From positions 20,095 to 84,094 of the forward strand of contig CAZNAX010000002.1 in the NCBI GenBank assembly GCA_964570965.1: a DNA stretch of 64,000 nt, given 5' to 3'. Source of the stretch: an uncultured Desulfatibacillum sp. GTDB taxonomy: Bacteria; Desulfobacterota; Desulfobacteria; Desulfobacterales; SpSt-501. Position numbers and translations under genes: made by a program. This document shows, one piece after another, positions 1 through 64,000 of this stretch; position 1 is the first letter of the stretch; every line of letters starts with the position of its first letter. The notes below the pieces were generated by a model that saw nothing but the letters and a program-made list of their open reading frames with translations, was not told the DNA's origin and did not search any database.

Positions 1-2326
1 TCAGCGTGGAGCCATGCCAGCCGATCTCGCCCGAGGTCAAGGTCAACGGAAGGCCCAACGGGACTGACGCGATGACGGAGGTCTTCACTGCGGCCTCAAA
101 TAGGTCGACCCTCGCACCTTCCGGGAGGAGGTTCGCTTGGAACTGTAGATCCCGCATCCGGATGGTGCCCTCCAATGGCTGAAGCGCCGCTGCATAGGCG
201 GCGATCCTCGGGAAATAGGGTATGAGCCGGAGGATATCCTCAAGTAGAGCGTCCATTTCGAGGGCTCGCAGTTGAATGCGGGGCGGCCCCGTCCAATCCG
301 CTTGGACCTCAAGCCCATTTATTTCGGAGCGGCTGATGGAGCCTTTCGCGCCCTGGTAGCGGATCGTCCGTTCGCGCCAGTCAAAGTTGCCTAAAGGCAG
401 GCTGAGAAGGCCGGGCAGAACCTCCGAGTCGACGGCCAGATCCTGGAGGGTTCCGCCGGACATCAGCTTCCATGTGGCCGGGTCAAAGGCCTGACCGCTC
501 AGGCGCCAATTGTCAAATGTAGCGATCCCCTCCAATCGATGCAAATGGTTGAAGGGGGGCAGGTCGCGAAACAGGTTGAAGACGTCCGCCAAATCGATGA
601 CGGCCTTGGGTGAGCTGCTCTCCATGAGCAGATCGCCGTTGAGCGCGATCGTCATATCGTGCTTGAACAGCTTGGAGTCGCCAACGGCTACATCCACCCC
701 GCGCAGGGTGATCGCATCGCCATCATAAGAAAACTCGCCCCCTTGAAACCGAAGCAGGTAGGGGATGCCCTGGTGGCGGGCCTTCACGTCTAGTCCGGAT
801 GCCTGCACCCCGACCCTGACGTCCGCGTGGGTGCCGTTGAGCTGCAGGCTTCCCTGGGCCGTGCCGGAAAATTCCTGGAGGCGGGCGACCTCCTTGCGAA
901 ACTTGGAATCGGGGACGACCCGCACCAGGAACGCCGGCAGCGCCGAGAGCTCGGCGCGAGCATCAATGTCAAGCCAAAGAACCGGGTCGGTCGGGGAGAG
1001 GCCCACACGCAGCCTACCGTTTTCGCCGCGGATGCCCTGGTAGTGTGCTTCCAAGCCATCGCCTTCCAGTACGCCTTCCTTGATCAGGACATTCCCGCAA
1101 ACCTCATTCAAGTCGAGGTCGATCCACGGGAGATACACCCTACCATTTTCCAGGCGCCCCTTGATCTGAAGATTTTCCAAGTCGGTCAGGTCGTCCCATG
1201 TGTCCCCGCGCAGGTTCACGTGGATTTGGGGGACTTCTCCGCTGCGCAGGATGTCACAGATGAGCAAGGCTTCCGGTGTTTCAGGCCACATGGACAGGGT
1301 AAAGTCTCGCGCGCCGGTAAGATCGCCGCGGCCCTTGAGGTCGATTTCAATTTTGGGATGAGCCTTCTCGTCGACGACGAAGGCGAGCTCGAGTGCTGCG
1401 CGAGGCGTGCGGGTCGATAGCTCAGATACCGAAGCGGCCAGGCGGGTTTCTGAAAACTCCAGTTGGGCGGCGAACCGTTCGACGCTGAGCTGGCTCACTC
1501 GGTGGCTGTAGCCGAAAGCGAGCGCGGGCGCTTTTCCCCCAATCGTGGCGGTCGCCCGGCCGGGGCCTTCCAGGGCCACCGTCATCTCCAGGTCAACGTG
1601 CCCATCGAGAACTTGAAAGGGTGCATCCGGCAGGAAAAACGCTTGCAGGCGATGCGGCCTGAGATTGACGAACTGAATCGCGCTGGTTCCCCGGAGGGAG
1701 TTCTTCTCCAATAGACCGCCTGAGGAAAAGCTCTCAAATGCTTCGGATTCGCATCGAAGCGACCATTCTATGCGTTCGCCGTCCGGATGAAGCCTAAGGT
1801 TCAGGTTGCGGAATTCAAAACGTCTTCCGTCGGCCGCCTCGAGCTCGACCCGGCCGTCAGCGACCTCAATTACGGATCCGGGGATCTGCTTCAGCCGGTC
1901 GGCCATCCGTGCCATCAGCAGGCGCGGGTCCGGAAAGCCCAGGCCGCCTCCGGTGGAATCGATCCGGGCTATCGGCAGATGGATTTCAGGCGACTGCGCC
2001 TTGACGGAGTCGAGCACCACCCTGCCGGTTAGAAGCGGCAGGAACTTCAGACACAGGTGGATCTCCTCTGCCTGGGCGGAGACTCTGTCGGGTACGTCCA
2101 GGCGCGGATGTTCGACCGTGGCGCAAACCCACGGGAAAAGTCTGAGTTTGACCCGGTCGAAGCCGATTTCCCCGCCCAAGGCAGTGCTGAGATGGTGTTG
2201 AATGGCGGCTCTTGCATCAGGGTGATTGAGCAAAATACCCGGCAGAACCACTATGAACGCCACCAGCAAGAAGAGCAAAATCGCCACCGCCACCAGCGCC
2301 AGCTTAACTCGTGGAGGAAGGGTCAT
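1..2326 (-). CDS. AsmA-family protein, partial (N-terminal ~775 codons; 3' end beyond window edge)
   Basis: Manual reverse translation from the ATG at 2326 gives MTLPPRVKLALVAVAILLFLLVAFIVVLPGILLNHPDARAAIQHHLSTALGGEIGFDRVKLRLFPWVCATVEHPRLDVP... This is an N-terminal membrane anchor followed by an AsmA-like N-domain. The frame is open where spot-checked (61-120). It is missing from the ORF track because no stop codon lies inside the window. Confidence 0.6.
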   Translation of the reverse strand, partial: MTLPPRVKLALVAVAILLFLLVAFIVVLPGILLNHPDARAAIQHHLSTALGGEIGFDRVKLRLFPWVCATVEHPRLDVPDRVSAQAEEIHLCLKFLPLLTGRVVLDSVKAQSPEIHLPIARIDSTGGGLGFPDPRLLMARMADRLKQIPGSVIEVADGRVELEAADGRRFEFRNLNLRLHPDGERIEWSLRCESEAFESFSSGGLLEKNSLRGTSAIQFVNLRPHRLQAFFLPDAPFQVLDGHVDLEMTVALEGPGRATATIGGKAPALAFGYSHRVSQLSVERFAAQLEFSETRLAASVSELSTRTPRAALELAFVVDEKAHPKIEIDLKGRGDLTGARDFTLSMWPETPEALLICDILRSGEVPQIHVNLRGDTWDDLTDLENLQIKGRLENGRVYLPWIDLDLNEVCGNVLIKEGVLEGDGLEAHYQGIRGENGRLRVGLSPTDPVLWLDIDARAELSALPAFLVRVVPDSKFRKEVARLQEFSGTAQGSLQLNGTHADVRVGVQASGLDVKARHQGIPYLLRFQGGEFSYDGDAITLRGVDVAVGDSKLFKHDMTIALNGDLLMESSSPKAVIDLADVFNLFRDLPPFNHLHRLEGIATFDNWRLSGQAFDPATWKLMSGGTLQDLAVDSEVLPGLLSLPLGNFDWRERTIRYQGAKGSISRSEINGLEVQADWTGPPRIQLRALEMDALLEDILRLIPYFPRIAAYAAALQPLEGTIRMRDLQFQANLLPEGARVDLFEAAVKTSVIASVPLGLPLTLTSGEIGWHGSTL

Positions 2327-2688
2327 GCAACGTTATGGCTCCATTGGGACGGACCCGGCGAGCATTATCGATGCCGCCGGGCGGGTGCATCTTACGCACC
2401 TTTTCAAGGGGCAAAAATGGACGCGCCCAGGGGGTGGATACCCAAGGCCGCCGTCGATTCAAGCTTTATGCGGATATCCTCTGGAAGTCAAACTTTGTGG
2501 GTACCCGCCGCCGGCGGTCGCCGCATCAACTCCGGCATGGGACTTCCGACGGTGCAGGCGGGCTATTGTGAAGATGGTTGCGAAACAGACTGAAATCAGG
2601 CTATAAGCCTTTTCAAGCTTTACTAAGCCCTTGGCGTGCTTATCGTTTCGCCAAATTCGGAATGTTCAGCGCAAGAGGAGACGAGTCC

Positions 2689-3204
2689 ATGATGTACAAC
2701 AAGGTCGTGATGGATCACTTCCGCAACCCCCGGAACGTCGGTACCATCGAGGATGCCAACGGTGTCGGTGAAGTCGGCAACCCCCTGTGCGGGGACATGA
2801 TGACCATCTATCTCAAAATCAAGGACGAACGCATCGACGACATTAAGTTCCAGACGTTCGGGTGCGGGTCGGCTATCGCGGTATCCAGCATGCTGACCGA
2901 AATCGCCAAGGGCAAAACCCTGTCTGAGGCCAAAAAAATTACCAACAAGGACGTGGCCGAAGCCCTGGAAGGACTGCCGAAAAACAAGCTGCATTGTTCC
3001 AATTTGGGCGCGGACGCCCTGCAGATGGCCATTAAAGACTACGAAGACCGGAAGGCCGGTATCAAACGACCGGAGCTCAAGCGCAAGGACGAGCACGAAC
3101 ACTCCCACGGAGACAAGTGTTACTGCCCGTACTGCGATGTAGAGATCGATGAAGGCGTGAGCTTTTGCGAGGCCTGCCAGCACGACCTGAAGGAAGAGCA
3201 TTGA
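2689..3204 (+). CDS. iscU: IscU/NifU-type Fe-S scaffold with C-terminal His/Cys-rich zinc-ribbon-like tail
   Basis: ORF 2578..3204. Start moved to the ATG at 2689 (AGGAG at 2676-2680). The motifs GNPLCGDMM, FGCGSAIA and LHCSNLG supply the three Cys plus Asp cluster ligands. The tail reads HEHSHGDKCYCPYCDVEIDEGVSFCEACQHD. Confidence 0.9.
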   Translation: MMYNKVVMDHFRNPRNVGTIEDANGVGEVGNPLCGDMMTIYLKIKDERIDDIKFQTFGCGSAIAVSSMLTEIAKGKTLSEAKKITNKDVAEALEGLPKNKLHCSNLGADALQMAIKDYEDRKAGIKRPELKRKDEHEHSHGDKCYCPYCDVEIDEGVSFCEACQHDLKEEH

Positions 3205-3235
3205 TGCTGCGGTCGGAGGAGGAGAGCGCTACCGT

Positions 3236-4414
3236 ATGAGATACATCAACCTGGATCACATTTCGTCCAATCCGCTGCTGCCCGAAGTCAAACAGGTCAT
3301 GATCGAGGCTGTCCAGCGCGATTACCACAACCCATCCAGCCAGCACCGAGCCGGCGAGGAGGCCGCCGCCGCATTGGAAAAGGCCCGTGAGCAGGTGGCC
3401 CAACTGATCAACGCCGATGCGCCCAAGGAAATCGTATTCACCTCCGGCGGCACGGAGGCCGACAATCACGCCATCAAGGGCGTCGCGCTGGCCAACGCGG
3501 ACAAGGGCAAGCACGTCATCACCACCAACATCGAGCACAATGCCGTTATCCGCAGTCTGCGGCGCCTGAAGTCCGACGGCTTCACGGTCACCAGCCTTTC
3601 GGTGGACGCGCAGGGCCGGGTCCGGCCGCAGGACGTGGCCGAAGCCATCACCGCGGATACCATCCTGATCTCCGTCATGCACAGCAACAATGAGACCGGC
3701 ACGCTCCAACCCGTCGAGGACATCGCCAGAATCGCCCGCGAGAAGAAGATTCTGTTCCACACCGACGCCGCGGACTCGGTCGGCATCATGCCGTTCGACG
3801 TCAAACAGATCGGAGCCGACCTGGTGAGCTTTGCTTCCAACACCTTCTATGGTCCGACCGGTGTCGGGGGGCTTTACATCCGACGCGGAGTCAAGATCTT
3901 TCCGATCTTTGACGGCGGGGTGCAGGAAAACAATAAGCGCGCCGGCACCGAGAATCTGATCGGCATCATCGGAATGGGGCAGGCGGCCGAGATCGCCCTG
4001 CGCGACATCGAACGGCGCCATGCTTATTTGAAAGGGTTGAAGGACCAGTTCCTGCGCGAGTTGCCGAACTTCCTCGACGAGGTGATCATCAACACCCATC
4101 CCGTGCACAGCCTGCCGCATGTGGTTTCAGCCTCGATCCGGTACGTCGAAGGCGAGAGCGTCATGCTCATGCTGGATGACGAGGGAATCGGCGTGTCCAC
4201 GCGCTCGGCCTGCGCAACCGGTTCCCTGCGCGCCTCCCACGTGTTGCTGTCCCTCGGTCTGAGCCACGCCGATGCCCAGGGAACGCTGGTAATCGCCTTC
4301 GGCATCGACAACACCGAGGCCGATGTGGCCCGCTTCCTGAAGTCCCTCCAACATGTCGTGACCACCCTGCGTGAAATCTCGCCCTTATACAAAAAGGCGG
4401 TCGGGAAGGGGTAG
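3236..4414 (+). CDS. Class V aminotransferase, IscS/NifS-like cysteine desulfurase homolog lacking the PLP-binding lysine
   Basis: 392 aa. Motifs FTSGGTEADNHAIKG, HSNNETGTLQPV, FHTDAADSVG and the active-site loop STRSACATG are present. The SGHK motif is replaced by SNT (codons 3836-3844). Confidence 0.85.
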   Translation: MRYINLDHISSNPLLPEVKQVMIEAVQRDYHNPSSQHRAGEEAAAALEKAREQVAQLINADAPKEIVFTSGGTEADNHAIKGVALANADKGKHVITTNIEHNAVIRSLRRLKSDGFTVTSLSVDAQGRVRPQDVAEAITADTILISVMHSNNETGTLQPVEDIARIAREKKILFHTDAADSVGIMPFDVKQIGADLVSFASNTFYGPTGVGGLYIRRGVKIFPIFDGGVQENNKRAGTENLIGIIGMGQAAEIALRDIERRHAYLKGLKDQFLRELPNFLDEVIINTHPVHSLPHVVSASIRYVEGESVMLMLDDEGIGVSTRSACATGSLRASHVLLSLGLSHADAQGTLVIAFGIDNTEADVARFLKSLQHVVTTLREISPLYKKAVGKG

Positions 4415-4475
4415 CCGACTTTTCATGCGCGTTTTCCTGAGCGGGTTGTGCTTTGCGGAGAGCCTAACCCGGAGT

Positions 4476-5453
4476 TTATTGAAGTAGAAAGCAGGCCGTC
4501 GAGTGGCCGGGGGCGGCCTCCTTGAGCGGCGGTTCGGTTTCAGCGCAGGGCTCGAACCTGTGGGGGCAGCGCGGATGAAAACGGCAGCCTCGGGGCGGAT
4601 CGATAGGGTTAGGTACGTCGCCTTTCAGGATGATGCGTTGCCGGCGCACCCGCGGGTCCGCCGTGGGTACGGCGGACATCAGCGCCTGGGTATAAGGATG
4701 GCACGGGTTGGCATAAAGGTCCCTATAGGGGGCCAACTCCACGATTTTGCCCAGATACATTACGGCGATTCGGTCGCATATATACTCAACGACCGCCAGG
4801 TCGTGGGAAATGATGATATAGGAAAGGGCGAGTTCTTGCTGCAGGTCAATGAGCAGGTTGATGATCTGGGCGCGGATGCTCACGTCCAGAGCTGAAACGG
4901 GCTCATCCCCGATGATCAGCTGGGGCGAGAGAGCCAACGCTCGGGCGATGCCGATGCGCTGGCGTTGCCCGCCCGAAAACTGGTGGGGATACCGGTTGGC
5001 CTGCTCAGGGGTCAGACCGACTTTTTCCATCAGGTAGGTGACGCGCTCCTCGCACTGCCGGCGGTTGCCAAGGCCATGGATTCGCATGGGGTCACCCAGG
5101 ATGCGTTTGACGCTCATTCTTGGATTGAGGGAGGAGTAGGGGTCCTGGAAGATGATCTGCATGCGCTTGCGCAGGTCGGTCAGCTGGGTGCTGTTGAGGG
5201 CGGCCATGTCGGCGTTCTCAAAGCTCACCCGCCCGCCGGTCGGCTCAAGCAGGCGCAGGATCGCCAGGCCCGTTGTCGTCTTTCCACAGCCGCTTTCGCC
5301 CACGATACCGAGCGTTTCCCCTTTGGCGACGTGAAGACTGACCCCGTCCACGGCGTGGACATAGCCCGCCGTGCGGGACAGCACGCCCCGCCTGACGGGA
5401 AAATGCACTTTAAGGTTGTCTACCTCGAGCAGGTGGCTCATGGACCCCGTCAC
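4476..5453 (-). CDS. Oligopeptide/dipeptide ABC transporter ATP-binding protein (OppF/DppF type)
   Basis: 325 aa. Walker [10 protein letters not shown], signature FSGGQRQR, Walker B LIIGDEP, and the oligopeptide C-terminal domain ([20 protein letters not shown]). An alternative start at MSHLLEV is possible. Confidence 0.9.
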
Positions 5454-5752
5454 TGCCTGCGCCAGCAGCGGATGCGCCGCCCACCGGCTAGTTCCCTGAT
5501 TTGCGGCACCTGGTGGCGGCAGATTTTCTCAGCCTCGCGGCACCTGGGATGAAAGGTGCACCCGTCGGGCAACTCGTAAAGACTCGGCACCATGCCGCTG
5601 ATTTCTGTCAGCCGCTCCCGGCCGAGCTTCGCCCGCTGACCAATGCGCGGCACGGAGCGCAGAAGCCCCTGGGTGTATGGGTGCAGCGGCTCTTCGAAAA
5701 GCGCCGCGGTGGAAGCCTCTTCCACCACCCGGCCGGCATACATGACCACCAT
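5450..5752 (-). pseudogene. 3' remnant of an OppD/DppD-type ABC ATPase gene (C-terminal ~100 codons only)
   Basis: VVMYAGRVVEEASTAALFEEPLHPYTQGLLRSVP...CTFHPRC is the region downstream of the H-loop. Walker A, signature and Walker B are all absent. Similarity stops at about 5752, where an unrelated plus-strand remnant begins. Confidence 0.75.
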
Positions 5753-5763
5753 GTGTCCCCGTT

Positions 5764-6772
5764 CCCACCCTGGAGGAGCGCAAGCAGGCGGTGCTCCTGG
5801 CCCAGGCTGACGCGCTGCGGCTGGGAATCACCGGAGTGCACACCTGCGAGAGATTTCAACAGTGGGAGGCCTTCGAAGCGCTCGACCGAGAGGGCGCACT
5901 GAAGGTGCGCGTGTACCACTTGCTGCCGCCCGACGACCTGGACGAGGCCGCCGCGAACGGTGTTCGGCCGGGCCAGGGGAGCGAACGTCTTTGGGCCGGG
6001 CACATGAAACTCTACGCCGATGGCTCCCTGGGGGCGGGAACAGCGCTGCTGCACGAATCTTATACCGACGAACCGGGCAACTCGGGTCTGGCGGTGCTGG
6101 ATCTCCCGCGGTTGCAGGAAAAAATCGAGCTGGCCTATCGTCGCGGCTTCCATGTAGGGATCCATGCGATCGGCGACAAGGCGGTGAGCCACTGCCTCCT
6201 GGCTATCGCCGGTGCGAGGAAAGCCCGCCCCGGCCCCCGGCGCGACCGCATCGAGCATGTGCAGGTTTATCGGCCTCAGGATTTGACCCTGTTCCGGGAA
6301 TTGGGTATCGTGGGATCGGTGCAGCCGCGCTTCGTCTCCACCGATTGGTGCGTGGCCGAGAAGCGCTGGGGTGCGGCGCGGTGTCGGACCGGATATGCGT
6401 GGCGGTCCCTGATGGATGCGGGGTATCCCGCTTTTATTCGGATCCGACGCGCCGGTTGAGCCCATGGACCCTATCCTGGGCCTCCAGGCAGCAGTGACGC
6501 GCCAGACCCCCGAAGGCCACCCGCCGGGAGGGTGGTTTCCAGAGCAGCGCCTCACGCTCGAGGAAAGTCTTCCTGGATTCACTGCCGTTCCGGCCTGGGT
6601 CTCCGGGCGCGAGGACCGGGTCGGGAGAATCCGCGAGGGCCATTGGGCGGACCTTACGGTCTTCGCGCGCAACCTTTTCACCACGCCCGCGGGCGAATGG
6701 CCGTCCGTGCCAGTGGAACTGACCATCGTCAACGGAGAGGTGTTGTTTCAGAATGGGGAAAAATGTTTTTGA
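5764..6772 (+). pseudogene. Amidohydrolase (YtcJ-like metal-dependent hydrolase) remnant, 5'-truncated and frameshifted
   Basis: Similarity begins at TLEERKQAVLLAQADALRLGITGVH with no plausible start codon. It continues through KLYADGSLGAGTALL, HAIGD and DRIEHVQ. The reading frame then switches at the G-run 6420-6423 into ...IPLLFGSDAPVEPMDPILGLQAAVTR...GHWADLTVF. Confidence 0.7.
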
Positions 6773-7481
6773 CCGGGTCGCACGCGACTACGAACGCATT
6801 CACGAGCGCAGCCTGCCGCCGGGGGTCCACAGCGCCGATTTCATCCACCAGCGGGCCGCGCACGTCACCGGGTGGATTGCCGAAAGATACGCCGGCAAAG
6901 AGTGTTGCTATCTGGATTTCGGATGCGGCAACGGCCGTATGCTCAACTTTCTGCTGGCCTCGAGCGCAATTAAGGCGTTGGTGGCAGAGGGCCGTTTGCG
7001 GATCTACGGCTTCGACCCATCGGTGGCGTCCATCAACGAAGCCAAAAGCCTGCTGGCCAATGCCCCCGTCTGCCTGGTGAGCGATTGGAAGGAGCTGCCG
7101 CAGGACGTCCGATTCGATTTCGTGATCAGCTGCCATGTCTTTCATCACATCCCTCCCGCCGAACGGACGGCGACGGCGGAAGCTCTGCGAAACTGGATGA
7201 AACCCGCATCCAGGCTGGTCATCTGGGAGCACAACCCGTTCAATCCCGCCGCCCGCGTGCTCGTCAAGATGTGCCCTTTTGACGAAGACGCACGCCTGTT
7301 GACGCTGAACACGACCCAAACATTGTTTCGGAACAACGCATTCCGCACGATTCAACATGCCTATGTGAACCTATTCCCTCCGCGGTGGCTGCGTTGCGAG
7401 GTGTGGGCTGCAATTGAAAAAAAACTGCATGGACTGCCCGTAGGCGCACAATACTGGGCGATGTTTGAACGCGATGGATAG
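6753..7481 (+). CDS. Class I SAM-dependent methyltransferase
   Basis: 242 aa. Motif I is YLDFGCGNGRM and a post-motif acidic residue follows at YGFDPS. Fold-level call only. Confidence 0.7.
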   Translation: MGKNVFDRVARDYERIHERSLPPGVHSADFIHQRAAHVTGWIAERYAGKECCYLDFGCGNGRMLNFLLASSAIKALVAEGRLRIYGFDPSVASINEAKSLLANAPVCLVSDWKELPQDVRFDFVISCHVFHHIPPAERTATAEALRNWMKPASRLVIWEHNPFNPAARVLVKMCPFDEDARLLTLNTTQTLFRNNAFRTIQHAYVNLFPPRWLRCEVWAAIEKKLHGLPVGAQYWAMFERDG

Positions 7482-8121
7482 CGTGCGGACGGCATGGACC
7501 GCTTATAAGGGCGAGGGGCTGGCCACGCGGCTGCACGTGGTGGTGCGCGCCCTGACCTGTCCGTTCAAACCGCTGGTGGACCGGTTTCCGACGACCGGGG
7601 CTTTGCTGGACGTGGGCTGCGGCCACGGACTGCTCATCAACCTGCTGTCGCGGGACCCGGCCCACCGAGCCTTGAAAATCCACGGGATCGACCATGATTC
7701 GGCCAAGATCGCAGCCGCGCGTCGGACCGCCTCTCCAGGCGCAGAGTTCTCAACCGGAAGCCTGAGCCTTTTTCCGGAGTCGGGTTTCGATGCGGTTTCG
7801 ATCGTAGATGTGCTCTACACGGTCCGCGAAGCCGCGTGGGGCGGGATCTTGCAGGGCTGCTTGCGGGTCCTGAAACCGGGCGGAAGGCTGATCGTCAAGG
7901 AAGTCGTCGATCGACCCCGCTGGAAGTACTGGGCGATTATGGCCCAGGAGGGGCTTTCGGTCCGCGTGTTCGGGATCACCCAGGGCGACCGCCCGCACTT
8001 CGAGTCGCCTGCAACCTATCGGCGGGCAATCGTCGCGGCCGGCTTCGCCGTGGTCGAAGAGCGGTCACTGCCATCTGCTGCCTGGATCAGCCACTATCTC
8101 TTCGTGGGGCAAAAAATTTGA
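7465..8121 (+). CDS. Class I SAM-dependent methyltransferase
   Basis: 218 aa. Motifs LLDVGCGHGLL, HGIDHD and LKPGGRLIV. It overlaps the upstream methyltransferase gene by 17 nt. Confidence 0.7.
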   Translation: MNAMDSVRTAWTAYKGEGLATRLHVVVRALTCPFKPLVDRFPTTGALLDVGCGHGLLINLLSRDPAHRALKIHGIDHDSAKIAAARRTASPGAEFSTGSLSLFPESGFDAVSIVDVLYTVREAAWGGILQGCLRVLKPGGRLIVKEVVDRPRWKYWAIMAQEGLSVRVFGITQGDRPHFESPATYRRAIVAAGFAVVEERSLPSAAWISHYLFVGQKI

Positions 8122-9024
8122 CTACGCCAAATCTTTAAAGCTGCACAAGTGAATTCCGCGAGAGACGACCTCGGACCGAATCAGGCCGTGGGTGAGGGCC
8201 TGGAGCTCCTGCTCATGATGGTAGTTCCAGCGTTTCACATCCGGTTCATCCGGTGTGAATCCCGGATGGCACATCAGCTCATAGGTTCGATCCGGCTGAA
8301 GCGCCTGGAGTATCCGATGCAGGCGGGCATGATTCAGCCGACCTCCCTCTGTAAACCCTAAAAAGCGCAGCCGCGGGGATCTCGCAGCGGCGGACCCTGA
8401 AAAGCGGACCATCGTCCAACACGCCCGTAGGGCCATGGCCCCGGCCAGGCGCGAAAATCCGTGAAATCGAAGGGGCCGGTCCATGTGCAGATCCTCGACC
8501 GGCACGCGCACGAACGGAATGCCGTAGCGAGCTGAGAGCTGAAAGGTCAGCTCGGCAATTCCGGGAACGGCATGCACGTGTTGGTGGCTGTCCAGATGCG
8601 TCACCCGAAGCCCATGATCCAGAACGCGTTCGATTTGAGCGGAAAGCTCCGCCCGAATATCCGCCATCCGTATGCTTCCGGCCAAGTAGCGCCGCAGAAA
8701 GACGCCGATGCCCAAGGGAAAGCGTCCGTCGTCGCCGATCAGGGAAGACGCTTTGCGCAGCAGGGGTTTTTCGGCCACCAGGGTCAGATGAATGCCCACA
8801 TCCAGGGAAGGGATCCGGCGGCACCAGTCTGCGGCATGCTCGAAGGCGCGGCCCACCGCCATCAAGGAGGTCGCCGTCACGATACCGGTACGGTGAGCCA
8901 GGATGATTCCGTCGTTGACGCGCTCGGATATCCCGAAATCGTCGGCATTGACAATCAGCCGGGTGGCGGGGCCATGCCCGGGGCCGACCACGGTGCCAGC
9001 GGGGTTAGCGTCGGATGGCGTCAT
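8122..9024 (-). CDS. YdjC/ChbG/HpnK-family carbohydrate deacetylase
   Basis: Motifs LIVNADDFGIS and HLDSHQHVH. Start moved to the ATG at 9024 (MTPSD...), which overlaps the upstream GT2 stop by 20 nt. The longer form 8122..9120 would overlap the GT2 coding sequence. Confidence 0.8.
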   Translation of the reverse strand: MTPSDANPAGTVVGPGHGPATRLIVNADDFGISERVNDGIILAHRTGIVTATSLMAVGRAFEHAADWCRRIPSLDVGIHLTLVAEKPLLRKASSLIGDDGRFPLGIGVFLRRYLAGSIRMADIRAELSAQIERVLDHGLRVTHLDSHQHVHAVPGIAELTFQLSARYGIPFVRVPVEDLHMDRPLRFHGFSRLAGAMALRACWTMVRFSGSAAARSPRLRFLGFTEGGRLNHARLHRILQALQPDRTYELMCHPGFTPDEPDVKRWNYHHEQELQALTHGLIRSEVVSRGIHLCSFKDLA

Positions 9025-10024
9025 CAGGCATGGGGCCGGGTGGGTCAAGGCCCGTGGTTTCGCAGACGATGAAACGCGGGCGCTGCCGCACTTCGATGAT
9101 GATGCGGCCGACATACTCACCCAGAACGCCGAGATAGACGAACAGCAAAAAGAAAAGCAGCGATATGACCATCAGGGTCGAGGCCCAGCCGGGGACGATC
9201 CCCCGTCCGAAGATTTTTCCGAAAAAGGCATAGAGGAGACTGAGAAGCGAAACCAGGCTGCCGATCAATCCGATGAGAATTCCGATTCGCAAGGGCGTGA
9301 TCGAAAAAGAACTCACCCCGTTCCAGGCAAGCCGGACCATTTTTTTTAAATTGTATTGCGAGCGGCCGCACGCTCGCTGGCCGGCCTGGTAGGGGATGAC
9401 GCAGGACGGAAAGCCGATCCATTCGGTGAGCCCGCGCAGGAAAAGCCCCTCCTCCCTCAACCGCAACAGTTCGTTCAGCGCTCGGCGGTCGAGCAGCCGG
9501 AAGTCTGCCAAGCCGGGCTGCAGGTTGACGCCGCTCAGCACCGAAAAAAGCCGGTAGAAGGCCCGCGATGTCCAGCGCTTGAACCAACCGATCTGGCAGT
9601 CATCCTGCCGCATGGTCTTTACCACTTGAAACCCCGCCTGCCAGCGTTCCAGCATCCTCGGAATCATTTCCACCGGATGCTGCAGATCGCAGTCCATCAT
9701 GATCACGGCATCGCCCGTAGCGGCCTCCAGACCCGCCAGGAGCGCATACTGGTGGCCGAAATTGCGCGACAGTCGCACGCCCCGGACGCCGGGGTCTTGC
9801 GCCGCCAACGCGCAAATGGCGGACCAGGTGGCATCCCGGCTGCCGTCATCGGCAAAAATCAACTCCCAGTTTCGGGCGCCCGCCTGCGGCAGTATCGCGG
9901 CGATCTTCTGGTAAAGCAGAGGGATATTCTGCGATTCGTTGAATGCCGGGACGACGACGCTGACCCGCGGCGTGCGGCTGGCGGGCTGATGGCGGAGTGC
10001 TGTCGTTTCGAGTGCGGTCGCCAT
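9005..10024 (-). CDS. Family 2 glycosyltransferase, polyprenyl-phosphate sugar transferase type (ArnC/GtrB/DPM1-like)
   Basis: Start ATG at 10024 (MATALETT...). Motifs VSVVVPAFNE, ADDGSRD and MMDCDLQHP (DXD), with two C-terminal TM helices (ITPLRIGILIGLIGSLVSLL, LMVISLLFFLLFVYLGVL). The upstream half of the 682-aa track ORF is a spurious overlap. Confidence 0.85.
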   Translation of the reverse strand: MATALETTALRHQPASRTPRVSVVVPAFNESQNIPLLYQKIAAILPQAGARNWELIFADDGSRDATWSAICALAAQDPGVRGVRLSRNFGHQYALLAGLEAATGDAVIMMDCDLQHPVEMIPRMLERWQAGFQVVKTMRQDDCQIGWFKRWTSRAFYRLFSVLSGVNLQPGLADFRLLDRRALNELLRLREEGLFLRGLTEWIGFPSCVIPYQAGQRACGRSQYNLKKMVRLAWNGVSSFSITPLRIGILIGLIGSLVSLLSLLYAFFGKIFGRGIVPGWASTLMVISLLFFLLFVYLGVLGEYVGRIIIEVRQRPRFIVCETTGLDPPGPMPDDAIRR

Positions 10025-10053
10025 GGGCTTAGCGGGGCCTCCGGGCCGGAAAA

Positions 10054-11208
10054 TCATCCGGCCCAGTAATGGTGCACGAACCGGGTGATATTCAGGGCCA
10101 AGAGCAGGGTCGAAGCGAATATCCAGGCATTGCGGGCAAGGGTCGAGCGGGTCCCGGCCCCGATCAGGTAAATGGGGAACATCACCATGGCATACCGGGC
10201 AATCCCCAGAGCGGTGCCGGTGCTCAGGGCCACCGCCAGCGAAACCAGCATGTACAGTCCGTAGGAGAGCCGGAAGCGCCTTAATGCCATAATGGCGAAG
10301 ACGATTGCCAGAAGGGTGAAGGACAGGTCGAGCACCGTGTGGACCAGATCGGGGTGGTTGCGGATCACCAGGTATTCCTCCAGGTCCGATTTGAAATCCC
10401 GGCCGAAGGTTTTCTGAACCTGGAGATAAAGGAAAAAATTCCCGAACACGATCCAGTGGTGCAGGAAAAAGGCGGTGATGCCGATCGGAGCCAGCGCCAG
10501 CGGCCAGACCCGCACGGTGAACAAGGCCCGCCATCCGTAGGCCTGGGCAAACTCGACGACCAGCACGACGAACAGGAACACGCCGGCCACGCGGGTGGCG
10601 GACGCCAGGGCCGCGCAGGCGCCGGCCAGGATAAAATTGCGCTTCAGGGCGAAAAACACCACTGCCAGGGAAAGAAACAGGAACAAGGACTCGGTGTAGA
10701 CGGCATTCAGGTAAAAGGCCGTTGGGAAAGTCAGTAGAAAAAGTGCCGGCCGCGTCGGGTCGATGTCGGAATGAAACTCTTGAGTGAGCCGGGTCAGCAT
10801 GGCGACCGCCAAGGCCAGAAAGACGCTGCTGACGATCCAGCCGGCCAGGACGAGGTTTCCGTTGGTCAGACACCCCACCAACCGCACCAGCATCGGGTAA
10901 AGCGGAAAAAAAACGACGTTGGCCTGCTTTCCCTCGCCGCGCAGGTAGTAGCCCTTCTCGGCGATGTCGAGGTACCAAGCCGCGTCCCAACGGTTGTGCA
11001 AGTCGATGATGTTCCAGCTTGGCTTGATCGTATAGATTTCCGGCGAGATCCACGACAACGCCGTGTCAAGTTCGATGTTCAGACGATTCAGCGCCATGAG
11101 GGCGAAGATGTTGACGATGACGAGCCAGACCGCAACCAAGGCCAGGTTATGGCAGACCGGCGGGGCACCAAAAAACGATCGCAAGGTGTATTTGAGGGAG
11201 TGAGCCAT
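10054..11208 (-). CDS. Polytopic membrane glycosyltransferase, GT-C fold (PIG-V/mannosyltransferase-like)
   Basis: Start ATG at 11208 (MAHSLKY). The motif RWDAAWYLDIAEKGYY...NVVFFPLYPMLVRLVG is followed by about 9 hydrophobic helices. Confidence 0.55.
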   Translation of the reverse strand: MAHSLKYTLRSFFGAPPVCHNLALVAVWLVIVNIFALMALNRLNIELDTALSWISPEIYTIKPSWNIIDLHNRWDAAWYLDIAEKGYYLRGEGKQANVVFFPLYPMLVRLVGCLTNGNLVLAGWIVSSVFLALAVAMLTRLTQEFHSDIDPTRPALFLLTFPTAFYLNAVYTESLFLFLSLAVVFFALKRNFILAGACAALASATRVAGVFLFVVLVVEFAQAYGWRALFTVRVWPLALAPIGITAFFLHHWIVFGNFFLYLQVQKTFGRDFKSDLEEYLVIRNHPDLVHTVLDLSFTLLAIVFAIMALRRFRLSYGLYMLVSLAVALSTGTALGIARYAMVMFPIYLIGAGTRSTLARNAWIFASTLLLALNITRFVHHYWAG

Positions 11209-11345
11209 GTTTTGAAGATTCAGGCCGCACGTAACTGGATGCACCCTCACCGGGGGTATGTGCCCAAGGCGCACGGCGTCTGATTTGCTTGCAAAATAGC
11301 GGAAAGGGTTTTTTGAGTCAACGGGATTCGACGGCGCATCGACTC

Positions 11346-12149
11346 TCAGGGATGAGTTTTCAAATTGAGCTCTACACGCCAGGACCGGCCGCCGTCGTTG
11401 ACAATGATGTCGTCCTTGCGGATCTGGGTGACGCTGAATCCTTCCACGGATTCACCCTCCTTGACGATGTGGCCATTGACCACGGCCAAGCGCCGTGAAG
11501 GATCCCCCGCCCAGGCGATCGCCATCACCTTAAGCTTGGATTCATCCAGGCGGCTCAGGCTGTCATCGGCTGTCCGGGGGGGTTGCGGGCGGTTCTTGTC
11601 GGATCGCTCCGAGGGGGACGTCAGGCTCCGAGCCGAGGACGGCCGCACCTCGGCCGGGGGAGGCGAGGAGGCTTCCCGCGGGCGCACGCGGCTGGTCGGT
11701 GGCGGCGCCTGGACCGTAGATGCCGAATGGGCCAGCGGGGACCCCGGGGCCGGGGCCGGCGCGGCTTCGCGCGGTTGTGCAGAAGGAGGTGCGGCTTGGG
11801 GTTGTACGGTTCGCACCGGTGGAGAAGCGGCCTGTGCGGTTGGATCAGGCGGCCGCGGAGGCAATTGGGCACGAACTTCTTTTGCCGGGCCGGGGGTCGG
11901 AGGTAGGGTGGCCTCGGGCCCCCACCAGAAATAGGCCGCGCCAGCGACGGCCAAAACCATCCCAAACGACAGCAGATAAACCCGGTTTTTATCTGAAATC
12001 CATCCGCTTCGTATCCCGGAAGACCGAATCGAATGCGCTTCCGGAGGCAACGATGGATGCAGCGGAGTTTCTCCGGCTTGGCCGGATTGCTCAACTCTCC
12101 TGAGGGCTTTAAGGATCGAGCTCAAATATGGTTTCCTCCTCCGGTTCAT
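11346..12149 (-). CDS. gspB: GspB/ExeB-like type II secretion accessory protein (Pro/Ala-rich linker)
   Basis: N-terminal SSILKALRRVEQS (GspB-type), a single TM helix, a long Pro-rich spacer, and a C-terminal LKVMAIAWAGDPSRRLAVVNGHIVKEGESVEGFSVTQI domain. It lies directly downstream of exeA. Confidence 0.7.
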   Translation of the reverse strand: MNRRRKPYLSSILKALRRVEQSGQAGETPLHPSLPPEAHSIRSSGIRSGWISDKNRVYLLSFGMVLAVAGAAYFWWGPEATLPPTPGPAKEVRAQLPPRPPDPTAQAASPPVRTVQPQAAPPSAQPREAAPAPAPGSPLAHSASTVQAPPPTSRVRPREASSPPPAEVRPSSARSLTSPSERSDKNRPQPPRTADDSLSRLDESKLKVMAIAWAGDPSRRLAVVNGHIVKEGESVEGFSVTQIRKDDIIVNDGGRSWRVELNLKTHP

Positions 12150-12169
12150 CCGGTTCAGGGTCCGGGCAT

Positions 12170-13927
12170 TTATTGGCCGGTCAGTCGCGGGATTTCAAAA
12201 GATTTCCCCTCGCGATAAAGGACGATCTTGGTCAAAGCACCGACGATACCGTCAACCGGAAGCCCGTACCTGGCTTGAATCTGCTCAATCGCTTTCTGCG
12301 TAGCCGGGTCATAATCGCGGCTTAAAGGCAGGTTCTTATGCCCGATCTCGCGCAGAAGCATTTTCAGTGCAACGATGGAATCCGCCGGCGCGTTGACGGG
12401 GATCGTCCCTTCAATCGAAAGAAAATTCTTCCAGAGAATGTAGGCGACGCCGGACCAACTCTGATCGAATTCGCCGGCAGGGATGGCCAGGGCCGGCTGC
12501 CCCGCCGCCTTCAGCAAGATCCGATCTCCGCTGGCGCCGGAAAGGACCAGATAACCGGGCGACCGTTGCGCGTCGGTTCGAAATTCGAGGATGGCGGGCA
12601 TATTGAGGTTGCGCAGCACATGGAGGTCCGCCTCGATGCGTTGAATGAAGAATCCCGCTGCCTTGGCGGACAAATTGAAAAAGGTCGAATCGTCGTCAAG
12701 GCCTTCCAGATAAGGCTTCGACTCCCCGATCGCCCCCCAGGCGTCCAGCGTTTCTTGAAAGGCCGTTCGGCGCGATATGCGTCCGTCCATCTGCTTTAAC
12801 AGGTCGGACAGTCGAGAGTCCCCGGCACTGGAGCCGGCGGGCACCTCCGGGCGAGCGGAAAGCGTTCGCGCCGTCGTCGCCTTCGCATTGGCGCTGGCTG
12901 CGTCTCGGGCATCGGGCGGGAAGGAGGGTGAGTTGTCGGCGATGGCGGCGGACGCATCGACGCCCGGGCCGGAATCACGCGTGGCCGTCGGATTCATGAA
13001 GCGCATCTGGAACGCGTCGCCCAGCGGTTTGCGGTAGAGAAGGGCTGCTGCTAACGCACAGATCAGCAAAAACAAAGCCAGCGCCCGGCGTCCGTCCATC
13101 AGGCCGGCGTTGGACGTGCGGCCCCGATGGGCCATCTCGGACAGTATGGCCTTGGCGATCCGGCGGGTTACCTTGCGTCGATTCATGCCGAAGGCAGCGA
13201 TCAGGGCACGATCGCAGGCGATGTTGATCACCCGCGGGATGCCCCCGGAATAGGCGTAGATCTGCCGCATTGCGCCCGGTTCGAAGAGCGGTAATCGCTT
13301 TTGCGAAGCGATGTTGAGGCGGTACTGAATGTATTCCTCGGTTTCCCGCAAGCTCAGCGGCGAGATCTGGTAGCGCAGCGAAATGCGCTGGCCGATCTGG
13401 CGCAGGTCGTACGAATCAAGCATCGCCGCCAGTTCCGGTTGTCCCACGAGAATGATCTGAAGCAGCTTTTCCTTGTTGGTTTCCAGGTTTGATAACAGCC
13501 GCAGTTGTTCGAGCACGGTCTTGCTCAGGTTCTGAGCCTCATCGATCAGAACGATAACCTTTTTGTGTTCTTGCTTTTTCTGCAGGAGGAAATGGTTGAG
13601 CTTGTCGATCAAATCCTTGGTGTCGTCGGCGCCGTACTGGAGGCCGAATTCGTCGCCGATGCTTCGTATGAGCTGCTTCGGGCCCAGCTTCGGGTTAAAG
13701 ATGTAGGCGGCGACGGTCTGGTCGTCTAAACTTTCGAGAAACGCTCGACACAGGGTGGTTTTCCCGGTCCCCACCTCGCCGGTGATTTCAACAAAGCCGT
13801 CTCCCTGAGAAAGGGCGTAGTTTAAATGCGCCAGCGCCTCTTCGTGGCTTCGGCTGAGAAAGAGATATTCCGGATTCGGCACCAGCTTGAACGGTTTCTC
13901 GCGGAATCCGAAATAAGCATTATACAT
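12170..13927 (-). CDS. exeA: ExeA/GspA-family AAA ATPase with C-terminal peptidoglycan-binding domain
   Basis: MYNAYFGFREKPFKLVPNPEYLF..., Walker A GEVGTGKTT, Walker B VLIDEAQ, a central TM segment, and the C-terminal PG-binding motif ATQKAIEQIQARYGLPVDGIVG. The ATG at 13927 is preferred over the TTG at 13939. Confidence 0.85.
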   Translation of the reverse strand: MYNAYFGFREKPFKLVPNPEYLFLSRSHEEALAHLNYALSQGDGFVEITGEVGTGKTTLCRAFLESLDDQTVAAYIFNPKLGPKQLIRSIGDEFGLQYGADDTKDLIDKLNHFLLQKKQEHKKVIVLIDEAQNLSKTVLEQLRLLSNLETNKEKLLQIILVGQPELAAMLDSYDLRQIGQRISLRYQISPLSLRETEEYIQYRLNIASQKRLPLFEPGAMRQIYAYSGGIPRVINIACDRALIAAFGMNRRKVTRRIAKAILSEMAHRGRTSNAGLMDGRRALALFLLICALAAALLYRKPLGDAFQMRFMNPTATRDSGPGVDASAAIADNSPSFPPDARDAASANAKATTARTLSARPEVPAGSSAGDSRLSDLLKQMDGRISRRTAFQETLDAWGAIGESKPYLEGLDDDSTFFNLSAKAAGFFIQRIEADLHVLRNLNMPAILEFRTDAQRSPGYLVLSGASGDRILLKAAGQPALAIPAGEFDQSWSGVAYILWKNFLSIEGTIPVNAPADSIVALKMLLREIGHKNLPLSRDYDPATQKAIEQIQARYGLPVDGIVGALTKIVLYREGKSFEIPRLTGQ

Positions 13928-14284
13928 GGAAAACCCCAACGCGGGAGAAATAAAACAACCCTCCCACCCAGCGCATTTCCACGGAATCAGCGGATGAAAA
14001 CGGGGAAAACGAGGTCGCAGCGCTTGAGTGGTTGTTCTTTAGAGATATTCAGTATTTATCCGAATTTTAAGAAATATGGGCGGTGATGTCAACATGCCCG
14101 TAACCCCGGTACGATGCGTACGGCGGTTCGACCGTGTTCATCTGGATGGATTTGCAGGGATGCGACAGTTTTCCGAGGGTTTTCCGGATGTGGCTGCATG
14201 CAAGGATCGCAGATTAAGTTGCATTCCCAGATATTCACGGAGATGGGGTCGAACGCCAACGGCGGCCGTTACTCGATATGGCGA

Positions 14285-15202
14285 TCATATCAAGCTATAA
14301 CAAAATTTTTCAAAAAGGCGGCGGTTGAATTTTCCGGCTTCCACGTCGTTCTTGAGCAGCTTCAGGGTATCCATCGGGTCCCTGGCGCGACGGTAAGGGC
14401 GCTCTTCGTTCGTCAAGGCTTCGTAGCAGTCGACGATGCCGATCACCTGCCCGCTGAAAGATATTTTTTGGGTCCCCAAGGGGTAGCCGCTGCCGTCCAG
14501 CTTTTCATGGTGTTCGAGTGCACCCATCGCGATATCGTCGCCGAGTCGGTTGATTTCACGGATCAAGCGACTACCGATGACCGGATGGGCCTTGATGATC
14601 TCGAACTCCTCCGCCGTCAGCTTGCGGGGCGCGGAGAGAATTTCAGAAGGAATTCCCGTCTTGCCGACGTCATGCAGCAGCGCCGCTAGGCCCAAGCGCT
14701 TGGTATCTCGCAGCGAAAGGCCAGTGAAAAAGGCATAGCTCAATGTCAACGCCATGACATTGACGGAATGAATGACGGTGGAGTAGTCCTTATTGGAAAT
14801 CGTAGCGAAGGTGCGTAAGATGGAAGGCTGCTTGGAATAGCCGCTGACCAGAATATCCACGGTGGCGGGAAGGGAGTGGAGCATTCCGGCTCGGGGCTCA
14901 GCCAGGGTTTCGGCTACCAAGCCGCAGAGGGTCGACTTGACTGCGGTGACATCGCCGGTTTCGATGCTGCGGGCAATGTCCTGGTTGAAACCCTTGTGGA
15001 CTTCTCGAATCGCCTCCAGGCGGTCAGACTGCTGGATGTAGAGACGCGGACGCATGCCCTCGTCCACGCGGACTTCGTTGATCTCCATTCCGGTCGGCTT
15101 GTACAAGTGAAAAATTTCGGGCGCGGTCTCAGAATAAAGCGCTACTCTCCGGTAGTATCTGATTTGAGAACTTCTGACCGGTATGTAGGATCTGTTTTTC
15201 AC
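14285..15202 (-). CDS. HD-GYP domain protein (putative c-di-GMP phosphodiesterase)
   Basis: Motifs LHDVGKTGIP and HHEKLDGSGYPLG. GTG start at 15202. Confidence 0.85.
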   Translation of the reverse strand: MKNRSYIPVRSSQIRYYRRVALYSETAPEIFHLYKPTGMEINEVRVDEGMRPRLYIQQSDRLEAIREVHKGFNQDIARSIETGDVTAVKSTLCGLVAETLAEPRAGMLHSLPATVDILVSGYSKQPSILRTFATISNKDYSTVIHSVNVMALTLSYAFFTGLSLRDTKRLGLAALLHDVGKTGIPSEILSAPRKLTAEEFEIIKAHPVIGSRLIREINRLGDDIAMGALEHHEKLDGSGYPLGTQKISFSGQVIGIVDCYEALTNEERPYRRARDPMDTLKLLKNDVEAGKFNRRLFEKFCYSLI

Positions 15203-15442
15203 GGGCTTGGCGTTTCGTTGATCTTCATCCTCGAGTCAAACCGGATTCACGTCAATGATGTCATCGGTTGAATCCCGTGAAAAGTTAAGCAATAAAATTA
15301 GGCTCCCCGCGGGGGGCGCCTAGTTTTCAGTTGAACCGATTGAGCAAGTGGTATAGAGCTTTCGGCATGATCGACCTCCGCTGACGCAATCATAGTTCGA
15401 GGGTACCGTTCAGAATTCAGATGACAGAAAGAGGGGCTGGGT

Positions 15443-16123
15443 ATGGCCATCCATTTGGTTGAACGGATTGATGCATGGGTCAAGGTACGACATATCCTGG
15501 TGAGCGTCTCGGACAAGCGTGGGTTGGACGAGTTTGTTCCGGAACTTCTGCGCCTGAACCCGAATCTGCGTATTTTTTCGACCGGCGGCACGTTTTCGCA
15601 CTTGGAAAAAATCCTGGGCGCTAACGCCGGCCGTGCGCTCACCCAAGTATCGGACTACACCGGCCAGCCTGAAACCCAGGGCGGGCTGGTCAAAACGTTG
15701 GACTTCAAAATCTATCTGGGCCTTTTGACGGAGACTTACAACGAAGCGCATCGGGCTGACCTTCAACGCACCCAAAGCGTGCCCATCGACATGGTGGTGG
15801 TCAATCTTTATCCCTTTCGGGAGACCATCGCCCAGGCCGGCGTCACGCTTGAACAGGCGCGCGGCAACATCGACATCGGAGGTCCCTGCATGATTCGCGC
15901 TTCGGCCAAGAACTTCATCCGAGTCGCCGCGGTGGTCGATCCGATCGACTATCCCACGATTCTTTCCGAGCTCAGGGCCAATGACGGCAAAACGGCGTTC
16001 GCCCTGCGTTTCCGGCTGGCCCAAAAGGCCTTTGCACACACCGCCGATTACGACCGTGCCATCGCCGACTACCTGAGCCGGTTATCCGCCGCCGATGTCA
16101 GCGCATGTTATCGGCATCCATAA
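15443..16123 (+). CDS. purH: IMP cyclohydrolase (PurH N-terminal MGS-like domain as a separate protein)
   Basis: Motifs ILVSVSDKRGL, STGGT and VVVNLYPF, with the cyclohydrolase core DIGGPCMIRASAKN. The ORF stops at 16123, ahead of the transformylase ORF. Confidence 0.85.
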   Translation: MAIHLVERIDAWVKVRHILVSVSDKRGLDEFVPELLRLNPNLRIFSTGGTFSHLEKILGANAGRALTQVSDYTGQPETQGGLVKTLDFKIYLGLLTETYNEAHRADLQRTQSVPIDMVVVNLYPFRETIAQAGVTLEQARGNIDIGGPCMIRASAKNFIRVAAVVDPIDYPTILSELRANDGKTAFALRFRLAQKAFAHTADYDRAIADYLSRLSAADVSACYRHP

Positions 16124-16175
16124 CTGAATGGTCCGGTCGAATCATTTTTTGATTCATCGGAATGAGGAGGTATCC

Positions 16176-17426
16176 GTGCCCCAAGACCTCAAGACAATGT
16201 ACCGCACCCTCATGGACGATCACTTCCCGCCGCGTATGGAAATCAGCTTCGTGGACGGGGACCATCGGCAGACCCTGGTTTACGACAAGGCCAGCTGGGT
16301 CATCGACGGTGTCGAGAAGGGTCTGCGCTACGGCGAAAACCCCGGCCAGGAAGCCGCTCTTTACAAGCTGGTCAACGGCAACCTCATTCTCGGACAGGTT
16401 GAAAACATCCAGCCCGGCCGGTACCTGGCCTCGGAGGCCGAGCTGCTACAGTCCGGCAAGCATCCCGGCAAGACCAACATCACCGACGCCGACAACTCCC
16501 TTAATATCCTTCGGTATTTCACCGACCGACCGACCGTGGTGATTGTCAAGCACAACAACCCCTGCGGGGTGGCACGGTCCCAAACGCTTGCGGATGCCTA
16601 TCATAAGGCCAACAGGGCCGATCGCGTCGCGGCTTTCGGCGGCTGCATCGCCTGCAACCGTCCCGTGGACCGGGTTACCGCCGAGGCGATCGCCCAGCAA
16701 TATGCCGAGGTGGTTGTGGCGCCGGATTTCGAGGAAGGGGTGATGGACGTTTTCACTCGCAAGAAGAGCCTGCGGGTGATGCGCATAGCGAATATGGCCC
16801 GCCTGCAGGGCTATGTCGGGCAACGCTTCGTTGAGTTCAAGAGCCTGATCGACGGCGGCCAGATCCTGCAGTGGTCCTTCGTGCCGGTCACCCGCAGCCC
16901 GGCGGACCTGAAGCTTGCCGAGTGTGAGCACAAGGGCCGCCTTTATCGAGCGAAACGAACCCCCATGCCGAAAGAATACGATGACCTCCTTTTCGGCTGG
17001 TTCGTCGAAGCCGGTGTAACCTCGAACTCGGTAATTTACGTGAAGGATCAGGTGACGGTGGGCATCGGCACCGGTGAGCAGGACCGGGTAGGGGTGGCTG
17101 AAATCGCCCGCGACAAGGCCTACCGCAAGCTATCCGACCGCTACTGTTTCGAAGCCCACGGAATTGCCTACAACGACCTGAAGGACGCCGACCAGAAGGC
17201 CGAAATCGACGCCCGCGTGGCTGCCGAGAACGGCGGACTGATCGGCGCGGCCATGGTGAGCGACGCCTTTTTCCCGTTTCGCGACGGAGTGGGCGTGGGC
17301 ATCCGGGAAGGTATCCGTTCAGTGATTCAGCCGGGGGGCTCTGAAAACGACTACCAGGTCATCGAGGCGTGCAACGAGGCCGATGTCGCCATGGTTTTTA
17401 CCGGGCAGCGCAGCTTTAAACATTAG
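16176..17426 (+). CDS. purH: AICAR transformylase (PurH C-terminal domain as a separate protein)
   Basis: Motifs LRYGENPGQEAALY, KHNNPCGVA and GIGTGEQDRV. The GTG at 16176 with GAGGAGG at 16164-16170 is preferred over the ATG at 16128. Confidence 0.85.
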   Translation: MPQDLKTMYRTLMDDHFPPRMEISFVDGDHRQTLVYDKASWVIDGVEKGLRYGENPGQEAALYKLVNGNLILGQVENIQPGRYLASEAELLQSGKHPGKTNITDADNSLNILRYFTDRPTVVIVKHNNPCGVARSQTLADAYHKANRADRVAAFGGCIACNRPVDRVTAEAIAQQYAEVVVAPDFEEGVMDVFTRKKSLRVMRIANMARLQGYVGQRFVEFKSLIDGGQILQWSFVPVTRSPADLKLAECEHKGRLYRAKRTPMPKEYDDLLFGWFVEAGVTSNSVIYVKDQVTVGIGTGEQDRVGVAEIARDKAYRKLSDRYCFEAHGIAYNDLKDADQKAEIDARVAAENGGLIGAAMVSDAFFPFRDGVGVGIREGIRSVIQPGGSENDYQVIEACNEADVAMVFTGQRSFKH

Positions 17427-17454
17427 ACCCGGCATCGCGGATTAGGACTTTACC

Positions 17455-18489
17455 CTACCGCAAGACGTTGGTCATCGCTTTTAAAGTGAAGTCGATATCC
17501 ACGGCCGTAACCTCGTAGTGGGTTACGGCGCGCAGCGTGTGCGTCCCCGAGGCGAGCATGCGCACGCCTTCTTTCTGCAAGGCGGCGACCAGCTCGGCTG
17601 CACTCAGGCCCGATTTAACCACATCGAAATAAACAATGTTGGTCCTGTAACGGCCGGGATCTATCACTAGACCGGATATGTCCGCCAGACCCTCGGCGAG
17701 ACGGCGGGCGTTGGCGTGGTCTTCGGCCAAGCGGTCCACCATTTCATTCAAGGCCACCACACCGGCTGCCGCCAATATCCCTGCCTGACGCATCCCGCCG
17801 CCCAATACCTTTCGGGCGCGGCGCGCTTCCTGGATAAAGTCACTGCTGCCGCAGACAAGCGATCCCACCGGCGCCGCCAACCCCTTGCTGAGGCAGAAGG
17901 ATATCGAATCGGCTTCGCCCGCGAGCTGCCGGGCCGGAACGCCGAGCGCCGCGGCGGCATTGAAAAGGCGCGCCCCGTCGATGTGCAGTCGGATCCCGTG
18001 ACCGCGGGCGATGTCACCGACCGCACGGAGATAGGCCGGCTCGAGAGGAACTCCGCCGCAGAGGTTGTGAGTGTTCTCCAGCGCGATCATCCGGGTACGG
18101 GGGAAGTGGATGTTGTCGCTGCGGATGGCCGCTTCCAGCTCATTCAACGAGAGTTTGCCGTCCGGCTGGTTCGGCACCGTGCGGGGGTGTATGGATGCGA
18201 CGGCCGCGGAGCCGCCCTGTTCATAGTAGAAGCTATGGGCCAGGCTGCCCAGGATCATTTCCTCCCCGCGGCCGCAGTGGACCATCTGGCTGATTAGGTT
18301 CGCCATGGTTCCGCTGGGAACGAACAGGGCAGCCGCCTTGCCCAATCGTTCAGCCGCCATGGTCTCCAGACGATTGACCGTCGGGTCTTCTCCAAAGACG
18401 TCGTCACCGACCTCGGCTTCGGCCATGGCCTTGCGCATGGTAGGGGTCGGCCGGGTCATCGTGTCGGATCTGAGTTCAACATAACGCAT
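17455..18489 (-). CDS. ltaE: Low-specificity L-threonine aldolase
   Basis: Start ATG at 18489 (GGGGGA upstream). Sequence VELRSDTMTRPTPTMRKAMAEAEVGDDVFGEDPTVNRLE...FCLSKGLAAPVGS includes the PLP lysine in SKGL. Confidence 0.85.
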   Translation of the reverse strand: MRYVELRSDTMTRPTPTMRKAMAEAEVGDDVFGEDPTVNRLETMAAERLGKAAALFVPSGTMANLISQMVHCGRGEEMILGSLAHSFYYEQGGSAAVASIHPRTVPNQPDGKLSLNELEAAIRSDNIHFPRTRMIALENTHNLCGGVPLEPAYLRAVGDIARGHGIRLHIDGARLFNAAAALGVPARQLAGEADSISFCLSKGLAAPVGSLVCGSSDFIQEARRARKVLGGGMRQAGILAAAGVVALNEMVDRLAEDHANARRLAEGLADISGLVIDPGRYRTNIVYFDVVKSGLSAAELVAALQKEGVRMLASGTHTLRAVTHYEVTAVDIDFTLKAMTNVLR

Positions 18490-18717
18490 GGAATTCCCCC
18501 TTTTGGAATCGTCGATCGGCTGGCCTCGGTATCGCATATCCATCGGTGATCTGCAAGGCAGCCTATTGACTTGAGAACCTTGACTGATCTGTTCATTTGA
18601 CTGTATGAACATTTCTTGAAACGCTTTTACTCGTTTTAAGGGGGAAGAATCCTAACAATCCGATTTTCCGAAAAATAGAGATGCAGCCGACGAAAACAAC
18701 ATTGGGGAGAGTCAACC

Positions 18718-20673
18718 ATGTCGAGGATGTTGTGGAAGCCTTCAGAGGAGAACATTCGCCAGTCCAATATGTTCCGTTTCATGCAGCTCGTGAACGCCCG
18801 GCACAACCAGGAATTTGCCGACTTCTCCTCCCTTCACCGGTGGTCGGTCGATCATATTGCCGATTTCTGGGCATTGATGTGGGAATTCGCCGGGATCATG
18901 CACTCGGCATCCTATCGGGAGGTGGTGGACGACCCTTTGAAAATGCCGGGTGCGCACTGGTTTCCGGGCGCGCGGTTGAATTATGCAGAAAACCTGCTGC
19001 GCTACCGGGATGAACGCCTGGCCATCATCTTCAAGGGCGAAGGACAGCCGTGCATCCGGATGACCTATGCCCAGCTCTACGACGAGGTGGCGCGCATCGC
19101 CCGATCGCTGCGTCTCCTCGGTATCCAGCCGGGCGACCGGGTGGTGGGGTTCATGCCCAACATGCCGCAGGCTACGATCGCGATGCTGGCGGCGACAAGC
19201 ATCGGCGCTGTCTGGTCCTCCTGTTCCCCGGACTTCGGCATCAAAGGCGTGCTGGATCGGTTCGGACAAATCCAGCCGCGAGTGATTTTTACGGCGGACG
19301 GCTATTTTTTCAAAGGCCGAAAAATGGATTCGCTTGCGCGCATGGCTGATATTCTGAAGGAACTGCGCACGATCGAACGGGTGGTGGTCGTACCTTACAC
19401 GGATCCGGACCCCGACCTAAGCGGCCTCCCGAACGGAGTCAGCTGGTCGGATTTTCGATCCAAGGAAGCGGGCCTGAAGATCGACTTCGAAGCGCTGCCC
19501 TTTGAACACCCGCTTTACATCATGTACTCCTCGGGCACCACGGGATTGCCGAAGTGTATGGTGCAGAGCGCCGGCGGCATCCTCATTCATCACCTGAAAG
19601 AGTTGATGCTGCACACCGACCTCACCCGCCGCGACACGATCTTCTACTTTACGACCTGCGGTTGGATGATGTGGAACTGGCTCTCCAGCGCACTGGCCGT
19701 CGGCGCTACCTTGGTCCTTTATGACGGCAACCCTTTCCACCCCCATCCCGGTGTGCTGTGGGAAATGGCTCAGGACGAAAAGATCACGTTGTTCGGCACC
19801 AGTGCCGGTTACATCGGTGCGCTGATGGCCTCCGGGCTCAAACCGGGAAGACAATACGATCTGGGGCCGCTGCGGGCGGTCTTGTCCACCGGGTCACCGT
19901 TGTCGGCGGAAGGCTTCGAGTTCGTCTATCAAAACGTCAAATCCGACCTGCAACTGGCATCCATTTCTGGCGGCACCGACCTCAACGGCTGTTTCGCCCT
20001 TGGAAACCCGATCGGACCTGTCTATGCGGGTGAGTTGCAGTGCCGTGGCCTAGCCATGGATGTTCACGCGTTCGATTCGGAGGGCCGATCGGTGACCAAC
20101 CAGCAGGGCGAGCTGGTGTGCTGCAAACCTTTCCCCTCCATGCCGATTCACTTCTGGGATGATCCGGAAGGCAAAAAATATTTCGGCGCCTATTTTAGCG
20201 TATACCCGGGTATCTGGCGGCACGGCGACTTCATCGAAATCAATGACCATGGAGGCATCGTGATCTACGGTCGCTCCGACGCGACACTCAACCCCGGAGG
20301 CGTGCGGATCGGAACAGCTGAAATATACAGCATCGTTGCACTGATGCCGGAGATCGTCGATAGTGTGGTCGTCGGTCAGAGCTGGAAAAACGACGTGCGC
20401 GTCATCCTGTTTGTGCAACTGCCTGATGGCGAGACGCTGACAGAGGCCCTCCAGAAAAAAATACGCGGAACCATTCGTGCGCTGGCCTCCCCGCGGCATG
20501 TGCCGGCCAAAATTATTGCCGTGCCGGGCATCCCTTACACACTCAACATGAAAAAGGTGGAAATGGCGGTCAAGAAGGTCATTGACGGAAAGCCCGTTCT
20601 AAACAAAGATGCGCTGAGCAACCCGGGCATTCTGGATTTTTATGGCACCATTAAAGAATTGCAGGAAGACTAG
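18718..20673 (+). CDS. Acetoacetyl-CoA synthetase (acetoacetate-CoA ligase)
   Basis: 651 aa. N-terminal LWKPSEENIRQSNMFRFM...HRWSVDHIADFW and the AMP-binding motif YIMYSSGTTGLPKC. Confidence 0.85.
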   Translation: MSRMLWKPSEENIRQSNMFRFMQLVNARHNQEFADFSSLHRWSVDHIADFWALMWEFAGIMHSASYREVVDDPLKMPGAHWFPGARLNYAENLLRYRDERLAIIFKGEGQPCIRMTYAQLYDEVARIARSLRLLGIQPGDRVVGFMPNMPQATIAMLAATSIGAVWSSCSPDFGIKGVLDRFGQIQPRVIFTADGYFFKGRKMDSLARMADILKELRTIERVVVVPYTDPDPDLSGLPNGVSWSDFRSKEAGLKIDFEALPFEHPLYIMYSSGTTGLPKCMVQSAGGILIHHLKELMLHTDLTRRDTIFYFTTCGWMMWNWLSSALAVGATLVLYDGNPFHPHPGVLWEMAQDEKITLFGTSAGYIGALMASGLKPGRQYDLGPLRAVLSTGSPLSAEGFEFVYQNVKSDLQLASISGGTDLNGCFALGNPIGPVYAGELQCRGLAMDVHAFDSEGRSVTNQQGELVCCKPFPSMPIHFWDDPEGKKYFGAYFSVYPGIWRHGDFIEINDHGGIVIYGRSDATLNPGGVRIGTAEIYSIVALMPEIVDSVVVGQSWKNDVRVILFVQLPDGETLTEALQKKIRGTIRALASPRHVPAKIIAVPGIPYTLNMKKVEMAVKKVIDGKPVLNKDALSNPGILDFYGTIKELQED

Positions 20674-20709
20674 GGACGAATCCGCCATTTTTTTCTCTAT
20701 GAAGGCAAA

Positions 20710-21126
20710 ATGGAGACGGCTGACCGGTACACGCTTTATTCGGTGGGGGTGGTCCGGCTGAAATGCGATACGGCCTGGATCGAGATCCTCGATGCATACC
20801 GCGATGCGATGACGGGGCTTGAAGGCTTTTCCCACATTCATGTCTTCTTCTGGTTTCACGAAAACGACACAGTTGAATATCGACGCACTTTGAAAGTGCA
20901 CCCCCGCAGCAACCCGGCGAATCCTCTGACCGGTGTCTTCGCCACGCACTCGCCGAAGCGTCCCAATCTCATCGGGCTTACCCGCTGCCGTATCATAAGG
21001 ATCGAAGAGAACCGGATTTTGATAGATTCCATCGACGCCCGAGACGGCTCGCCGGTCATCGATATCAAAGGCTTCATCCCGGAGGCCTCACCCCCAGCGG
21101 GTGTTCAGGTGCCGGGCTGGGTATAG
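20710..21126 (+). CDS. TsaA/TrmO-like domain protein (short form)
   Basis: 138 aa. Motifs EGFSHIHVFFWFH, FATHSPKRPNLIGLT and GSPVIDIKGF. Confidence 0.65.
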   Translation: METADRYTLYSVGVVRLKCDTAWIEILDAYRDAMTGLEGFSHIHVFFWFHENDTVEYRRTLKVHPRSNPANPLTGVFATHSPKRPNLIGLTRCRIIRIEENRILIDSIDARDGSPVIDIKGFIPEASPPAGVQVPGWV

Positions 21127-21435
21127 CCCAGAAGGCCGTTCCCGCCGTTCCGATCAATCACCCCACCCCCGTAGGAAGAAAGACAGGTTCCCCAACTCTG
21201 GATAGGCTCTGGTAGGGTTTTCTTTCAAGCAGTACCGATCGATCATCCTCAAAGGGTGCCTATCCAAATTCAAGCTCGTCATAAAGATTCGCGCGGGATG
21301 AGGCAATGTGAACTAAATTCCCTAAATTTTGGAAACCAATTTTATATGGGCTGGAGCCGGGTTTACGCGCCGTTAGGGTTTTTAACAGATTGAATTATCA
21401 TATAAAAATACGACTTGAGCACTTTTTTCAAATAT

Positions 21436-21451
21436 TTGCACGTTTTTTGCT
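21436..21451 (+). promoter_or_regulatory. Near-consensus sigma54 (-24/-12) promoter candidate upstream of the PilZ operon
   Basis: TTGCACGTTTTTTGCT against TGGCACG-N4-TTGCW. Spacing is correct, with one mismatch that converts the -24 GG to TG. It sits 60 nt upstream of the ATG at 21512, in an AT-rich intergenic region. Confidence 0.3.
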
Positions 21452-21511
21452 TACTATTGGGATGGAATCAGAATAACTAAGAATAACCAGCTATTAAACG
21501 GTGATGCCAGC

Positions 21512-21802
21512 ATGAAGCCCGGCGCAGCTCCAGACAAGATCGGCACCCAAGCGAGGGAAAGAAGGAATTTTAGCCGGAAGACGTATTCGGGATCCATTTT
21601 TTTTGCGACTCGAAAACAACTCTTCGAAGGTGAGCTCTTGAATTTTAGCCAAACTGGTCTCGGCATCAAGGTTCTGGAACGGTTTGTAGAAGGCGAGGAT
21701 CTCATCGTTGCGCTACCCTTTGACGACAGCACAGCGGGCAAATGCCCGGCCAGAGTGGTTTGGTGCAACGGCAAAGGGTTTGGCGCCAAGTTTATTCGAT
21801 GA
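21512..21802 (+). CDS. Stand-alone PilZ domain protein (c-di-GMP receptor motifs intact)
   Basis: 96 aa. RRNFSR matches the RRxxxR motif and NFSQTG matches (D/N)xSxxG. Confidence 0.75.
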   Translation: MKPGAAPDKIGTQARERRNFSRKTYSGSIFFATRKQLFEGELLNFSQTGLGIKVLERFVEGEDLIVALPFDDSTAGKCPARVVWCNGKGFGAKFIR

Positions 21803-21945
21803 AAGGGTGAATCCGGTATTACTGAAAAGGGGCTCCGATTAGGCTGATGCAATGCAGGACAGCAACTGGCAGCCTGAATCGGAAATTGGGAAGGCGGTGG
21901 TCTTGTAGAAAACGGGATTCGCTTCATTGCACGAGGAGGCCCCCT

Positions 21946-22149
21946 ATGTTCATGGATTATTTCCGAATCGGCGGACTGAGCAACTCGCTTCTCATCGGCG
22001 ACTTGGTATCGCGGGCGCTCTTTATCATCTTCTGTGCCCTGATTCTTCTGATCCTGGGTTGCAAAATCCGGCGTCCGCTGGGAGCAGGTGTCGTAATCAT
22101 CTATGGAATTGCCGTCTACATGTACAATCAGGGGTTGCTTCGGTTTTGA
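21946..22149 (+). CDS. Small two-TM membrane protein, paralog 1 (67 aa)
   Basis: ATG at 21946 with GAGGAGG at 21933-21939. Sequence MFMDYFRIGGLSNSLLIGDLVSRALFIIFCALILLILGCKIRRPLGAGVVIIYGIAVYMYNQGLLRF. It aligns without gaps to the next ORF. Confidence 0.6.
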   Translation: MFMDYFRIGGLSNSLLIGDLVSRALFIIFCALILLILGCKIRRPLGAGVVIIYGIAVYMYNQGLLRF

Positions 22150-22245
22150 AATTCATTTTCAACCCGATTCACCCAGCGCTTGCCAGCCCAGCGGAGATCT
22201 TCGGGATTTCAGGGCGAAGGGACATCCAAACCGACGGAATTCGAG

Positions 22246-22449
22246 ATGATATTCGAATACATCCGATTGACCGGTATAGGCGACTCACGGACTTCGCTGG
22301 ATATTATCTCGCGGGTGTTGTTCCTGGTGATTGCCGGCCTGCTGCTCGCCATGGTCGGCTTTAAGGTTAGGGGGGTATGGGGCGCTGCCGCAGCGTTGGC
22401 AGCGGGAGCGGTCTTATTTCTTTTCAATGAAGGGATCATACGATTTTAA
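22246..22449 (+). CDS. Small two-TM membrane protein, paralog 2 (67 aa)
   Basis: ATG at 22246. Sequence MIFEYIRLTGIGDSRTSLDIISRVLFLVIAGLLLAMVGFKVRGVWGAAAALAAGAVLFLFNEGIIRF. Same length as paralog 1, with 22 of 67 identical positions by my count. Its stop codon overlaps the start of the activator gene. Confidence 0.55.
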   Translation: MIFEYIRLTGIGDSRTSLDIISRVLFLVIAGLLLAMVGFKVRGVWGAAAALAAGAVLFLFNEGIIRF

Positions 22450-23507
22450 TGAATCATTTTGCGCCAGACCATGCTGAGGTCGAACTCGTTGGGGTCAGCC
22501 GGAACATTCAGCGCATAAGGGAATTGATCGATCAGGTTGCGGAGACCGGCTTCAACGTAATCGTTTGCGGCGAAACGGGCGTGGGTAAGGAATTGGTTGT
22601 TTCCAGCCTCTACCAGAAATCGAACCGGTTGGGAAAGCCTTTCGTCAAGGTGAATTGCGCCGCACTTCCGGACACGCTGCTGGAAAGCGAGATGTTCGGG
22701 TATGAGCGGGGAGCGTTTACCGGGGCGATTCGCACCCGACGTGGCAAATTCGAGCAGGCGCATGAGGGAGTCTTATTTCTGGACGAGATCGGCGACATGT
22801 CGCTTCCACTGCAATCGAAGTTGTTGCACGTGCTGCAGGGTGGTGACTTTACCCCATTGGGTTCAGAAAAGCAATTTATAACAGATGTTTGGGTAATCGC
22901 TGCCACCAATCGCAACCTGAAAAAGGATGTTGAGGAAGGCAACTTTAGAAATGACCTCTATTATCGTTTGAGCACGCTTTCGATTTACATTGATCCGTTG
23001 CGCCATCGGCCGGAGGATGTCCCAATTCTTATAGATTACTATACCCGGAGGTATAACCGAGAGTTAAACCGCAATGAAACGGGGAGACTGAGCCCGGAAG
23101 CGATCGCCAAGCTGTCCTCTCACCCTTGGCCCGGGAACGTACGAGAGCTTCAGAACGTGCTCCAGCGCATCATCGTGCTCGGGGAAAGCGAAGAAGTGCT
23201 TGATTCCATGCTGGCATCCGCACCGAGCGTTCGTTGCGATCAATCGAATGGCCTCAGCCTCGGGCCCCCGGGCGTGTTAAGTGGGATTATGGCGGATAAC
23301 GGCGGGAGGCTGGATCTTGCCGATCTTTCGCTGAAAAAGATACGCAAGAAAGCCATGAATCAAGTTGAACGCGACCTGATTGGACATGTGCTGATCAAAA
23401 CCGGGTGGAATCGCAGCAAGGCTTCCCGAATCCTTAAAATAAGCTACAAGACATTGTTGCAGAAAATAGACGAACTGGCTATCGTTCCTCCACCCGAACT
23501 CGCCTGA
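22449..23507 (+). CDS. Sigma54-dependent transcriptional activator without N-terminal sensory domain (AAA+ plus HTH only)
   Basis: 352 aa. Walker A GETGVGKE begins about 40 residues in. Also the GAFTGA loop (ERGAFTGA), Walker B FLDEIG, WPGNVRELQN, and a C-terminal Fis-type HTH (NRSKASRILKISYKTLLQK). Confidence 0.9.
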   Translation: MNHFAPDHAEVELVGVSRNIQRIRELIDQVAETGFNVIVCGETGVGKELVVSSLYQKSNRLGKPFVKVNCAALPDTLLESEMFGYERGAFTGAIRTRRGKFEQAHEGVLFLDEIGDMSLPLQSKLLHVLQGGDFTPLGSEKQFITDVWVIAATNRNLKKDVEEGNFRNDLYYRLSTLSIYIDPLRHRPEDVPILIDYYTRRYNRELNRNETGRLSPEAIAKLSSHPWPGNVRELQNVLQRIIVLGESEEVLDSMLASAPSVRCDQSNGLSLGPPGVLSGIMADNGGRLDLADLSLKKIRKKAMNQVERDLIGHVLIKTGWNRSKASRILKISYKTLLQKIDELAIVPPPELA

Positions 23508-23514
23508 ACATAGA

Positions 23515-23541
23515 CGCCCCCCCAAAGGGGGCGGATTCTTT
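23515..23541 (+). terminator. Rho-independent terminator candidate after the activator gene
   Basis: The 7-bp GC stem CGCCCCC / GGGGGCG (23515-23521 pairing with 23527-23533) is followed by GATTCTTT. Confidence 0.5.
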
Positions 23542-23659
23542 GCACAACCCCTTCGTCCGCACCGCCTTATTGAGCTGGTGCGATTTTGAAACCGACCTTG
23601 CCTGAGATAGACCAGCCGGTCTTCCTATTTTCCACGGCAGCGGTCTGGATGACTCCGAG

Positions 23660-23688
23660 TTGACACCCAAGGCCGCTTTTTCTATATA
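23660..23688 (+). promoter_or_regulatory. Sigma70-type promoter candidate for purB
   Basis: TTGACA (23660-23665), a 17-nt spacer, then TATATA (23683-23688). It lies 60 nt upstream of the purB ATG. Confidence 0.45.
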
Positions 23689-23748
23689 ACCAACTCTCTG
23701 GGTGCTGTTCAGATCAACCCGAAACCCCATCGAATTAGGACGATTGCC

Positions 23749-25101
23749 ATGCAATTTTCCACGCTGGAGGCCATCTCCCCGGTAGACGGACGATACCGGG
23801 GTCAAACCGAATCGCTGGCCCCTTATTTTTCCGAAAGTGCGCTGATCAAATATCGATTGCGCGTGGAGGTGGAGTACTTCATCGCCCTTTGCCGATTGCC
23901 TCTGCCACAGCTCCAGGATTTCGACGCAGATCAATTCGAGCGGTTGCGGGAAATTTACCGAAACTTTTCAATGGCGGACGCGCGCCGGATAAAAGACATT
24001 GAAAAGGGTACCAACCACGACGTCAAGGCGGTTGAATACCGCCTCAAAGAGAAGTTCGGCGAACTGGGGCTGCAGAAATACAGCGAGTTCATCCACTTCG
24101 GCCTGACTTCGCAGGACGTCAACAACACCGCTGTGCCGCTGTCGCTCAAGGAGGGCTGGGGCGACGTTATGCAGGCGGCGTTGGATGGGGTGCTGGACTT
24201 GCTTGAGGCCAAGGCCCGGGAGTGGAAAAGCGTCGCCATGCTCGCCCGGACCCATGGCCAGCCGGCATCGCCCACCACTCTTGGAAAAGAGATTCACGTA
24301 TTCGTCGAGCGGCTGAAAGTTCAGATAGAACAGCTGAAGCAGGTGCCTTTTTCGGCGAAATTCGGCGGCGCTACGGGAAATTTCAACGCCCACCACGTGG
24401 CCTATCCGGCCATCGACTGGAATGCTTTTGCCGATGCCCTCGTCAACCAGGGTCTGGGCTTGTCGCGCTCACGCACGACCACTCAAATCGAACACTACGA
24501 CAACCTGGCCGCCTTCTGCGACAATCTGCGGCGCATCAACACCATCCTGATGGACCTGGACCGCGATATTTGGGCTTACATCTCCATGGACTATTTCAAG
24601 CAGAGGATCATAGCCGGGGAAGTGGGCTCATCGGCTATGCCCCACAAGGTCAACCCCATCGATTTCGAGAATTCGGAAGGCAACCTCGGCGTTGCCAACG
24701 CGCTTCTGGAGCATCTTTCAGCCAAACTGCCGATATCGCGCTTGCAGAGGGACCTGACCGACTCCACCGTGATTCGCAATCTCGGGGTTCCGATGGCGCA
24801 TATGCTTATTGCGCTGAAGTCGCTTCTAAAAGGCTTGGGCAAGCTGATTTTGAATGGGGAGGCGGTCCGTGCCGATCTCGAAGACCATTGGTCGGTAGTG
24901 GCGGAAGCCATCCAGACGATTCTGCGGCGCGAAGGCTATCCGAAACCTTATGAGGCGCTAAAAGAACTCACCCGGACTCATGCCCGGATGACCCGCGAAA
25001 CCATTGCGCAATTCATCGAATCGTTGGACGTGCCACGGGCGGTTAAGGATGAACTGCTTAAAATCTCGCCCGAAAACTACATCGGCCTGATCGCCTTCTG
25101 A
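23749..25101 (+). CDS. purB: Adenylosuccinate lyase
   Basis: 450 aa. Motifs LEAISPVDGRYR, TSQDVNNT, GSSAMPHKVNP and others. Confidence 0.92.
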   Translation: MQFSTLEAISPVDGRYRGQTESLAPYFSESALIKYRLRVEVEYFIALCRLPLPQLQDFDADQFERLREIYRNFSMADARRIKDIEKGTNHDVKAVEYRLKEKFGELGLQKYSEFIHFGLTSQDVNNTAVPLSLKEGWGDVMQAALDGVLDLLEAKAREWKSVAMLARTHGQPASPTTLGKEIHVFVERLKVQIEQLKQVPFSAKFGGATGNFNAHHVAYPAIDWNAFADALVNQGLGLSRSRTTTQIEHYDNLAAFCDNLRRINTILMDLDRDIWAYISMDYFKQRIIAGEVGSSAMPHKVNPIDFENSEGNLGVANALLEHLSAKLPISRLQRDLTDSTVIRNLGVPMAHMLIALKSLLKGLGKLILNGEAVRADLEDHWSVVAEAIQTILRREGYPKPYEALKELTRTHARMTRETIAQFIESLDVPRAVKDELLKISPENYIGLIAF

Positions 25102-25193
25102 ATTATTTCTCCGCCAACTGCCGGAGGAATAAGATGAGAGCTTCGGCAGGATTCGATGATTACCGTCTGAGCCATCCATAGCCGCAAGATTCC

Positions 25194-25850
25194 CTAAACA
25201 CCGATCGTCAGAAGCTCCGTCGATACCCGGTTGACCAGCGCCCAAATGGCGTCGGCCGCCAGGACGTTTTCAATGGAGCGCTCGAACAGCACCTTCATTC
25301 TAGCAGGAAATTCCTCGTCTGCCATCCATAAGAGATAGTACAGGTGCAGTCGCGGGAAAGGTTTCAGCCGGACGGCGGCGTCGGCCATATCCAGTGACTC
25401 GCCGCCGAGCGTATCAGATACCTGCCGAAATCCCTGCAGATCCTGGCCGTAGCGCTCAATGAGCGCAGCGGTTCTGAGTTCGTGAGGGCCTCGGAAGAAA
25501 TGCCCTTCCTTCAAATCATGCGTTCCGACGAGGTCACGGCCCAGTGGATAAACGTCATTCACGTTGACCAGGTAAATGACGCTGGCCAGTTCGAGCAGGG
25601 GATCGTCCAGGGGTTCCCATTGCGTCCCAACCGGCCGCCGCAGGCAGCAGGCTTTGGGATCCACCATGATCATGCGATTCAAGAACTTGAACACCAGCCG
25701 GCCATCCTGGGTTAGCTCAAACTGGGTCTGAGCGCCCAACGACAGCAGGTCTCTCTGATTCAGGCACTCCCAATATTCCGGCGCCACTTTGAGATGGGAG
25801 CCGTCCGCCGCATAAGCCGGTGTCGATTGAGAACTGAGGCGTTGCTGCAT
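25194..25850 (-). CDS. Hypothetical protein, possibly DUF3786-like
   Basis: 218 aa. FKFLNRMIMVDP...LKEGHFFRGPHEL...LLWMADEEFPARMKVLFERS resembles my recollection of DUF3786 proteins found near CODH/ACS genes. This is a memory-based call only. Confidence 0.4.
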   Translation of the reverse strand: MQQRLSSQSTPAYAADGSHLKVAPEYWECLNQRDLLSLGAQTQFELTQDGRLVFKFLNRMIMVDPKACCLRRPVGTQWEPLDDPLLELASVIYLVNVNDVYPLGRDLVGTHDLKEGHFFRGPHELRTAALIERYGQDLQGFRQVSDTLGGESLDMADAAVRLKPFPRLHLYYLLWMADEEFPARMKVLFERSIENVLAADAIWALVNRVSTELLTIGV

Positions 25851-25940
25851 GGCCTGAAACCCCTATCAGAAAAGGTAAGGGCCTGCCTGGAAATGGCCGC
25901 AGGCAAGGGGCACAACATCCCGCAGGCAGCCGGAAAAATA

Positions 25941-26777
25941 CTATATTTTGACTCTCTGACATTTCGAGCAGATGTGAGTACTCCGCTGCCCAACGACGAT
26001 GCGCTGGATTTTCGCTGCGCAGCGCGGGCATGGCTCACCCGTGCGGCGGAACACGTTGAGTTCATCCCGGTTGCGCCCCCGGCGGCGGCCGACCGAGTAG
26101 AAGTTAGACTTGCCGCTCCCCAGCGAGGTGCCGAGATTTTTCAGGCCCCGTCGAAGCACGTTTTGGATCGCGGCGTGAAGGGCCGCCACGTCTTTCCTCG
26201 ATAGCGCGTCTGAGTTTCGCTGGGGGTGGAGTTTTGATTCCCAAAGGGCCTCGTCGGCGTAGATGTTACCTATCCCTGCAATGAAGTTCTGATCGAGCAT
26301 CAGCGGTTTTAGTAGCCGTTTGCGGGATTTCAGCATCGATTGCAGAAGCTCGACGGTGAAGTTCGGGTCGAGCGGTTCGGGTCCCAGCCCACCCAGGAAG
26401 GTTTCGGCTTCCGGCGTCAGATAGATCCGCCCGAACTTGCGCGGATCGTGGAACCGCAGTTCGCAGCCGTCGGAAAAGCGCAGAACCACATGTTCGTGCC
26501 GGTCCCGTTTCTGGTGCTGAGATGCCCAGTGGAGTCGACCGGACATGCGCAGGTGGATCAACAGGTTTTCGCCACCAACGAGATCGAAAACGAGAAATTT
26601 TCCCCTGCGGCGTACGCCGGCGATGGTCTTGTGTCGGATCAAGCGGCAGAACTCCTTTACGGAAGGCTCCGCAATCGTTCGTCCCCAATAGACCCCCGCG
26701 CCGGTCAGGATTTTGCCAACGATGCCGGTCGCAGCGAGATCTCTAGCGATCGTTTCTACTTCAGGTAATTCCGGCAT
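25941..26777 (-). CDS. mutM: Formamidopyrimidine-DNA glycosylase
   Basis: MPELPEVETIARDL N-terminus, an H2TH region, and the C-terminal zinc finger CPRCAAKIQRIVVGQRSTHICSKCQ. Confidence 0.92.
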   Translation of the reverse strand: MPELPEVETIARDLAATGIVGKILTGAGVYWGRTIAEPSVKEFCRLIRHKTIAGVRRRGKFLVFDLVGGENLLIHLRMSGRLHWASQHQKRDRHEHVVLRFSDGCELRFHDPRKFGRIYLTPEAETFLGGLGPEPLDPNFTVELLQSMLKSRKRLLKPLMLDQNFIAGIGNIYADEALWESKLHPQRNSDALSRKDVAALHAAIQNVLRRGLKNLGTSLGSGKSNFYSVGRRRGRNRDELNVFRRTGEPCPRCAAKIQRIVVGQRSTHICSKCQRVKI

Positions 26778-26938
26778 GTCGAATCATTTAATGAATGCGA
26801 ATTGGGCGGTTGACAAGCGTTAAGGTTCCACATATACAAATTGATCAACGGAGTCCTTAACAGATTCGTCGCTGCGTGCCAAGTTTCAATCCATCCCGGC
26901 GCCTGTTCGCATGAACCATCCAAAAACGAGGAGTAACC

Positions 26939-28096
26939 ATGGACTTCAGCCTGCCGTCCGAGCACGAGATTTTAAGAGAGTCGGTTCGTAGTTTCGCCGA
27001 AAACGAGATCCAGCCCGTCGCCAGAGAACTCGATGAAAAAGAGGAATTTTCCTATGATACCATGCAAAAAATGGCAGAATTGGGGCTGTTCGGGGTCTTC
27101 GTCTCTGAGAAATACGGCGGCCAGGGCATGGACTATCTCTCCTACATCATCGCCGTGGAAGAAATTGCGCGGGTGGACGGATCCCACGCTGCCACCGTGG
27201 CAGCGGAAAATTCGCTGGGGATCGGCCCCCTCTATTACTTCGGCAATGAGCAACAGAAGAAGAAATACCTGCCGCTGCTTTGCAAAGGCGATGCGCTCTG
27301 GGGCTTCGGATTGACCGAGCCGAACGCCGGTTCCGATGCCTCCAACTCGAAAACGACCGCCGTACTCGACGGCGATGAGTGGGTGATCAACGGCAGCAAG
27401 ATCTTTATCACCAACGCCGCAACTCGGATCACCACCGGCGTTACGGTGCTGGCGCGCACCGGAGTGCGGGATGACGGGAAGGCCGAACTGTCCTGCATCG
27501 TTGTGGAGGCCGGTACCCGGGGTTTTACCGCCAAACCGATGCACGGCAAGATGATGTGGCGCTCGTCCAATACCGCCGAGCTTTACTTCGAAGACTGTCG
27601 GGTCCCCAGGGACAACCTGCTGGGGCCCAGAGGACACGGATTCCACCAGATGATGCAGACGCTGGACGGCGGACGGCTTTCCATCGCCGCCATGGGCTTG
27701 GGCGGCGCTCAGGGCTGTTTCGACCGGGCAGCGCGTTATACCAACGAACGTGAGCAGTTCGGCCGCCCCATCGCCACTTTTCAGGCCAGTGCCTTCAAAC
27801 TGGCGGACATGGCGATGGAAATCGAGTGCGCACGTCTGCTGCTCTACAAAGCGTGCTGGCTGCGTGACAATGAAATGGCCTTTTCCAAGGAAGCCGCCAT
27901 GGCCAAGCTATACTGCTCCGAGGTCATGTACCGCTGCGCGAATCACGCCGTGCAGCTGCACGGCGGCTACGGCCTGATGAAGGAATATGACGTGGAGCGC
28001 TTTTACCGCGACCAGAAGCTTCTGGAAATCGGTGAAGGCACCTCGGAAGTGCAGCGCATCGTCATCGCTCGCCACATCGGCGCGAAATGTTTGTGA
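26939..28096 (+). CDS. Acyl-CoA dehydrogenase (short/branched-chain type)
   Basis: 385 aa. Motifs GLTEPNAGSDA, FITNA, QLHGGYGLMKEYDVERFYRD and IGEGTSEVQR. Confidence 0.9.
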   Translation: MDFSLPSEHEILRESVRSFAENEIQPVARELDEKEEFSYDTMQKMAELGLFGVFVSEKYGGQGMDYLSYIIAVEEIARVDGSHAATVAAENSLGIGPLYYFGNEQQKKKYLPLLCKGDALWGFGLTEPNAGSDASNSKTTAVLDGDEWVINGSKIFITNAATRITTGVTVLARTGVRDDGKAELSCIVVEAGTRGFTAKPMHGKMMWRSSNTAELYFEDCRVPRDNLLGPRGHGFHQMMQTLDGGRLSIAAMGLGGAQGCFDRAARYTNEREQFGRPIATFQASAFKLADMAMEIECARLLLYKACWLRDNEMAFSKEAAMAKLYCSEVMYRCANHAVQLHGGYGLMKEYDVERFYRDQKLLEIGEGTSEVQRIVIARHIGAKCL

Positions 28097-28110
28097 AAAG
28101 GAGCCCTTCT

Positions 28111-28749
28111 ATGACTACCAAGGATCAAAAATCGGTATTCGAAATTGACTTTTTTGAGAACCTGACGGGCGCCATTGCTGCTCCCTCTGCCAAGGACATC
28201 GAAGACATCGGGGCGCGTATTCGAGTCATCCGGGAGGAGAAGGGCGTAACGCTGGAGGAGTTGTCTCAGCTCACCGGTTTCGAGGTGGCTTTCCTCGCGG
28301 GGATTGAGAACAGCCAGATCCAGCCGCAACTGGGAACCATGATCAAGCTTTCCAAGGCGCTCGACAGCGCATTCGGCCGCTTGGTTTCGGGAACCGGAGA
28401 CAAGCTTTATTCCATCACCCGCAAGGGCGAGCGTCTGGCCACCGCACGGTCTACCTCTGCCACCGGCAAGAAACACCTCTATAGCTATAAAAGTCTCGCG
28501 CCGGGGGTTAAGGGCCGCCATATGGAGGCGTTCCTGGTCCAGCTACTTTCCGCGACCGAGAAGGATATTTCCATACATGACGGCGAGGAGTTTGTCTTCG
28601 TCTTGGACGGGACGGTGCTGCTTGAAATCGGAGGCGAGCGCCTCGAACTTGAGCCCGGCGACAGCGCCTACTACCTGGGCACCTCTCCGCATATCATTTC
28701 AGCCAAAGAAAACCGGGCGACGATTTTGGCTGTGCTTTACCAAGGATGA
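28111..28749 (+). CDS. XRE-family HTH regulator with C-terminal cupin domain
   Basis: ATG at 28111 after AAGGAG. The HTH is IRVIREEKGVTLEELSQLTGFEVAFLAGIENSQ. The cupin segment is HDGEEFVFVLDGTVLLEIGGERLELEPGDSAY. Confidence 0.8.
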   Translation: MTTKDQKSVFEIDFFENLTGAIAAPSAKDIEDIGARIRVIREEKGVTLEELSQLTGFEVAFLAGIENSQIQPQLGTMIKLSKALDSAFGRLVSGTGDKLYSITRKGERLATARSTSATGKKHLYSYKSLAPGVKGRHMEAFLVQLLSATEKDISIHDGEEFVFVLDGTVLLEIGGERLELEPGDSAYYLGTSPHIISAKENRATILAVLYQG

Positions 28750-28848
28750 GGATAGAGATAAGCCTCCTTGCACTGATTGCAAGAACAAGCTGCACGTTGC
28801 CGGTGCCGTCTTCTCGGTCATCAACTCTGGCAGCCCTCGATCCCCCAC

Positions 28849-29802
28849 CTAGTGACTCGCCCGGCAGACCGCCGCGGCCAGCTTCGGGTCGCGCGGTCCG
28901 CTTTTCATGACCTGCCCGAACAGGGTCCGTCCGAGGATGGTTTCCAGGCGCAGAGCGGCTTCAATGAGCTTCATCAAATCGATGCCGGTGTCGCAGCCCA
29001 TGTCCTCCAACATGTAAACCACATCCTCGGTGGCCAAATTCCCAGCAGTTTGGGGCACGTTCGGACAGCCGCCGATCCCGCCTATGGCCGCGTCGAACGT
29101 ATTGGCGCCGACCTCCAGAGCGGCGTACAGATTAGCCATGGCCGTGCCGCGGTTATTGTGAAAATGCAATGAATAGGGGGTGTCCGGAAACCGGCGGGCG
29201 AATCCCTTCACCCGCCGCGTCACACGCGGCGGCGTGGCCATGCCGGTGGTGTCCGCCAGGATCACCGAGTCAGCGCCGCCGGATATGCAGGCGTCCGCGA
29301 GCCGGAGCACATCATCTTCCGGCACGTCGCCCTGATAGGGGCATCCGAAGGCCACGGCGATGGAGCCAACCACGGGTTTCCCGCGCTCTCGAGCCAGTTC
29401 GAAAATGGCTCTCAGATCGGACAGCGACTCGTCAATGGTCCGCCGGACGTTTGCCAGGTTGTGCGCGTCGCTGGCAGAGATCACGACCACCAGTTTGTCC
29501 GCGCCGCTGTCCAGGGCGAGCGCCGCTCCCTTAACATTGGGAACGAGGGGGCAGTGGATGCAGCCGGCCCGCGGCACCCTGGCCAGAACCTCGGCCGCAT
29601 CCCGCATCTGGGGGACAGCCTTCGGGCTGACGAACGACGTGGTCTCCATCTCTTCAACCCCGGCTTGGATCAGCATCCGGATGATTTCCAGTTTTCGCTC
29701 CGTTGGGACAAACTCCGGCCAGGACTGAAATCCGTCCCGCGGTCCCACTTCTCGAATCCGGATTTTTCTTGCAGCAAACATATCCTGAACCTCCTCGCTC
29801 AT
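28849..29802 (-). CDS. Hydroxymethylglutaryl-CoA lyase (HMGL-like TIM barrel)
   Basis: 317 aa. Motifs IREVGPRDGFQ, LADTTGMATP, HFHNNRGTAMAN and GIGGCP. Confidence 0.85.
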   Translation of the reverse strand: MSEEVQDMFAARKIRIREVGPRDGFQSWPEFVPTERKLEIIRMLIQAGVEEMETTSFVSPKAVPQMRDAAEVLARVPRAGCIHCPLVPNVKGAALALDSGADKLVVVISASDAHNLANVRRTIDESLSDLRAIFELARERGKPVVGSIAVAFGCPYQGDVPEDDVLRLADACISGGADSVILADTTGMATPPRVTRRVKGFARRFPDTPYSLHFHNNRGTAMANLYAALEVGANTFDAAIGGIGGCPNVPQTAGNLATEDVVYMLEDMGCDTGIDLMKLIEAALRLETILGRTLFGQVMKSGPRDPKLAAAVCRASH

Positions 29803-29825
29803 CGGCCGGACTCGCAGCCCTCGAA

Positions 29826-30899
29826 TCAGCCTGCGGCGATGTAATTGGTCACCAAATCGCCGACTTCCGTGGTGCTCTTGCCCATTTTTCCAGAGGCCAG
29901 GCTGCGAATATCTCCGGCCACCACCCTTTTTACGGCATTCTCGATGCGAGCGGCGGCCGCTGCCTGCCCAAGGTGGTCAAGCATGATCCCTGCCGCACCG
30001 ATGGCGGCAAGGGGATTGATGGCATTCTGTCCGGTGTACTTGGGGGCCGAGCCGCCGATGGGTTCGAACATGGACACGCCGGTCGGGTTGATGTTGCCGC
30101 CGGCTGCGATGCCGAGGCCGCCCTGGATGATGGCGCCGATATCCGTGATGATGTCGCCGAACATGTTGTCCGTGACGATCACATCGAACCATTCGGGGTT
30201 TTTGATCATCCACATGCTGACCGCGTCCACGTGGCCATAGTCGGTCTTGACGTCTGGGTATTCGGCCGCCACTTCGCGGAAAACCCGCTCCCAGAGGTCG
30301 AACGCATAGGTCAGGACATTGGTCTTTCCGCACAGGGTCAGTTTTTTGCGCTGGTCGCGCTTTCGACAATAGTCGAAGGCGTAGCGCAGGCAGCGTTCGA
30401 CACCGAACCGGGTGTTGATCGATTCCTGGATCGCCACTTCGTGAGGAGTTCCCTTTTTCAGGAACCCTCCGCCGCCGGTGTAGAGCCCTTCGGTGTTTTC
30501 CCGGACGACCACGAAATTGATATCTGCCGGGCCCTTATCCTTCAGGGGGGTTTCCACCCCCGGGAATAGCACCACCGGTCGCAGGTTGATGTACTGGTCC
30601 AGGCGGAAGCGCAGTTCCAACAGCAGCCCTTTTTCCAGTATTCCAGGTTTCACCTCCGGGTGGCCGATCGCCCCCAGAAGGATGGCGTCCACCCGGGCGA
30701 GCTCGGTGAAGACCGTTTCGGGAAGGATCTCCCCAGTTTTGAGATAACGCTCTCCGCCGAGGTCGTAGTGCTGAAGATCGAAGCGAAGGTTTTCACGCGC
30801 CCCGACGGCCTTTAGCGCCTTGAGGGCCTCATGGATGACTTCCGGTCCGGTCCCGTCCCCGGGGATGACGGCGATTCGGTACGATGAGGATTGGGCCAT
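29826..30899 (-). CDS. Isopropylmalate/tartrate dehydrogenase family oxidoreductase
   Basis: 357 aa. Motifs YRIAVIPGDGTGPEV, VVVRENTEGLY, DNMFGDIITD and GSAPKY. Confidence 0.85.
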   Translation of the reverse strand: MAQSSSYRIAVIPGDGTGPEVIHEALKALKAVGARENLRFDLQHYDLGGERYLKTGEILPETVFTELARVDAILLGAIGHPEVKPGILEKGLLLELRFRLDQYINLRPVVLFPGVETPLKDKGPADINFVVVRENTEGLYTGGGGFLKKGTPHEVAIQESINTRFGVERCLRYAFDYCRKRDQRKKLTLCGKTNVLTYAFDLWERVFREVAAEYPDVKTDYGHVDAVSMWMIKNPEWFDVIVTDNMFGDIITDIGAIIQGGLGIAAGGNINPTGVSMFEPIGGSAPKYTGQNAINPLAAIGAAGIMLDHLGQAAAAARIENAVKRVVAGDIRSLASGKMGKSTTEVGDLVTNYIAAG

Positions 30900-30917
30900 G
30901 AATGAACTCGCTTTCTT

Positions 30918-31154
30918 TTATTTCGGATTAACAAGCGTCCTGTTTGCGCTGGCGGCGTACGTAGGGACCAGGCCGCCGGCCTTCAGCGGCTCCCGCATGA
31001 AGGGCGGGAGGGCCTTTAAAGCCCGGATCGACACGGGGCCGGTGATGGCATTGGCAAAAAAGAAGTCCAGGCGCGCTTGGATGAGAGCTCCGGGTTTTGC
31101 CTCGGAGGGGTCGCTGTGGGCGGCCAGGATCTTTTCACTGATGCTCATCGGCAT
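30918..31154 (-). pseudogene. N-terminal stub of an aconitase-family dehydratase large subunit (LeuC/HacA-like)
   Basis: MSISEKILAAHS...KPGALIQARLDFFFANAITGPVSI matches the first ~55 residues of LeuC-type proteins (~420 aa). The ORF stops after 78 codons, 19 nt before the dehydrogenase gene. Confidence 0.55.
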
Positions 31155-31543
31155 GTCGGCTCTCCCGGCAGGGGGTGGCTGCTTTCAGGACGGCAAAGGT
31201 GCGTTGCGGAGGTAGGGGGGCATGAAAGGAGATGGAGGCTCGATAAATGTAACAGTCTCCCCGGTCGTATATGTGGGTGGCCACCACAGGCTGGTGATAT
31301 ATATTCATGCGGACCTTAGTTTATCCCCGGTTCGCATGTCAAGCCCCAACCTAACGTCCGGCCGGTTGAGAGCCTGCGTTTCTCCGGATTGAGGCATTCG
31401 CTGAAGGCTGCCCGCGATGGTTTCCTGATAGCGGGGCCTTATGGGGACGGAGGCAAACAAGGACTTGAAAAATGCGAGCGACGGCCATACGTTCTTCTTC
31501 AATTTGATCATTCCGGTTTCATACCTCTACTGGAGAAACAGCC

Positions 31544-34500
31544 ATGATCCGGTTCGTAAAAATATGCGTGGGGTTTCTGGTTGCCGTGCTGGTCGGCGCC
31601 GGGGCGTTGGGTGCGTCGGAAATCGGCGCCCAACTGCAGCTGGATGTCAAGGAGTTCTCTTTGAAGAACGGGATGATGTTCCTGGTCGTGCAGCGGCCGG
31701 CGACACCCCAGGTGGCGGTTCGTTTGGCGATACGCGCCGGAGCCGCCCTGGAGGAGAGCGGCAAGACCGGCATTGCCCACATGCTGGAGCACATGATGTT
31801 CAAGGGCACCAAGAACTTCGGCTCGACCGATTATGAGAAGGATGCCGAACTACAGGTGCGGATAGATGCGGCGTACGATCAAGTTCAGGCCGAACAAGCC
31901 AAACGCACGCCCGACCTTCAGGTGGTTCGGGAAAAGCTCGCGGAGATGGAGCGCTTGCGGCTGGAGGCACAGAAACTCTACATCCCGCAGGTCTTTTCCT
32001 CCCAGCTCGGAAAAAACGGGGCGGTCGGCGTCAACGCCTTCACCAGCCATGACCAGACCCAGTACATCGCCTCCGTGCCGTCCGACATGATCGAGCAATG
32101 GTTTGCGATCATCAGCGAACAGCTGTTCGAGCCCTCCTGGCGTGAATTTTACGTTGAAAAGGAGGTCGTGCAGCGCGAATGGGCCTTCCGTTACATCAAC
32201 AATCCGGAAGGCGCGGCCTGGCTCGACCTTTATGCCACCGCCTACACCGCGCACCCCTACCGCAATCCCGTCATCGGTTGGAGGTCTGACATGGAGCGCT
32301 TCCACACCCGGGATGCCAGGGAATACCACTCAAAATACTATCATCCGGCCAATGCGGTCTGTGTCTTGGCGGGGGATGTGACGCTGGCCGAAGCCCGTCG
32401 GCTGGCCGAAATCTATTTCGAGCGCTATCCGGCCGGCCGGCGGTCCCCGGAGGTGGTCACCGCAGAGCCGCCCCAGCAGGGACCGCGCAGGAGCGTACGC
32501 TTTCTGGAGGGGGGGCGCACGCCGGTGGTTCGCATCGGCTTCCACGGCGCGCGGATGAATACCCCCGACTTTTTTGCCTTGGATGCCCTGACCATGGTCC
32601 TGAGCCAGGGGCGCAGTGCCCGGATGACTCAGAACATTGTCGAGCAGGGCTTGGCGGTTGACGCCTGGGCCGGGAACCCCGACCATCGCTACGGCGGCAT
32701 GCTGATCCTGGGCGGGTCCCCCCACGAGTCCTCGGAATTGAAGCAGCCGGGCGTCACCGAGGGCGATCAACGCGCCGCCTATCTGGCGGCGTGCGAATCG
32801 CTGGAGCGGGTTCTGCTCGCCGAACTGGAAAAGCTTAAAACGGACTTGGTCGCTCCCCAGGAACTCGAGCGTCTGAAGAAGCTCAACCGACGCGATGTCA
32901 TCGACCGGCTGCGCACCAACGAAAGCGTTGCCGGGACCCTGGCCACGTTGGAGGTGCAGGCCGGGTGGCGTTATCTCAACGACTACCTGAGCAAGATCGA
33001 GGCGGTCTCCCCGGAGGACATCCGGCGCGTTGCACGGGAGTACGGCCGGTCCGGGAACCAAACGACGAGTTTTGTGATCCCCGGCGGAGCGGCGAGTCGC
33101 CCGCCCGAGGCCTACACCGAGGTCCGTTCGATCAGCGGCAGCGCCGCCGGGGGGCGCGAGCTTTACCGGGGGGCGCTTCAGAATCATTCGATTTATCCAA
33201 CGCCCTCCGGCTGGAAACACCCGTTGTCTTTCGACCGCCATCCGCATCGGATTGATTATCCCGAAGCCGTTCAGATGGCGATCGGAGGCGCCAAGGTGTT
33301 TTATCTGCCCGACGCCGAGTTACCGCTCATCGACATGACGATTTACCTCAGAGCCGGTGCGGTCGATCTGCAGGATTCCGAGGCGGGTTTGACGGACCTC
33401 CTGGAAGGCACGATCATCCGGGGCGGAACCGAGGGCCACACCCCGGTCGAGTTGGCCATGCTCCTTGATGACAACGCCATCAAAATGGGCGTGGACATCG
33501 GATTGGAAGAAACCACCGTCAAGCTCTCTGTGATGTCTTCCGACTGGGAGAGAGGGCTCGATATCCTGCAGGAGGTTCTCACTCGGCCGCGCTTCGAGGC
33601 GAAGGTCCTTGAGGTGGCCAAACAACAGGAGTTGGCCAATTTGAGGCGGCAGGGTGAGGATGCACAGGCCGTGGCGATGCGGGAGGGCTTGATCCTGCAT
33701 TTTAAAAAACATCCCTATGGCCGGGACCCTTTGGCGGCGCTGGACACCGTTCCGGACATCACGCGCGACGCCATGGCTCGTTTTCTCACCGCCCGCTTTG
33801 TTCCTGCCAACATGGTGGTCGCGATCTCAGGCGATATCCAACCCGACCGGGTGCGACAGACCCTGGAGCGGTTCATCGCCGGGTGGCCGGCCAGCGTGCC
33901 GCCGCCGCGGCAGACCCCCGATCCGACCGCCACCCCCTCCACGGTCGCGTTGATTCATAAACCTGGACAGGTTCAGTCCAATGTCGTGGCGATACTTCCC
34001 GGTCTTACCCGCGCCCATCCCGAGTTTTGGAAGTCGAACCTGCTGATGAGCATTTTCGGCGGGAACGATTCGCTGATGTACACCCGGCTCCGGGATGATC
34101 TCGGATACGTTTATTCGGCCGGATTCTATCAAACGGCGAAATGGCAGGCCGGACTTCTCGTCGGAATCATCGGCTGCAAAGGGGACAGGGCTGCGGATGC
34201 CATCCGTGAAACGGTCAACATCATGAATTTGCTGCATCATGGAGTTCCCGACCGCGAGCTCGAGCTCAAACGGCTGGACACTTTGAACAGCTTCGTCTTC
34301 AACGTGGATACCAAAATGGAATTGGTGCAGGCCTACAGCCGCTATGCGATGCGCCGGGAGCCGCTTGACACGCTGAATCGGATTCAGGACGCTTTTTTCA
34401 GCAGCACTCGAGATGAACTGCAGAATATCGCGCGCCAGTTGCTCGATGCGCGCAAGATTCAGATCGTTGTCGTAGCCGACAAAACGATTCCGGTCTCCAA

Positions 34501-34591
34501 ACCTGACGGTCGGATGATAACGCTCGAAGACGACCTGAAAGCCCTGTCGCAGATCCTGGCCCTTCCGTTTCAGGAGATTCCGCTGCGTTAA
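31544..34591 (+). CDS. Secreted M16 (insulinase/pitrilysin) family zinc peptidase, double-length
   Basis: 1015 aa. Signal-like N-terminus MIRFVKICVGFLVAVLVGAGALGA and the inverted zinc motif HMLEHMMFKGT (HxxEH). The second half repeats the M16 fold without HxxEH. Confidence 0.85.
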   Translation: MIRFVKICVGFLVAVLVGAGALGASEIGAQLQLDVKEFSLKNGMMFLVVQRPATPQVAVRLAIRAGAALEESGKTGIAHMLEHMMFKGTKNFGSTDYEKDAELQVRIDAAYDQVQAEQAKRTPDLQVVREKLAEMERLRLEAQKLYIPQVFSSQLGKNGAVGVNAFTSHDQTQYIASVPSDMIEQWFAIISEQLFEPSWREFYVEKEVVQREWAFRYINNPEGAAWLDLYATAYTAHPYRNPVIGWRSDMERFHTRDAREYHSKYYHPANAVCVLAGDVTLAEARRLAEIYFERYPAGRRSPEVVTAEPPQQGPRRSVRFLEGGRTPVVRIGFHGARMNTPDFFALDALTMVLSQGRSARMTQNIVEQGLAVDAWAGNPDHRYGGMLILGGSPHESSELKQPGVTEGDQRAAYLAACESLERVLLAELEKLKTDLVAPQELERLKKLNRRDVIDRLRTNESVAGTLATLEVQAGWRYLNDYLSKIEAVSPEDIRRVAREYGRSGNQTTSFVIPGGAASRPPEAYTEVRSISGSAAGGRELYRGALQNHSIYPTPSGWKHPLSFDRHPHRIDYPEAVQMAIGGAKVFYLPDAELPLIDMTIYLRAGAVDLQDSEAGLTDLLEGTIIRGGTEGHTPVELAMLLDDNAIKMGVDIGLEETTVKLSVMSSDWERGLDILQEVLTRPRFEAKVLEVAKQQELANLRRQGEDAQAVAMREGLILHFKKHPYGRDPLAALDTVPDITRDAMARFLTARFVPANMVVAISGDIQPDRVRQTLERFIAGWPASVPPPRQTPDPTATPSTVALIHKPGQVQSNVVAILPGLTRAHPEFWKSNLLMSIFGGNDSLMYTRLRDDLGYVYSAGFYQTAKWQAGLLVGIIGCKGDRAADAIRETVNIMNLLHHGVPDRELELKRLDTLNSFVFNVDTKMELVQAYSRYAMRREPLDTLNRIQDAFFSSTRDELQNIARQLLDARKIQIVVVADKTIPVSKPDGRMITLEDDLKALSQILALPFQEIPLR

Positions 34592-34777
34592 TTTTTCTTG
34601 CAGTTCCAAGAGGTTGGTGTTAGAATTGAACGAAAATCAAGGCCCTGTTCCTTCCTCCGGCACGGCTTCCTTCCCATCGGCCGTGCACCGTTCTGAATGG
34701 TAGAAGCTGAAAATCCGACGCACCGCCGCCTTCGGGGACGGGCGAGTGGGTTTTTTAGAAAAGGAAGGCAGGGCATC

Positions 34778-36373
34778 ATGGAACCATCAGCCGAGGATAC
34801 TTCATCCGGTCGGGTACCACTCGGAGCTCCAGACTTTTTGCCCCCGATAGCAGTCCCTTCTCTGGATTTTTTGTTCCAGCAAATGGCGGCCACGATCCAG
34901 GAGGTGTTCTGGGTCAGCCCGCCGGACCTGAGCTCGCTTCTGTTCGCCAGCCCTGGCTTCGAGCGCGTTTGGGGGCAGCCGTGGGACCAAGCGCCAGGAC
35001 CACCGGCCGCGATCGTCGGGGCCGCCCATCCGGAGGATCTGCCCCGGATACTGAATGAAATCCGTTCGGTTCGCGACGCCCCACGGTACATTGAGTACCG
35101 GATCCTTCGGCCGGACGGCGGCATTCGCTGGATTCGCAACCGAGTACGGGGTGTCCATGATGGTTCCGGCCGATTGGCGATGCTGGTGGGAGCGGCGGCC
35201 GATATCACTGAACGCAAGCTCTTTCAGAAGTCCCTGATCGAATCGCATGCCCGCTTGGTAACGGTCCTAGACAGCATCGACGCGGACATCTGTGTGGCCG
35301 ACCTGGACACCCACGAAATCCTTTTCGTAAACCGGCACTTGCAAGCAGGCCACGGCCGCGAGCTCAGAGGACGTACATGCTGGGAGATGTTCGGCCGGGA
35401 GAGCGGCCCCTGCGCTCGATGCATCTGCCCGGAGCTGCTCGATCCGGACGGCAAACCCGGAGCCGGGGTTGGCTGGGAAAGCCGCTGCCCGGTCACCGGC
35501 CAATGGCGTCTCAACTACGACCGTGCCATCAAATGGGTGGACGGCCGCTGGGTCCGCCTCCAGATCGCTACGGACATTTCCCGAATCAAACGCCTGGAAA
35601 TGGAGAGCTGCCGAATTCAAAACCGCCTTCAGCAGGCCGAGAAAATGGAGGCCCTTGGGGCGCTGGCCAGCGGGGTTGCTCATGACTTCAACAATATTCT
35701 GACTGCCGTTCTCGGCCATACCGAAATCGCCATGATGGGGGCCGAATCCTCGGCGGCGGTGCAGCGCAATCTGCATCAAGTTTTGAGGGCGGGCCACCGC
35801 GCGCGGGACCTGGTCAAACAGATCCTGACGTTCAGTCGGGAAGCTGATAGCGAATTCCAGTCGATTCAAATCGGCGTCATTGTCGAGGAAGCCCTGAACC
35901 TGATGCGGGCCTCTCTGCCCCCCACGATTACGATCCGCACGCAGCTGCTCAGCCATACGGTCGTCATGGCGGACCCGACCCAGATCCACCAAGTGATCAT
36001 CAACCTGTGCACGAATGCGGCCCACGCCATGCAGGAAAAAGGCGGCGAGCTTTTCATCGGTCTTGAAGACTTTCACCCCGATCCGGCATTTTTATGCGAA
36101 CATCCTGGACTGCGTCCCGGCGCCTGCCAGAAGCTCATTGTTCGAGACACGGGGCACGGCATTCCTCCCCGCACGCTGACGCGCATTTTCGAGCCGTTTT
36201 TTACCACCAAGCCAGGTGGGGAGGGGACCGGAATGGGATTGGCGGTGGTATCCGGGATCGTCAAGAGCCACCAGGGGGCCATTGACGTTGAGAGCGAGAT
36301 CGGGAAAGGCACCACGTTCAGGGTGTGTTTGCCGAACGCTCACGCCGGCCATAATGCCCATGCTTCGACGTAA
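34778..36373 (+). CDS. PAS-domain sensor histidine kinase (no adjacent response regulator)
   Basis: ATG at 34778. Two PAS-like segments, the second Cys-rich (TCWEMFGRESGPCARCICPE). H-box VAHDFNNILTAV and G-boxes DTGHGIP and GTGMGLAVV. Confidence 0.85.
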   Translation: MEPSAEDTSSGRVPLGAPDFLPPIAVPSLDFLFQQMAATIQEVFWVSPPDLSSLLFASPGFERVWGQPWDQAPGPPAAIVGAAHPEDLPRILNEIRSVRDAPRYIEYRILRPDGGIRWIRNRVRGVHDGSGRLAMLVGAAADITERKLFQKSLIESHARLVTVLDSIDADICVADLDTHEILFVNRHLQAGHGRELRGRTCWEMFGRESGPCARCICPELLDPDGKPGAGVGWESRCPVTGQWRLNYDRAIKWVDGRWVRLQIATDISRIKRLEMESCRIQNRLQQAEKMEALGALASGVAHDFNNILTAVLGHTEIAMMGAESSAAVQRNLHQVLRAGHRARDLVKQILTFSREADSEFQSIQIGVIVEEALNLMRASLPPTITIRTQLLSHTVVMADPTQIHQVIINLCTNAAHAMQEKGGELFIGLEDFHPDPAFLCEHPGLRPGACQKLIVRDTGHGIPPRTLTRIFEPFFTTKPGGEGTGMGLAVVSGIVKSHQGAIDVESEIGKGTTFRVCLPNAHAGHNAHAST

Positions 36374-36430
36374 GCCGGCGCCGATGGTGTCCTGCATCCG
36401 GAATTGAGGCCGGAGCAGGCCTCTTCCCTC

Positions 36431-38110
36431 CTAGTTGCCGTGGCGGCCGTCGGGATGCCCGCGGCTGAACCCCTCGATCAGATCCCAGAACAGAGTCTCC
36501 ATGCCGGGATGCGGCAGCGGCCGCATCGGCACTAGACCGGGCTTGTACCCGCGGCGCGTGAAGTTGCGGATGAAGTCCGGGTTGCCGCTGATGACGTGGA
36601 CCGGCACGGACCAGGGCTGCTCCGAATCCATGAGTTCGACGCACGGCTGGTGATCGCCGACGATGATGATCAGTCCGTTTGGGTCGATATGGCGGCGAAT
36701 GAAATCCTTCAGCAGGGTGATCACATGGGCAATGGCCGCGCTGTAGGCGGGCGATGCTTCCGGCAGCCGGATCCATCCGAAGGGAAAGCGCAACGGCGGG
36801 ATCGTGTGAAAAACCGACCCGTCGCCGATCAGATCCCAATCGTCAAGATAAGGGGCTTGGATGTCGAAGGCCGCGTGGCTGCCGGTCAAAATGACCTCGA
36901 CGAACAGCGGGCGGGCGGTGTCCTGGATGATCCGGCGGGCCACCCAGTCGAGCACGAACTGATCCGGCATGAGCGCGAAGCCGAATGTCGGGCCGCGGTA
37001 GTCAAAATCCGATGCGATCAACGTCTGTTCGTAGCGATAAAATGCGCCTTCCGGCCAGGGCCATTGGGTCCCGGGCATGGCGCGGACCGTGCGGTAGCCG
37101 GCTCGGTTGAAATAATCGGACATGGGGGCGAGGGCCGACACCAGCAACAGGTCGTGCGCGATTTGGCTGTCGATGTGAACGCCGCTGGCAAGCGTGGCGT
37201 GGGAGAGCCAGGATCCTCCGCCGAAAGTCGGCGCGGTTAAATAGGCGGAGCACATGTCGAAGCCTATGGAGCGCAGCTCGGCCTCTGTCTTCCGTGCGGC
37301 CGGAAGGACCTTGGCGGCATGGCGGGGGTCGTTGAAGGCACTCATTCCGTAAGATTCGACCACGATCAGGAACACCGACGCCCGATTCAGATCCAGCAAA
37401 TCGCCGCGGGCTCGATGGGCGCGCTCCATGGCTTCGCCAAAGAGGGCCTGGTGGTGGTTCCGGATTTCACCCAGATTCAGGATGAACTGCAATTCTTCGG
37501 TCAACCGCGGGAAAATGGACGCTTTTATGAATCCGGTCGGCGCTCCGGCGGCGACCATCCAAATCATGCCCGATAGAACTGCTACCGCCAAGCGGAGGTG
37601 CCGGTGGGCCGGTGACCGGCTGGTCAGCCCGTCATGCAGACCCTTGAGCGCCCGCCAAACGCTCCAGCCCATCGCGGCGATTCCTGCACCGGCTCCGAGG
37701 ATTCCCAACAGCACCGCCTCCGGTGGTCGGGTCCGCCAGAGCAAAATAACCAGGTCGGGCAGGCGCTGCGAATCCATAAATAGGTTGAAGGCCCGGTTGA
37801 AGACCATCGGGACCAGGCGGTCGGCCCATTGAAACAAATTGAGCAGGATCACGGACACCATGACGGCGGCGTAAGCGAGCGGTTGAAAGCTCCGGCCCGA
37901 GCGGACCAGCAGGCACATGCCGGCCAGAAGGCAGAGCCCATCCGATGACACCCGGAGCAGCGCGGACCATTCCATCTTGCCATAGGGAATCTCCAGGCAC
38001 AGAAGCGCGTTGAGGAAAAAAAACCCCGCGGTGAGCTTGAAGACCGGAAACCAGGCGCTCGGCGGCCTCTCATGTGGGGCGCGGGAAGCAAGGAAGCGGA
38101 TGGAGTCCAT
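36431..38110 (-). CDS. Membrane-anchored alkaline-phosphatase-superfamily protein (sulfatase/LTA-synthase-like)
   Basis: About 5 N-terminal TM helices, then VFLIVVESYGMSAF, TAPTFGGGSWLSH and IIIVGDHQP. The ATG at 38110 is preferred over the TTG at 38122. Confidence 0.6.
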   Translation of the reverse strand: MDSIRFLASRAPHERPPSAWFPVFKLTAGFFFLNALLCLEIPYGKMEWSALLRVSSDGLCLLAGMCLLVRSGRSFQPLAYAAVMVSVILLNLFQWADRLVPMVFNRAFNLFMDSQRLPDLVILLWRTRPPEAVLLGILGAGAGIAAMGWSVWRALKGLHDGLTSRSPAHRHLRLAVAVLSGMIWMVAAGAPTGFIKASIFPRLTEELQFILNLGEIRNHHQALFGEAMERAHRARGDLLDLNRASVFLIVVESYGMSAFNDPRHAAKVLPAARKTEAELRSIGFDMCSAYLTAPTFGGGSWLSHATLASGVHIDSQIAHDLLLVSALAPMSDYFNRAGYRTVRAMPGTQWPWPEGAFYRYEQTLIASDFDYRGPTFGFALMPDQFVLDWVARRIIQDTARPLFVEVILTGSHAAFDIQAPYLDDWDLIGDGSVFHTIPPLRFPFGWIRLPEASPAYSAAIAHVITLLKDFIRRHIDPNGLIIIVGDHQPCVELMDSEQPWSVPVHVISGNPDFIRNFTRRGYKPGLVPMRPLPHPGMETLFWDLIEGFSRGHPDGRHGN

Positions 38111-38131
38111 GACGGTTGGCAAACCTTCGGG

Positions 38132-39229
38132 TTAAGCAAAATCGGGCGGGGCCTTGGCCACTCCCTCCAGAAACTCGCACCCGCGCCGCATCGATTCCTG
38201 CCAGGAGGGGCTCGCCGAAAACGTCTTCAACGCGGCCAGACCCATTTCCGCCAGTTTTGCGCGGTTGCCATGGAGAACTTGGAGGTGGCGGCACACGGCC
38301 TCCCGGTCTCCCGCCGCCACCAGAAATCCGTTTACGGCGTGGCGCACGAATTCCCTCACTCCACCCTCTTCAGAACCGATGACCGGCAGGCCGAAGGCCA
38401 TGGCCTCGAGGGCGGCGATGCCGAAGCTCTCGTGCGCGAAGGGCATGACGAAGACCTGGGCGGCTGTAAACACGAGACGCAGGTGCTCACCGTCCACCGT
38501 ATCGAGCAATCGCACCTGCGCCTGCAGCCCCCGTCCGGAAATCAGATCTCGAATGGCACGCGCGCACTTGCGATCGGCTGTCTGGCTGCCCGCGGCGGTG
38601 AGCCGCCATATGGCGGGCGGCAAATGCGAGAGGCTTTCCAGCAGGGGCCCCAAGCCCTTGACCGGAGAAAGATTGCCGACAAACAGCAGCTCCAGCGGGC
38701 CGGGCCTCCGGCTGCGTTCAAGGATGGTTCGCTCGGATGAGATCCGGCCCAGTCGGTTTCCGGCCGGAGGGACGACCTGCATCGCAGCGTTCCGGCCCAA
38801 CAGGTTCCGGGCTGCTTCCCTGCTGAAATGGCTGGTGAACAGGCATCCGTCTACCGTTCGAAAAAAATGCCGTTCGAACAGGCTGTAGACCCAATTGAAA
38901 AGCCGGCGGCGGGGCTGCCGGCAGAGCACCTGGTGCACGACGGCGATGATCGTCGCTCGCCGTCGGGCGCGCAGGCGGCGGTTGGCGAATATCAGGGACG
39001 GGTGGCAGAGCCCGTCCTGCAGCAGCAGGTCCCAGCTGCGTTCGGTCAGCCGGGCGGTAGTTGCGTATGAAAGGTTGTCGAGAAGACACAAGGCATAGGG
39101 CTTTAAGAGCAGCGGGATCACATCCACCCGATGGCCGCGCGCCTGCAGCGCTTCCTTCAGGTAGCGGTCGTAAAGATAACCGCCCGTCAGCGTGTCGATC
39201 CGGCCGTAGATGACCAGGCCGATGCGCAT
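38132..39229 (-). CDS. Glycosyltransferase, GT-B fold (GT4 family-like)
   Basis: ATG at 39229 (MRIGLVIYGRIDTLTGGYLY). The C-terminal half carries FVMPFAHESFGIAALEAMAFGLPVIGS (an EX7E-type motif). The start shares one nt with the stop of the upstream PTPS-like gene. Confidence 0.8.
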   Translation of the reverse strand: MRIGLVIYGRIDTLTGGYLYDRYLKEALQARGHRVDVIPLLLKPYALCLLDNLSYATTARLTERSWDLLLQDGLCHPSLIFANRRLRARRRATIIAVVHQVLCRQPRRRLFNWVYSLFERHFFRTVDGCLFTSHFSREAARNLLGRNAAMQVVPPAGNRLGRISSERTILERSRRPGPLELLFVGNLSPVKGLGPLLESLSHLPPAIWRLTAAGSQTADRKCARAIRDLISGRGLQAQVRLLDTVDGEHLRLVFTAAQVFVMPFAHESFGIAALEAMAFGLPVIGSEEGGVREFVRHAVNGFLVAAGDREAVCRHLQVLHGNRAKLAEMGLAALKTFSASPSWQESMRRGCEFLEGVAKAPPDFA

Positions 39230-39606
39230 CAGATCGTTTCCGTGTAGGCCGCCCACGCATAGGGATTTTCCCAGATCGTCACGGCAACTTCGCGCAGGCG
39301 GGCGGTCGGAAACCGCAACCGCAATGCGCGGCACAGGATTCGCGCCAGATGCTCGATGCTCGGGTTGAGCCCCTGAAACGCCGGCAGATCGTTCAATGGC
39401 TTGCCGCGGACGTCGGCCAGCACCCCATCGAGTGCCGCCGACATCGCGTCGATGTCCGCCAGAAACCCGTGGGGGTCAAGTTCCTCGCCGGCCAGGCGAA
39501 ATTCGACGCGATAGGCGTGCGAATGAAGGCGGTTCTCCGGGCCGAAATCGGCTCCGATCAAATAGTGCTGCAAGATAAGCTCACGCTGTACGGCAACGCG
39601 GTACAT
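39229..39606 (-). CDS. 6-pyruvoyl-tetrahydropterin synthase/QueD-fold protein (divergent)
   Basis: ATG at 39606 (MYRVAVQRELILQHYL...NRLHSHAYRVEF...). The His triad positions are retained. The Cys of the CxxxHGH signature is Glu here (ENRLHSH). Confidence 0.6.
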   Translation of the reverse strand: MYRVAVQRELILQHYLIGADFGPENRLHSHAYRVEFRLAGEELDPHGFLADIDAMSAALDGVLADVRGKPLNDLPAFQGLNPSIEHLARILCRALRLRFPTARLREVAVTIWENPYAWAAYTETI

Positions 39607-39622
39607 CGGCGATACCTGCCTA

Positions 39623-40645
39623 TCATCCGCTATAGGTGAAAACGACCTGAAGGGCCTCTTCCGGCCTGCGATCCAGAATATCGTAGGCTTCCGCCGCACG
39701 TTCGACCGGTATTTCATGGGTGATGAGCCGGGACGGCCGAACCACCCGAAGCATGTCCCAAACCGTCTCGCCGCGCCGCCTCCGATCCCAGCGCAGCGCG
39801 AAATCCGCCGGCAGGGTGCTCACCTGGCTGGCGATCATACGGATGCGGCTGCGGTGAAAACGGCCGCCGAGATGGACCACGCTTGGCGACGCTCCATACC
39901 AGGAGCCGATGACGATGCGGCCTCCGAACCCGATCAGATCGACGGCGGCGTTCAGAGCAGATGAATCGCTCGAGAGCTCGAACACCAGATCGGACATGGC
40001 TCCGCCGGTGCTGGATGCGAGGTGCGACTTCAGAATCTCCATCTCCGGAAGGTCAAAGGCGGCCTGAGCTCCCATGTCCAGCGAGGCCTTGCGCCGGCGC
40101 GGGAGCGGGTCGACGGTAAGCAGGCCGCGCAACGGATACCGGGCGAGCAGGGCAGCGGCGAGCAGCCCCACCACTCCCTGGCCGAGGACGGCCACCGTTT
40201 CGCCGATCGTCGGCTGTCCGTCCAGCATCAGGGTGACGGCCGTCTCCATATTGGCGAAAAACAGGGCGTCGCGGTCGTCAATGCCGTCCGGAATGGGCAC
40301 CGTTTCCTCCGACTTGATGGAAAAGTGGCTGGCATGGGGGTGAAAGCAGAACACGCGGCGCCCCATCCAGTGGTCGGAGACATCCGGCCCGGTTCCGGTC
40401 ACTTGGCCGACGGCGGCATATCCGTACCGCAGCGGATAGTCCGCCCGTCCGGCCAGCGATGACAAGTCTGCGTCCATGGGCAGGTCCCGGGGCACCCGGC
40501 CGCGGTAGAACAAGAGCTCGGTGCCGGCGCTGATGGCCGAGAGATGAGTTCGGACAGCGACTTCGCCCGATTCCGGCGGCCGGAGCGCTTCACGGCCAGC
40601 ACCGATCTGGAAGGGTCCGTGCATGATGACGACGGTGCGCTTCAT
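39623..40645 (-). CDS. Medium-chain (zinc-type) dehydrogenase/reductase family protein
   Basis: ATG at 40645 (MKRTVVIMHG...). Motif LSAISAGTELLFYRG and the Rossmann motif VLGQGVVGLLAA. ATGA overlap with the upstream gene's stop. Confidence 0.7.
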   Translation of the reverse strand: MKRTVVIMHGPFQIGAGREALRPPESGEVAVRTHLSAISAGTELLFYRGRVPRDLPMDADLSSLAGRADYPLRYGYAAVGQVTGTGPDVSDHWMGRRVFCFHPHASHFSIKSEETVPIPDGIDDRDALFFANMETAVTLMLDGQPTIGETVAVLGQGVVGLLAAALLARYPLRGLLTVDPLPRRRKASLDMGAQAAFDLPEMEILKSHLASSTGGAMSDLVFELSSDSSALNAAVDLIGFGGRIVIGSWYGASPSVVHLGGRFHRSRIRMIASQVSTLPADFALRWDRRRRGETVWDMLRVVRPSRLITHEIPVERAAEAYDILDRRPEEALQVVFTYSG

Positions 40646-41403
40646 GCGGCCGTCCACCGCGGACAGTCCCATATGACAAGATCGCGCCCGAGTACTTGGT
40701 AGAAAGGCTGATGGAGATGCATGTCGAGCGCCGGCTCGGACGCTGTGGCATCGATCACAGGCAGGCCTCCCAAAAATCGCGGACTGATGGTGACGATGAT
40801 CACATCGGCAAGCTGCGACCGGAGGAAGCTGGTGATCACCCGGGCGCCGCCTTCCACCATGATGGTGTTGACCTCCCGGTCTGCCAACCAGCGCATCAAG
40901 GCGGTCAGGTCAATGCGGCCCTCCGCCGTCGTCGGGCAGGCCACCGGGTCCGCACCGGATCGCACCAGTTCACGCACTCGTTCCGGCGGGGCTTTCGGAT
41001 CATGGATCAGCCAGGGCCGCACGTCCGGGCGTCGGAGCAATCGGGCCGCAGGCGGGGTTCGCAATTGGGTGTCGAGAACGATGGGGTGCGGGTTCGGACC
41101 GCTCACCGATTGGGCCGTCAGACGGGGATCGTCCGCTAGGATGGTACCGATCCCCACCAGGATCACCTCGCATAGGGTCCGGATGGAGTAAGTGAGCTGC
41201 ATGGATTCGGGTCCGCTCAGGCGGATGCGTTCGCGGTTCCGACCGGCAATGCTGCCGTCGACGCTTTGGGCGTAGCTCAGCACCACGAATGGACGGCCTC
41301 GGTCGGCGCGGAATTCGGCCGCCAGCGACAGGATCGCGCTCAAATCCGGCAGCCCTCGAATGAGCCGGTGATGAATGGTTGAATCCGGGTGTTCTTTTTC
41401 CAT
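40642..41403 (-). CDS. RibD C-terminal-domain/dihydrofolate-reductase-like reductase
   Basis: ATG at 41403 (MEKEHP...). Motifs VVLSYAQSVDGSIAG, ILVGIGTILADDPRLT and IMVEGGARVITSF. Confidence 0.7.
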   Translation of the reverse strand: MEKEHPDSTIHHRLIRGLPDLSAILSLAAEFRADRGRPFVVLSYAQSVDGSIAGRNRERIRLSGPESMQLTYSIRTLCEVILVGIGTILADDPRLTAQSVSGPNPHPIVLDTQLRTPPAARLLRRPDVRPWLIHDPKAPPERVRELVRSGADPVACPTTAEGRIDLTALMRWLADREVNTIMVEGGARVITSFLRSQLADVIIVTISPRFLGGLPVIDATASEPALDMHLHQPFYQVLGRDLVIWDCPRWTAA

Positions 41404-41561
41404 CGCTTCGATACGCAACGTTTGAACGTTCGGGGATGAGGCATGGATTGACTCAGTGGGCTGATTGAGCCAGGTGCATCATCGGCAAGGCTGCCCTAAA
41501 CCGGATGCGAACCATTGGCGTCCGCATCCCTTTTGCCCGCTAACACGCTGCCTTCCGGTTG

Positions 41562-42653
41562 TCATATGCGCGGGCGGCCGGCTCCCGTGAACATCAGGGC
41601 CTGCGCGGCCATCAAGCCGACGGTGGCCGCGCAGGCCGGCAGGTTTGGGACCAGCCAAAGCGCGTATGACACGCTTAATAGCATTGCAGCCGCACGCGCG
41701 ACAACCCCCAATACGCACAAGGCCGTGCATGCCAGCACCCCCACCCGTACGAGCAGGGGCACATTTCCCCAGCGGTCATCCGGCGATGCGTAAAAAGTCA
41801 GGCACAGACTGGCTGCAAGAGTGAGTCGCAAGATCAGCGGCAGGCTGCAGGCCAGTCGCTTTCCAAAGAAATTCAGTGCGCGTGACAGGGCGCTACCGAC
41901 TCCTGCGGCGGGGCCGCAGACGATATGCCAGTCTCGACCCAGACTGAGCCCCATCGCAAGGGTCATGACCCATGCCGCTGGCCGCGTGGCCTCCGGCTTG
42001 AAAACCGGCAACAGCGCCAATCCGGCCGTGGCCATTACGCATCCGGCGATCCACCGGGCATCCGGCCGCGGGGGCACGGGGTGGACCGAACAGCCGGCGC
42101 CGCGACGCAGATGGATCGCAACCCGGAGCACGTAGTAGCCGATCCCGACCCAGAGATAGGGCAGCGGAGCTTTAGCGCTCAACACCAGCAGCAAAGCGGC
42201 CAGGAGCAACCCGAGGGCATCGATCTGGGTGTCGAGATAGACTCCCAGGCGTGTGATGTTGTGGGTGATGCGGGCGACTTGGCCGTCGAGGAAATCCAGA
42301 GCTGCCACGGAAAGGTAGACAATTCCCGGTAGCCATTCCCAGAAGGTTCCCGCCCCAACGATCGGTGCCTGGAAAAGAAATCCGGCCAGGGTCGCTGTCA
42401 GTACCGCGCGGGCGATGGTGACAAGGTTGGCGGCGCCGAGAGTTGGACGCAGTCGAGGGTCGCCGGGGGGATGATTGCGATGCAGATGCTTTCGCAGCTG
42501 CCAAAGAAACCCGGCTAAAACCAAGGCAGCGGGAAGGCTCCACCGCATGGCCGCATGGAGACTGATCCCTGCCGTCAGGACGCCGGCGACGCCGAGGGCA
42601 TAGGTGCCGCAGATCGCCGCAAGGACTGCCCACTGACGCCTAAGGCGTTCCAT
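41562..42653 (-). CDS. CDP-alcohol phosphatidyltransferase family membrane protein with extended C-terminal TM region
   Basis: DFLDGQVARITHNITRLGVYLDTQIDALG matches DG(x)2AR(x)8G(x)3D(x)3D. Polytopic. ATG at 42653; an alternative GTG at 42674 would overlap the sbcB stop. Confidence 0.8.
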   Translation of the reverse strand: MERLRRQWAVLAAICGTYALGVAGVLTAGISLHAAMRWSLPAALVLAGFLWQLRKHLHRNHPPGDPRLRPTLGAANLVTIARAVLTATLAGFLFQAPIVGAGTFWEWLPGIVYLSVAALDFLDGQVARITHNITRLGVYLDTQIDALGLLLAALLLVLSAKAPLPYLWVGIGYYVLRVAIHLRRGAGCSVHPVPPRPDARWIAGCVMATAGLALLPVFKPEATRPAAWVMTLAMGLSLGRDWHIVCGPAAGVGSALSRALNFFGKRLACSLPLILRLTLAASLCLTFYASPDDRWGNVPLLVRVGVLACTALCVLGVVARAAAMLLSVSYALWLVPNLPACAATVGLMAAQALMFTGAGRPRI

Positions 42654-42670
42654 GGCAGGCCGGGGTGAAC

Positions 42671-44110
42671 TCACGTTGAACCTTGGTCGAGGACTGTATT
42701 GAAACGGTCTTTGATGTAATGTTCCAAGTCCGTCAAGATATCCGCTGGTTCGGTGTGGGGATCGGTGGACTGCTGCAACTGCCTGATTTCAGACAACGCG
42801 GATTGGGGGCACCGGCGCGGGATGCCGGTGAAATCCAGCGCCGGTTCTCCGGCGTGTATGCGCTCCAGAAAAGCGGCGGACTCGGTGCGAAGCCGGTCGG
42901 GCAGTTCGGCTGAAAAGTTTCGGAACAGCACCCGAGCGGCCAGGCAGCGAACCTCGCGTCCGGCGAAACAATCGAGGATATCGGCCTTCGCGGGCAGATC
43001 GGCGGCGTGGAACTCCCGGCACAAGGCCTCGTCCGGCTTCGCGAAGAAGCCGTTTTGGTAGAGGCCGGCGTCGGCGTCCAGGTCCGGTATGAACGGGTAA
43101 CGGTAGCGGCGATGATGACGGATGATGCTCTCCAAAAGATGCGGATGGGACTCGAGCCATGCAAGGTTTTCTTGCATGCATTGCCGGCGATCGGGGTCGA
43201 TCCGCTGGATATAGCGTGCATGGGGCGGAAGCAGGACGGCCGGCTCTCCGAAACGCTTGCGGGTCACCCAGGTGGTATCGGCCACGGTTTCGAGTCGGGT
43301 CTCCCGCAGGCTGGGTAGGTCCAGGCGCAGCCAGAGGGTCTGCTTGGGATAGGGAATTGAATTGCCGATCGACAGCACCGGCACCTGAAACGCCAGGCGG
43401 GTGCCGAATTCGCTGGCCGTCATCAGCCCCAATCGATGAGGCCCCATGCTGCTCTGGATCACAGCGGGAAGCTCTTCGGCACGCTGAGCATCCACATCCT
43501 TGCTGAAACAACCCTCCAGGTATTGCCACATCTTTTGATCGCTGAAGAGAATCCGAGCGAGCCTTAAAGATGCCTCCGCGTCGGACATGGCATCGTGGGA
43601 CGGGCCGGTGAACAACCCGTTGAGCATTCCGATGTCCTCCAGTTTCAAAGAGGCTTTGCCGCTGGGCACTGGCCATTGCAAGGCGTGGCTGCGGTAGAGC
43701 CAGTAAATGATGGTGATGGGCAGGAGGTCCATCCGCCGGCAGTGGTTGGCATATTGATGGGTGTAAGGTGGCAGCAGGTTCCGGTAAAAGGAGAACCGTA
43801 AAAACTCGTCATCGAATCCGATCGAGTTGTAGCCGATACTCGTGGTTCCCGGCCGGTTCACCTGCGCATGGATTTCTCTCATCGCCGCGTATTCGTTGCG
43901 CCCCGACAAGAAGCGCTCGGCGCGGATGCGGTTGACCAGAATGGCCTGGGGGGAGGGAATCACATCCGGCCGCAGCCGAATCCGCACACTGAAGCGCTCG
44001 CTCTCATTCAGTTGGAGGTCGGTGCGGATGGCCGCAAATTCGAGGACCTGGTCAAACGCCCGATTCAGTCCCGAAGTTTCGGTGTCGTAGAAGAGAAAAG
44101 AGCCGGCCAT
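42671..44110 (-). CDS. sbcB: Exodeoxyribonuclease I
   Basis: 479 aa. FLFYDTETSGLNRAFDQVLEFAAIRTD (Exo I motif), HDAMSDAEA (Exo III motif), and an SbcB-type C-terminal domain of the expected length. Confidence 0.88.
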   Translation of the reverse strand: MAGSFLFYDTETSGLNRAFDQVLEFAAIRTDLQLNESERFSVRIRLRPDVIPSPQAILVNRIRAERFLSGRNEYAAMREIHAQVNRPGTTSIGYNSIGFDDEFLRFSFYRNLLPPYTHQYANHCRRMDLLPITIIYWLYRSHALQWPVPSGKASLKLEDIGMLNGLFTGPSHDAMSDAEASLRLARILFSDQKMWQYLEGCFSKDVDAQRAEELPAVIQSSMGPHRLGLMTASEFGTRLAFQVPVLSIGNSIPYPKQTLWLRLDLPSLRETRLETVADTTWVTRKRFGEPAVLLPPHARYIQRIDPDRRQCMQENLAWLESHPHLLESIIRHHRRYRYPFIPDLDADAGLYQNGFFAKPDEALCREFHAADLPAKADILDCFAGREVRCLAARVLFRNFSAELPDRLRTESAAFLERIHAGEPALDFTGIPRRCPQSALSEIRQLQQSTDPHTEPADILTDLEHYIKDRFNTVLDQGST

Positions 44111-44255
44111 AAGCAGTTGTTTGCGGCTCCCGCATGGCCTTTGTCAAGAAAAATCGGCGCCCGGATCACGGTGCAAGGGTGCATGCCGCAGGATCAGCCG
44201 GTTTTCGGGGGCGTTTTCTTCGGCCCTGCGCCCTGGGCCTCGGTCCCCGGGCCGT

Positions 44256-45368
44256 TTATTGCGTCGTGATGACCAGATCGTCGTGGCCGTAGCCGAACTC
44301 GGTCAGGAGATCGCCAACGGTCTTGACGATTTCGTCGGGGGGAAGCTTGGTTTCTACGTAGATGTTCGTCTTGCGGATTTTTTCCGGAATTCTCAGCTGG
44401 TCCGAATAGCGCGAGAAACAAGGCTTCAGGTCGTCATAGAGCCAGAGCACTTTTTCGAAATCCTGGGGGTGAGCGGAGGCGAAGCAGTTGCATAGCGTGG
44501 TCAACATGTCCTCCCAGGTTTTTGCCGGATACGTGTTGCCTTGAAAGCTGAAGGAAGAAATCGTTTTGTCCGCAAAAAACTCGGGTTTCTTGGTTTTAAT
44601 ATCGGAGCTGTTGTCGGAGAGCACGGGGAAGGATGGTGCGACCCGCGCGCCGGACGGGGAAGAGGGCGGTGGAGCGGGGGCGTGCTCACGTGCAAGCGTC
44701 CAGTGTTCGAAATGGGCACGGATGAACGCTTCGACCATACCCGGATCGGCCTTATAACCGCAGATCTTCTCGGTCGCGTCGCTTAAAATTTCCACCAGAA
44801 TTTTATTCGGCCCTGTCAGTACCCGGTTCCAGGCATCCGGCAGGACATCGGCCGCCATTTTTCGCTTATGTTTCTGATAGGCCGCTTTGGCCGATTCAAG
44901 GTATTCACCGCTGACGATCTTCTCCCGGCTCAAAAAGGCCATTAGATCTAAAGCCATGTCCTCCGGTTTTTGTTCGAACAAGTCGCAGACATGGCAACGT
45001 TTCTGTGCCAAGGAGCCCTTGGCTGTCGGCAGGTAGAACCACCAGCGGGCCCCATCGGTGTGCGCGGCAAGGTCAACTGCTTCGCGGGCGGCAAATGCGA
45101 CGAGCTGCTTATGAAGCTCATCCGGGTTTTCCCCAGTGCGCTTTACGTCCAGAATCATTTTGCCGATGCCGTCGATGCGCAACGCATAGGACACCGTAAC
45201 AGACTCCGAGGAAAAATCCGGGTAGACCTCCTCCACGTTGAAAATATCCCAGCCCAGCAGTGACAGCAATCTTAAAGCGACGGCCTGCTTGATCGAGGCC
45301 TCATCGAGGGAATGCATTTTCTTATTCGATTTGAGGTCTTTGACAAAGGCCATGACCGGCTTTTTCAT
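44256..45368 (-). CDS. Hypothetical protein with N-terminal HsdR-N/PD-(D/E)xK-like domain
   Basis: ATG at 45368 after GGAGGA. EASIKQAVALRLLSLLGWDI...VSYALRIDGIGKMILDVKRTG resembles type I restriction HsdR N-terminal-like nuclease folds. I do not recognise the remaining ~250 aa. Confidence 0.5.
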   Translation of the reverse strand: MKKPVMAFVKDLKSNKKMHSLDEASIKQAVALRLLSLLGWDIFNVEEVYPDFSSESVTVSYALRIDGIGKMILDVKRTGENPDELHKQLVAFAAREAVDLAAHTDGARWWFYLPTAKGSLAQKRCHVCDLFEQKPEDMALDLMAFLSREKIVSGEYLESAKAAYQKHKRKMAADVLPDAWNRVLTGPNKILVEILSDATEKICGYKADPGMVEAFIRAHFEHWTLAREHAPAPPPSSPSGARVAPSFPVLSDNSSDIKTKKPEFFADKTISSFSFQGNTYPAKTWEDMLTTLCNCFASAHPQDFEKVLWLYDDLKPCFSRYSDQLRIPEKIRKTNIYVETKLPPDEIVKTVGDLLTEFGYGHDDLVITTQ

Positions 45369-45546
45369 GACATCCTCCAGACACAAGTACAGAACTTGTC
45401 GACGCGGCAGAAAGCGCCTGCAATGCCGCCTGTTGCCTATATCGGTCACCTCTTTTCAAGACTTGAGTGACGGCGCATGCTCCGGCTCATGTTTTAGTCG
45501 TCGGTGGCGATATCTTTTAAGACACGTTTCGATCGGAGGCGACGCG

Positions 45547-45762
45547 ATGCGGCCTAAAATTTTATTCTGGCTTGCGGTGGCAATGGCGGTGATAGGGGTG
45601 CATTCTCCTGAAGGGAATCTATTTTATTTTTTAGCCGTGCATTCCTCGATGCTTTTGATTGCAACCTTGCTCCAGCGGCGTGAAAAAAGGGGACGTAGAC
45701 CTGCATCAGTGGGAGCTTCATCTCCCCAGCCCACGGCCGCCGCCAAGGCCAAAGCCAGGTAG
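45547..45762 (+). CDS. Possible small membrane protein (71 aa)
   Basis: ATG at 45547 preceded by GGAGG with a 7-nt spacing. MRPKILFWLAVAMAVIGVHSPEGNLFYFLAVHSSMLLIATLL gives two hydrophobic helices, followed by a basic tail. No family recognised. Confidence 0.3.
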   Translation: MRPKILFWLAVAMAVIGVHSPEGNLFYFLAVHSSMLLIATLLQRREKRGRRPASVGASSPQPTAAAKAKAR

Positions 45763-45969
45763 CCATTCGGAAGCATCTGCCGGCTGCGACGACCTGTCCG
45801 ATCGATTGTCAAACTAATAAAACCTGGTCTTTTCTTTAGCTTAGTACCGATTTATGACAATTTTTTGACAGCAGCAGCAGATAAAACGAGTCTAAAAATG
45901 GAATCTTAACTGAGCGAAATTTATAATAACTATTCGAAAATTATATTAAAAAATGATTTTAGATTTTCT

Positions 45970-45985
45970 TGGCATGATAGTTGTA
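45970..45985 (+). promoter_or_regulatory. Sigma54-like promoter candidate
   Basis: TGGCATGATAGTTGTA against TGGCACG-N4-TTGCA. GG-to-G spacing is correct, with two mismatches including GC to GT at -12. It sits in a ~320-bp AT-rich stretch, 96 nt upstream of the ATG at 46081. Confidence 0.3.
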
Positions 45986-46080
45986 TAGATTTGTAGAAAA
46001 TCAGGAATTAAAGTCTGCCATTCAAAAAGACGATAAACCGACCAGATTAGCACCGCTCATGGAGATAAGAAGGTGAGAGC

Positions 46081-46308
46081 ATGAGACACAGCAAGGCACT
46101 ATCCCAAAAATTCGACTATGATAGTGGTTATCTGGTAAAAAGCCCTTGTCGAGACTGCGGTACCTACGCGGCGTTCCCGGATTGCATGGATCGCTGTGCG
46201 CTGCTGGACCGGGTACAGAATGCGCTTTGCGACAGTCTTTCCAGCGTGCACAACTATTCGGCGGCAGAATCCTACTGTCTTCCGCTGGAAGTGTTGGACC
46301 GGATTTGA
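46081..46308 (+). CDS. Small Cys-rich hypothetical protein (75 aa)
   Basis: ATG at 46081 after GAAGGTGA. Seven Cys in total, including SPCRDCGTYAAFPDCMDRC. No family recognised. Confidence 0.45.
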   Translation: MRHSKALSQKFDYDSGYLVKSPCRDCGTYAAFPDCMDRCALLDRVQNALCDSLSSVHNYSAAESYCLPLEVLDRI

Positions 46309-46364
46309 CGAACGCAGAAAAGCCTTGCTTCGCTTGATTGGGAGCTGCGGCCTTTGTTCGGCGG

Positions 46365-46736
46365 TCACGTGCGGAAGCGGCGCTCCCAATTGTATTCCCG
46401 CGAAGTGACGACATCCTCCATCCGGCGGATGCGCTTCTCCAGGCCGTCGTAGCGGCGCTTTAAGCGCTGAGCGGCCTCATGGCGGGAGGATGTGTAGTCA
46501 TCATAGAACTGCCGTTCATCCGGTGAAGAGATCGGCATCGCCGGCTCCGGCTTCATTACCAGTGCCGCCAGAATGTAAAGAATCATGGCCGGCCACAGAC
46601 CGGAGATGACGAGCAGGGCTACCGCTAAGAACCTCACCCAGAACACGGAAAAATCGAAGTGCTCCGCCAGCCCTCGGCAGACGCCGAAAATGGCACCCTG
46701 ACGAGATCGATAAATTCCCCTGCGATCAGCCTTCAT
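46365..46736 (-). CDS. pspC: Phage shock protein C
   Basis: RGIYRSRQGAIFGVCRGLAEHFDFSVFWVRFLAVALLV is a PspC domain with a TM helix. A 4-nt overlap with pspB. Confidence 0.85.
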   Translation of the reverse strand: MKADRRGIYRSRQGAIFGVCRGLAEHFDFSVFWVRFLAVALLVISGLWPAMILYILAALVMKPEPAMPISSPDERQFYDDYTSSRHEAAQRLKRRYDGLEKRIRRMEDVVTSREYNWERRFRT

Positions 46737-46960
46737 TCTCGTCGATCCTCCCGCTTGCGATCAAACAGAATCGTTTCAAGCGTTTCAATTCGCTTTTCTA
46801 ACCGGGTTAAGCCTTGGTAAATTTCCTGTATGACCCTGGCATCTTCAGCTTTTGTGTCACGATCGCCCGTTCCCTTAAACAGCTTGACGCCCAGTGCGAT
46901 GACGACCGCCGCAACGCCTGCCAAAATTAAAACCAGGGCCCCCTCGACAAAGATGCTCAC
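46733..46960 (-). CDS. pspB: Phage shock protein B
   Basis: 75 aa. An N-terminal TM helix followed by EDARVIQEIYQGLTRLEKRIETLETIL. Located between pspA and pspC. Confidence 0.8.
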   Translation of the reverse strand: MSIFVEGALVLILAGVAAVVIALGVKLFKGTGDRDTKAEDARVIQEIYQGLTRLEKRIETLETILFDRKREDRRE

Positions 46961-47053
46961 GTGCGCTCACCCCTCTCCGCCCGACCGTGAACGGGATTGG
47001 TCGTCCCATCCGGCAACTATCTTACGATATCCGGTCGCGACCATCAACCTGAT

Positions 47054-47728
47054 TTATGCGGTCTTGCCGGCGTCGGAGCGCAAGGCTTTCAGCGCCTCGA
47101 GTTCGCGCTCGATGTCCTCGTCGACCGAAAGCCGGCTGAGCTGATCTTCCAGGTCGTGCGTGCGCCCGTAGTTCACCAGATCGGCTTCGGCCTCCATCCG
47201 TTCGATCCGGCTTTCAAGCTCGTCGAACTTGAAGATGGCCTCGGCGCTGTCCACCCGGCGCATGTCCCCCTGCGCGCGGCGTTTGCGTTCGGCATGAATG
47301 TGTCGCTGCACGAGCAGGCGTTGTTTGTCCCGCGCGGATTTCAGTTTTTCTTCGAGCTGCCGGATGTCTTCCTGATATTGATCGGACAGGGACTGGTGAT
47401 CCCTGAGTTCGTGATCGAGGGTTTCCTCGCGCTGGTGGTAGCGGCGTTTCTCGGCCAATGCCTCGCGGGCGAGGTCATCGCGGCCCTTGCTGACGGCGAG
47501 GTCCGCTTTGTCGGACCAGAACCGGCGACGGGCGGCTGCTTCATCGCGCTGGCGCTGCGCCTTCTTGGCCTCGGCCATGACTCCGGCGCAGGCTGACTTC
47601 AATTCTACCAGGGTATCCTCCATTTCCCGGATCATCAGCCGGATTAGCTTCTCGGGGTCCTCCGCCCGGTCAAGCATGGCATTGATGTTGGAGCTGATAA
47701 TGTCGCGAAAGCGCGTGAAAATGCCCAT
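47054..47728 (-). CDS. pspA: Phage shock protein A
   Basis: MGIFTRFRDIISSNINAMLDRAEDPEKLIRLMIREMEDTLVE... is the canonical PspA/IM30 N-terminus, followed by coiled coil. The ATG at 47728 is preferred over 47740. Confidence 0.92.
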   Translation of the reverse strand: MGIFTRFRDIISSNINAMLDRAEDPEKLIRLMIREMEDTLVELKSACAGVMAEAKKAQRQRDEAAARRRFWSDKADLAVSKGRDDLAREALAEKRRYHQREETLDHELRDHQSLSDQYQEDIRQLEEKLKSARDKQRLLVQRHIHAERKRRAQGDMRRVDSAEAIFKFDELESRIERMEAEADLVNYGRTHDLEDQLSRLSVDEDIERELEALKALRSDAGKTA

Positions 47729-47819
47729 TCGATCCTCCAATTTGCCTCCCTAATCGGTCGGCGAGTTTAAAGTCAGATGCCCTACGGTTAGATTTAGATA
47801 AATATGATAAAACTGAAAA

Positions 47820-47835
47820 TGCATAGCTGGTGCCA
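47820..47835 (-). promoter_or_regulatory. Sigma54 promoter of pspABC
   Basis: The minus strand reads TTGGCACCAGCTATGCATTTT, i.e. TGGCAC-N5-ATGCA with correct GG/GC spacing. It lies about 90 nt upstream of the pspA ATG, in an AT-rich region divergent from pspF. Confidence 0.75.
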
Positions 47836-47959
47836 AGTCATGAATTCTATTATCTGATTGAAATAAATGGAAATAATTATTGACATTCGGTTTGCTTCAT
47901 GTTTACTATATACCAATAAATGGTAAAAAAAACTAATTAATAGTTAAATAAACCATTTA

Positions 47960-48997
47960 ATGCCACGGTCAAACCAACCATTTATAAACGCTTCCTCAGA
48001 AGCGCTCGGCCAGTCGGATGCCTTTCTTGCGTTTCAGGAGCGCCTATCGCGAGTTGCACCCATCCAGAGGCCTGTGCTTCTGGTGGGTGAACGCGGGACC
48101 GGAAAGGAACTGGCCGCGTCGCGACTGCATTATCTCTCCGGGCGCTGGCAAAAGCCTTTCGTCACCTTGAACTGCGCGTCCCTATCCCCGTCGCTGATCG
48201 AATCCGAGCTTTTCGGCTATGAACGCGGGGCCTTCACCGGCGCTTTGCAGCGGAGGGTTGGAAGATTCGAGGTGGCGGACGGGGGGACGCTTTTTCTGGA
48301 CGAGGTCGGTAACGTGCCGCTGGAAGCGCAGGAGAAAATTCTCAGAACGGTAGAGTACCAGATATTCGAACGCGTGGGCAGCACTGAAAACGTGGCGGTG
48401 GATGTTCGCATTTTGGCCGCAACCAATGCGAACCTCCCGGAAATGGCGGCCGCCGGACGGTTTCGACCGGATCTTCTCGATCGCTTGTCTTTCGAGGTAT
48501 TGAGCGTGCCGCCGTTGCGTGAGCGCAGCGGCGATATCATGCTTTTGGCCCGGCATTTCGCCGTCCGCATGGCGCGCGAGCTGGATCGTGAGAGGATGCC
48601 TGACTTCAGCGCAGAGGCATCGGCCGTCCTTGAAGGCTATGGGTGGCCGGGGAATGTTCGCGAGTTGAAAAACGTCGTCGAGCGGGCAGTCTATCGATCG
48701 GATTCCCCGCTAATCACCGAGATCATCTTTGATCCTTTTGGTGCCCTATGCAAAGGTCCTGAACCGATGGGCTGGTCAAGCCGGGGCCGCATTTTGGCGC
48801 CGGTCCCGGAGAGAGGCCCGGATCCGCTGACCGTACCCATGAAGAAAGCCGTTTTAGACTTGAAAATGCGAATGTTGCAGTCCGCCCTGGAACGCTCCCG
48901 CTACAACCAGCGCAAAGCGGCGGCCCTCCTGGGTCTTAGTTATGATCAGTTCCGAGGTCTCTATCGTCGCTATAATCTGCAGGGGGAAAGCAAATGA
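47960..48997 (+). CDS. pspF: Psp operon transcriptional activator (sigma54 EBP lacking a regulatory domain)
   Basis: 345 aa. LLVGERGTGKELAASRLHYLSGRWQKPFVTLNC, ERGAFTGA and GTLFLDEVG closely follow E. coli PspF as I recall it. Divergent from pspA. Confidence 0.9.
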   Translation: MPRSNQPFINASSEALGQSDAFLAFQERLSRVAPIQRPVLLVGERGTGKELAASRLHYLSGRWQKPFVTLNCASLSPSLIESELFGYERGAFTGALQRRVGRFEVADGGTLFLDEVGNVPLEAQEKILRTVEYQIFERVGSTENVAVDVRILAATNANLPEMAAAGRFRPDLLDRLSFEVLSVPPLRERSGDIMLLARHFAVRMARELDRERMPDFSAEASAVLEGYGWPGNVRELKNVVERAVYRSDSPLITEIIFDPFGALCKGPEPMGWSSRGRILAPVPERGPDPLTVPMKKAVLDLKMRMLQSALERSRYNQRKAAALLGLSYDQFRGLYRRYNLQGESK

Positions 48998-50343
48998 TTG
49001 CGGTTCTTTCCGGATGGCCGCCCGAGCTGTTGCCGATGGCAATATTGGCGTTAGGCCTTATCGGCCTTGCGCTCTTGATCGTTCTGGTGCGGCGCAAACC
49101 GGCCCAGTTGCTGGCCGGCATCCGCGAGATGATGAGCGACCTCAACGAGCGCCTGGACCGCGTCGAACGGACTTGGCGTGAGGAGCTGTCCCTGAGCCGG
49201 CAGGAGGCGGCCCGCGGCGACCGCCAGGCCCGGGACGAGCTCCGGTCCGGGCTCGCGCAGTCGACCGAATCGCTTCTCCAACGAATGACCGGGATTGCCC
49301 GGTTGCAGAAGGATCAGCTCGATAGCTTCTCCCGGCAGCTTTCCGATCTCACCGCGCTCAACGAAGCCAAGCTCGAAGGCCTTCGGCGGACGATGGAGGA
49401 GCGCCTACAGTCCATGCAGGCCGACAACACCGCAAAGCTTGAGCAGATGCGGGTCGTAGTCGATGAAAAGCTCCAGTCCACCCTTGAAAAGCGACTGGGC
49501 GATTCCTTCAAGCAGGTCAGCGAGCGCCTGGAGTTGGTGTATACCGGCCTGGGCGAGATGCGCACACTGGCGGCCGGCGTCGGGGACCTCAAGAAAGTGC
49601 TGACCAACGTCAAGACCCGCGGCACCTGGGGAGAGATTCGGCTGAGCCAGATCCTGGATCAAATCCTGACGCCGGAACAATACGCCGCCAACGTCGTCAC
49701 CAAGCCGGGCGGCAGCGAGCGGGTGGAGTTCGCCATCCGGCTGCCGGGGCCGGACGTGGATCGGGAGGAGGTCGTATGGCTTCCGATCGACGCTAAATTT
49801 CCGCAGGAGGATTACCAGCGCTTGCTCGACGCCCAGGAGGCGGCCGACAGAGAACAGGCCGCCCGCTCGCTGCGCAGTCTTGAGGGCCGCGTCAAGGCTG
49901 AGGCGAAGGCCATCCGCGAAAAATACATCGATCCGCCGTACACCACAGACTTCGCCATCCTGTTTTTGCCGGTGGAAGGGCTTTACGCCGAGGTGCTGCG
50001 CATCCCGGGCCTGTGCGACTACCTGCAGCGCGAGCAGCGCGTGGTGATCGCCGGCCCTACCACGCTGGCGGCGCTCTTGAACAGCCTGCAGATGGGCTTC
50101 CGGACGCTATCGATCGAGCGGCGCTCGAGTCAGGTGTGGGAACTCCTGGGAGTGGTCAAGACCGAATTCGGGAAGTTCGGTGACGCCCTTTCCAAGACCA
50201 AGAAGAAGCTGCAGGAGGCCGCCAACACGATTGACCAGGCGGAAGTGCGCACGCGTGCCATCGAACGCACCCTGCGACGGGCAGAGGAAGGGCCACCCGA
50301 CACGCAGATTTCTTTGGAACTGGATGCCCCCCCGGGTGGCTGA
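48994..50343 (+). CDS. rmuC: DNA recombination protein RmuC
   Basis: 449 aa. An N-terminal TM helix, a long coiled coil, and the C-terminal RmuC nuclease-like core (RVEFAIRLPG...LPIDAKFP...DFAILFLPVEGLY). The ATG overlaps the pspF stop (ATGA). Confidence 0.85.
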   Translation: MIAVLSGWPPELLPMAILALGLIGLALLIVLVRRKPAQLLAGIREMMSDLNERLDRVERTWREELSLSRQEAARGDRQARDELRSGLAQSTESLLQRMTGIARLQKDQLDSFSRQLSDLTALNEAKLEGLRRTMEERLQSMQADNTAKLEQMRVVVDEKLQSTLEKRLGDSFKQVSERLELVYTGLGEMRTLAAGVGDLKKVLTNVKTRGTWGEIRLSQILDQILTPEQYAANVVTKPGGSERVEFAIRLPGPDVDREEVVWLPIDAKFPQEDYQRLLDAQEAADREQAARSLRSLEGRVKAEAKAIREKYIDPPYTTDFAILFLPVEGLYAEVLRIPGLCDYLQREQRVVIAGPTTLAALLNSLQMGFRTLSIERRSSQVWELLGVVKTEFGKFGDALSKTKKKLQEAANTIDQAEVRTRAIERTLRRAEEGPPDTQISLELDAPPGG

Positions 50344-50368
50344 TCTCTGCCGATTTTCAGGTTTTTTC

Positions 50369-50396
50369 TTGACATCCGTTAGTGGCTGAGTATTGT
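50369..50396 (+). promoter_or_regulatory. Sigma70-type promoter candidate for the LIV-type transporter operon
   Basis: TTGACA (50369-50374), a 16-nt spacer, then TATTGT (50391-50396). Confidence 0.35.
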
Positions 50397-50512
50397 GCAA
50401 TAAATTCTTAATCCTATGCCGCCCGATTCGCGCTAATCCAGTGGTATTGCGGTATTTAGGACAACAGCGGGTTTACTATCCTAATTCCAAATTTCAATCA
50501 GAGGAGGCTGTT

Positions 50513-51649
50513 ATGAAACGATTTAATCGCTTGCTTATTGCAGCACTGGTAGTGTTGGGATTTGTCGCAACGGCCGTCCCCCCAGTTTTTTCTGCCGAGG
50601 CTATCAAAACTGGTTTTGTTTTCAGCATGACGGGCGGTGCGGCCGCCTACGGTGCCACCCAGAAAGAGGGCGCCGAACTGGCTGTTGAGCAGATCAATGC
50701 CGCCGCAGGCGGCGGGATGAAAATCGCCCCCATTTTCGAGGACGATGCCAGCGTGCCTCAGCAGGGTACGAACGTCTATAATAAACTCATCAACGGGGAC
50801 AAAGTCACCGTCATCATCGGCCCCACCCTGAGCAACACCGCCAAGATCACGAACCCCATTGCGCAGCAGATCGGCGTTCCCGTGCTGGGCGTTAGCAACA
50901 CGGCCGGCGGGATTACCGAGATTGGCGACTACATATTTCGTAACTCCCTGACCGAGGCTGTCGTCATACCCAACACCATCAAGGTCGCTAAGGAAAAACT
51001 GGGGCTCAAAAAAGTGGTGCTTTTTTACGGTAACGACGATGCCTTCACCAAGAGCGGCGCCGACGTGTTCCGCAAGGTGCTGCAGGCCGAGGGAATTCAA
51101 ATTTTGGGCGAGCAGACCTTTGCCAAAGGTGATCGGGACTTCTCGCCGCAGCTGACCCAGATTAAGTCCCAGAACCCAGATGCGGTCGTCTGCTCGGCCT
51201 TGGTGGAAGAGGCCTCCGGCATCGTCAACCAGGCCCGCCAGCTGGGCATACCCAAGACTGTGCGCATCATCGGAGGCAACGGCTTCAACTCTCCGGCTTT
51301 AATCAAAAATGCCGGCGAGGCCTCCGAGGGAGTCATTGTTGGCGCGGCCTGGAACATCTCATCGACCAACCCACTGAACGTGAAATTCGTCGACGCTTAC
51401 ACCCAGAAATTCAACCGGCCGCCCGACCAGTTCGCCGCTCAGGCCTTCGCCGGCGTGCATATTGTCTACCAGGCGGCCAAGGCCGCCGGCACTGCCGACA
51501 ACCGTAAGGGCATCCGCGATGCCATGCTTAAGATAAAGGGGTTGGACACCCTTCTCGGCAAGTTTTCTTTCACCGAGGGACGGGACGCAGACCACAGCCC
51601 GGTGGTCCAGGAAGTCAAGAGCGGCAAGTTCGTGGTGTTCGGCAACTGA
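50513..51649 (+). CDS. ABC transporter periplasmic substrate-binding protein (branched-chain amino acid/LivJ-like family)
   Basis: ATG at 50513 after GAGGAGG. Signal peptide MKRFNRLLIAALVVLGFVATAVPPVFSA. Type I periplasmic-binding-protein pattern (GFVFSMTGGAAAYG...). Confidence 0.85.
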   Translation: MKRFNRLLIAALVVLGFVATAVPPVFSAEAIKTGFVFSMTGGAAAYGATQKEGAELAVEQINAAAGGGMKIAPIFEDDASVPQQGTNVYNKLINGDKVTVIIGPTLSNTAKITNPIAQQIGVPVLGVSNTAGGITEIGDYIFRNSLTEAVVIPNTIKVAKEKLGLKKVVLFYGNDDAFTKSGADVFRKVLQAEGIQILGEQTFAKGDRDFSPQLTQIKSQNPDAVVCSALVEEASGIVNQARQLGIPKTVRIIGGNGFNSPALIKNAGEASEGVIVGAAWNISSTNPLNVKFVDAYTQKFNRPPDQFAAQAFAGVHIVYQAAKAAGTADNRKGIRDAMLKIKGLDTLLGKFSFTEGRDADHSPVVQEVKSGKFVVFGN

Positions 51650-51730
51650 ACGGAACAGGCACAACGCTCGACGTTTGAACCCCGAAGGCAATCAGAGACT
51701 TCATTTTCTCAGCTGGCGGGAATGTCGATT

Positions 51731-51779
51731 TCAAAATCCCCCCAACCCCCTCTGCTAAGGGGGCGAGGGGGGATTTCGA
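51731..51779. repeat. GC-rich imperfect inverted repeat (nested hairpin) between the binding-protein and permease genes
   Basis: TCAAAATCCCCCCAACCCCCT-ctgcta-AGGGGGCGAGGGGGGATTTCGA. The outer arms AAATCCCCCC and GGGGGGATTT and the inner arms CCCCCT and AGGGGG are complementary. Confidence 0.7.
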
Positions 51780-51848
51780 TTCATATAATTTAGGATGGCG
51801 AAAGCGCCATACCTGTTTCTAATTTCAAACGTGGCACAGGAGAACCGG

Positions 51849-52739
51849 GTGAATCTGCTCGCCCAGCAGTTGGTCAACGGATTGTTCATCGGCAGCGTCT
51901 ACGGGCTTTTCGCGGTGGGCTATACCCTGGTGTTCGGGGTGCTGGACATCCTGAATTTGGCTCATGCCGCAGTGTTCACCCTCAGCGGCCTGATCGCCTT
52001 GTGGCTGGTCCAGGCCGCCGGGTTGTCCATCTGGCTGGCGTTTCCACTGGCCACGCTGTTCGCCGGGCTGCTCGGGCTGCTGCTCAACCAGGTGGCGTTC
52101 GTACCGTTGCGCAAGCGTGCCGACAGCCAGTTCTCAGGCCTGATATCGAGCATCGCCATGGCCATCATCTTTGAGGCCGTGGCCCTGGGGTTGTTCGGAG
52201 CGCGATCGGTGCGCTTCCCGCAGGGAACGGTCTCGGTCCACATCTGGCACGTCGGGGGGGTGACCATCACCTCGCTTCAGGTCGGGATCGTGCTTGTCGC
52301 CACGCTGCTCATGCTGGTCCTGACCTTTTTCATCCAACGCACCCGGACCGGCAAGGCCGTTCGCACCGTGGCCGAAAACGAGCGCGCCGCCATGCTGCTG
52401 GGCGTTAACGTCAACGGCATCATCGCTTTCACTTTTTTCATCTCCTCCGCGCTGGGCGGGGCGGCCGGCATTCTCTACGGGCTTTACTTCGACTCCCTGG
52501 CCCCGGACATGGGTCGCTCCATAGAGCTGAAGGGGCTGGCCGTCATCATTCTGGGCGGCATGGGCAGCATTCCCGGCGCCATTTTGGGCGGGCTGGCCTT
52601 CGGCCTGAGCGAAGTCTTGACCGTGGCCATCAGCGGGACCTCCAACCTGCGGGATGCCGTGGCTTTCACGGTGCTCTTCGCCATTCTGCTGATTCGGCCC
52701 TCCGGACTGCTGGGCCGCGGCAAGACGCGGGAGGCCTGA
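51849..52739 (+). CDS. livH: Branched-chain amino acid ABC transporter permease (LivH type)
   Basis: LLAQQLVNGLFIGSVYGLFAVGYTLVFGV is a typical LivH N-terminus. The GTG at 51849 with AGGAGA upstream is preferred; the in-frame ATG at 51795 remains possible. Confidence 0.85.
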   Translation: MNLLAQQLVNGLFIGSVYGLFAVGYTLVFGVLDILNLAHAAVFTLSGLIALWLVQAAGLSIWLAFPLATLFAGLLGLLLNQVAFVPLRKRADSQFSGLISSIAMAIIFEAVALGLFGARSVRFPQGTVSVHIWHVGGVTITSLQVGIVLVATLLMLVLTFFIQRTRTGKAVRTVAENERAAMLLGVNVNGIIAFTFFISSALGGAAGILYGLYFDSLAPDMGRSIELKGLAVIILGGMGSIPGAILGGLAFGLSEVLTVAISGTSNLRDAVAFTVLFAILLIRPSGLLGRGKTREA

Positions 52740-52742
52740 GGC

Positions 52743-53618
52743 ATGCTGGAGCAACTGGCCCAGTTCTACGCCGTTTACGGCAGCGTCATCAACTTCATCG
52801 GCATCAATGCCCTGCTGGCCCTCAGCCTGAACGTGACCCTGGCGGCCGGCATGCTGTCATTGGGCAACGCGGCTTTTGCCGGCGTGGGCGGGTACGCGGC
52901 CGGCATCCTGACCCTTCACTTCAAGCTGCCTTACGTCGTTTCGCTTTGCGGCGGTGCTCTGATGGCGGGTCTGGTCGGGTTGGTATTGGGGCTGCCGGTG
53001 CTGCGACTGAGAGGGGTGTTCCTGGCCATGGCCACTCTGGCCTTCGGCGAAGTGGTACGCATCGCCGCGGTCAACCTCGACGTCACCGGCGGCGCCGAAG
53101 GCCTCACCGGTATCCCCAATGTCACCAAGACTTGGATGATCTACCTGGCTCTGGGCGGTGCGGCCTATTTCATGGCGGTTCTTCGGCGCTCACGACCGGG
53201 CTGGGCCCTGGTCAGTATGCGCGAAGACGAAACCGCCGCCGCTTGCTTGGGCATCCATATTACCTATTACAAAGTCGCGGCCTTCACCATCGGCGCCATG
53301 ATGGCCGGGCTGGCCGGAGGCATGTACGCCCACTTGAACTACTTGATCACACCGCGCGATTTCGGCTTTTTCATTGCGGTGGACCTGTTGATCTACAACA
53401 TCGTGGGCGGCACGCGGGTTTGGTATGGCCCGATTCTGGGGGCGGCGCTGATCACGGCGCTGCCGGAAATCCTGCGGGGCGTCGGTGTGACCGCCGGGCC
53501 CATCCGCATGGGCGTCAACGGCCTGATCCTGCTGCTGGTCATTCTGTTCCTTCCGAATGGGCTGGCATCCATCTTCACCCGGTTCCGCCCGGCAGCGGCC
53601 AAGGTTGAGACCGCATGA
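52743..53618 (+). CDS. livM: Branched-chain amino acid ABC transporter permease (LivM type)
   Basis: 291 aa polytopic protein positioned between the LivH-type and ATPase genes. Contains LSLGNAAFAGVGGY. Confidence 0.85.
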   Translation: MLEQLAQFYAVYGSVINFIGINALLALSLNVTLAAGMLSLGNAAFAGVGGYAAGILTLHFKLPYVVSLCGGALMAGLVGLVLGLPVLRLRGVFLAMATLAFGEVVRIAAVNLDVTGGAEGLTGIPNVTKTWMIYLALGGAAYFMAVLRRSRPGWALVSMREDETAAACLGIHITYYKVAAFTIGAMMAGLAGGMYAHLNYLITPRDFGFFIAVDLLIYNIVGGTRVWYGPILGAALITALPEILRGVGVTAGPIRMGVNGLILLLVILFLPNGLASIFTRFRPAAAKVETA

Positions 53619-54385
53619 ACGACCTGCGTGTGAACAACATATCGCGAAGCTTCGGCGGGCTGCAGGCCCTGCTGGAGGTGAGCTTTGAGGTGACGCGTGG
53701 CACCATCCACGGCCTGATCGGGCCCAATGGGGCCGGCAAGACCACCCTGATCAACATCCTGAGCGGGGTGATTTCGCCTACATCCGGGGAGGTTTTCTAC
53801 CGGGGCCAGGCACTGCATCGGATTCCCGCCCACCGGGTGGCCGCCATGGGAGTCGCCCGAACGTTTCAGAACATTCGACTGTTTCCGGCCATGACCTGCT
53901 TGGAAAACGTCTTAGCGGGTCAGCACCTTACGGCTGCGCGGCCGTTGCTGCCAAGGCTTCTGCAGCTGCCGTCGGCCTACCGCGAGGACCGGGAACTGGG
54001 GGTGCAGTCTCGAAAGATACTGACGCGGGTCGGGCTCGATGCAAAAGCATCCCATCTGGCCAGAAATCTATCATACGGTGAGCGCCGTCGTTTGGAAATT
54101 GCCCGGGCCCTGTCCTTCAGCCCCAGACTGCTTCTACTGGATGAACCGGTGGCCGGCATGCGCCGGGCGGAGGCGGCTGAAGTGGCGGACCTTGTGCGTT
54201 CGCTGGCAGGCGAAGGCATGACGATTCTGCTGATCGAGCACAACATGGCATTTGTCATGAGCCTTTGTTCGCGGATAACCGTTCTGAATTTCGGCCGCGT
54301 GATTACCACCGGCCGTCCCGAGGAGGTGCGCGGCCACCGGGACGTGATCGAAGCCTATCTCGGATCGGGGGACAACGATGCTTGA
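53615..54385 (+). CDS. livG: ABC transporter ATP-binding protein (LivG type)
   Basis: Walker A GPNGAGKTT, signature LSYGERRRLEIARAL, Walker B LLLDEP. Confidence 0.9.
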   Translation: MNDLRVNNISRSFGGLQALLEVSFEVTRGTIHGLIGPNGAGKTTLINILSGVISPTSGEVFYRGQALHRIPAHRVAAMGVARTFQNIRLFPAMTCLENVLAGQHLTAARPLLPRLLQLPSAYREDRELGVQSRKILTRVGLDAKASHLARNLSYGERRRLEIARALSFSPRLLLLDEPVAGMRRAEAAEVADLVRSLAGEGMTILLIEHNMAFVMSLCSRITVLNFGRVITTGRPEEVRGHRDVIEAYLGSGDNDA

Positions 54386-55106
54386 AGTGGTGGGATTGAC
54401 AGTGTCCTACGGGCCCATCGAGGCCGTCCGGGAGATCAACTTCCGCGTGGAGGAGGGGACGGTCGTGTCCCTCGTTGGGCCCAACGGGGCCGGCAAAAGC
54501 ACGACTCTGAACGCGATCAGCGGCGTGGTGCCCGTCGCCCGGGGGCGGGTCCTTTTTCAGGGCGGTGACGTCACGCGGTTGAGTCCCCACCAACGCGTGT
54601 CTCAAGGCATCGTCCAAATCCCCGAGGGGCGTCTGGTCTTGGGCGGCATGACGGTGCGTGAAAACCTTGAAATGGGGGCCTACCGCCGGCCGGCCGCGGA
54701 AATCAAGGCGGGCATCGCTGCGGTGGAGGAGCGATTCCCGATCCTGGCGGAACGCCGGAATGCTCTGGCCGGCACGCTGTCCGGCGGGGAGCAGCAGATG
54801 CTTGCCATCGCCCGCGGGCTGATGGCCAAGCCCAAGCTGTTGCTGCTGGATGAACCTTCGCTGGGGCTTGCGCCGCTGCTGGTCAAGGCGATTTTCGATA
54901 TTGTCGCCGAACTTCGAACCGGCGGCCAAACCATCCTTCTCGTCGAGCAGAACGCCCGCCAAGCGCTCCTCGTCTCTTCCTGCGCCTACGTCATGGAGAA
55001 TGGGAAAATCGTGCTGGAAGGATCGGCGCAGCAGCTGATGTCCGATTCGGCCGTCATCAGCACCTACCTCGGGCAGACCTTGGACGCTCATCCGTCGGTT
55101 GCCTGA
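54378..55106 (+). CDS. livF: ABC transporter ATP-binding protein (LivF type)
   Basis: Walker A GPNGAGKST, signature LSGGEQQMLAIARGL, Walker B LLLDEPS. Confidence 0.9.
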   Translation: MLEVVGLTVSYGPIEAVREINFRVEEGTVVSLVGPNGAGKSTTLNAISGVVPVARGRVLFQGGDVTRLSPHQRVSQGIVQIPEGRLVLGGMTVRENLEMGAYRRPAAEIKAGIAAVEERFPILAERRNALAGTLSGGEQQMLAIARGLMAKPKLLLLDEPSLGLAPLLVKAIFDIVAELRTGGQTILLVEQNARQALLVSSCAYVMENGKIVLEGSAQQLMSDSAVISTYLGQTLDAHPSVA

Positions 55107-55190
55107 ATCACGGCCTTCTGGTATGGGTATCCTCATGACCTTCCGCCGTCGCGCGGAACGGCCAACCTCAACCCCGGGAGGAGGCGCCGC

Positions 55191-57077
55191 ATGGCCGTTA
55201 AAACCTATTGGGCCGACAAGTACATCGCCAACCGACGCAGCGGTGTGGATGCCATTTCCAGGATACGGCCCGGCCGGCGCGTCTTCATCGGCTCATCCTG
55301 CGGCGAGCCGCAGCACCTCGTGCGGGGGCTGGCCAACGCGTTTGATTCCTTGAAAGACATCGAGATTGTGAGGCTGATGACCCTGGAGACCACGCCGCTG
55401 TCCTTGATCGCCAACAAGACTCTAGATAGCGCGCTGAACATACGCTCTTTCTACGCCGGGTCGGCCAAGTCGAAGGCCATGGCCCGCAACCAGCGTTTCA
55501 TCACCCCGATCCACCTCTCGGCCATCCCGCGTCTTTTCAAAAGTCGCCTGCTGCCGATTCACGTGGCCCTCATCCAAGTCTCGCCGCCGGATGATTTCGG
55601 CTGGATGAGTTTGGGGGTGTCTGTAGATATCACCCTCGCGGCGGCCGAGTCCGCGGACGTAGTGATCGCCCAGGTGAACTCCCGCATGCCGCGAGTCCTG
55701 GGCCGCAGCTTTATCCATGTAAATGATGTGGATGTTTTCGTTGAGTATGACGAGCCGCTCATCACCATCGGCCCCAACCCGGAATTCAAGGCCGCCAACG
55801 ACATCGCCCGGTTGATCGTCCGGCTGGTCGAGGACGGTTCCACTCTGGCCATCGGTCTCGGCACCACCACTGAGGCCGTTATGCTGGCCCTCTCGGATAA
55901 AAACGACCTTGGAATTCACAGCCTTTTTTTTACCAACGACATGATGCACCTGTTCTCGAAGGGAGTCATCAACAACCGGCGCAAGGGATTCAACGACGGT
56001 AAAATGGTCGCTGCGTGCGCCATCGGCTCGCAGGACCTTTACGAGTTTCTAGACGACAACCCTGCCATCGAGTTCCACCCGGTCGACTACACCAACGACC
56101 CCTCGGTGATATCCCGGCACAAACGGATGGTGGCTATGAGTGTGGTGATGGGCATCGACCTGACCGGGCAGGTCGCCGTCGACGCCATGCCCAACACGCA
56201 TTTTTCGGGAGTCACGGGATTGTTGGATTTCATGCGTGGCTCCGCCGCCGCACCGGGCGGAAAATCCATCCTGATGCTGTCCTCCACCGCAGGTCAGGGC
56301 AAGGAGAGCCGCATCGTTCCCCTCCTCAAAGATACGGCCATCGTGGTGCCCCGCAGCGATGTGCAGCACGTGGTGACCGAGTTCGGTGCGGTCAATCTTT
56401 TCGGGAAGAGCCTTCAGGAAAGGGCCATGGCCCTCATCAGCATCGCGCACCCTAACTTCAGGGACGAGCTGTTCTTCCAGGCCAAAAAGATGGGATTGCT
56501 GAGTGCCGAGCGGACCCTGCATGAGTCCATTCATGGCGTCTATCCCGTGCATCTGGAAGAGGTGCTGGAAATCGCCGATCAACAGGTCACCGTGCGGCCG
56601 GCCAAACCGGTGGATGAACGCCGCATCCAGGAGCATTTTTACAGTCTCGACAAAGACGATGTGATCGCGCGTTTTTTCCACGACAAGCGCAGTTTCGATA
56701 AGGATGAAGCCGAGGGGGTGTCCCAGGTCGATTACATCAAGGATCTCACCCTGCTAGCCATCGTGGGGGAGTTCGGGTTTGGCCAGGTGGTGGGCATCGG
56801 CGAGTACCTGCTGGACCCTGCTACCAATTACGCCGAGATCGCTTTTTCCGTCAGCAGGCCTTACCAAAAAATGGGACTCGGCAAGATTTTGCTCCGCAAA
56901 CTGGCGTCCGCCGCTCGCGAACATGGGATCGCAGGCTTTTTTGCCTACACCTCGGCTCAAAACCAGGGCATGGTCCGCTTGTTCAAGCGCCTGCCGTATA
57001 AAGTGACCACCGCTTTCGACGGGGACATGGTGACGCTGCGATGCAGCTTCAATGAACCGCTGAGGCAAAAGGACTGA
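55191..57077 (+). CDS. Acetyl-CoA hydrolase/transferase family protein fused to a C-terminal GNAT acetyltransferase domain
   Basis: 628 aa. The N-terminal ~430 aa are CoA-transferase-like (VFIGSSCGEPQ, GLGTTTEAV, VVTEFGAVNLFGKSLQERA). The C-terminal ~170 aa carry the GNAT motif A YQKMGLGKILL. Confidence 0.75.
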   Translation: MAVKTYWADKYIANRRSGVDAISRIRPGRRVFIGSSCGEPQHLVRGLANAFDSLKDIEIVRLMTLETTPLSLIANKTLDSALNIRSFYAGSAKSKAMARNQRFITPIHLSAIPRLFKSRLLPIHVALIQVSPPDDFGWMSLGVSVDITLAAAESADVVIAQVNSRMPRVLGRSFIHVNDVDVFVEYDEPLITIGPNPEFKAANDIARLIVRLVEDGSTLAIGLGTTTEAVMLALSDKNDLGIHSLFFTNDMMHLFSKGVINNRRKGFNDGKMVAACAIGSQDLYEFLDDNPAIEFHPVDYTNDPSVISRHKRMVAMSVVMGIDLTGQVAVDAMPNTHFSGVTGLLDFMRGSAAAPGGKSILMLSSTAGQGKESRIVPLLKDTAIVVPRSDVQHVVTEFGAVNLFGKSLQERAMALISIAHPNFRDELFFQAKKMGLLSAERTLHESIHGVYPVHLEEVLEIADQQVTVRPAKPVDERRIQEHFYSLDKDDVIARFFHDKRSFDKDEAEGVSQVDYIKDLTLLAIVGEFGFGQVVGIGEYLLDPATNYAEIAFSVSRPYQKMGLGKILLRKLASAAREHGIAGFFAYTSAQNQGMVRLFKRLPYKVTTAFDGDMVTLRCSFNEPLRQKD

Positions 57078-57171
57078 GGACAAGGAGCTGAGGCCTGAGC
57101 AAGAAAAAGACCGTTGCCCGGCCCTGCTCAGTCCTCATAGCTCAGTCCTGCTTGGGCAATGGAAACAGAGA

Positions 57172-59124
57172 ATGACGACTAGCAAAATAACGTTTCTGCC
57201 CCACAACATCTCGATTGAAGTCCCGAATGGCACCTTCCTCATTCAAGCGGCTCTGGATGCCGGGGTGCATATTAACGCCTCTTGCGGCGGAGAGGGCGTT
57301 TGCGGAAAATGCAGGGTTCGCGTCGAGGATGGCGACGTGGTGGACGGACTTAGCGAAAAACTGAGCCAGGAGGACATCCAGAAAGGGTATCGACTCGCCT
57401 GCCGGTCAGAGGTCACCGGTGATCTGACCGTGCGCATCCCGGTGGAGTCGATGATCGACACGGCGATTCTCAACCGGCCGGCGTCCCCGCGTCGTACCGC
57501 CCGGATCCGGGAGTTCAACTTCGAGGAACTGAAGGAGCGGGGGCTTTTTCTAGCGCCCGTTGAGAAAAAAAACCTGCAGATCCCGCCCCCGTCGCCCAGC
57601 GACAACCTGCCGGACCTCACCCGGCTTATCGGCTTTCTCAAACTGCAGCACGACGAACACAAGCTGGAGGCGGATCTATCCGTCATCCGCAAGATCCCGC
57701 AGGTGATCCGCCAGGACGATTTCCGCTTGACCGCCACGTTGGTGCGTCCCGTGCGCGCGGACGGCAAGACTCGCATCATCAACGTGCAGGCCGGCGACAC
57801 CTCCGGCCGCAGCCTGGCCATCGCCATGGACATCGGAACCACCACCATCTACGGGCAGCTCATCGATCTTGTCAGCGGTGAGGTTCTCGCCGAGCATGGG
57901 GAGTTCAACGCGCAGATCAGCTACGGCGAGGACGTGATCAGCCGCATCGTGTATGCGGAAAAACCGGGCGGGCTTGATCGTATCCAGGAGGTGGTCATCG
58001 AGACCATCAACAAGATCCTGCGCAAGATCATCAAGCGATCGGGAGCGGACCCGCAAGATATCGCCACCATCACCCTGGCCGGCAACACCACCATGACCCA
58101 GCTGCTTCTCAAGGTCAACCCGCGCTTCATCCGGCGGGCTCCCTATGTTCCGGCATCCTCGATCTACCCCCCGATCAAGGCCCGGGAATTGGGAATGGAT
58201 CTGGAGGACCACGTTACGGCGTTGGTGTATCCCTGCGTGTCGAGCTATGTCGGCGGGGACATCGTGGCCGGGGTCATGGGATCCGGCATCTATCTTGCCG
58301 AGGAACTCACCCTGTTCCTCGATGTCGGCACCAATGCCGAAATCGTTATCGGAAATCGAGACTGGCTGGCCTGCGCGGCTTGTTCGGCAGGACCGGCTTT
58401 CGAGGGAGGCGGCTTGCAGTTCGGCATGCGGGCCGCCAAGGGGGCCATCGAGGATTTTTTACTTGATCCGGCCACGCTTGAGCCCATGATCATGACCATC
58501 GGAAGGGTGCGGCCCAAGGGTATCTGCGGCTCGGGCTTGATCAACATGGTGGCCGTGATGTTCGAAATGGGGGTCATCGACAATCTTGGTAAGTTCGACC
58601 CCGGTTTGAATACCTCCCGGATCCGGCGCTGCGAAGGCTTCCGTGAATATGTCGTGGCCTGGAAGGACGAGACCCAGATCGACCGAGACATCACGCTATC
58701 GGAGATCGACATCGAAAATCTCATCCGTGCCAAGGGCGCCATTTACAGCGGGTGCATGACGTTGCTGACGGAGGTCGGGCTAAGTCTCAACGACATACAG
58801 CGTGTCATTCTGGCCGGCGGATTCGGAAGTTTCGTCGACCTCGATAAAGCCATGACGATCGGCTTGCTGCCCGAGATGGATACGGACCGGGTGACCTATC
58901 TCGGCAACGGCTCGCTGCTGGGCGCCAAGTTGAGTTCTCTCACCAACCGCATACGCCGCGACGTGGTGGAGGTCGTCCGAAAAATGACCAACTTCGAGCT
59001 GTCCGAGACGGCCTCTTATATGGACAACTACATTGCCGCCCTGTTTCTGCCCCATACCGATCTCCAGCAGTTTCCGAGATTGCAAGCCCGGCTTGAAGAT
59101 CGTAACCGTTCGAGAACTAAATGA
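57172..59124 (+). CDS. acsV: Corrinoid activation/regeneration protein (RACo/AcsV-type; 2Fe-2S ferredoxin plus ASKHA ATPase)
   Basis: N-terminal plant-type ferredoxin motif SCGGEGVCGKCRV and ASKHA motifs (AMDIGTTTI, LDVGTNAEIV). Immediately upstream of acsD, acsB and acsC. Confidence 0.8.
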   Translation: MTTSKITFLPHNISIEVPNGTFLIQAALDAGVHINASCGGEGVCGKCRVRVEDGDVVDGLSEKLSQEDIQKGYRLACRSEVTGDLTVRIPVESMIDTAILNRPASPRRTARIREFNFEELKERGLFLAPVEKKNLQIPPPSPSDNLPDLTRLIGFLKLQHDEHKLEADLSVIRKIPQVIRQDDFRLTATLVRPVRADGKTRIINVQAGDTSGRSLAIAMDIGTTTIYGQLIDLVSGEVLAEHGEFNAQISYGEDVISRIVYAEKPGGLDRIQEVVIETINKILRKIIKRSGADPQDIATITLAGNTTMTQLLLKVNPRFIRRAPYVPASSIYPPIKARELGMDLEDHVTALVYPCVSSYVGGDIVAGVMGSGIYLAEELTLFLDVGTNAEIVIGNRDWLACAACSAGPAFEGGGLQFGMRAAKGAIEDFLLDPATLEPMIMTIGRVRPKGICGSGLINMVAVMFEMGVIDNLGKFDPGLNTSRIRRCEGFREYVVAWKDETQIDRDITLSEIDIENLIRAKGAIYSGCMTLLTEVGLSLNDIQRVILAGGFGSFVDLDKAMTIGLLPEMDTDRVTYLGNGSLLGAKLSSLTNRIRRDVVEVVRKMTNFELSETASYMDNYIAALFLPHTDLQQFPRLQARLEDRNRSRTK

Positions 59125-59386
59125 AACCGGAATGAAGGGGTTTCCCGAATAGGCCGGAGCCCGCCTGGGGGGGTGCGTGCGGTGAAACCGCAGCGGTCAG
59201 GTCGAGTATTGAAATAACTGTTAAATTTTTCATGTCCTCTCTTGACAAAAATACATGCGCTCGGTAAATGAAAAAAGTATTTTTTCAATTCAAGGTTTTA
59301 CCTGATTGGTTCCCATAGGTAGATGAGCTGATCCAACGGTTCAATCACCACACCCATAAACCGGTCAAGAAGACAAGGAGGGAACA

Positions 59387-60967
59387 TTGGGCTTCCAATT
59401 CTACAAAGAATCTTACACCGGCAAGATCAAGGAAATCACGCTGGGTAAGGGCCAGAAAACGGTCACCGTCGGCGGAGAGACCTGCTATCCGTTCTACCAG
59501 TTCGAGGGCGCCATGCCCCACCCGCCGAAAATTGCCATGGAAGTCTGGGACATGGCTCCGGAGGAGTGGCCCGACGCGGCCCTGGCACCTTTCAAAGACG
59601 TGGTCTCCGACCCGGGGGCGTGGGCCCGAAAATGCGTCAAGGAGTTCGGCGCTGAGATCATCGTGCTGCAGCTGAAGAGCATCGACCCCAACGGCAAGAA
59701 CGCCTCGGCCGAAGATGCCGTCAAATCGGTGAAAAAGGTGCGGGCGGCGGTGGATGTGCCATTGGTGGTCTGGGGGTCGGCCAACGTCGAGAAGGACGAG
59801 GCTGTCCTCAAGAAAATCGCCGAAGAGTGCCAGGGCGAGAATCTCATCCTGGGACCCGTTGAAGACAAGAACCACAAGGCCATCGGGGCGGCCGCCATGG
59901 GCTTCGGGCATTATGTCATCGCCTCATCGCCTATCGACGTCAACCTCGCCAAACAGGTCAACATCCTGCTCGAGAACCTCGGCATGCCGACCAACCGCAT
60001 GCTGATCGACCCGACCACCGGCGGGCTTGGCTACGGGCTGGAATATTCCTATTCGGTCATGGAGCGCATCCGCATGGCCGCCCTGGCCCAGGGCGACGAC
60101 AAGCTCCAGTTCCCTCTTATCAACAACCTCGGCAACGAGGTCTGGAAATCCAAGGAAGCCAAACTTGGAGCCAAGGACGCCCCGACGCTCGGAGATCCGG
60201 AGCGGCGCGCCATCCTGATGGAGGCCGTGGGAGCGGTGGCCTACCTCATGGGCGGTTCCAATATTCTGATTATGCGCCACCCGGAAGCCGTCCGCCTGGT
60301 GAAGAGCTATATCGATCTGATTTACAAGGGCGGCGCTGCAACGGCCGTCGCGCCGATTGTCAAGAAACTGCCTGCCGCTGACATCGATTTGCTCAGCCTT
60401 TCCCCGGCCCCCAATCTGGCCATCGCCGAGGAAAAAGAGAAGAAGCCGGCCGCGCCGCCGCCTCCCAAAGCCGCCGCCGCCCCCAAGGTCGAAGTCAAAC
60501 CCGCAACGGCACCGCCGAAAGCCGAGGCCGCTCCGGCCGCACCGGCCGTGGACGAGGCCGCTTTGAAGGCCAAGGCGGAAGCGGAAGCCAAGGCCAAGGC
60601 CGAAGGCGAAGCGCGGGCCAAACTGGATGCCGCCGCGCAGGCCAAAGCCGAGGCAGATGCCAAGGCGAAGGCCGAAGCAGATGCCAAGGCCAAGGCGGAG
60701 GCGGAAGCCAAAGCCAAGGCCGCCGCAGAGGCCCAGCGACTGGCGGAGGAGAAGGCCAAGATCGAGGCCGACCTCGACAAGATCCGGCAGCAACGCGCCA
60801 AGGAGCGCGAAGAACGGGGCGCGGCGACACCCGCTGCGGCGCCAGCCAAAATCGCAAAGAAGACGGCGGCTCCCAAAGATGCCGAAAAGAAGGCGGCCGT
60901 GCCGGAGAAGTCGGTTCCTGAAAAGATCGTTGAGACCCTGATTTGGGTCCACCGCCGTAATCGATGA
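59387..60967 (+). CDS. acsD: Corrinoid Fe-S protein small subunit (AcsD/CdhD delta subunit) with ~210-aa Ala/Lys/Glu/Pro-rich C-terminal extension
   Basis: TTG start after AAGGAGGG. Residues 1 to ~315 are collinear with Moorella AcsD as I recall it (VTVGGETCYPFYQFEG, IDPTTGGLGYGLEYSYSVMERIR, LIMRHPEAV). The remainder is low complexity (KAEAEAKAKAE...). Confidence 0.85.
   Translation: MGFQFYKESYTGKIKEITLGKGQKTVTVGGETCYPFYQFEGAMPHPPKIAMEVWDMAPEEWPDAALAPFKDVVSDPGAWARKCVKEFGAEIIVLQLKSIDPNGKNASAEDAVKSVKKVRAAVDVPLVVWGSANVEKDEAVLKKIAEECQGENLILGPVEDKNHKAIGAAAMGFGHYVIASSPIDVNLAKQVNILLENLGMPTNRMLIDPTTGGLGYGLEYSYSVMERIRMAALAQGDDKLQFPLINNLGNEVWKSKEAKLGAKDAPTLGDPERRAILMEAVGAVAYLMGGSNILIMRHPEAVRLVKSYIDLIYKGGAATAVAPIVKKLPAADIDLLSLSPAPNLAIAEEKEKKPAAPPPPKAAAAPKVEVKPATAPPKAEAAPAAPAVDEAALKAKAEAEAKAKAEGEARAKLDAAAQAKAEADAKAKAEADAKAKAEAEAKAKAAAEAQRLAEEKAKIEADLDKIRQQRAKEREERGAATPAAAPAKIAKKTAAPKDAEKKAAVPEKSVPEKIVETLIWVHRRNR
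60560..60790 (+). repeat. Coding low-complexity repeat (KAEA-type; 24-nt near-duplicate at 60653 and 60677)
   Basis: The unit GCAGATGCCAAGGC(G/C)AAGGC(C/G)GA(A/G) occurs twice in tandem (EADAKAKA x2) within an irregular GCC/AAG/GAG-rich tract. It is in frame with acsD. Confidence 0.7.
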
Positions 60968-61025
60968 CTGACCACTTGAACCGTTTATATCTTACATTAA
61001 ATCCTCAACGAAGGAGGACATTTTT

Positions 61026-63242
61026 ATGTCGAAACTAGTTGCGTTTGCTGCGATTCAGGGTGCGTACAACATCGTTTCTCAGGTAGAAGGCGAGTACAAG
61101 AAGGCATTGGAGACGTTCAATGCCGACACCAAGGTCGGGTTCCCCAACACCGCCTACTACCTGCCGGTGATCTACTCGTTGCTCGGCATCAAGGTCGAGA
61201 AGCTGGAAGACATGAAGAAAGTGATGGAGGTGGTGCGCAAGCTGCTGCCGCCACACATCAAGGGGATGAACCACCTGCCGTACCTCGGGCCACTGCTGGA
61301 CGCCGGCATGGCCTCTCTCTTCAGTTTCGAGATCCGTGAAGCCCTGCGCTACCTCAACGAGCCGGACTTCTATCTGCACGCGGAGGAGATCGACGAGGAA
61401 GCCGGCAAGATCTGGCTGGGCGCGGCCGACGACACCGTTTTCCGTAAACGCGGGGTTGAGTTCGTGGACGGATCGGCGCCCGGCTTTGCCGCTATCGTCG
61501 GTGCGGCCCCGGACCCCGAGACCGCCAAGCTGATCGTCGAAGAGTACCAGAAACGCAGCCTTTACATTTTCCTGGCCGCCGAACACAACCACACTACGGT
61601 AGCCCAGCAACTGCTACAGGCCGGTGTGCAGATCGGATGGAACACCCGCATCGTGCCGTTCGGCCCCTACATCTCTTCGGCCATCTTCGCCCTCGGCTTC
61701 GCCAACCGGGCGGCCATGGCCTTCGGCGGCATTCAGCCCGGCGACTACAAGCGTATGCTGCTCTACAACAAGAACCGCATCTTCGCCTTCGTCAACGCCC
61801 TGGGGGAGGTCGGCACCGATTGGGCTGCTGCGGCGGCCGGTTGCGTCAACTGGGGCTTCCCCACCATTGCCGACACGGACATCCCTGAGATCCTGCCGAC
61901 CGGAGTTTGCACCTACGAGCATGTGGTCGCCAACGTGGCCCACGCCGACATGGTACAGAAGTCCGTCGAAATTCGTGGCCTGAAGGTTCAGGTGGCCACG
62001 ATCGACATCCCGATGTCCTTCGGGCCGGCCTACGAGGGCGAGCGCGTCCGCGGCCAGGACCTTTACTGCCAGATGGGCGGCGGCAAGACCCAGTGCACCG
62101 AGCTCGTCAAGATGGCCGAGATGAACGAGATCGAAGACGGCAAAGTCGTTATCGTCGGGCCCGATGTGAACGCGATCAAGGAAGGCGGCGCTTCGCCCCT
62201 CGGCATCTATGTCCAGGTCGCCGGCCGCGAGTTCCAAACCGACTTCGAGCCGATCATCGAACGTCAGATTCACCATCTCATCAACTACATCCAGGGCGTC
62301 ATGCACATCGGTCAGCGCGATATTTCCTGGATTCGGCTGAGCAAGGGCGCCGTCGAGAAAGGCTTCTCCCTGAAACACATCGGGGTCGTGCTGCACGCCA
62401 AGTTCCACCAGGATTTCCAGAAGATCGTCGACAAGGTCCAGGTCACCCTCTTCACCAAGAAGGAGGACGTGGACAAGCTCACCCAGCGAGCGCGGGGCGA
62501 GTACAAGACGCGCGACGAGCGCGTCGAGAAGATGACCGACGAGTCGGTCGAAACCTACTATTCCTGCACGCTGTGCCAGTCTTTTGCGCCCAACCATGTT
62601 TGCACCGTCAGTCCGGAACGGACGGGGCTTTGCGGCGCCTACAACTGGATGGACTGCAAGGCTTCCTTCGAGATCAACCCGACCGGGCCCAATCAGCCGA
62701 TCCAGAAGGGCGAATGCCTCGACCCCAAGCTCGGCCAGTGGAAGGGCGTCAACGAGTTCGTGCAGAAGGCTTCGCGCGGTGCCGTCACTCACTACAATTT
62801 TTACTCGATGGTTCACAGCCCGATGACCACTTGCGGCTGCTGCGAGGCCATCGCGGCCATGTTGCCCTCCTGCAACGGGATCATGACCGTCAACCGCGAT
62901 TACAGCGGGGAGACCCCCTGCGGCATGAAGTTCACGACCCTGGCGGGCGTCATGGGCGGCGGGGCCTCGTCTCCGGGCTTCGTGGGCCACTCCAAGTTCA
63001 ACATCACCCAAGGCAAGTTCATTCTCGGCGACGGCGGCATCAAGCGCTTGGTGTGGATGCCGAAGATCCTAAAGGAAGAAATCCGGGAACGGCTGATCAA
63101 ACGCGGCAAGGAAGTGGGAATGCCCGACTTGATTGACCGTATCGCCGATGAAACCGTCGGCACGACCGAGGAGGAGATCCTGTCCTTCCTGAAGGAAAAG
63201 AACCATCCGGCGTTGTCGATGGACCCGATCATCAGCGGATGA
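61026..63242 (+). CDS. acsB: Acetyl-CoA synthase catalytic subunit (CODH/ACS alpha, AcsB/CdhC)
   Basis: 738 aa. A-cluster region YYSCTLCQSFAPNHVCTVSPERTGLCGAYNWMDCKA and SPMTTCGCCEA. Confidence 0.92.
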   Translation: MSKLVAFAAIQGAYNIVSQVEGEYKKALETFNADTKVGFPNTAYYLPVIYSLLGIKVEKLEDMKKVMEVVRKLLPPHIKGMNHLPYLGPLLDAGMASLFSFEIREALRYLNEPDFYLHAEEIDEEAGKIWLGAADDTVFRKRGVEFVDGSAPGFAAIVGAAPDPETAKLIVEEYQKRSLYIFLAAEHNHTTVAQQLLQAGVQIGWNTRIVPFGPYISSAIFALGFANRAAMAFGGIQPGDYKRMLLYNKNRIFAFVNALGEVGTDWAAAAAGCVNWGFPTIADTDIPEILPTGVCTYEHVVANVAHADMVQKSVEIRGLKVQVATIDIPMSFGPAYEGERVRGQDLYCQMGGGKTQCTELVKMAEMNEIEDGKVVIVGPDVNAIKEGGASPLGIYVQVAGREFQTDFEPIIERQIHHLINYIQGVMHIGQRDISWIRLSKGAVEKGFSLKHIGVVLHAKFHQDFQKIVDKVQVTLFTKKEDVDKLTQRARGEYKTRDERVEKMTDESVETYYSCTLCQSFAPNHVCTVSPERTGLCGAYNWMDCKASFEINPTGPNQPIQKGECLDPKLGQWKGVNEFVQKASRGAVTHYNFYSMVHSPMTTCGCCEAIAAMLPSCNGIMTVNRDYSGETPCGMKFTTLAGVMGGGASSPGFVGHSKFNITQGKFILGDGGIKRLVWMPKILKEEIRERLIKRGKEVGMPDLIDRIADETVGTTEEEILSFLKEKNHPALSMDPIISG

Positions 63243-63333
63243 CGGCTGTTGGGGGATTATCGGGCGGCGCGCGACCGGCAAGACGGCGCGCGCTGCCGAC
63301 ACCGTACCTGAAACGCGCACAAAGGAGACCGAG

Positions 63334-64000
63334 ATGGCATTAACCGGAATTCAGATATTCAAGCTCCTTCCGAAAACCAACTGCAAGGAATGCGGTGTTC
63401 CGACCTGCCTGGCCTTTGCGATGAACCTCGCCTCCGGCAAGGCCGAGCTCGACAGCTGCCCGTACGTGTCGGCCGAAGCCCGGGCGGCGCTTTCCGAAGC
63501 TTCGGCGCCGCCGATCCGGCCCGTCGCCGTCGGCAAAGGGGTGCGCGCAGCCACCACCGGCGGGGAGACCGTGCAGTATCGTCACGAGAAAACCTTCTTC
63601 AATCCGACGCTTTTGGCCGCCACGGTCGGCTCGGACATTTCGGCGGCGGATCTTCAGACCAAGCTGAAAAAGTGGAACGCCTTACAATATGAACGGGTGG
63701 GGCTCAATCTCCGGCCGGAACTAGTGGCGGTAAAGGACGTCAACGGAAATGCCGAGGCCTTCGCAAAGAGCGCCAAGACCATTGCCGAGACTTCCGAGTT
63801 CAACCTCGTGCTGATGACCGAGAAGCCGGACATCATGAAGGCGGCCGTCGAGGCCACGAAGTTCAAACGCCCGTTGATGTATGCCGCCACCGCCGCCAAC
63901 TTGGCGGAGATGGGTGCGCTGGCCAAGGAGAGTGGCCTTCCGCTTGCCGTCAAGGCCGGCTCAGTGGCCGACCTGGTCCCGCTGACCCAGAAGCTCACCG
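63334..64000 (+). CDS. acsC: Corrinoid Fe-S protein large subunit (AcsC/CdhE gamma), partial, runs off window
   Basis: ATG at 63334 after AAAGGAGA. MALTGIQIFKLLPKTNCKECGVPTCLAFAMNLASGKAELDSCPY is the N-terminal 4Fe-4S motif. The frame is open to the window end, so it is absent from the ORF track. Confidence 0.88.
   Translation, partial: MALTGIQIFKLLPKTNCKECGVPTCLAFAMNLASGKAELDSCPYVSAEARAALSEASAPPIRPVAVGKGVRAATTGGETVQYRHEKTFFNPTLLAATVGSDISAADLQTKLKKWNALQYERVGLNLRPELVAVKDVNGNAEAFAKSAKTIAETSEFNLVLMTEKPDIMKAAVEATKFKRPLMYAATAANLAEMGALAKESGLPLAVKAGSVADLVPLTQKLT

Follow-up and report, generated by a model that had tools for sequence, protein, structure and literature searches.

The window analysed here is a 64,000-nucleotide stretch of DNA from an uncultured Desulfatibacillum sp., and between positions 36431 and 42653 its minus strand carries six co-directional open reading frames (Table 1). 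An initial annotation, made from the sequence alone, had assigned a domain to each of these genes, and we confirmed all six reading frames and all six domain calls, as well as the two overlaps it had reported: an ATGA at 40642-40645 that joins the RibD_C and MDR genes, and a TGATG in which base 39229 is common to the PTPS and GT4 genes. It had also given gaps of 16-21 nt elsewhere, and reading the junctions from the sequence upholds this for MDR/PTPS (16 nt) and GT4/sulfatase-like (21 nt) but not for the first pair, where the CDP-OH stop (41562) is 158 nt from the RibD_C start (ATG 41403), or 143 nt if TTG 41418 is used; packing is thus not tight here. End-to-end alignment to relatives backs the full-length start. 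Upstream, an sbcB-like gene on the same strand stops 17 nt before the CDP-OH start.

Table 1. Genes and spacer of the six-gene cluster (positions are those of the window)
Feature	Coordinates	Strand	Length	Basis
CDP-OH_P_transf gene	41562-42653	-	363 aa	
CDP-OH/RibD_C spacer	41404-41561	-	158 nt	sequence
RibD_C gene	40642-41403	-	253 aa	
MDR (ADH_zinc_N) gene	39623-40645	-	340 aa	
PTPS/QueD-family T-fold gene	39229-39606	-	125 aa	
GT4 gene	38132-39229	-	365 aa	
Sulfatase-like gene, five N-terminal TM helices	36431-38110	-	559 aa	

An Rfam search with the spacer gave no match, its folding z-score is -0.96, and it is poorly conserved across relatives. Six exact contigs from a wetland metatranscriptome fall in the GT4, RibD_C and CDP-OH genes, and an exact contig at 41448-41593 spans the 3' end of the CDP-OH gene and part of the spacer; these contigs come from one run in which DNA carry-over is possible, and they give a hint that the cluster genes are expressed.

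The initial annotation had proposed profile classification as a check. When this was carried out with NCBIfam, all equivalog scores of the cluster proteins were below cut-off and none of the proteins fell into a queuosine, riboflavin or ordinary phospholipid subfamily, so that, as judged by these profiles, no cluster protein reaches a characterised subfamily. The CDP-OH protein scores 48.5 bits with PF01066 (cut-off 22), has about seven hydrophobic segments and a C-terminal extension past the Pfam domain, and keeps the motif Dx2DGx2ARx8Gx3Dx3D intact at residues 120-145. It does not reach the cut-offs of the PgsA, PIP-synthase and ClsA equivalogs, and its best NCBIfam matches, which are weak, are archaetidylinositol-phosphate and PIP synthases. 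The RibD_C protein (PF01872, 132.7 bits) stands alone, with no deaminase domain; it is just below the cut-off of TIGR00227 (148.8 vs 150.15 bits) and well below that of TIGR01508. Its best PDB relatives are the DARPP reductases 6P8C (E 2e-28) and 2AZN, and also 4HA7, which places it closest to ribosylamino-pyrimidinone phosphate reductases and not to DHFR-like pterin reductases; it is probably a 2,5-diamino-6-ribosylamino-4(3H)-pyrimidinone 5'-phosphate reductase.

The MDR protein (PF00107, 37.8 bits) has the Rossmann motif GQGVVG, a best NCBIfam match to BchC that is far below cut-off (74.6 bits), and PDB matches to polyol and alcohol dehydrogenases that are confined to the cofactor domain. 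No conserved Cys is present among 56 orthologues, in which Ala and Tyr occupy the usual Cys and His positions, and we read it from these alignments as an atypical dehydrogenase that lacks the catalytic zinc ligands. Zinc-less MDR proteins are often ene- or quinone reductases, so its reaction is not fixed as that of an alcohol dehydrogenase. The T-fold protein is predicted to keep a full zinc site, with Glu replacing the QueD cysteine. It scores 81.7 bits with PF01242 and 35.5 with QueD TIGR03367 (cut-off 89.25), carries the signature G-x-E-x3-H-x-H, and has none of the PTPS-I, PTPS-II or PTPS-III signatures. Across 19 relatives, and also across a set of 134 sequences (133 representatives at 50% identity plus the query), H14, E24, H28, H30, E85 and E113 show little or no variation; 116-131 of these 134 keep the zinc His triad, Glu24, Glu85 and Glu113, the residue that anchors the ring. 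Its best PDB relative, aligned end to end, is SCO6650 of Streptomyces coelicolor (3D7J, E 1e-11), an orphan homologue of PTPS that has been placed in subfamily PTPS-IV of COG0720. 

The GT4 protein is a soluble, retaining-type GT-B enzyme (PF00534, 97.3 bits) with sucrose-phosphate synthase Tll1590, MshA and BshA as best PDB relatives. The last protein matches PF00884 at 22.9 bits, below the cut-off of 25; hydropathy gives it five TM segments at its N-terminus, and a PDB search with its sequence found no relative. An AF2 model (pLDDT 79), however, has LtaP, LtaS, GacH, MCR-1, EptA, EptC and PbgA as well as sulfatases among its top Foldseek matches, and all of 26 homologues have E252, T295, H412, D486 and H487, so the protein looks like LtaS/EptA.

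Is this arrangement more than an accident of packing? The six genes lie together far beyond chance, since the gene order recurs in dozens of genomes from two phyla, Desulfobacterota and Chloroflexota. The co-conservation search suggested by the initial annotation bore out the module: relatives of the T-fold gene occur in at least 560 species genomes, and among 80 loci of such relatives that we fetched, GT4 follows the T-fold gene in 77, making this the tightest pair, with the GT4 match in many loci starting right at the T-fold stop. A dehydrogenase is next to the T-fold gene in 59 of the 80, a methyltransferase in 58 and the RibD_C reductase in 56. Nearby there is GTP cyclohydrolase II in 38 (adjacent to the RibD_C orthologue, and fused to it in 12 of the 38), an MprF-type flippase-like protein (LPG_synthase_TM) in 27 and a CDP-alcohol transferase in 26; nine loci include a PlsC-type acyltransferase, and three clusters contain a membrane methyltransferase of the PEMT family, which other organisms have as a fusion with the sulfatase-like protein. 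Five genomes with a stand-alone T-fold-GT4-methyltransferase group were tested, and three have the dehydrogenase orthologue elsewhere, in two cases inside a GTP cyclohydrolase II-RibD_C-MDR block, one of which also has a CDP-OH gene and a methyltransferase. Only scattered members of the window's class have the cluster (8 of 201 genomes, from four families), and all eight of these clusters have a CDP-OH orthologue and, last, after GT4, the membrane alkaline-phosphatase-fold protein. The window's own copy is without GTP cyclohydrolase II, methyltransferase or flippase-like genes, and is a compact Desulfobacteria-type version of a widespread orphan biosynthetic cluster.

BGluT-type pterin glycoside systems rely on GTP cyclohydrolase I, PTPS-II and a pterin reductase. 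The initial annotation had likened the cluster to these systems, an analogy that its parts do not support as stated: the relatives carry GTP cyclohydrolase II, often fused to the RibD_C protein, the reductase is closest to DARPP reductases, and the T-fold protein has none of the three PTPS signatures named above. Because of the GTP cyclohydrolase II in relatives, the kinship of the reductase and the T-fold signatures, the precursor is most likely the first riboflavin intermediate rather than dihydroneopterin triphosphate. A single RibBA-type GTP cyclohydrolase II is encoded elsewhere in the genome in all five relatives tested. No GTP cyclohydrolase II was found in the 92%-complete assembly of the window organism, which has a normal bifunctional RibD; as this RibD sits on a 5.9-kb contig, the missing enzyme is probably an assembly gap.

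In our best reading, a GTP-derived aminopyrimidine or pterin glycoside becomes the head group of a phospholipid and is then moved outward; we give a probability of about 0.5 to a GTP-derived head group on a membrane phospholipid that is passed outward in this lineage. This retains the initial annotation's suggestion of a phospho-linked, membrane-associated product, which the CDP-alcohol transferase and the LPG_synthase_TM, PlsC-type, PEMT-type and LtaS/EptA-like partners favour; the literature within our reach yielded no product of this cluster type. Given the gene content, conservation, fusions and family assignments observed above, we infer the chemical steps, the order of the third to fifth among them, and the acceptor as follows. 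Housekeeping RibBA (in relatives, the in-cluster enzyme) would convert GTP to 2,5-diamino-6-ribosylamino-4(3H)-pyrimidinone 5'-phosphate, which the stand-alone RibD_C protein would reduce before deamination to a 2-amino ribityl compound that is not known from the bacterial riboflavin route. The zinc-less MDR and zinc-containing T-fold enzymes would then rework the ribityl-phosphate side chain and may close a pterin ring, since ring closure by GTP cyclohydrolase I starts from the same intermediate, a 2'-keto ribityl chain. GT4 would attach a sugar, which in most relatives would be followed by methylation by a soluble or PEMT-type membrane methyltransferase. The CDP-alcohol phosphatidyltransferase would couple the alcohol to CDP-diacylglycerol, favoured as donor because no cytidylyltransferase accompanies the cluster, to give a new phospholipid. 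In this lineage, finally, an envelope acceptor would receive the phospho-head group from the LtaS/EptA-like protein, whose domain would lie outside the membrane.

The CDP-OH and flippase-like genes lie within 10 kb in only about one third of the loci, which speaks against a lipid product, and the core could therefore make a soluble compound. We consider it possible, at clearly lower odds than the lipid head group, that the reductase, MDR, T-fold and GT4 proteins, with or without the methyltransferase, make a soluble aminopyrimidine or pterin glycoside comparable to the pterin glycosides of cyanobacteria and Chlorobium or to plant vicine and convicine, the CDP-OH and sulfatase-like proteins having a separate lipid or envelope job. 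The near-constant T-fold-GT4 pairing set against the scarcer CDP-OH gene fits this, as do the small phosphorylated or acidic acceptors used by sucrose-phosphate synthase, MshA and BshA, and there is a precedent in faba bean vicine, a pyrimidine glucoside formed from the GTP cyclohydrolase II product (bioRxiv 10.1101/2020.02.26.966523). Against it, all eight class-level clusters, and likewise the split GTP cyclohydrolase II-RibD_C-MDR block, have the CDP-OH orthologue; membrane enzymes of flippase-like, PlsC and PEMT type are found repeatedly in the cluster; and the cluster CDP-OH protein is below every housekeeping equivalog cut-off.

It is improbable, in our view, that the cluster makes a pterin cofactor (folate-, biopterin- or methanopterin-type) without GTP cyclohydrolase I, or that it serves deazaflavin (F420) or riboflavin metabolism. 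GTP cyclohydrolase II, a reductase and C2' oxidation could formally lead to dihydroneopterin phosphate, PTPS-III and PTPS-VI members have a role in folate synthesis, unpublished work cited in PMC5041015 ties the archaeal PTPS-IV to F420, and PF01227 GTP cyclohydrolase I was not found in the window organism's own genome. That genome does, however, have FolE2 and a separate QueD-like paralogue and therefore no pathway hole to fill; a search for CofD found none, the tight coupling to GT4, methyltransferase and membrane enzymes is foreign to cofactor pathways, and the patchy distribution in the class is unlike that of an essential cofactor route. That unrelated neighbours were simply packed by genome compaction, as the spacer after the first gene and the closeness of the unrelated sbcB-like gene might suggest, is hardly credible, as it is already contradicted by the gene order conserved across two phyla, the GTP cyclohydrolase II-RibD_C and PEMT-sulfatase-like fusions, and the co-retention of split clusters.

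How does a GTP-derived lipid head group compare with known systems? Phosphatidylinositol/PIM and mycothiol synthesis combine a PIP-synthase-type CDP-alcohol transferase with a GT4 of PimA or MshA type, and the cluster likewise pairs a full-motif CDP-alcohol phosphatidyltransferase with a GT4 that has MshA among its solved relatives; unlike them it has no inositol-phosphate synthase and scores far below the equivalog cut-offs, and its alcohol would be GTP-derived, not a cyclitol. The reductase's closest solved relatives belong to the first part of riboflavin synthesis in archaea and fungi, where such a reductase follows GTP cyclohydrolase II or ArfA/ArfB. Like these the window reductase is deaminase-free and has relatives adjoining or fused to GTP cyclohydrolase II, but it stays under both TIGR models, its host has a bifunctional RibD, and the cluster is without the subsequent deaminase, lumazine synthase and riboflavin synthase. 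SCO6650, which Spoonamore et al. (2006/2008) reportedly place near a GTP cyclohydrolase II paralogue, is like the window T-fold protein an orphan, similar end to end. Its FGPAQRLHGA aligns with FGPENRLHSH of the window protein, so that it has neither the Glu nor the third zinc-binding His retained by 116-131 of the 134 sequences from the window protein's clade, and the window protein departs from the published PTPS-IV signature, FGPAQ (PMC5445326).

With LtaS, GacH, EptA, MCR-1 and OpgB the sulfatase-like protein shares, by prediction, five TM helices and an extracytoplasmic alkaline-phosphatase-fold domain, and its conserved Glu, Thr, His and Asp-His are at the strand ends that in LtaS/EptA-type enzymes carry the metal ligands and the Thr nucleophile. 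It differs in having no detectable sequence relation to the solved members and a Pfam score below cut-off, and its fold matches true sulfatases equally well. The BGluT/PgtA products of cyanobacteria and the limipterin or tepidopterin of Chlorobium are soluble pterin glycosides whose synthesis begins with GTP cyclohydrolase I and PTPS-II. In these, as in vicine and convicine, a GTP-derived heterocycle is glycosylated, as we propose for the window cluster, but the products are soluble and their systems are without CDP-alcohol transferases, flippase-like or LtaS-like proteins; vicine, like the product proposed here, begins at the GTP cyclohydrolase II product.

Six co-directional genes of named domain families had been reported by the initial annotation, and the ORF listing, Pfam and NCBIfam scans and a direct reading of the minus strand agree with it. 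Its description of their tight packing stands for the ATGA overlap at 40642-40645, the TGATG junction at base 39229 and the gaps of 16 and 21 nt; the gap between the CDP-alcohol phosphatidyltransferase (CDP-OH) and RibD_C genes, however, is 158 nt long rather than 16-21 nt. This spacer has an ordinary folding energy (z = -0.96) and poor conservation, no Rfam match indicating a regulatory RNA was found in it or anywhere else in the window, and promoter and terminator scans gave signals no better than those in shuffled sequences. On the same strand, 17 nt separate the CDP-OH start from the end of an upstream sbcB-like gene, which is itself preceded by a 397-aa ORF. Because these two are syntenic with the cluster only inside the window's genus (four related genomes), they are probably not members of the pathway.

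Genes of the cluster and the two genes upstream of it, in window positions
Gene	Position	Strand	Length (aa)	Remark
CDP-alcohol phosphatidyltransferase	41562-42653	minus	363	
RibD_C reductase	40642-41403	minus	253	
MDR dehydrogenase	39623-40645	minus	340	
PTPS/QueD-fold (T-fold) protein	39229-39606	minus	125	
GT4 glycosyltransferase	38132-39229	minus	365	
Sulfatase-like membrane protein	36431-38110	minus	559	
sbcB-like exonuclease I	42671-44110	minus		NF008746 193.7 bits, below cut-off of 260
ORF upstream of sbcB-like gene	44256-45449	minus	397	No Pfam match

The subfamily of the T-fold protein is large: a word-indexed search found 325 close homologues, an exhaustive search of 50%-identity representatives found 1454 relatives at E <= 0.001 and 245 at E <= 1e-10, and at least 560 genomes encode a relative in a scan that held one genome per species. 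The best 80 of these are mostly Chloroflexota (Anaerolineae, Caldilineaceae) and Desulfobacterota. When the loci of the best 80 were searched by tblastn with the cluster proteins, the T-fold protein was present in 80/80, GT4 in 77, MDR in 59, a class I methyltransferase in 58, RibD_C in 56, GTP cyclohydrolase II in 38, an MprF-type flippase-like protein (LPG_synthase_TM) in 27 and CDP-OH in 26, nearly always in a single order and on a single strand. A Chloroflexota locus (L009) has the full order CDP-OH, LPG_synthase_TM, DUF7475, GTP cyclohydrolase II, RibD_C, MDR, T-fold, GT4, methyltransferase. Clustering of the ORFs in the 80 loci followed by Pfam analysis also gave a PlsC-type acyltransferase in nine loci, the small membrane proteins DUF7475 and DUF420 among the cluster neighbours, and 12 proteins in which GTP cyclohydrolase II and RibD_C are fused; a cytidylyltransferase gene lies beside the cluster in none of the loci. 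The fusions are ~470-480 aa long and are found at L076:7413-8855 and in 11 other loci, mostly from Caldilineaceae. Where T-fold, GT4 and methyltransferase genes stand alone, an orthologue of the dehydrogenase is present elsewhere in three of the five genomes tested; in two of these three it lies within a GTP cyclohydrolase II-RibD_C-MDR block, one of which also includes CDP-OH and a methyltransferase, and the gene set is therefore co-retained even when split. The genes are thus co-conserved, as the proposal of a common function had demanded, and they form a genuine biosynthetic cluster, conserved but orphan.

Among 201 genomes sampled from the window's class the T-fold gene was found in 8, including all 4 of the window's own genus and 3 from three further families, a patchy, accessory-like distribution. 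The seven other clusters of the class all read CDP-OH, (LPG_synthase_TM), RibD_C, MDR, (PEMT), T-fold, GT4, (methyltransferase), sulfatase-like, where parentheses mark genes not in every cluster; the sulfatase-like protein ends all seven, at 38-75% identity. In three class clusters a PEMT-family integral-membrane methyltransferase gene lies between those for MDR and T-fold, and this PEMT/ICMT-type enzyme appears to take the place of the soluble class I methyltransferase that other clusters have. PEMT/ICMT-family genes in this position are L088:10494-11189, L037:9209-9853 and L092:9469-9891, and in other organisms a domain of the family is fused N-terminally to sulfatase-like homologues (proteins P0229 and P0231 (746 aa)). 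The LtaS/EptA-like and PEMT partners, which are lineage-specific, are the most informative new pieces. None of the seven other class clusters contains GTP cyclohydrolase II, but a single RibBA-type copy lies elsewhere in the genome of each of the five relatives tested. The window's own 92%-complete assembly gave no match to PF00925 (GTP cyclohydrolase II) or PF01227 (GTP cyclohydrolase I); its contigs C196, C3 and C14 carry FolE2, another QueD-like paralogue and a complete RibD. The contig with RibD is 5.9 kb long and probably breaks off within the riboflavin operon. Given this contig and the RibBA of all five relatives, the absence of GTP cyclohydrolase II is most likely an assembly gap.

Two further observations concern individual relatives. 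On a contig labelled Hyphomicrobiales bacterium MAG256 (L003, JBLMXM010000085.1), sbcB, CDP-OH, RibD_C, MDR, T-fold, GT4 and the sulfatase-like gene follow the Desulfobacterales order and show 51-69% identity; mis-binning or a recent transfer seems to lie behind its alphaproteobacterial label. Two genomes from the window's genus have the T-fold match inside an open frame of 514-515 aa (G032:C27:105410-105778 and G101:C22:722-1087), which suggests read-through or a fusion with a neighbour (MDR or GT4).

The T-fold protein is a member of the PTPS superfamily (PF01242, 81.7 bits against a cut-off of 22.4) and has the zinc-binding His triad H14, H28 and H30 and the ring-anchoring E113. Residues H14, E24, H28, H30, E85 and E113 are kept in 116-131 of 134 aligned sequences (the query and 133 representatives), and therefore the zinc site and ring-anchoring Glu of the clade are intact, with a Glu replacing the QueD cysteine. 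Assignment to QueD/PTPS-I fails on the motif, ENRLHSH in place of the catalytic-Cys CxxxHGH (Glu in 116/134 representatives), and on the TIGR03367 score, 35.5 bits where the cut-off is 89.25; contig C14 of the same genome encodes a separate PTPS/QueD-family paralogue that fits better. The signature of PTPS-II, the 6-pyruvoyltetrahydropterin synthases, is CxxxxxHGH (PMC5041015), and the protein has no Cys upstream of its His pair. That of PTPS-III, the folate-bypass enzymes, is ExxHGH (PMC5041015); here the Glu precedes the first His by four residues, not three, and Ser, Ala or Thr takes the place of the middle Gly. For PTPS-IV (the SCO6650 type) it is FGPAQ (PMC5445326), where the window reads FGPEN and only 6/134 close representatives have the Ala. 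The orphan SCO6650 of Streptomyces coelicolor (3D7J) is the nearest solved relative (E 1e-11), with FGPAQRLHGA where the window protein has FGPENRLHSH. Judged by its motifs, the clade falls outside the published PTPS-I, -II, -III and -IV signatures (PMC5041015, PMC5445326). A link to F420 was rejected, as no CofD was found in the window's own genome.

The stand-alone RibD_C reductase scores 148.8 against TIGR00227 (cut-off 150.15) and 124.7 against TIGR01508 (cut-off 186.45). Its closest solved relatives are the 2,5-diamino-6-ribosylamino-4(3H)-pyrimidinone 5'-phosphate reductases 6P8C, 2AZN and 4HA7, the DHFR-like Rv2671 is a far weaker PDB match, and in relatives GTP cyclohydrolase II is linked to it or fused with it. 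The MDR protein has neither the catalytic zinc ligands nor a conserved Cys; it keeps the Rossmann GxGxxG and an Asp ending the second strand, as do NAD-dependent polyol dehydrogenases. Solved relatives of the GT4 protein are sucrose-phosphate synthase, MshA and BshA, whose acceptors are small and phosphorylated or acidic. The CDP-OH protein is polytopic and belongs to the CDP-alcohol phosphatidyltransferase family (PF01066, 48.5 bits); the complete catalytic motif D(x)2DG(x)2AR(x)8G(x)3D(x)3D is present as DFLDGQVARITHNITRLGVYLDTQID, and its residues are invariant in 24 orthologues. PgsA, PIP synthase and ClsA were rejected as identities (20-33 bits against NCBIfam equivalog cut-offs of 109-240). 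The CDP-OH protein of the cluster, 363-427 aa long in relatives, is roughly double PgsA or PIP synthases in size; its C-terminal extension carries some three additional hydrophobic segments as well as conserved Arg and Gly.

The sulfatase-like protein has the LtaS/EptA-type architecture of five N-terminal transmembrane helices (hydropathy and an AF2 model with pLDDT 79) and an alkaline-phosphatase-fold outer domain. Foldseek matched this C-terminal domain to LtaP, LtaS, GacH, MCR-1 and EptA (E ~1e-8 to 1e-7), to EptC and PbgA, and to sulfatases, which rank beside the LtaS/EptA-type transferases; the transferase role is putative. E252, T295, H412, D486 and H487 are invariant in 26 homologues and lie in the model at strand ends, which we take to be those that hold the metal ligands and nucleophile of the alkaline-phosphatase superfamily. 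A PDB sequence search with the family profile found no relative, and the ESM Atlas gave a generic sulfatase label only. A GT4-sulfatase-like fusion (P0194) is an N-terminally cut protein from a single contig and carries little weight.

Near-identical DNA is present in metagenomes of freshwater sediment, soil/wetland and hot springs, from 13 studies in all. One wetland metatranscriptome has six exact contigs on the GT4, RibD_C and CDP-OH genes, a coverage that is no evidence of silence for the other parts of the cluster; one contig continues past the 3' end of CDP-OH into the spacer, which hints weakly that the genes are transcribed with read-through. A literature search found no paper naming the product or describing the cluster and no mention of SCO6650, and the sole mention found of SCO6655 is in an unrelated metabolic-modelling paper.

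What might such a cluster make? The pathway that we infer, in all of its steps, would start from the GTP cyclohydrolase II product, whose reduction would give a 2-amino ribityl compound. Bacteria do not normally make this compound because RibD deaminates first. The MDR protein and the zinc T-fold enzyme would then carry out side-chain redox and phosphate chemistry, and a pterin ring may close, since the 2'-keto ribityl chain is also what GTP cyclohydrolase I cyclises. Glycosylation, with or without methylation, would be followed by phosphatidyl transfer from CDP-diacylglycerol and by flipping of the product across the membrane; in Desulfobacteria the LtaS/EptA-like enzyme might then move the phospho-head group to an envelope acceptor. 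The boldest reading, with a probability of roughly 0.35, is that bacteria in several phyla make an undescribed class of membrane phospholipid, with the first riboflavin intermediate as the source of a head group that is an aminopyrimidine or pterin bearing a sugar and often a methyl group. On this reading a new, very divergent LtaS/EptA-like branch in Desulfobacteria would take the phospho-head group from this donor lipid and attach it to an envelope component.

A soluble glycoside is a serious rival as the product: the membrane genes are near the core in only about one third of the loci, and vicine is a natural pyrimidine glycoside derived from GTP cyclohydrolase II (10.1101/2020.02.26.966523). 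The lipid-linked product is favoured over it because CDP-OH, flippase-like, PlsC-type, PEMT-type and LtaS-like partners recur, which also supports the membrane-associated product that the initial annotation had suggested. If the lipid reading is true, a branch at the very first riboflavin step feeds an undescribed membrane or envelope component in hundreds of species, among them abundant bacteria of sediments, soils and wastewater; it would be new head-group chemistry among bacterial lipids, and it would give a function to a large orphan T-fold clade (ExxxHxH motif) and to the divergent LtaS/EptA-like clade.

A parallel had been drawn with the BGluT/PgtA-type pterin glycoside system, which combines GTP cyclohydrolase I and PTPS-II with a pterin reductase and a pteridine glycosyltransferase. 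The present cluster departs from it in that the PTPS-II motif is missing and relatives have GTP cyclohydrolase II as the partner instead of I; the analogy gives way to a proposed branch from the riboflavin pathway.
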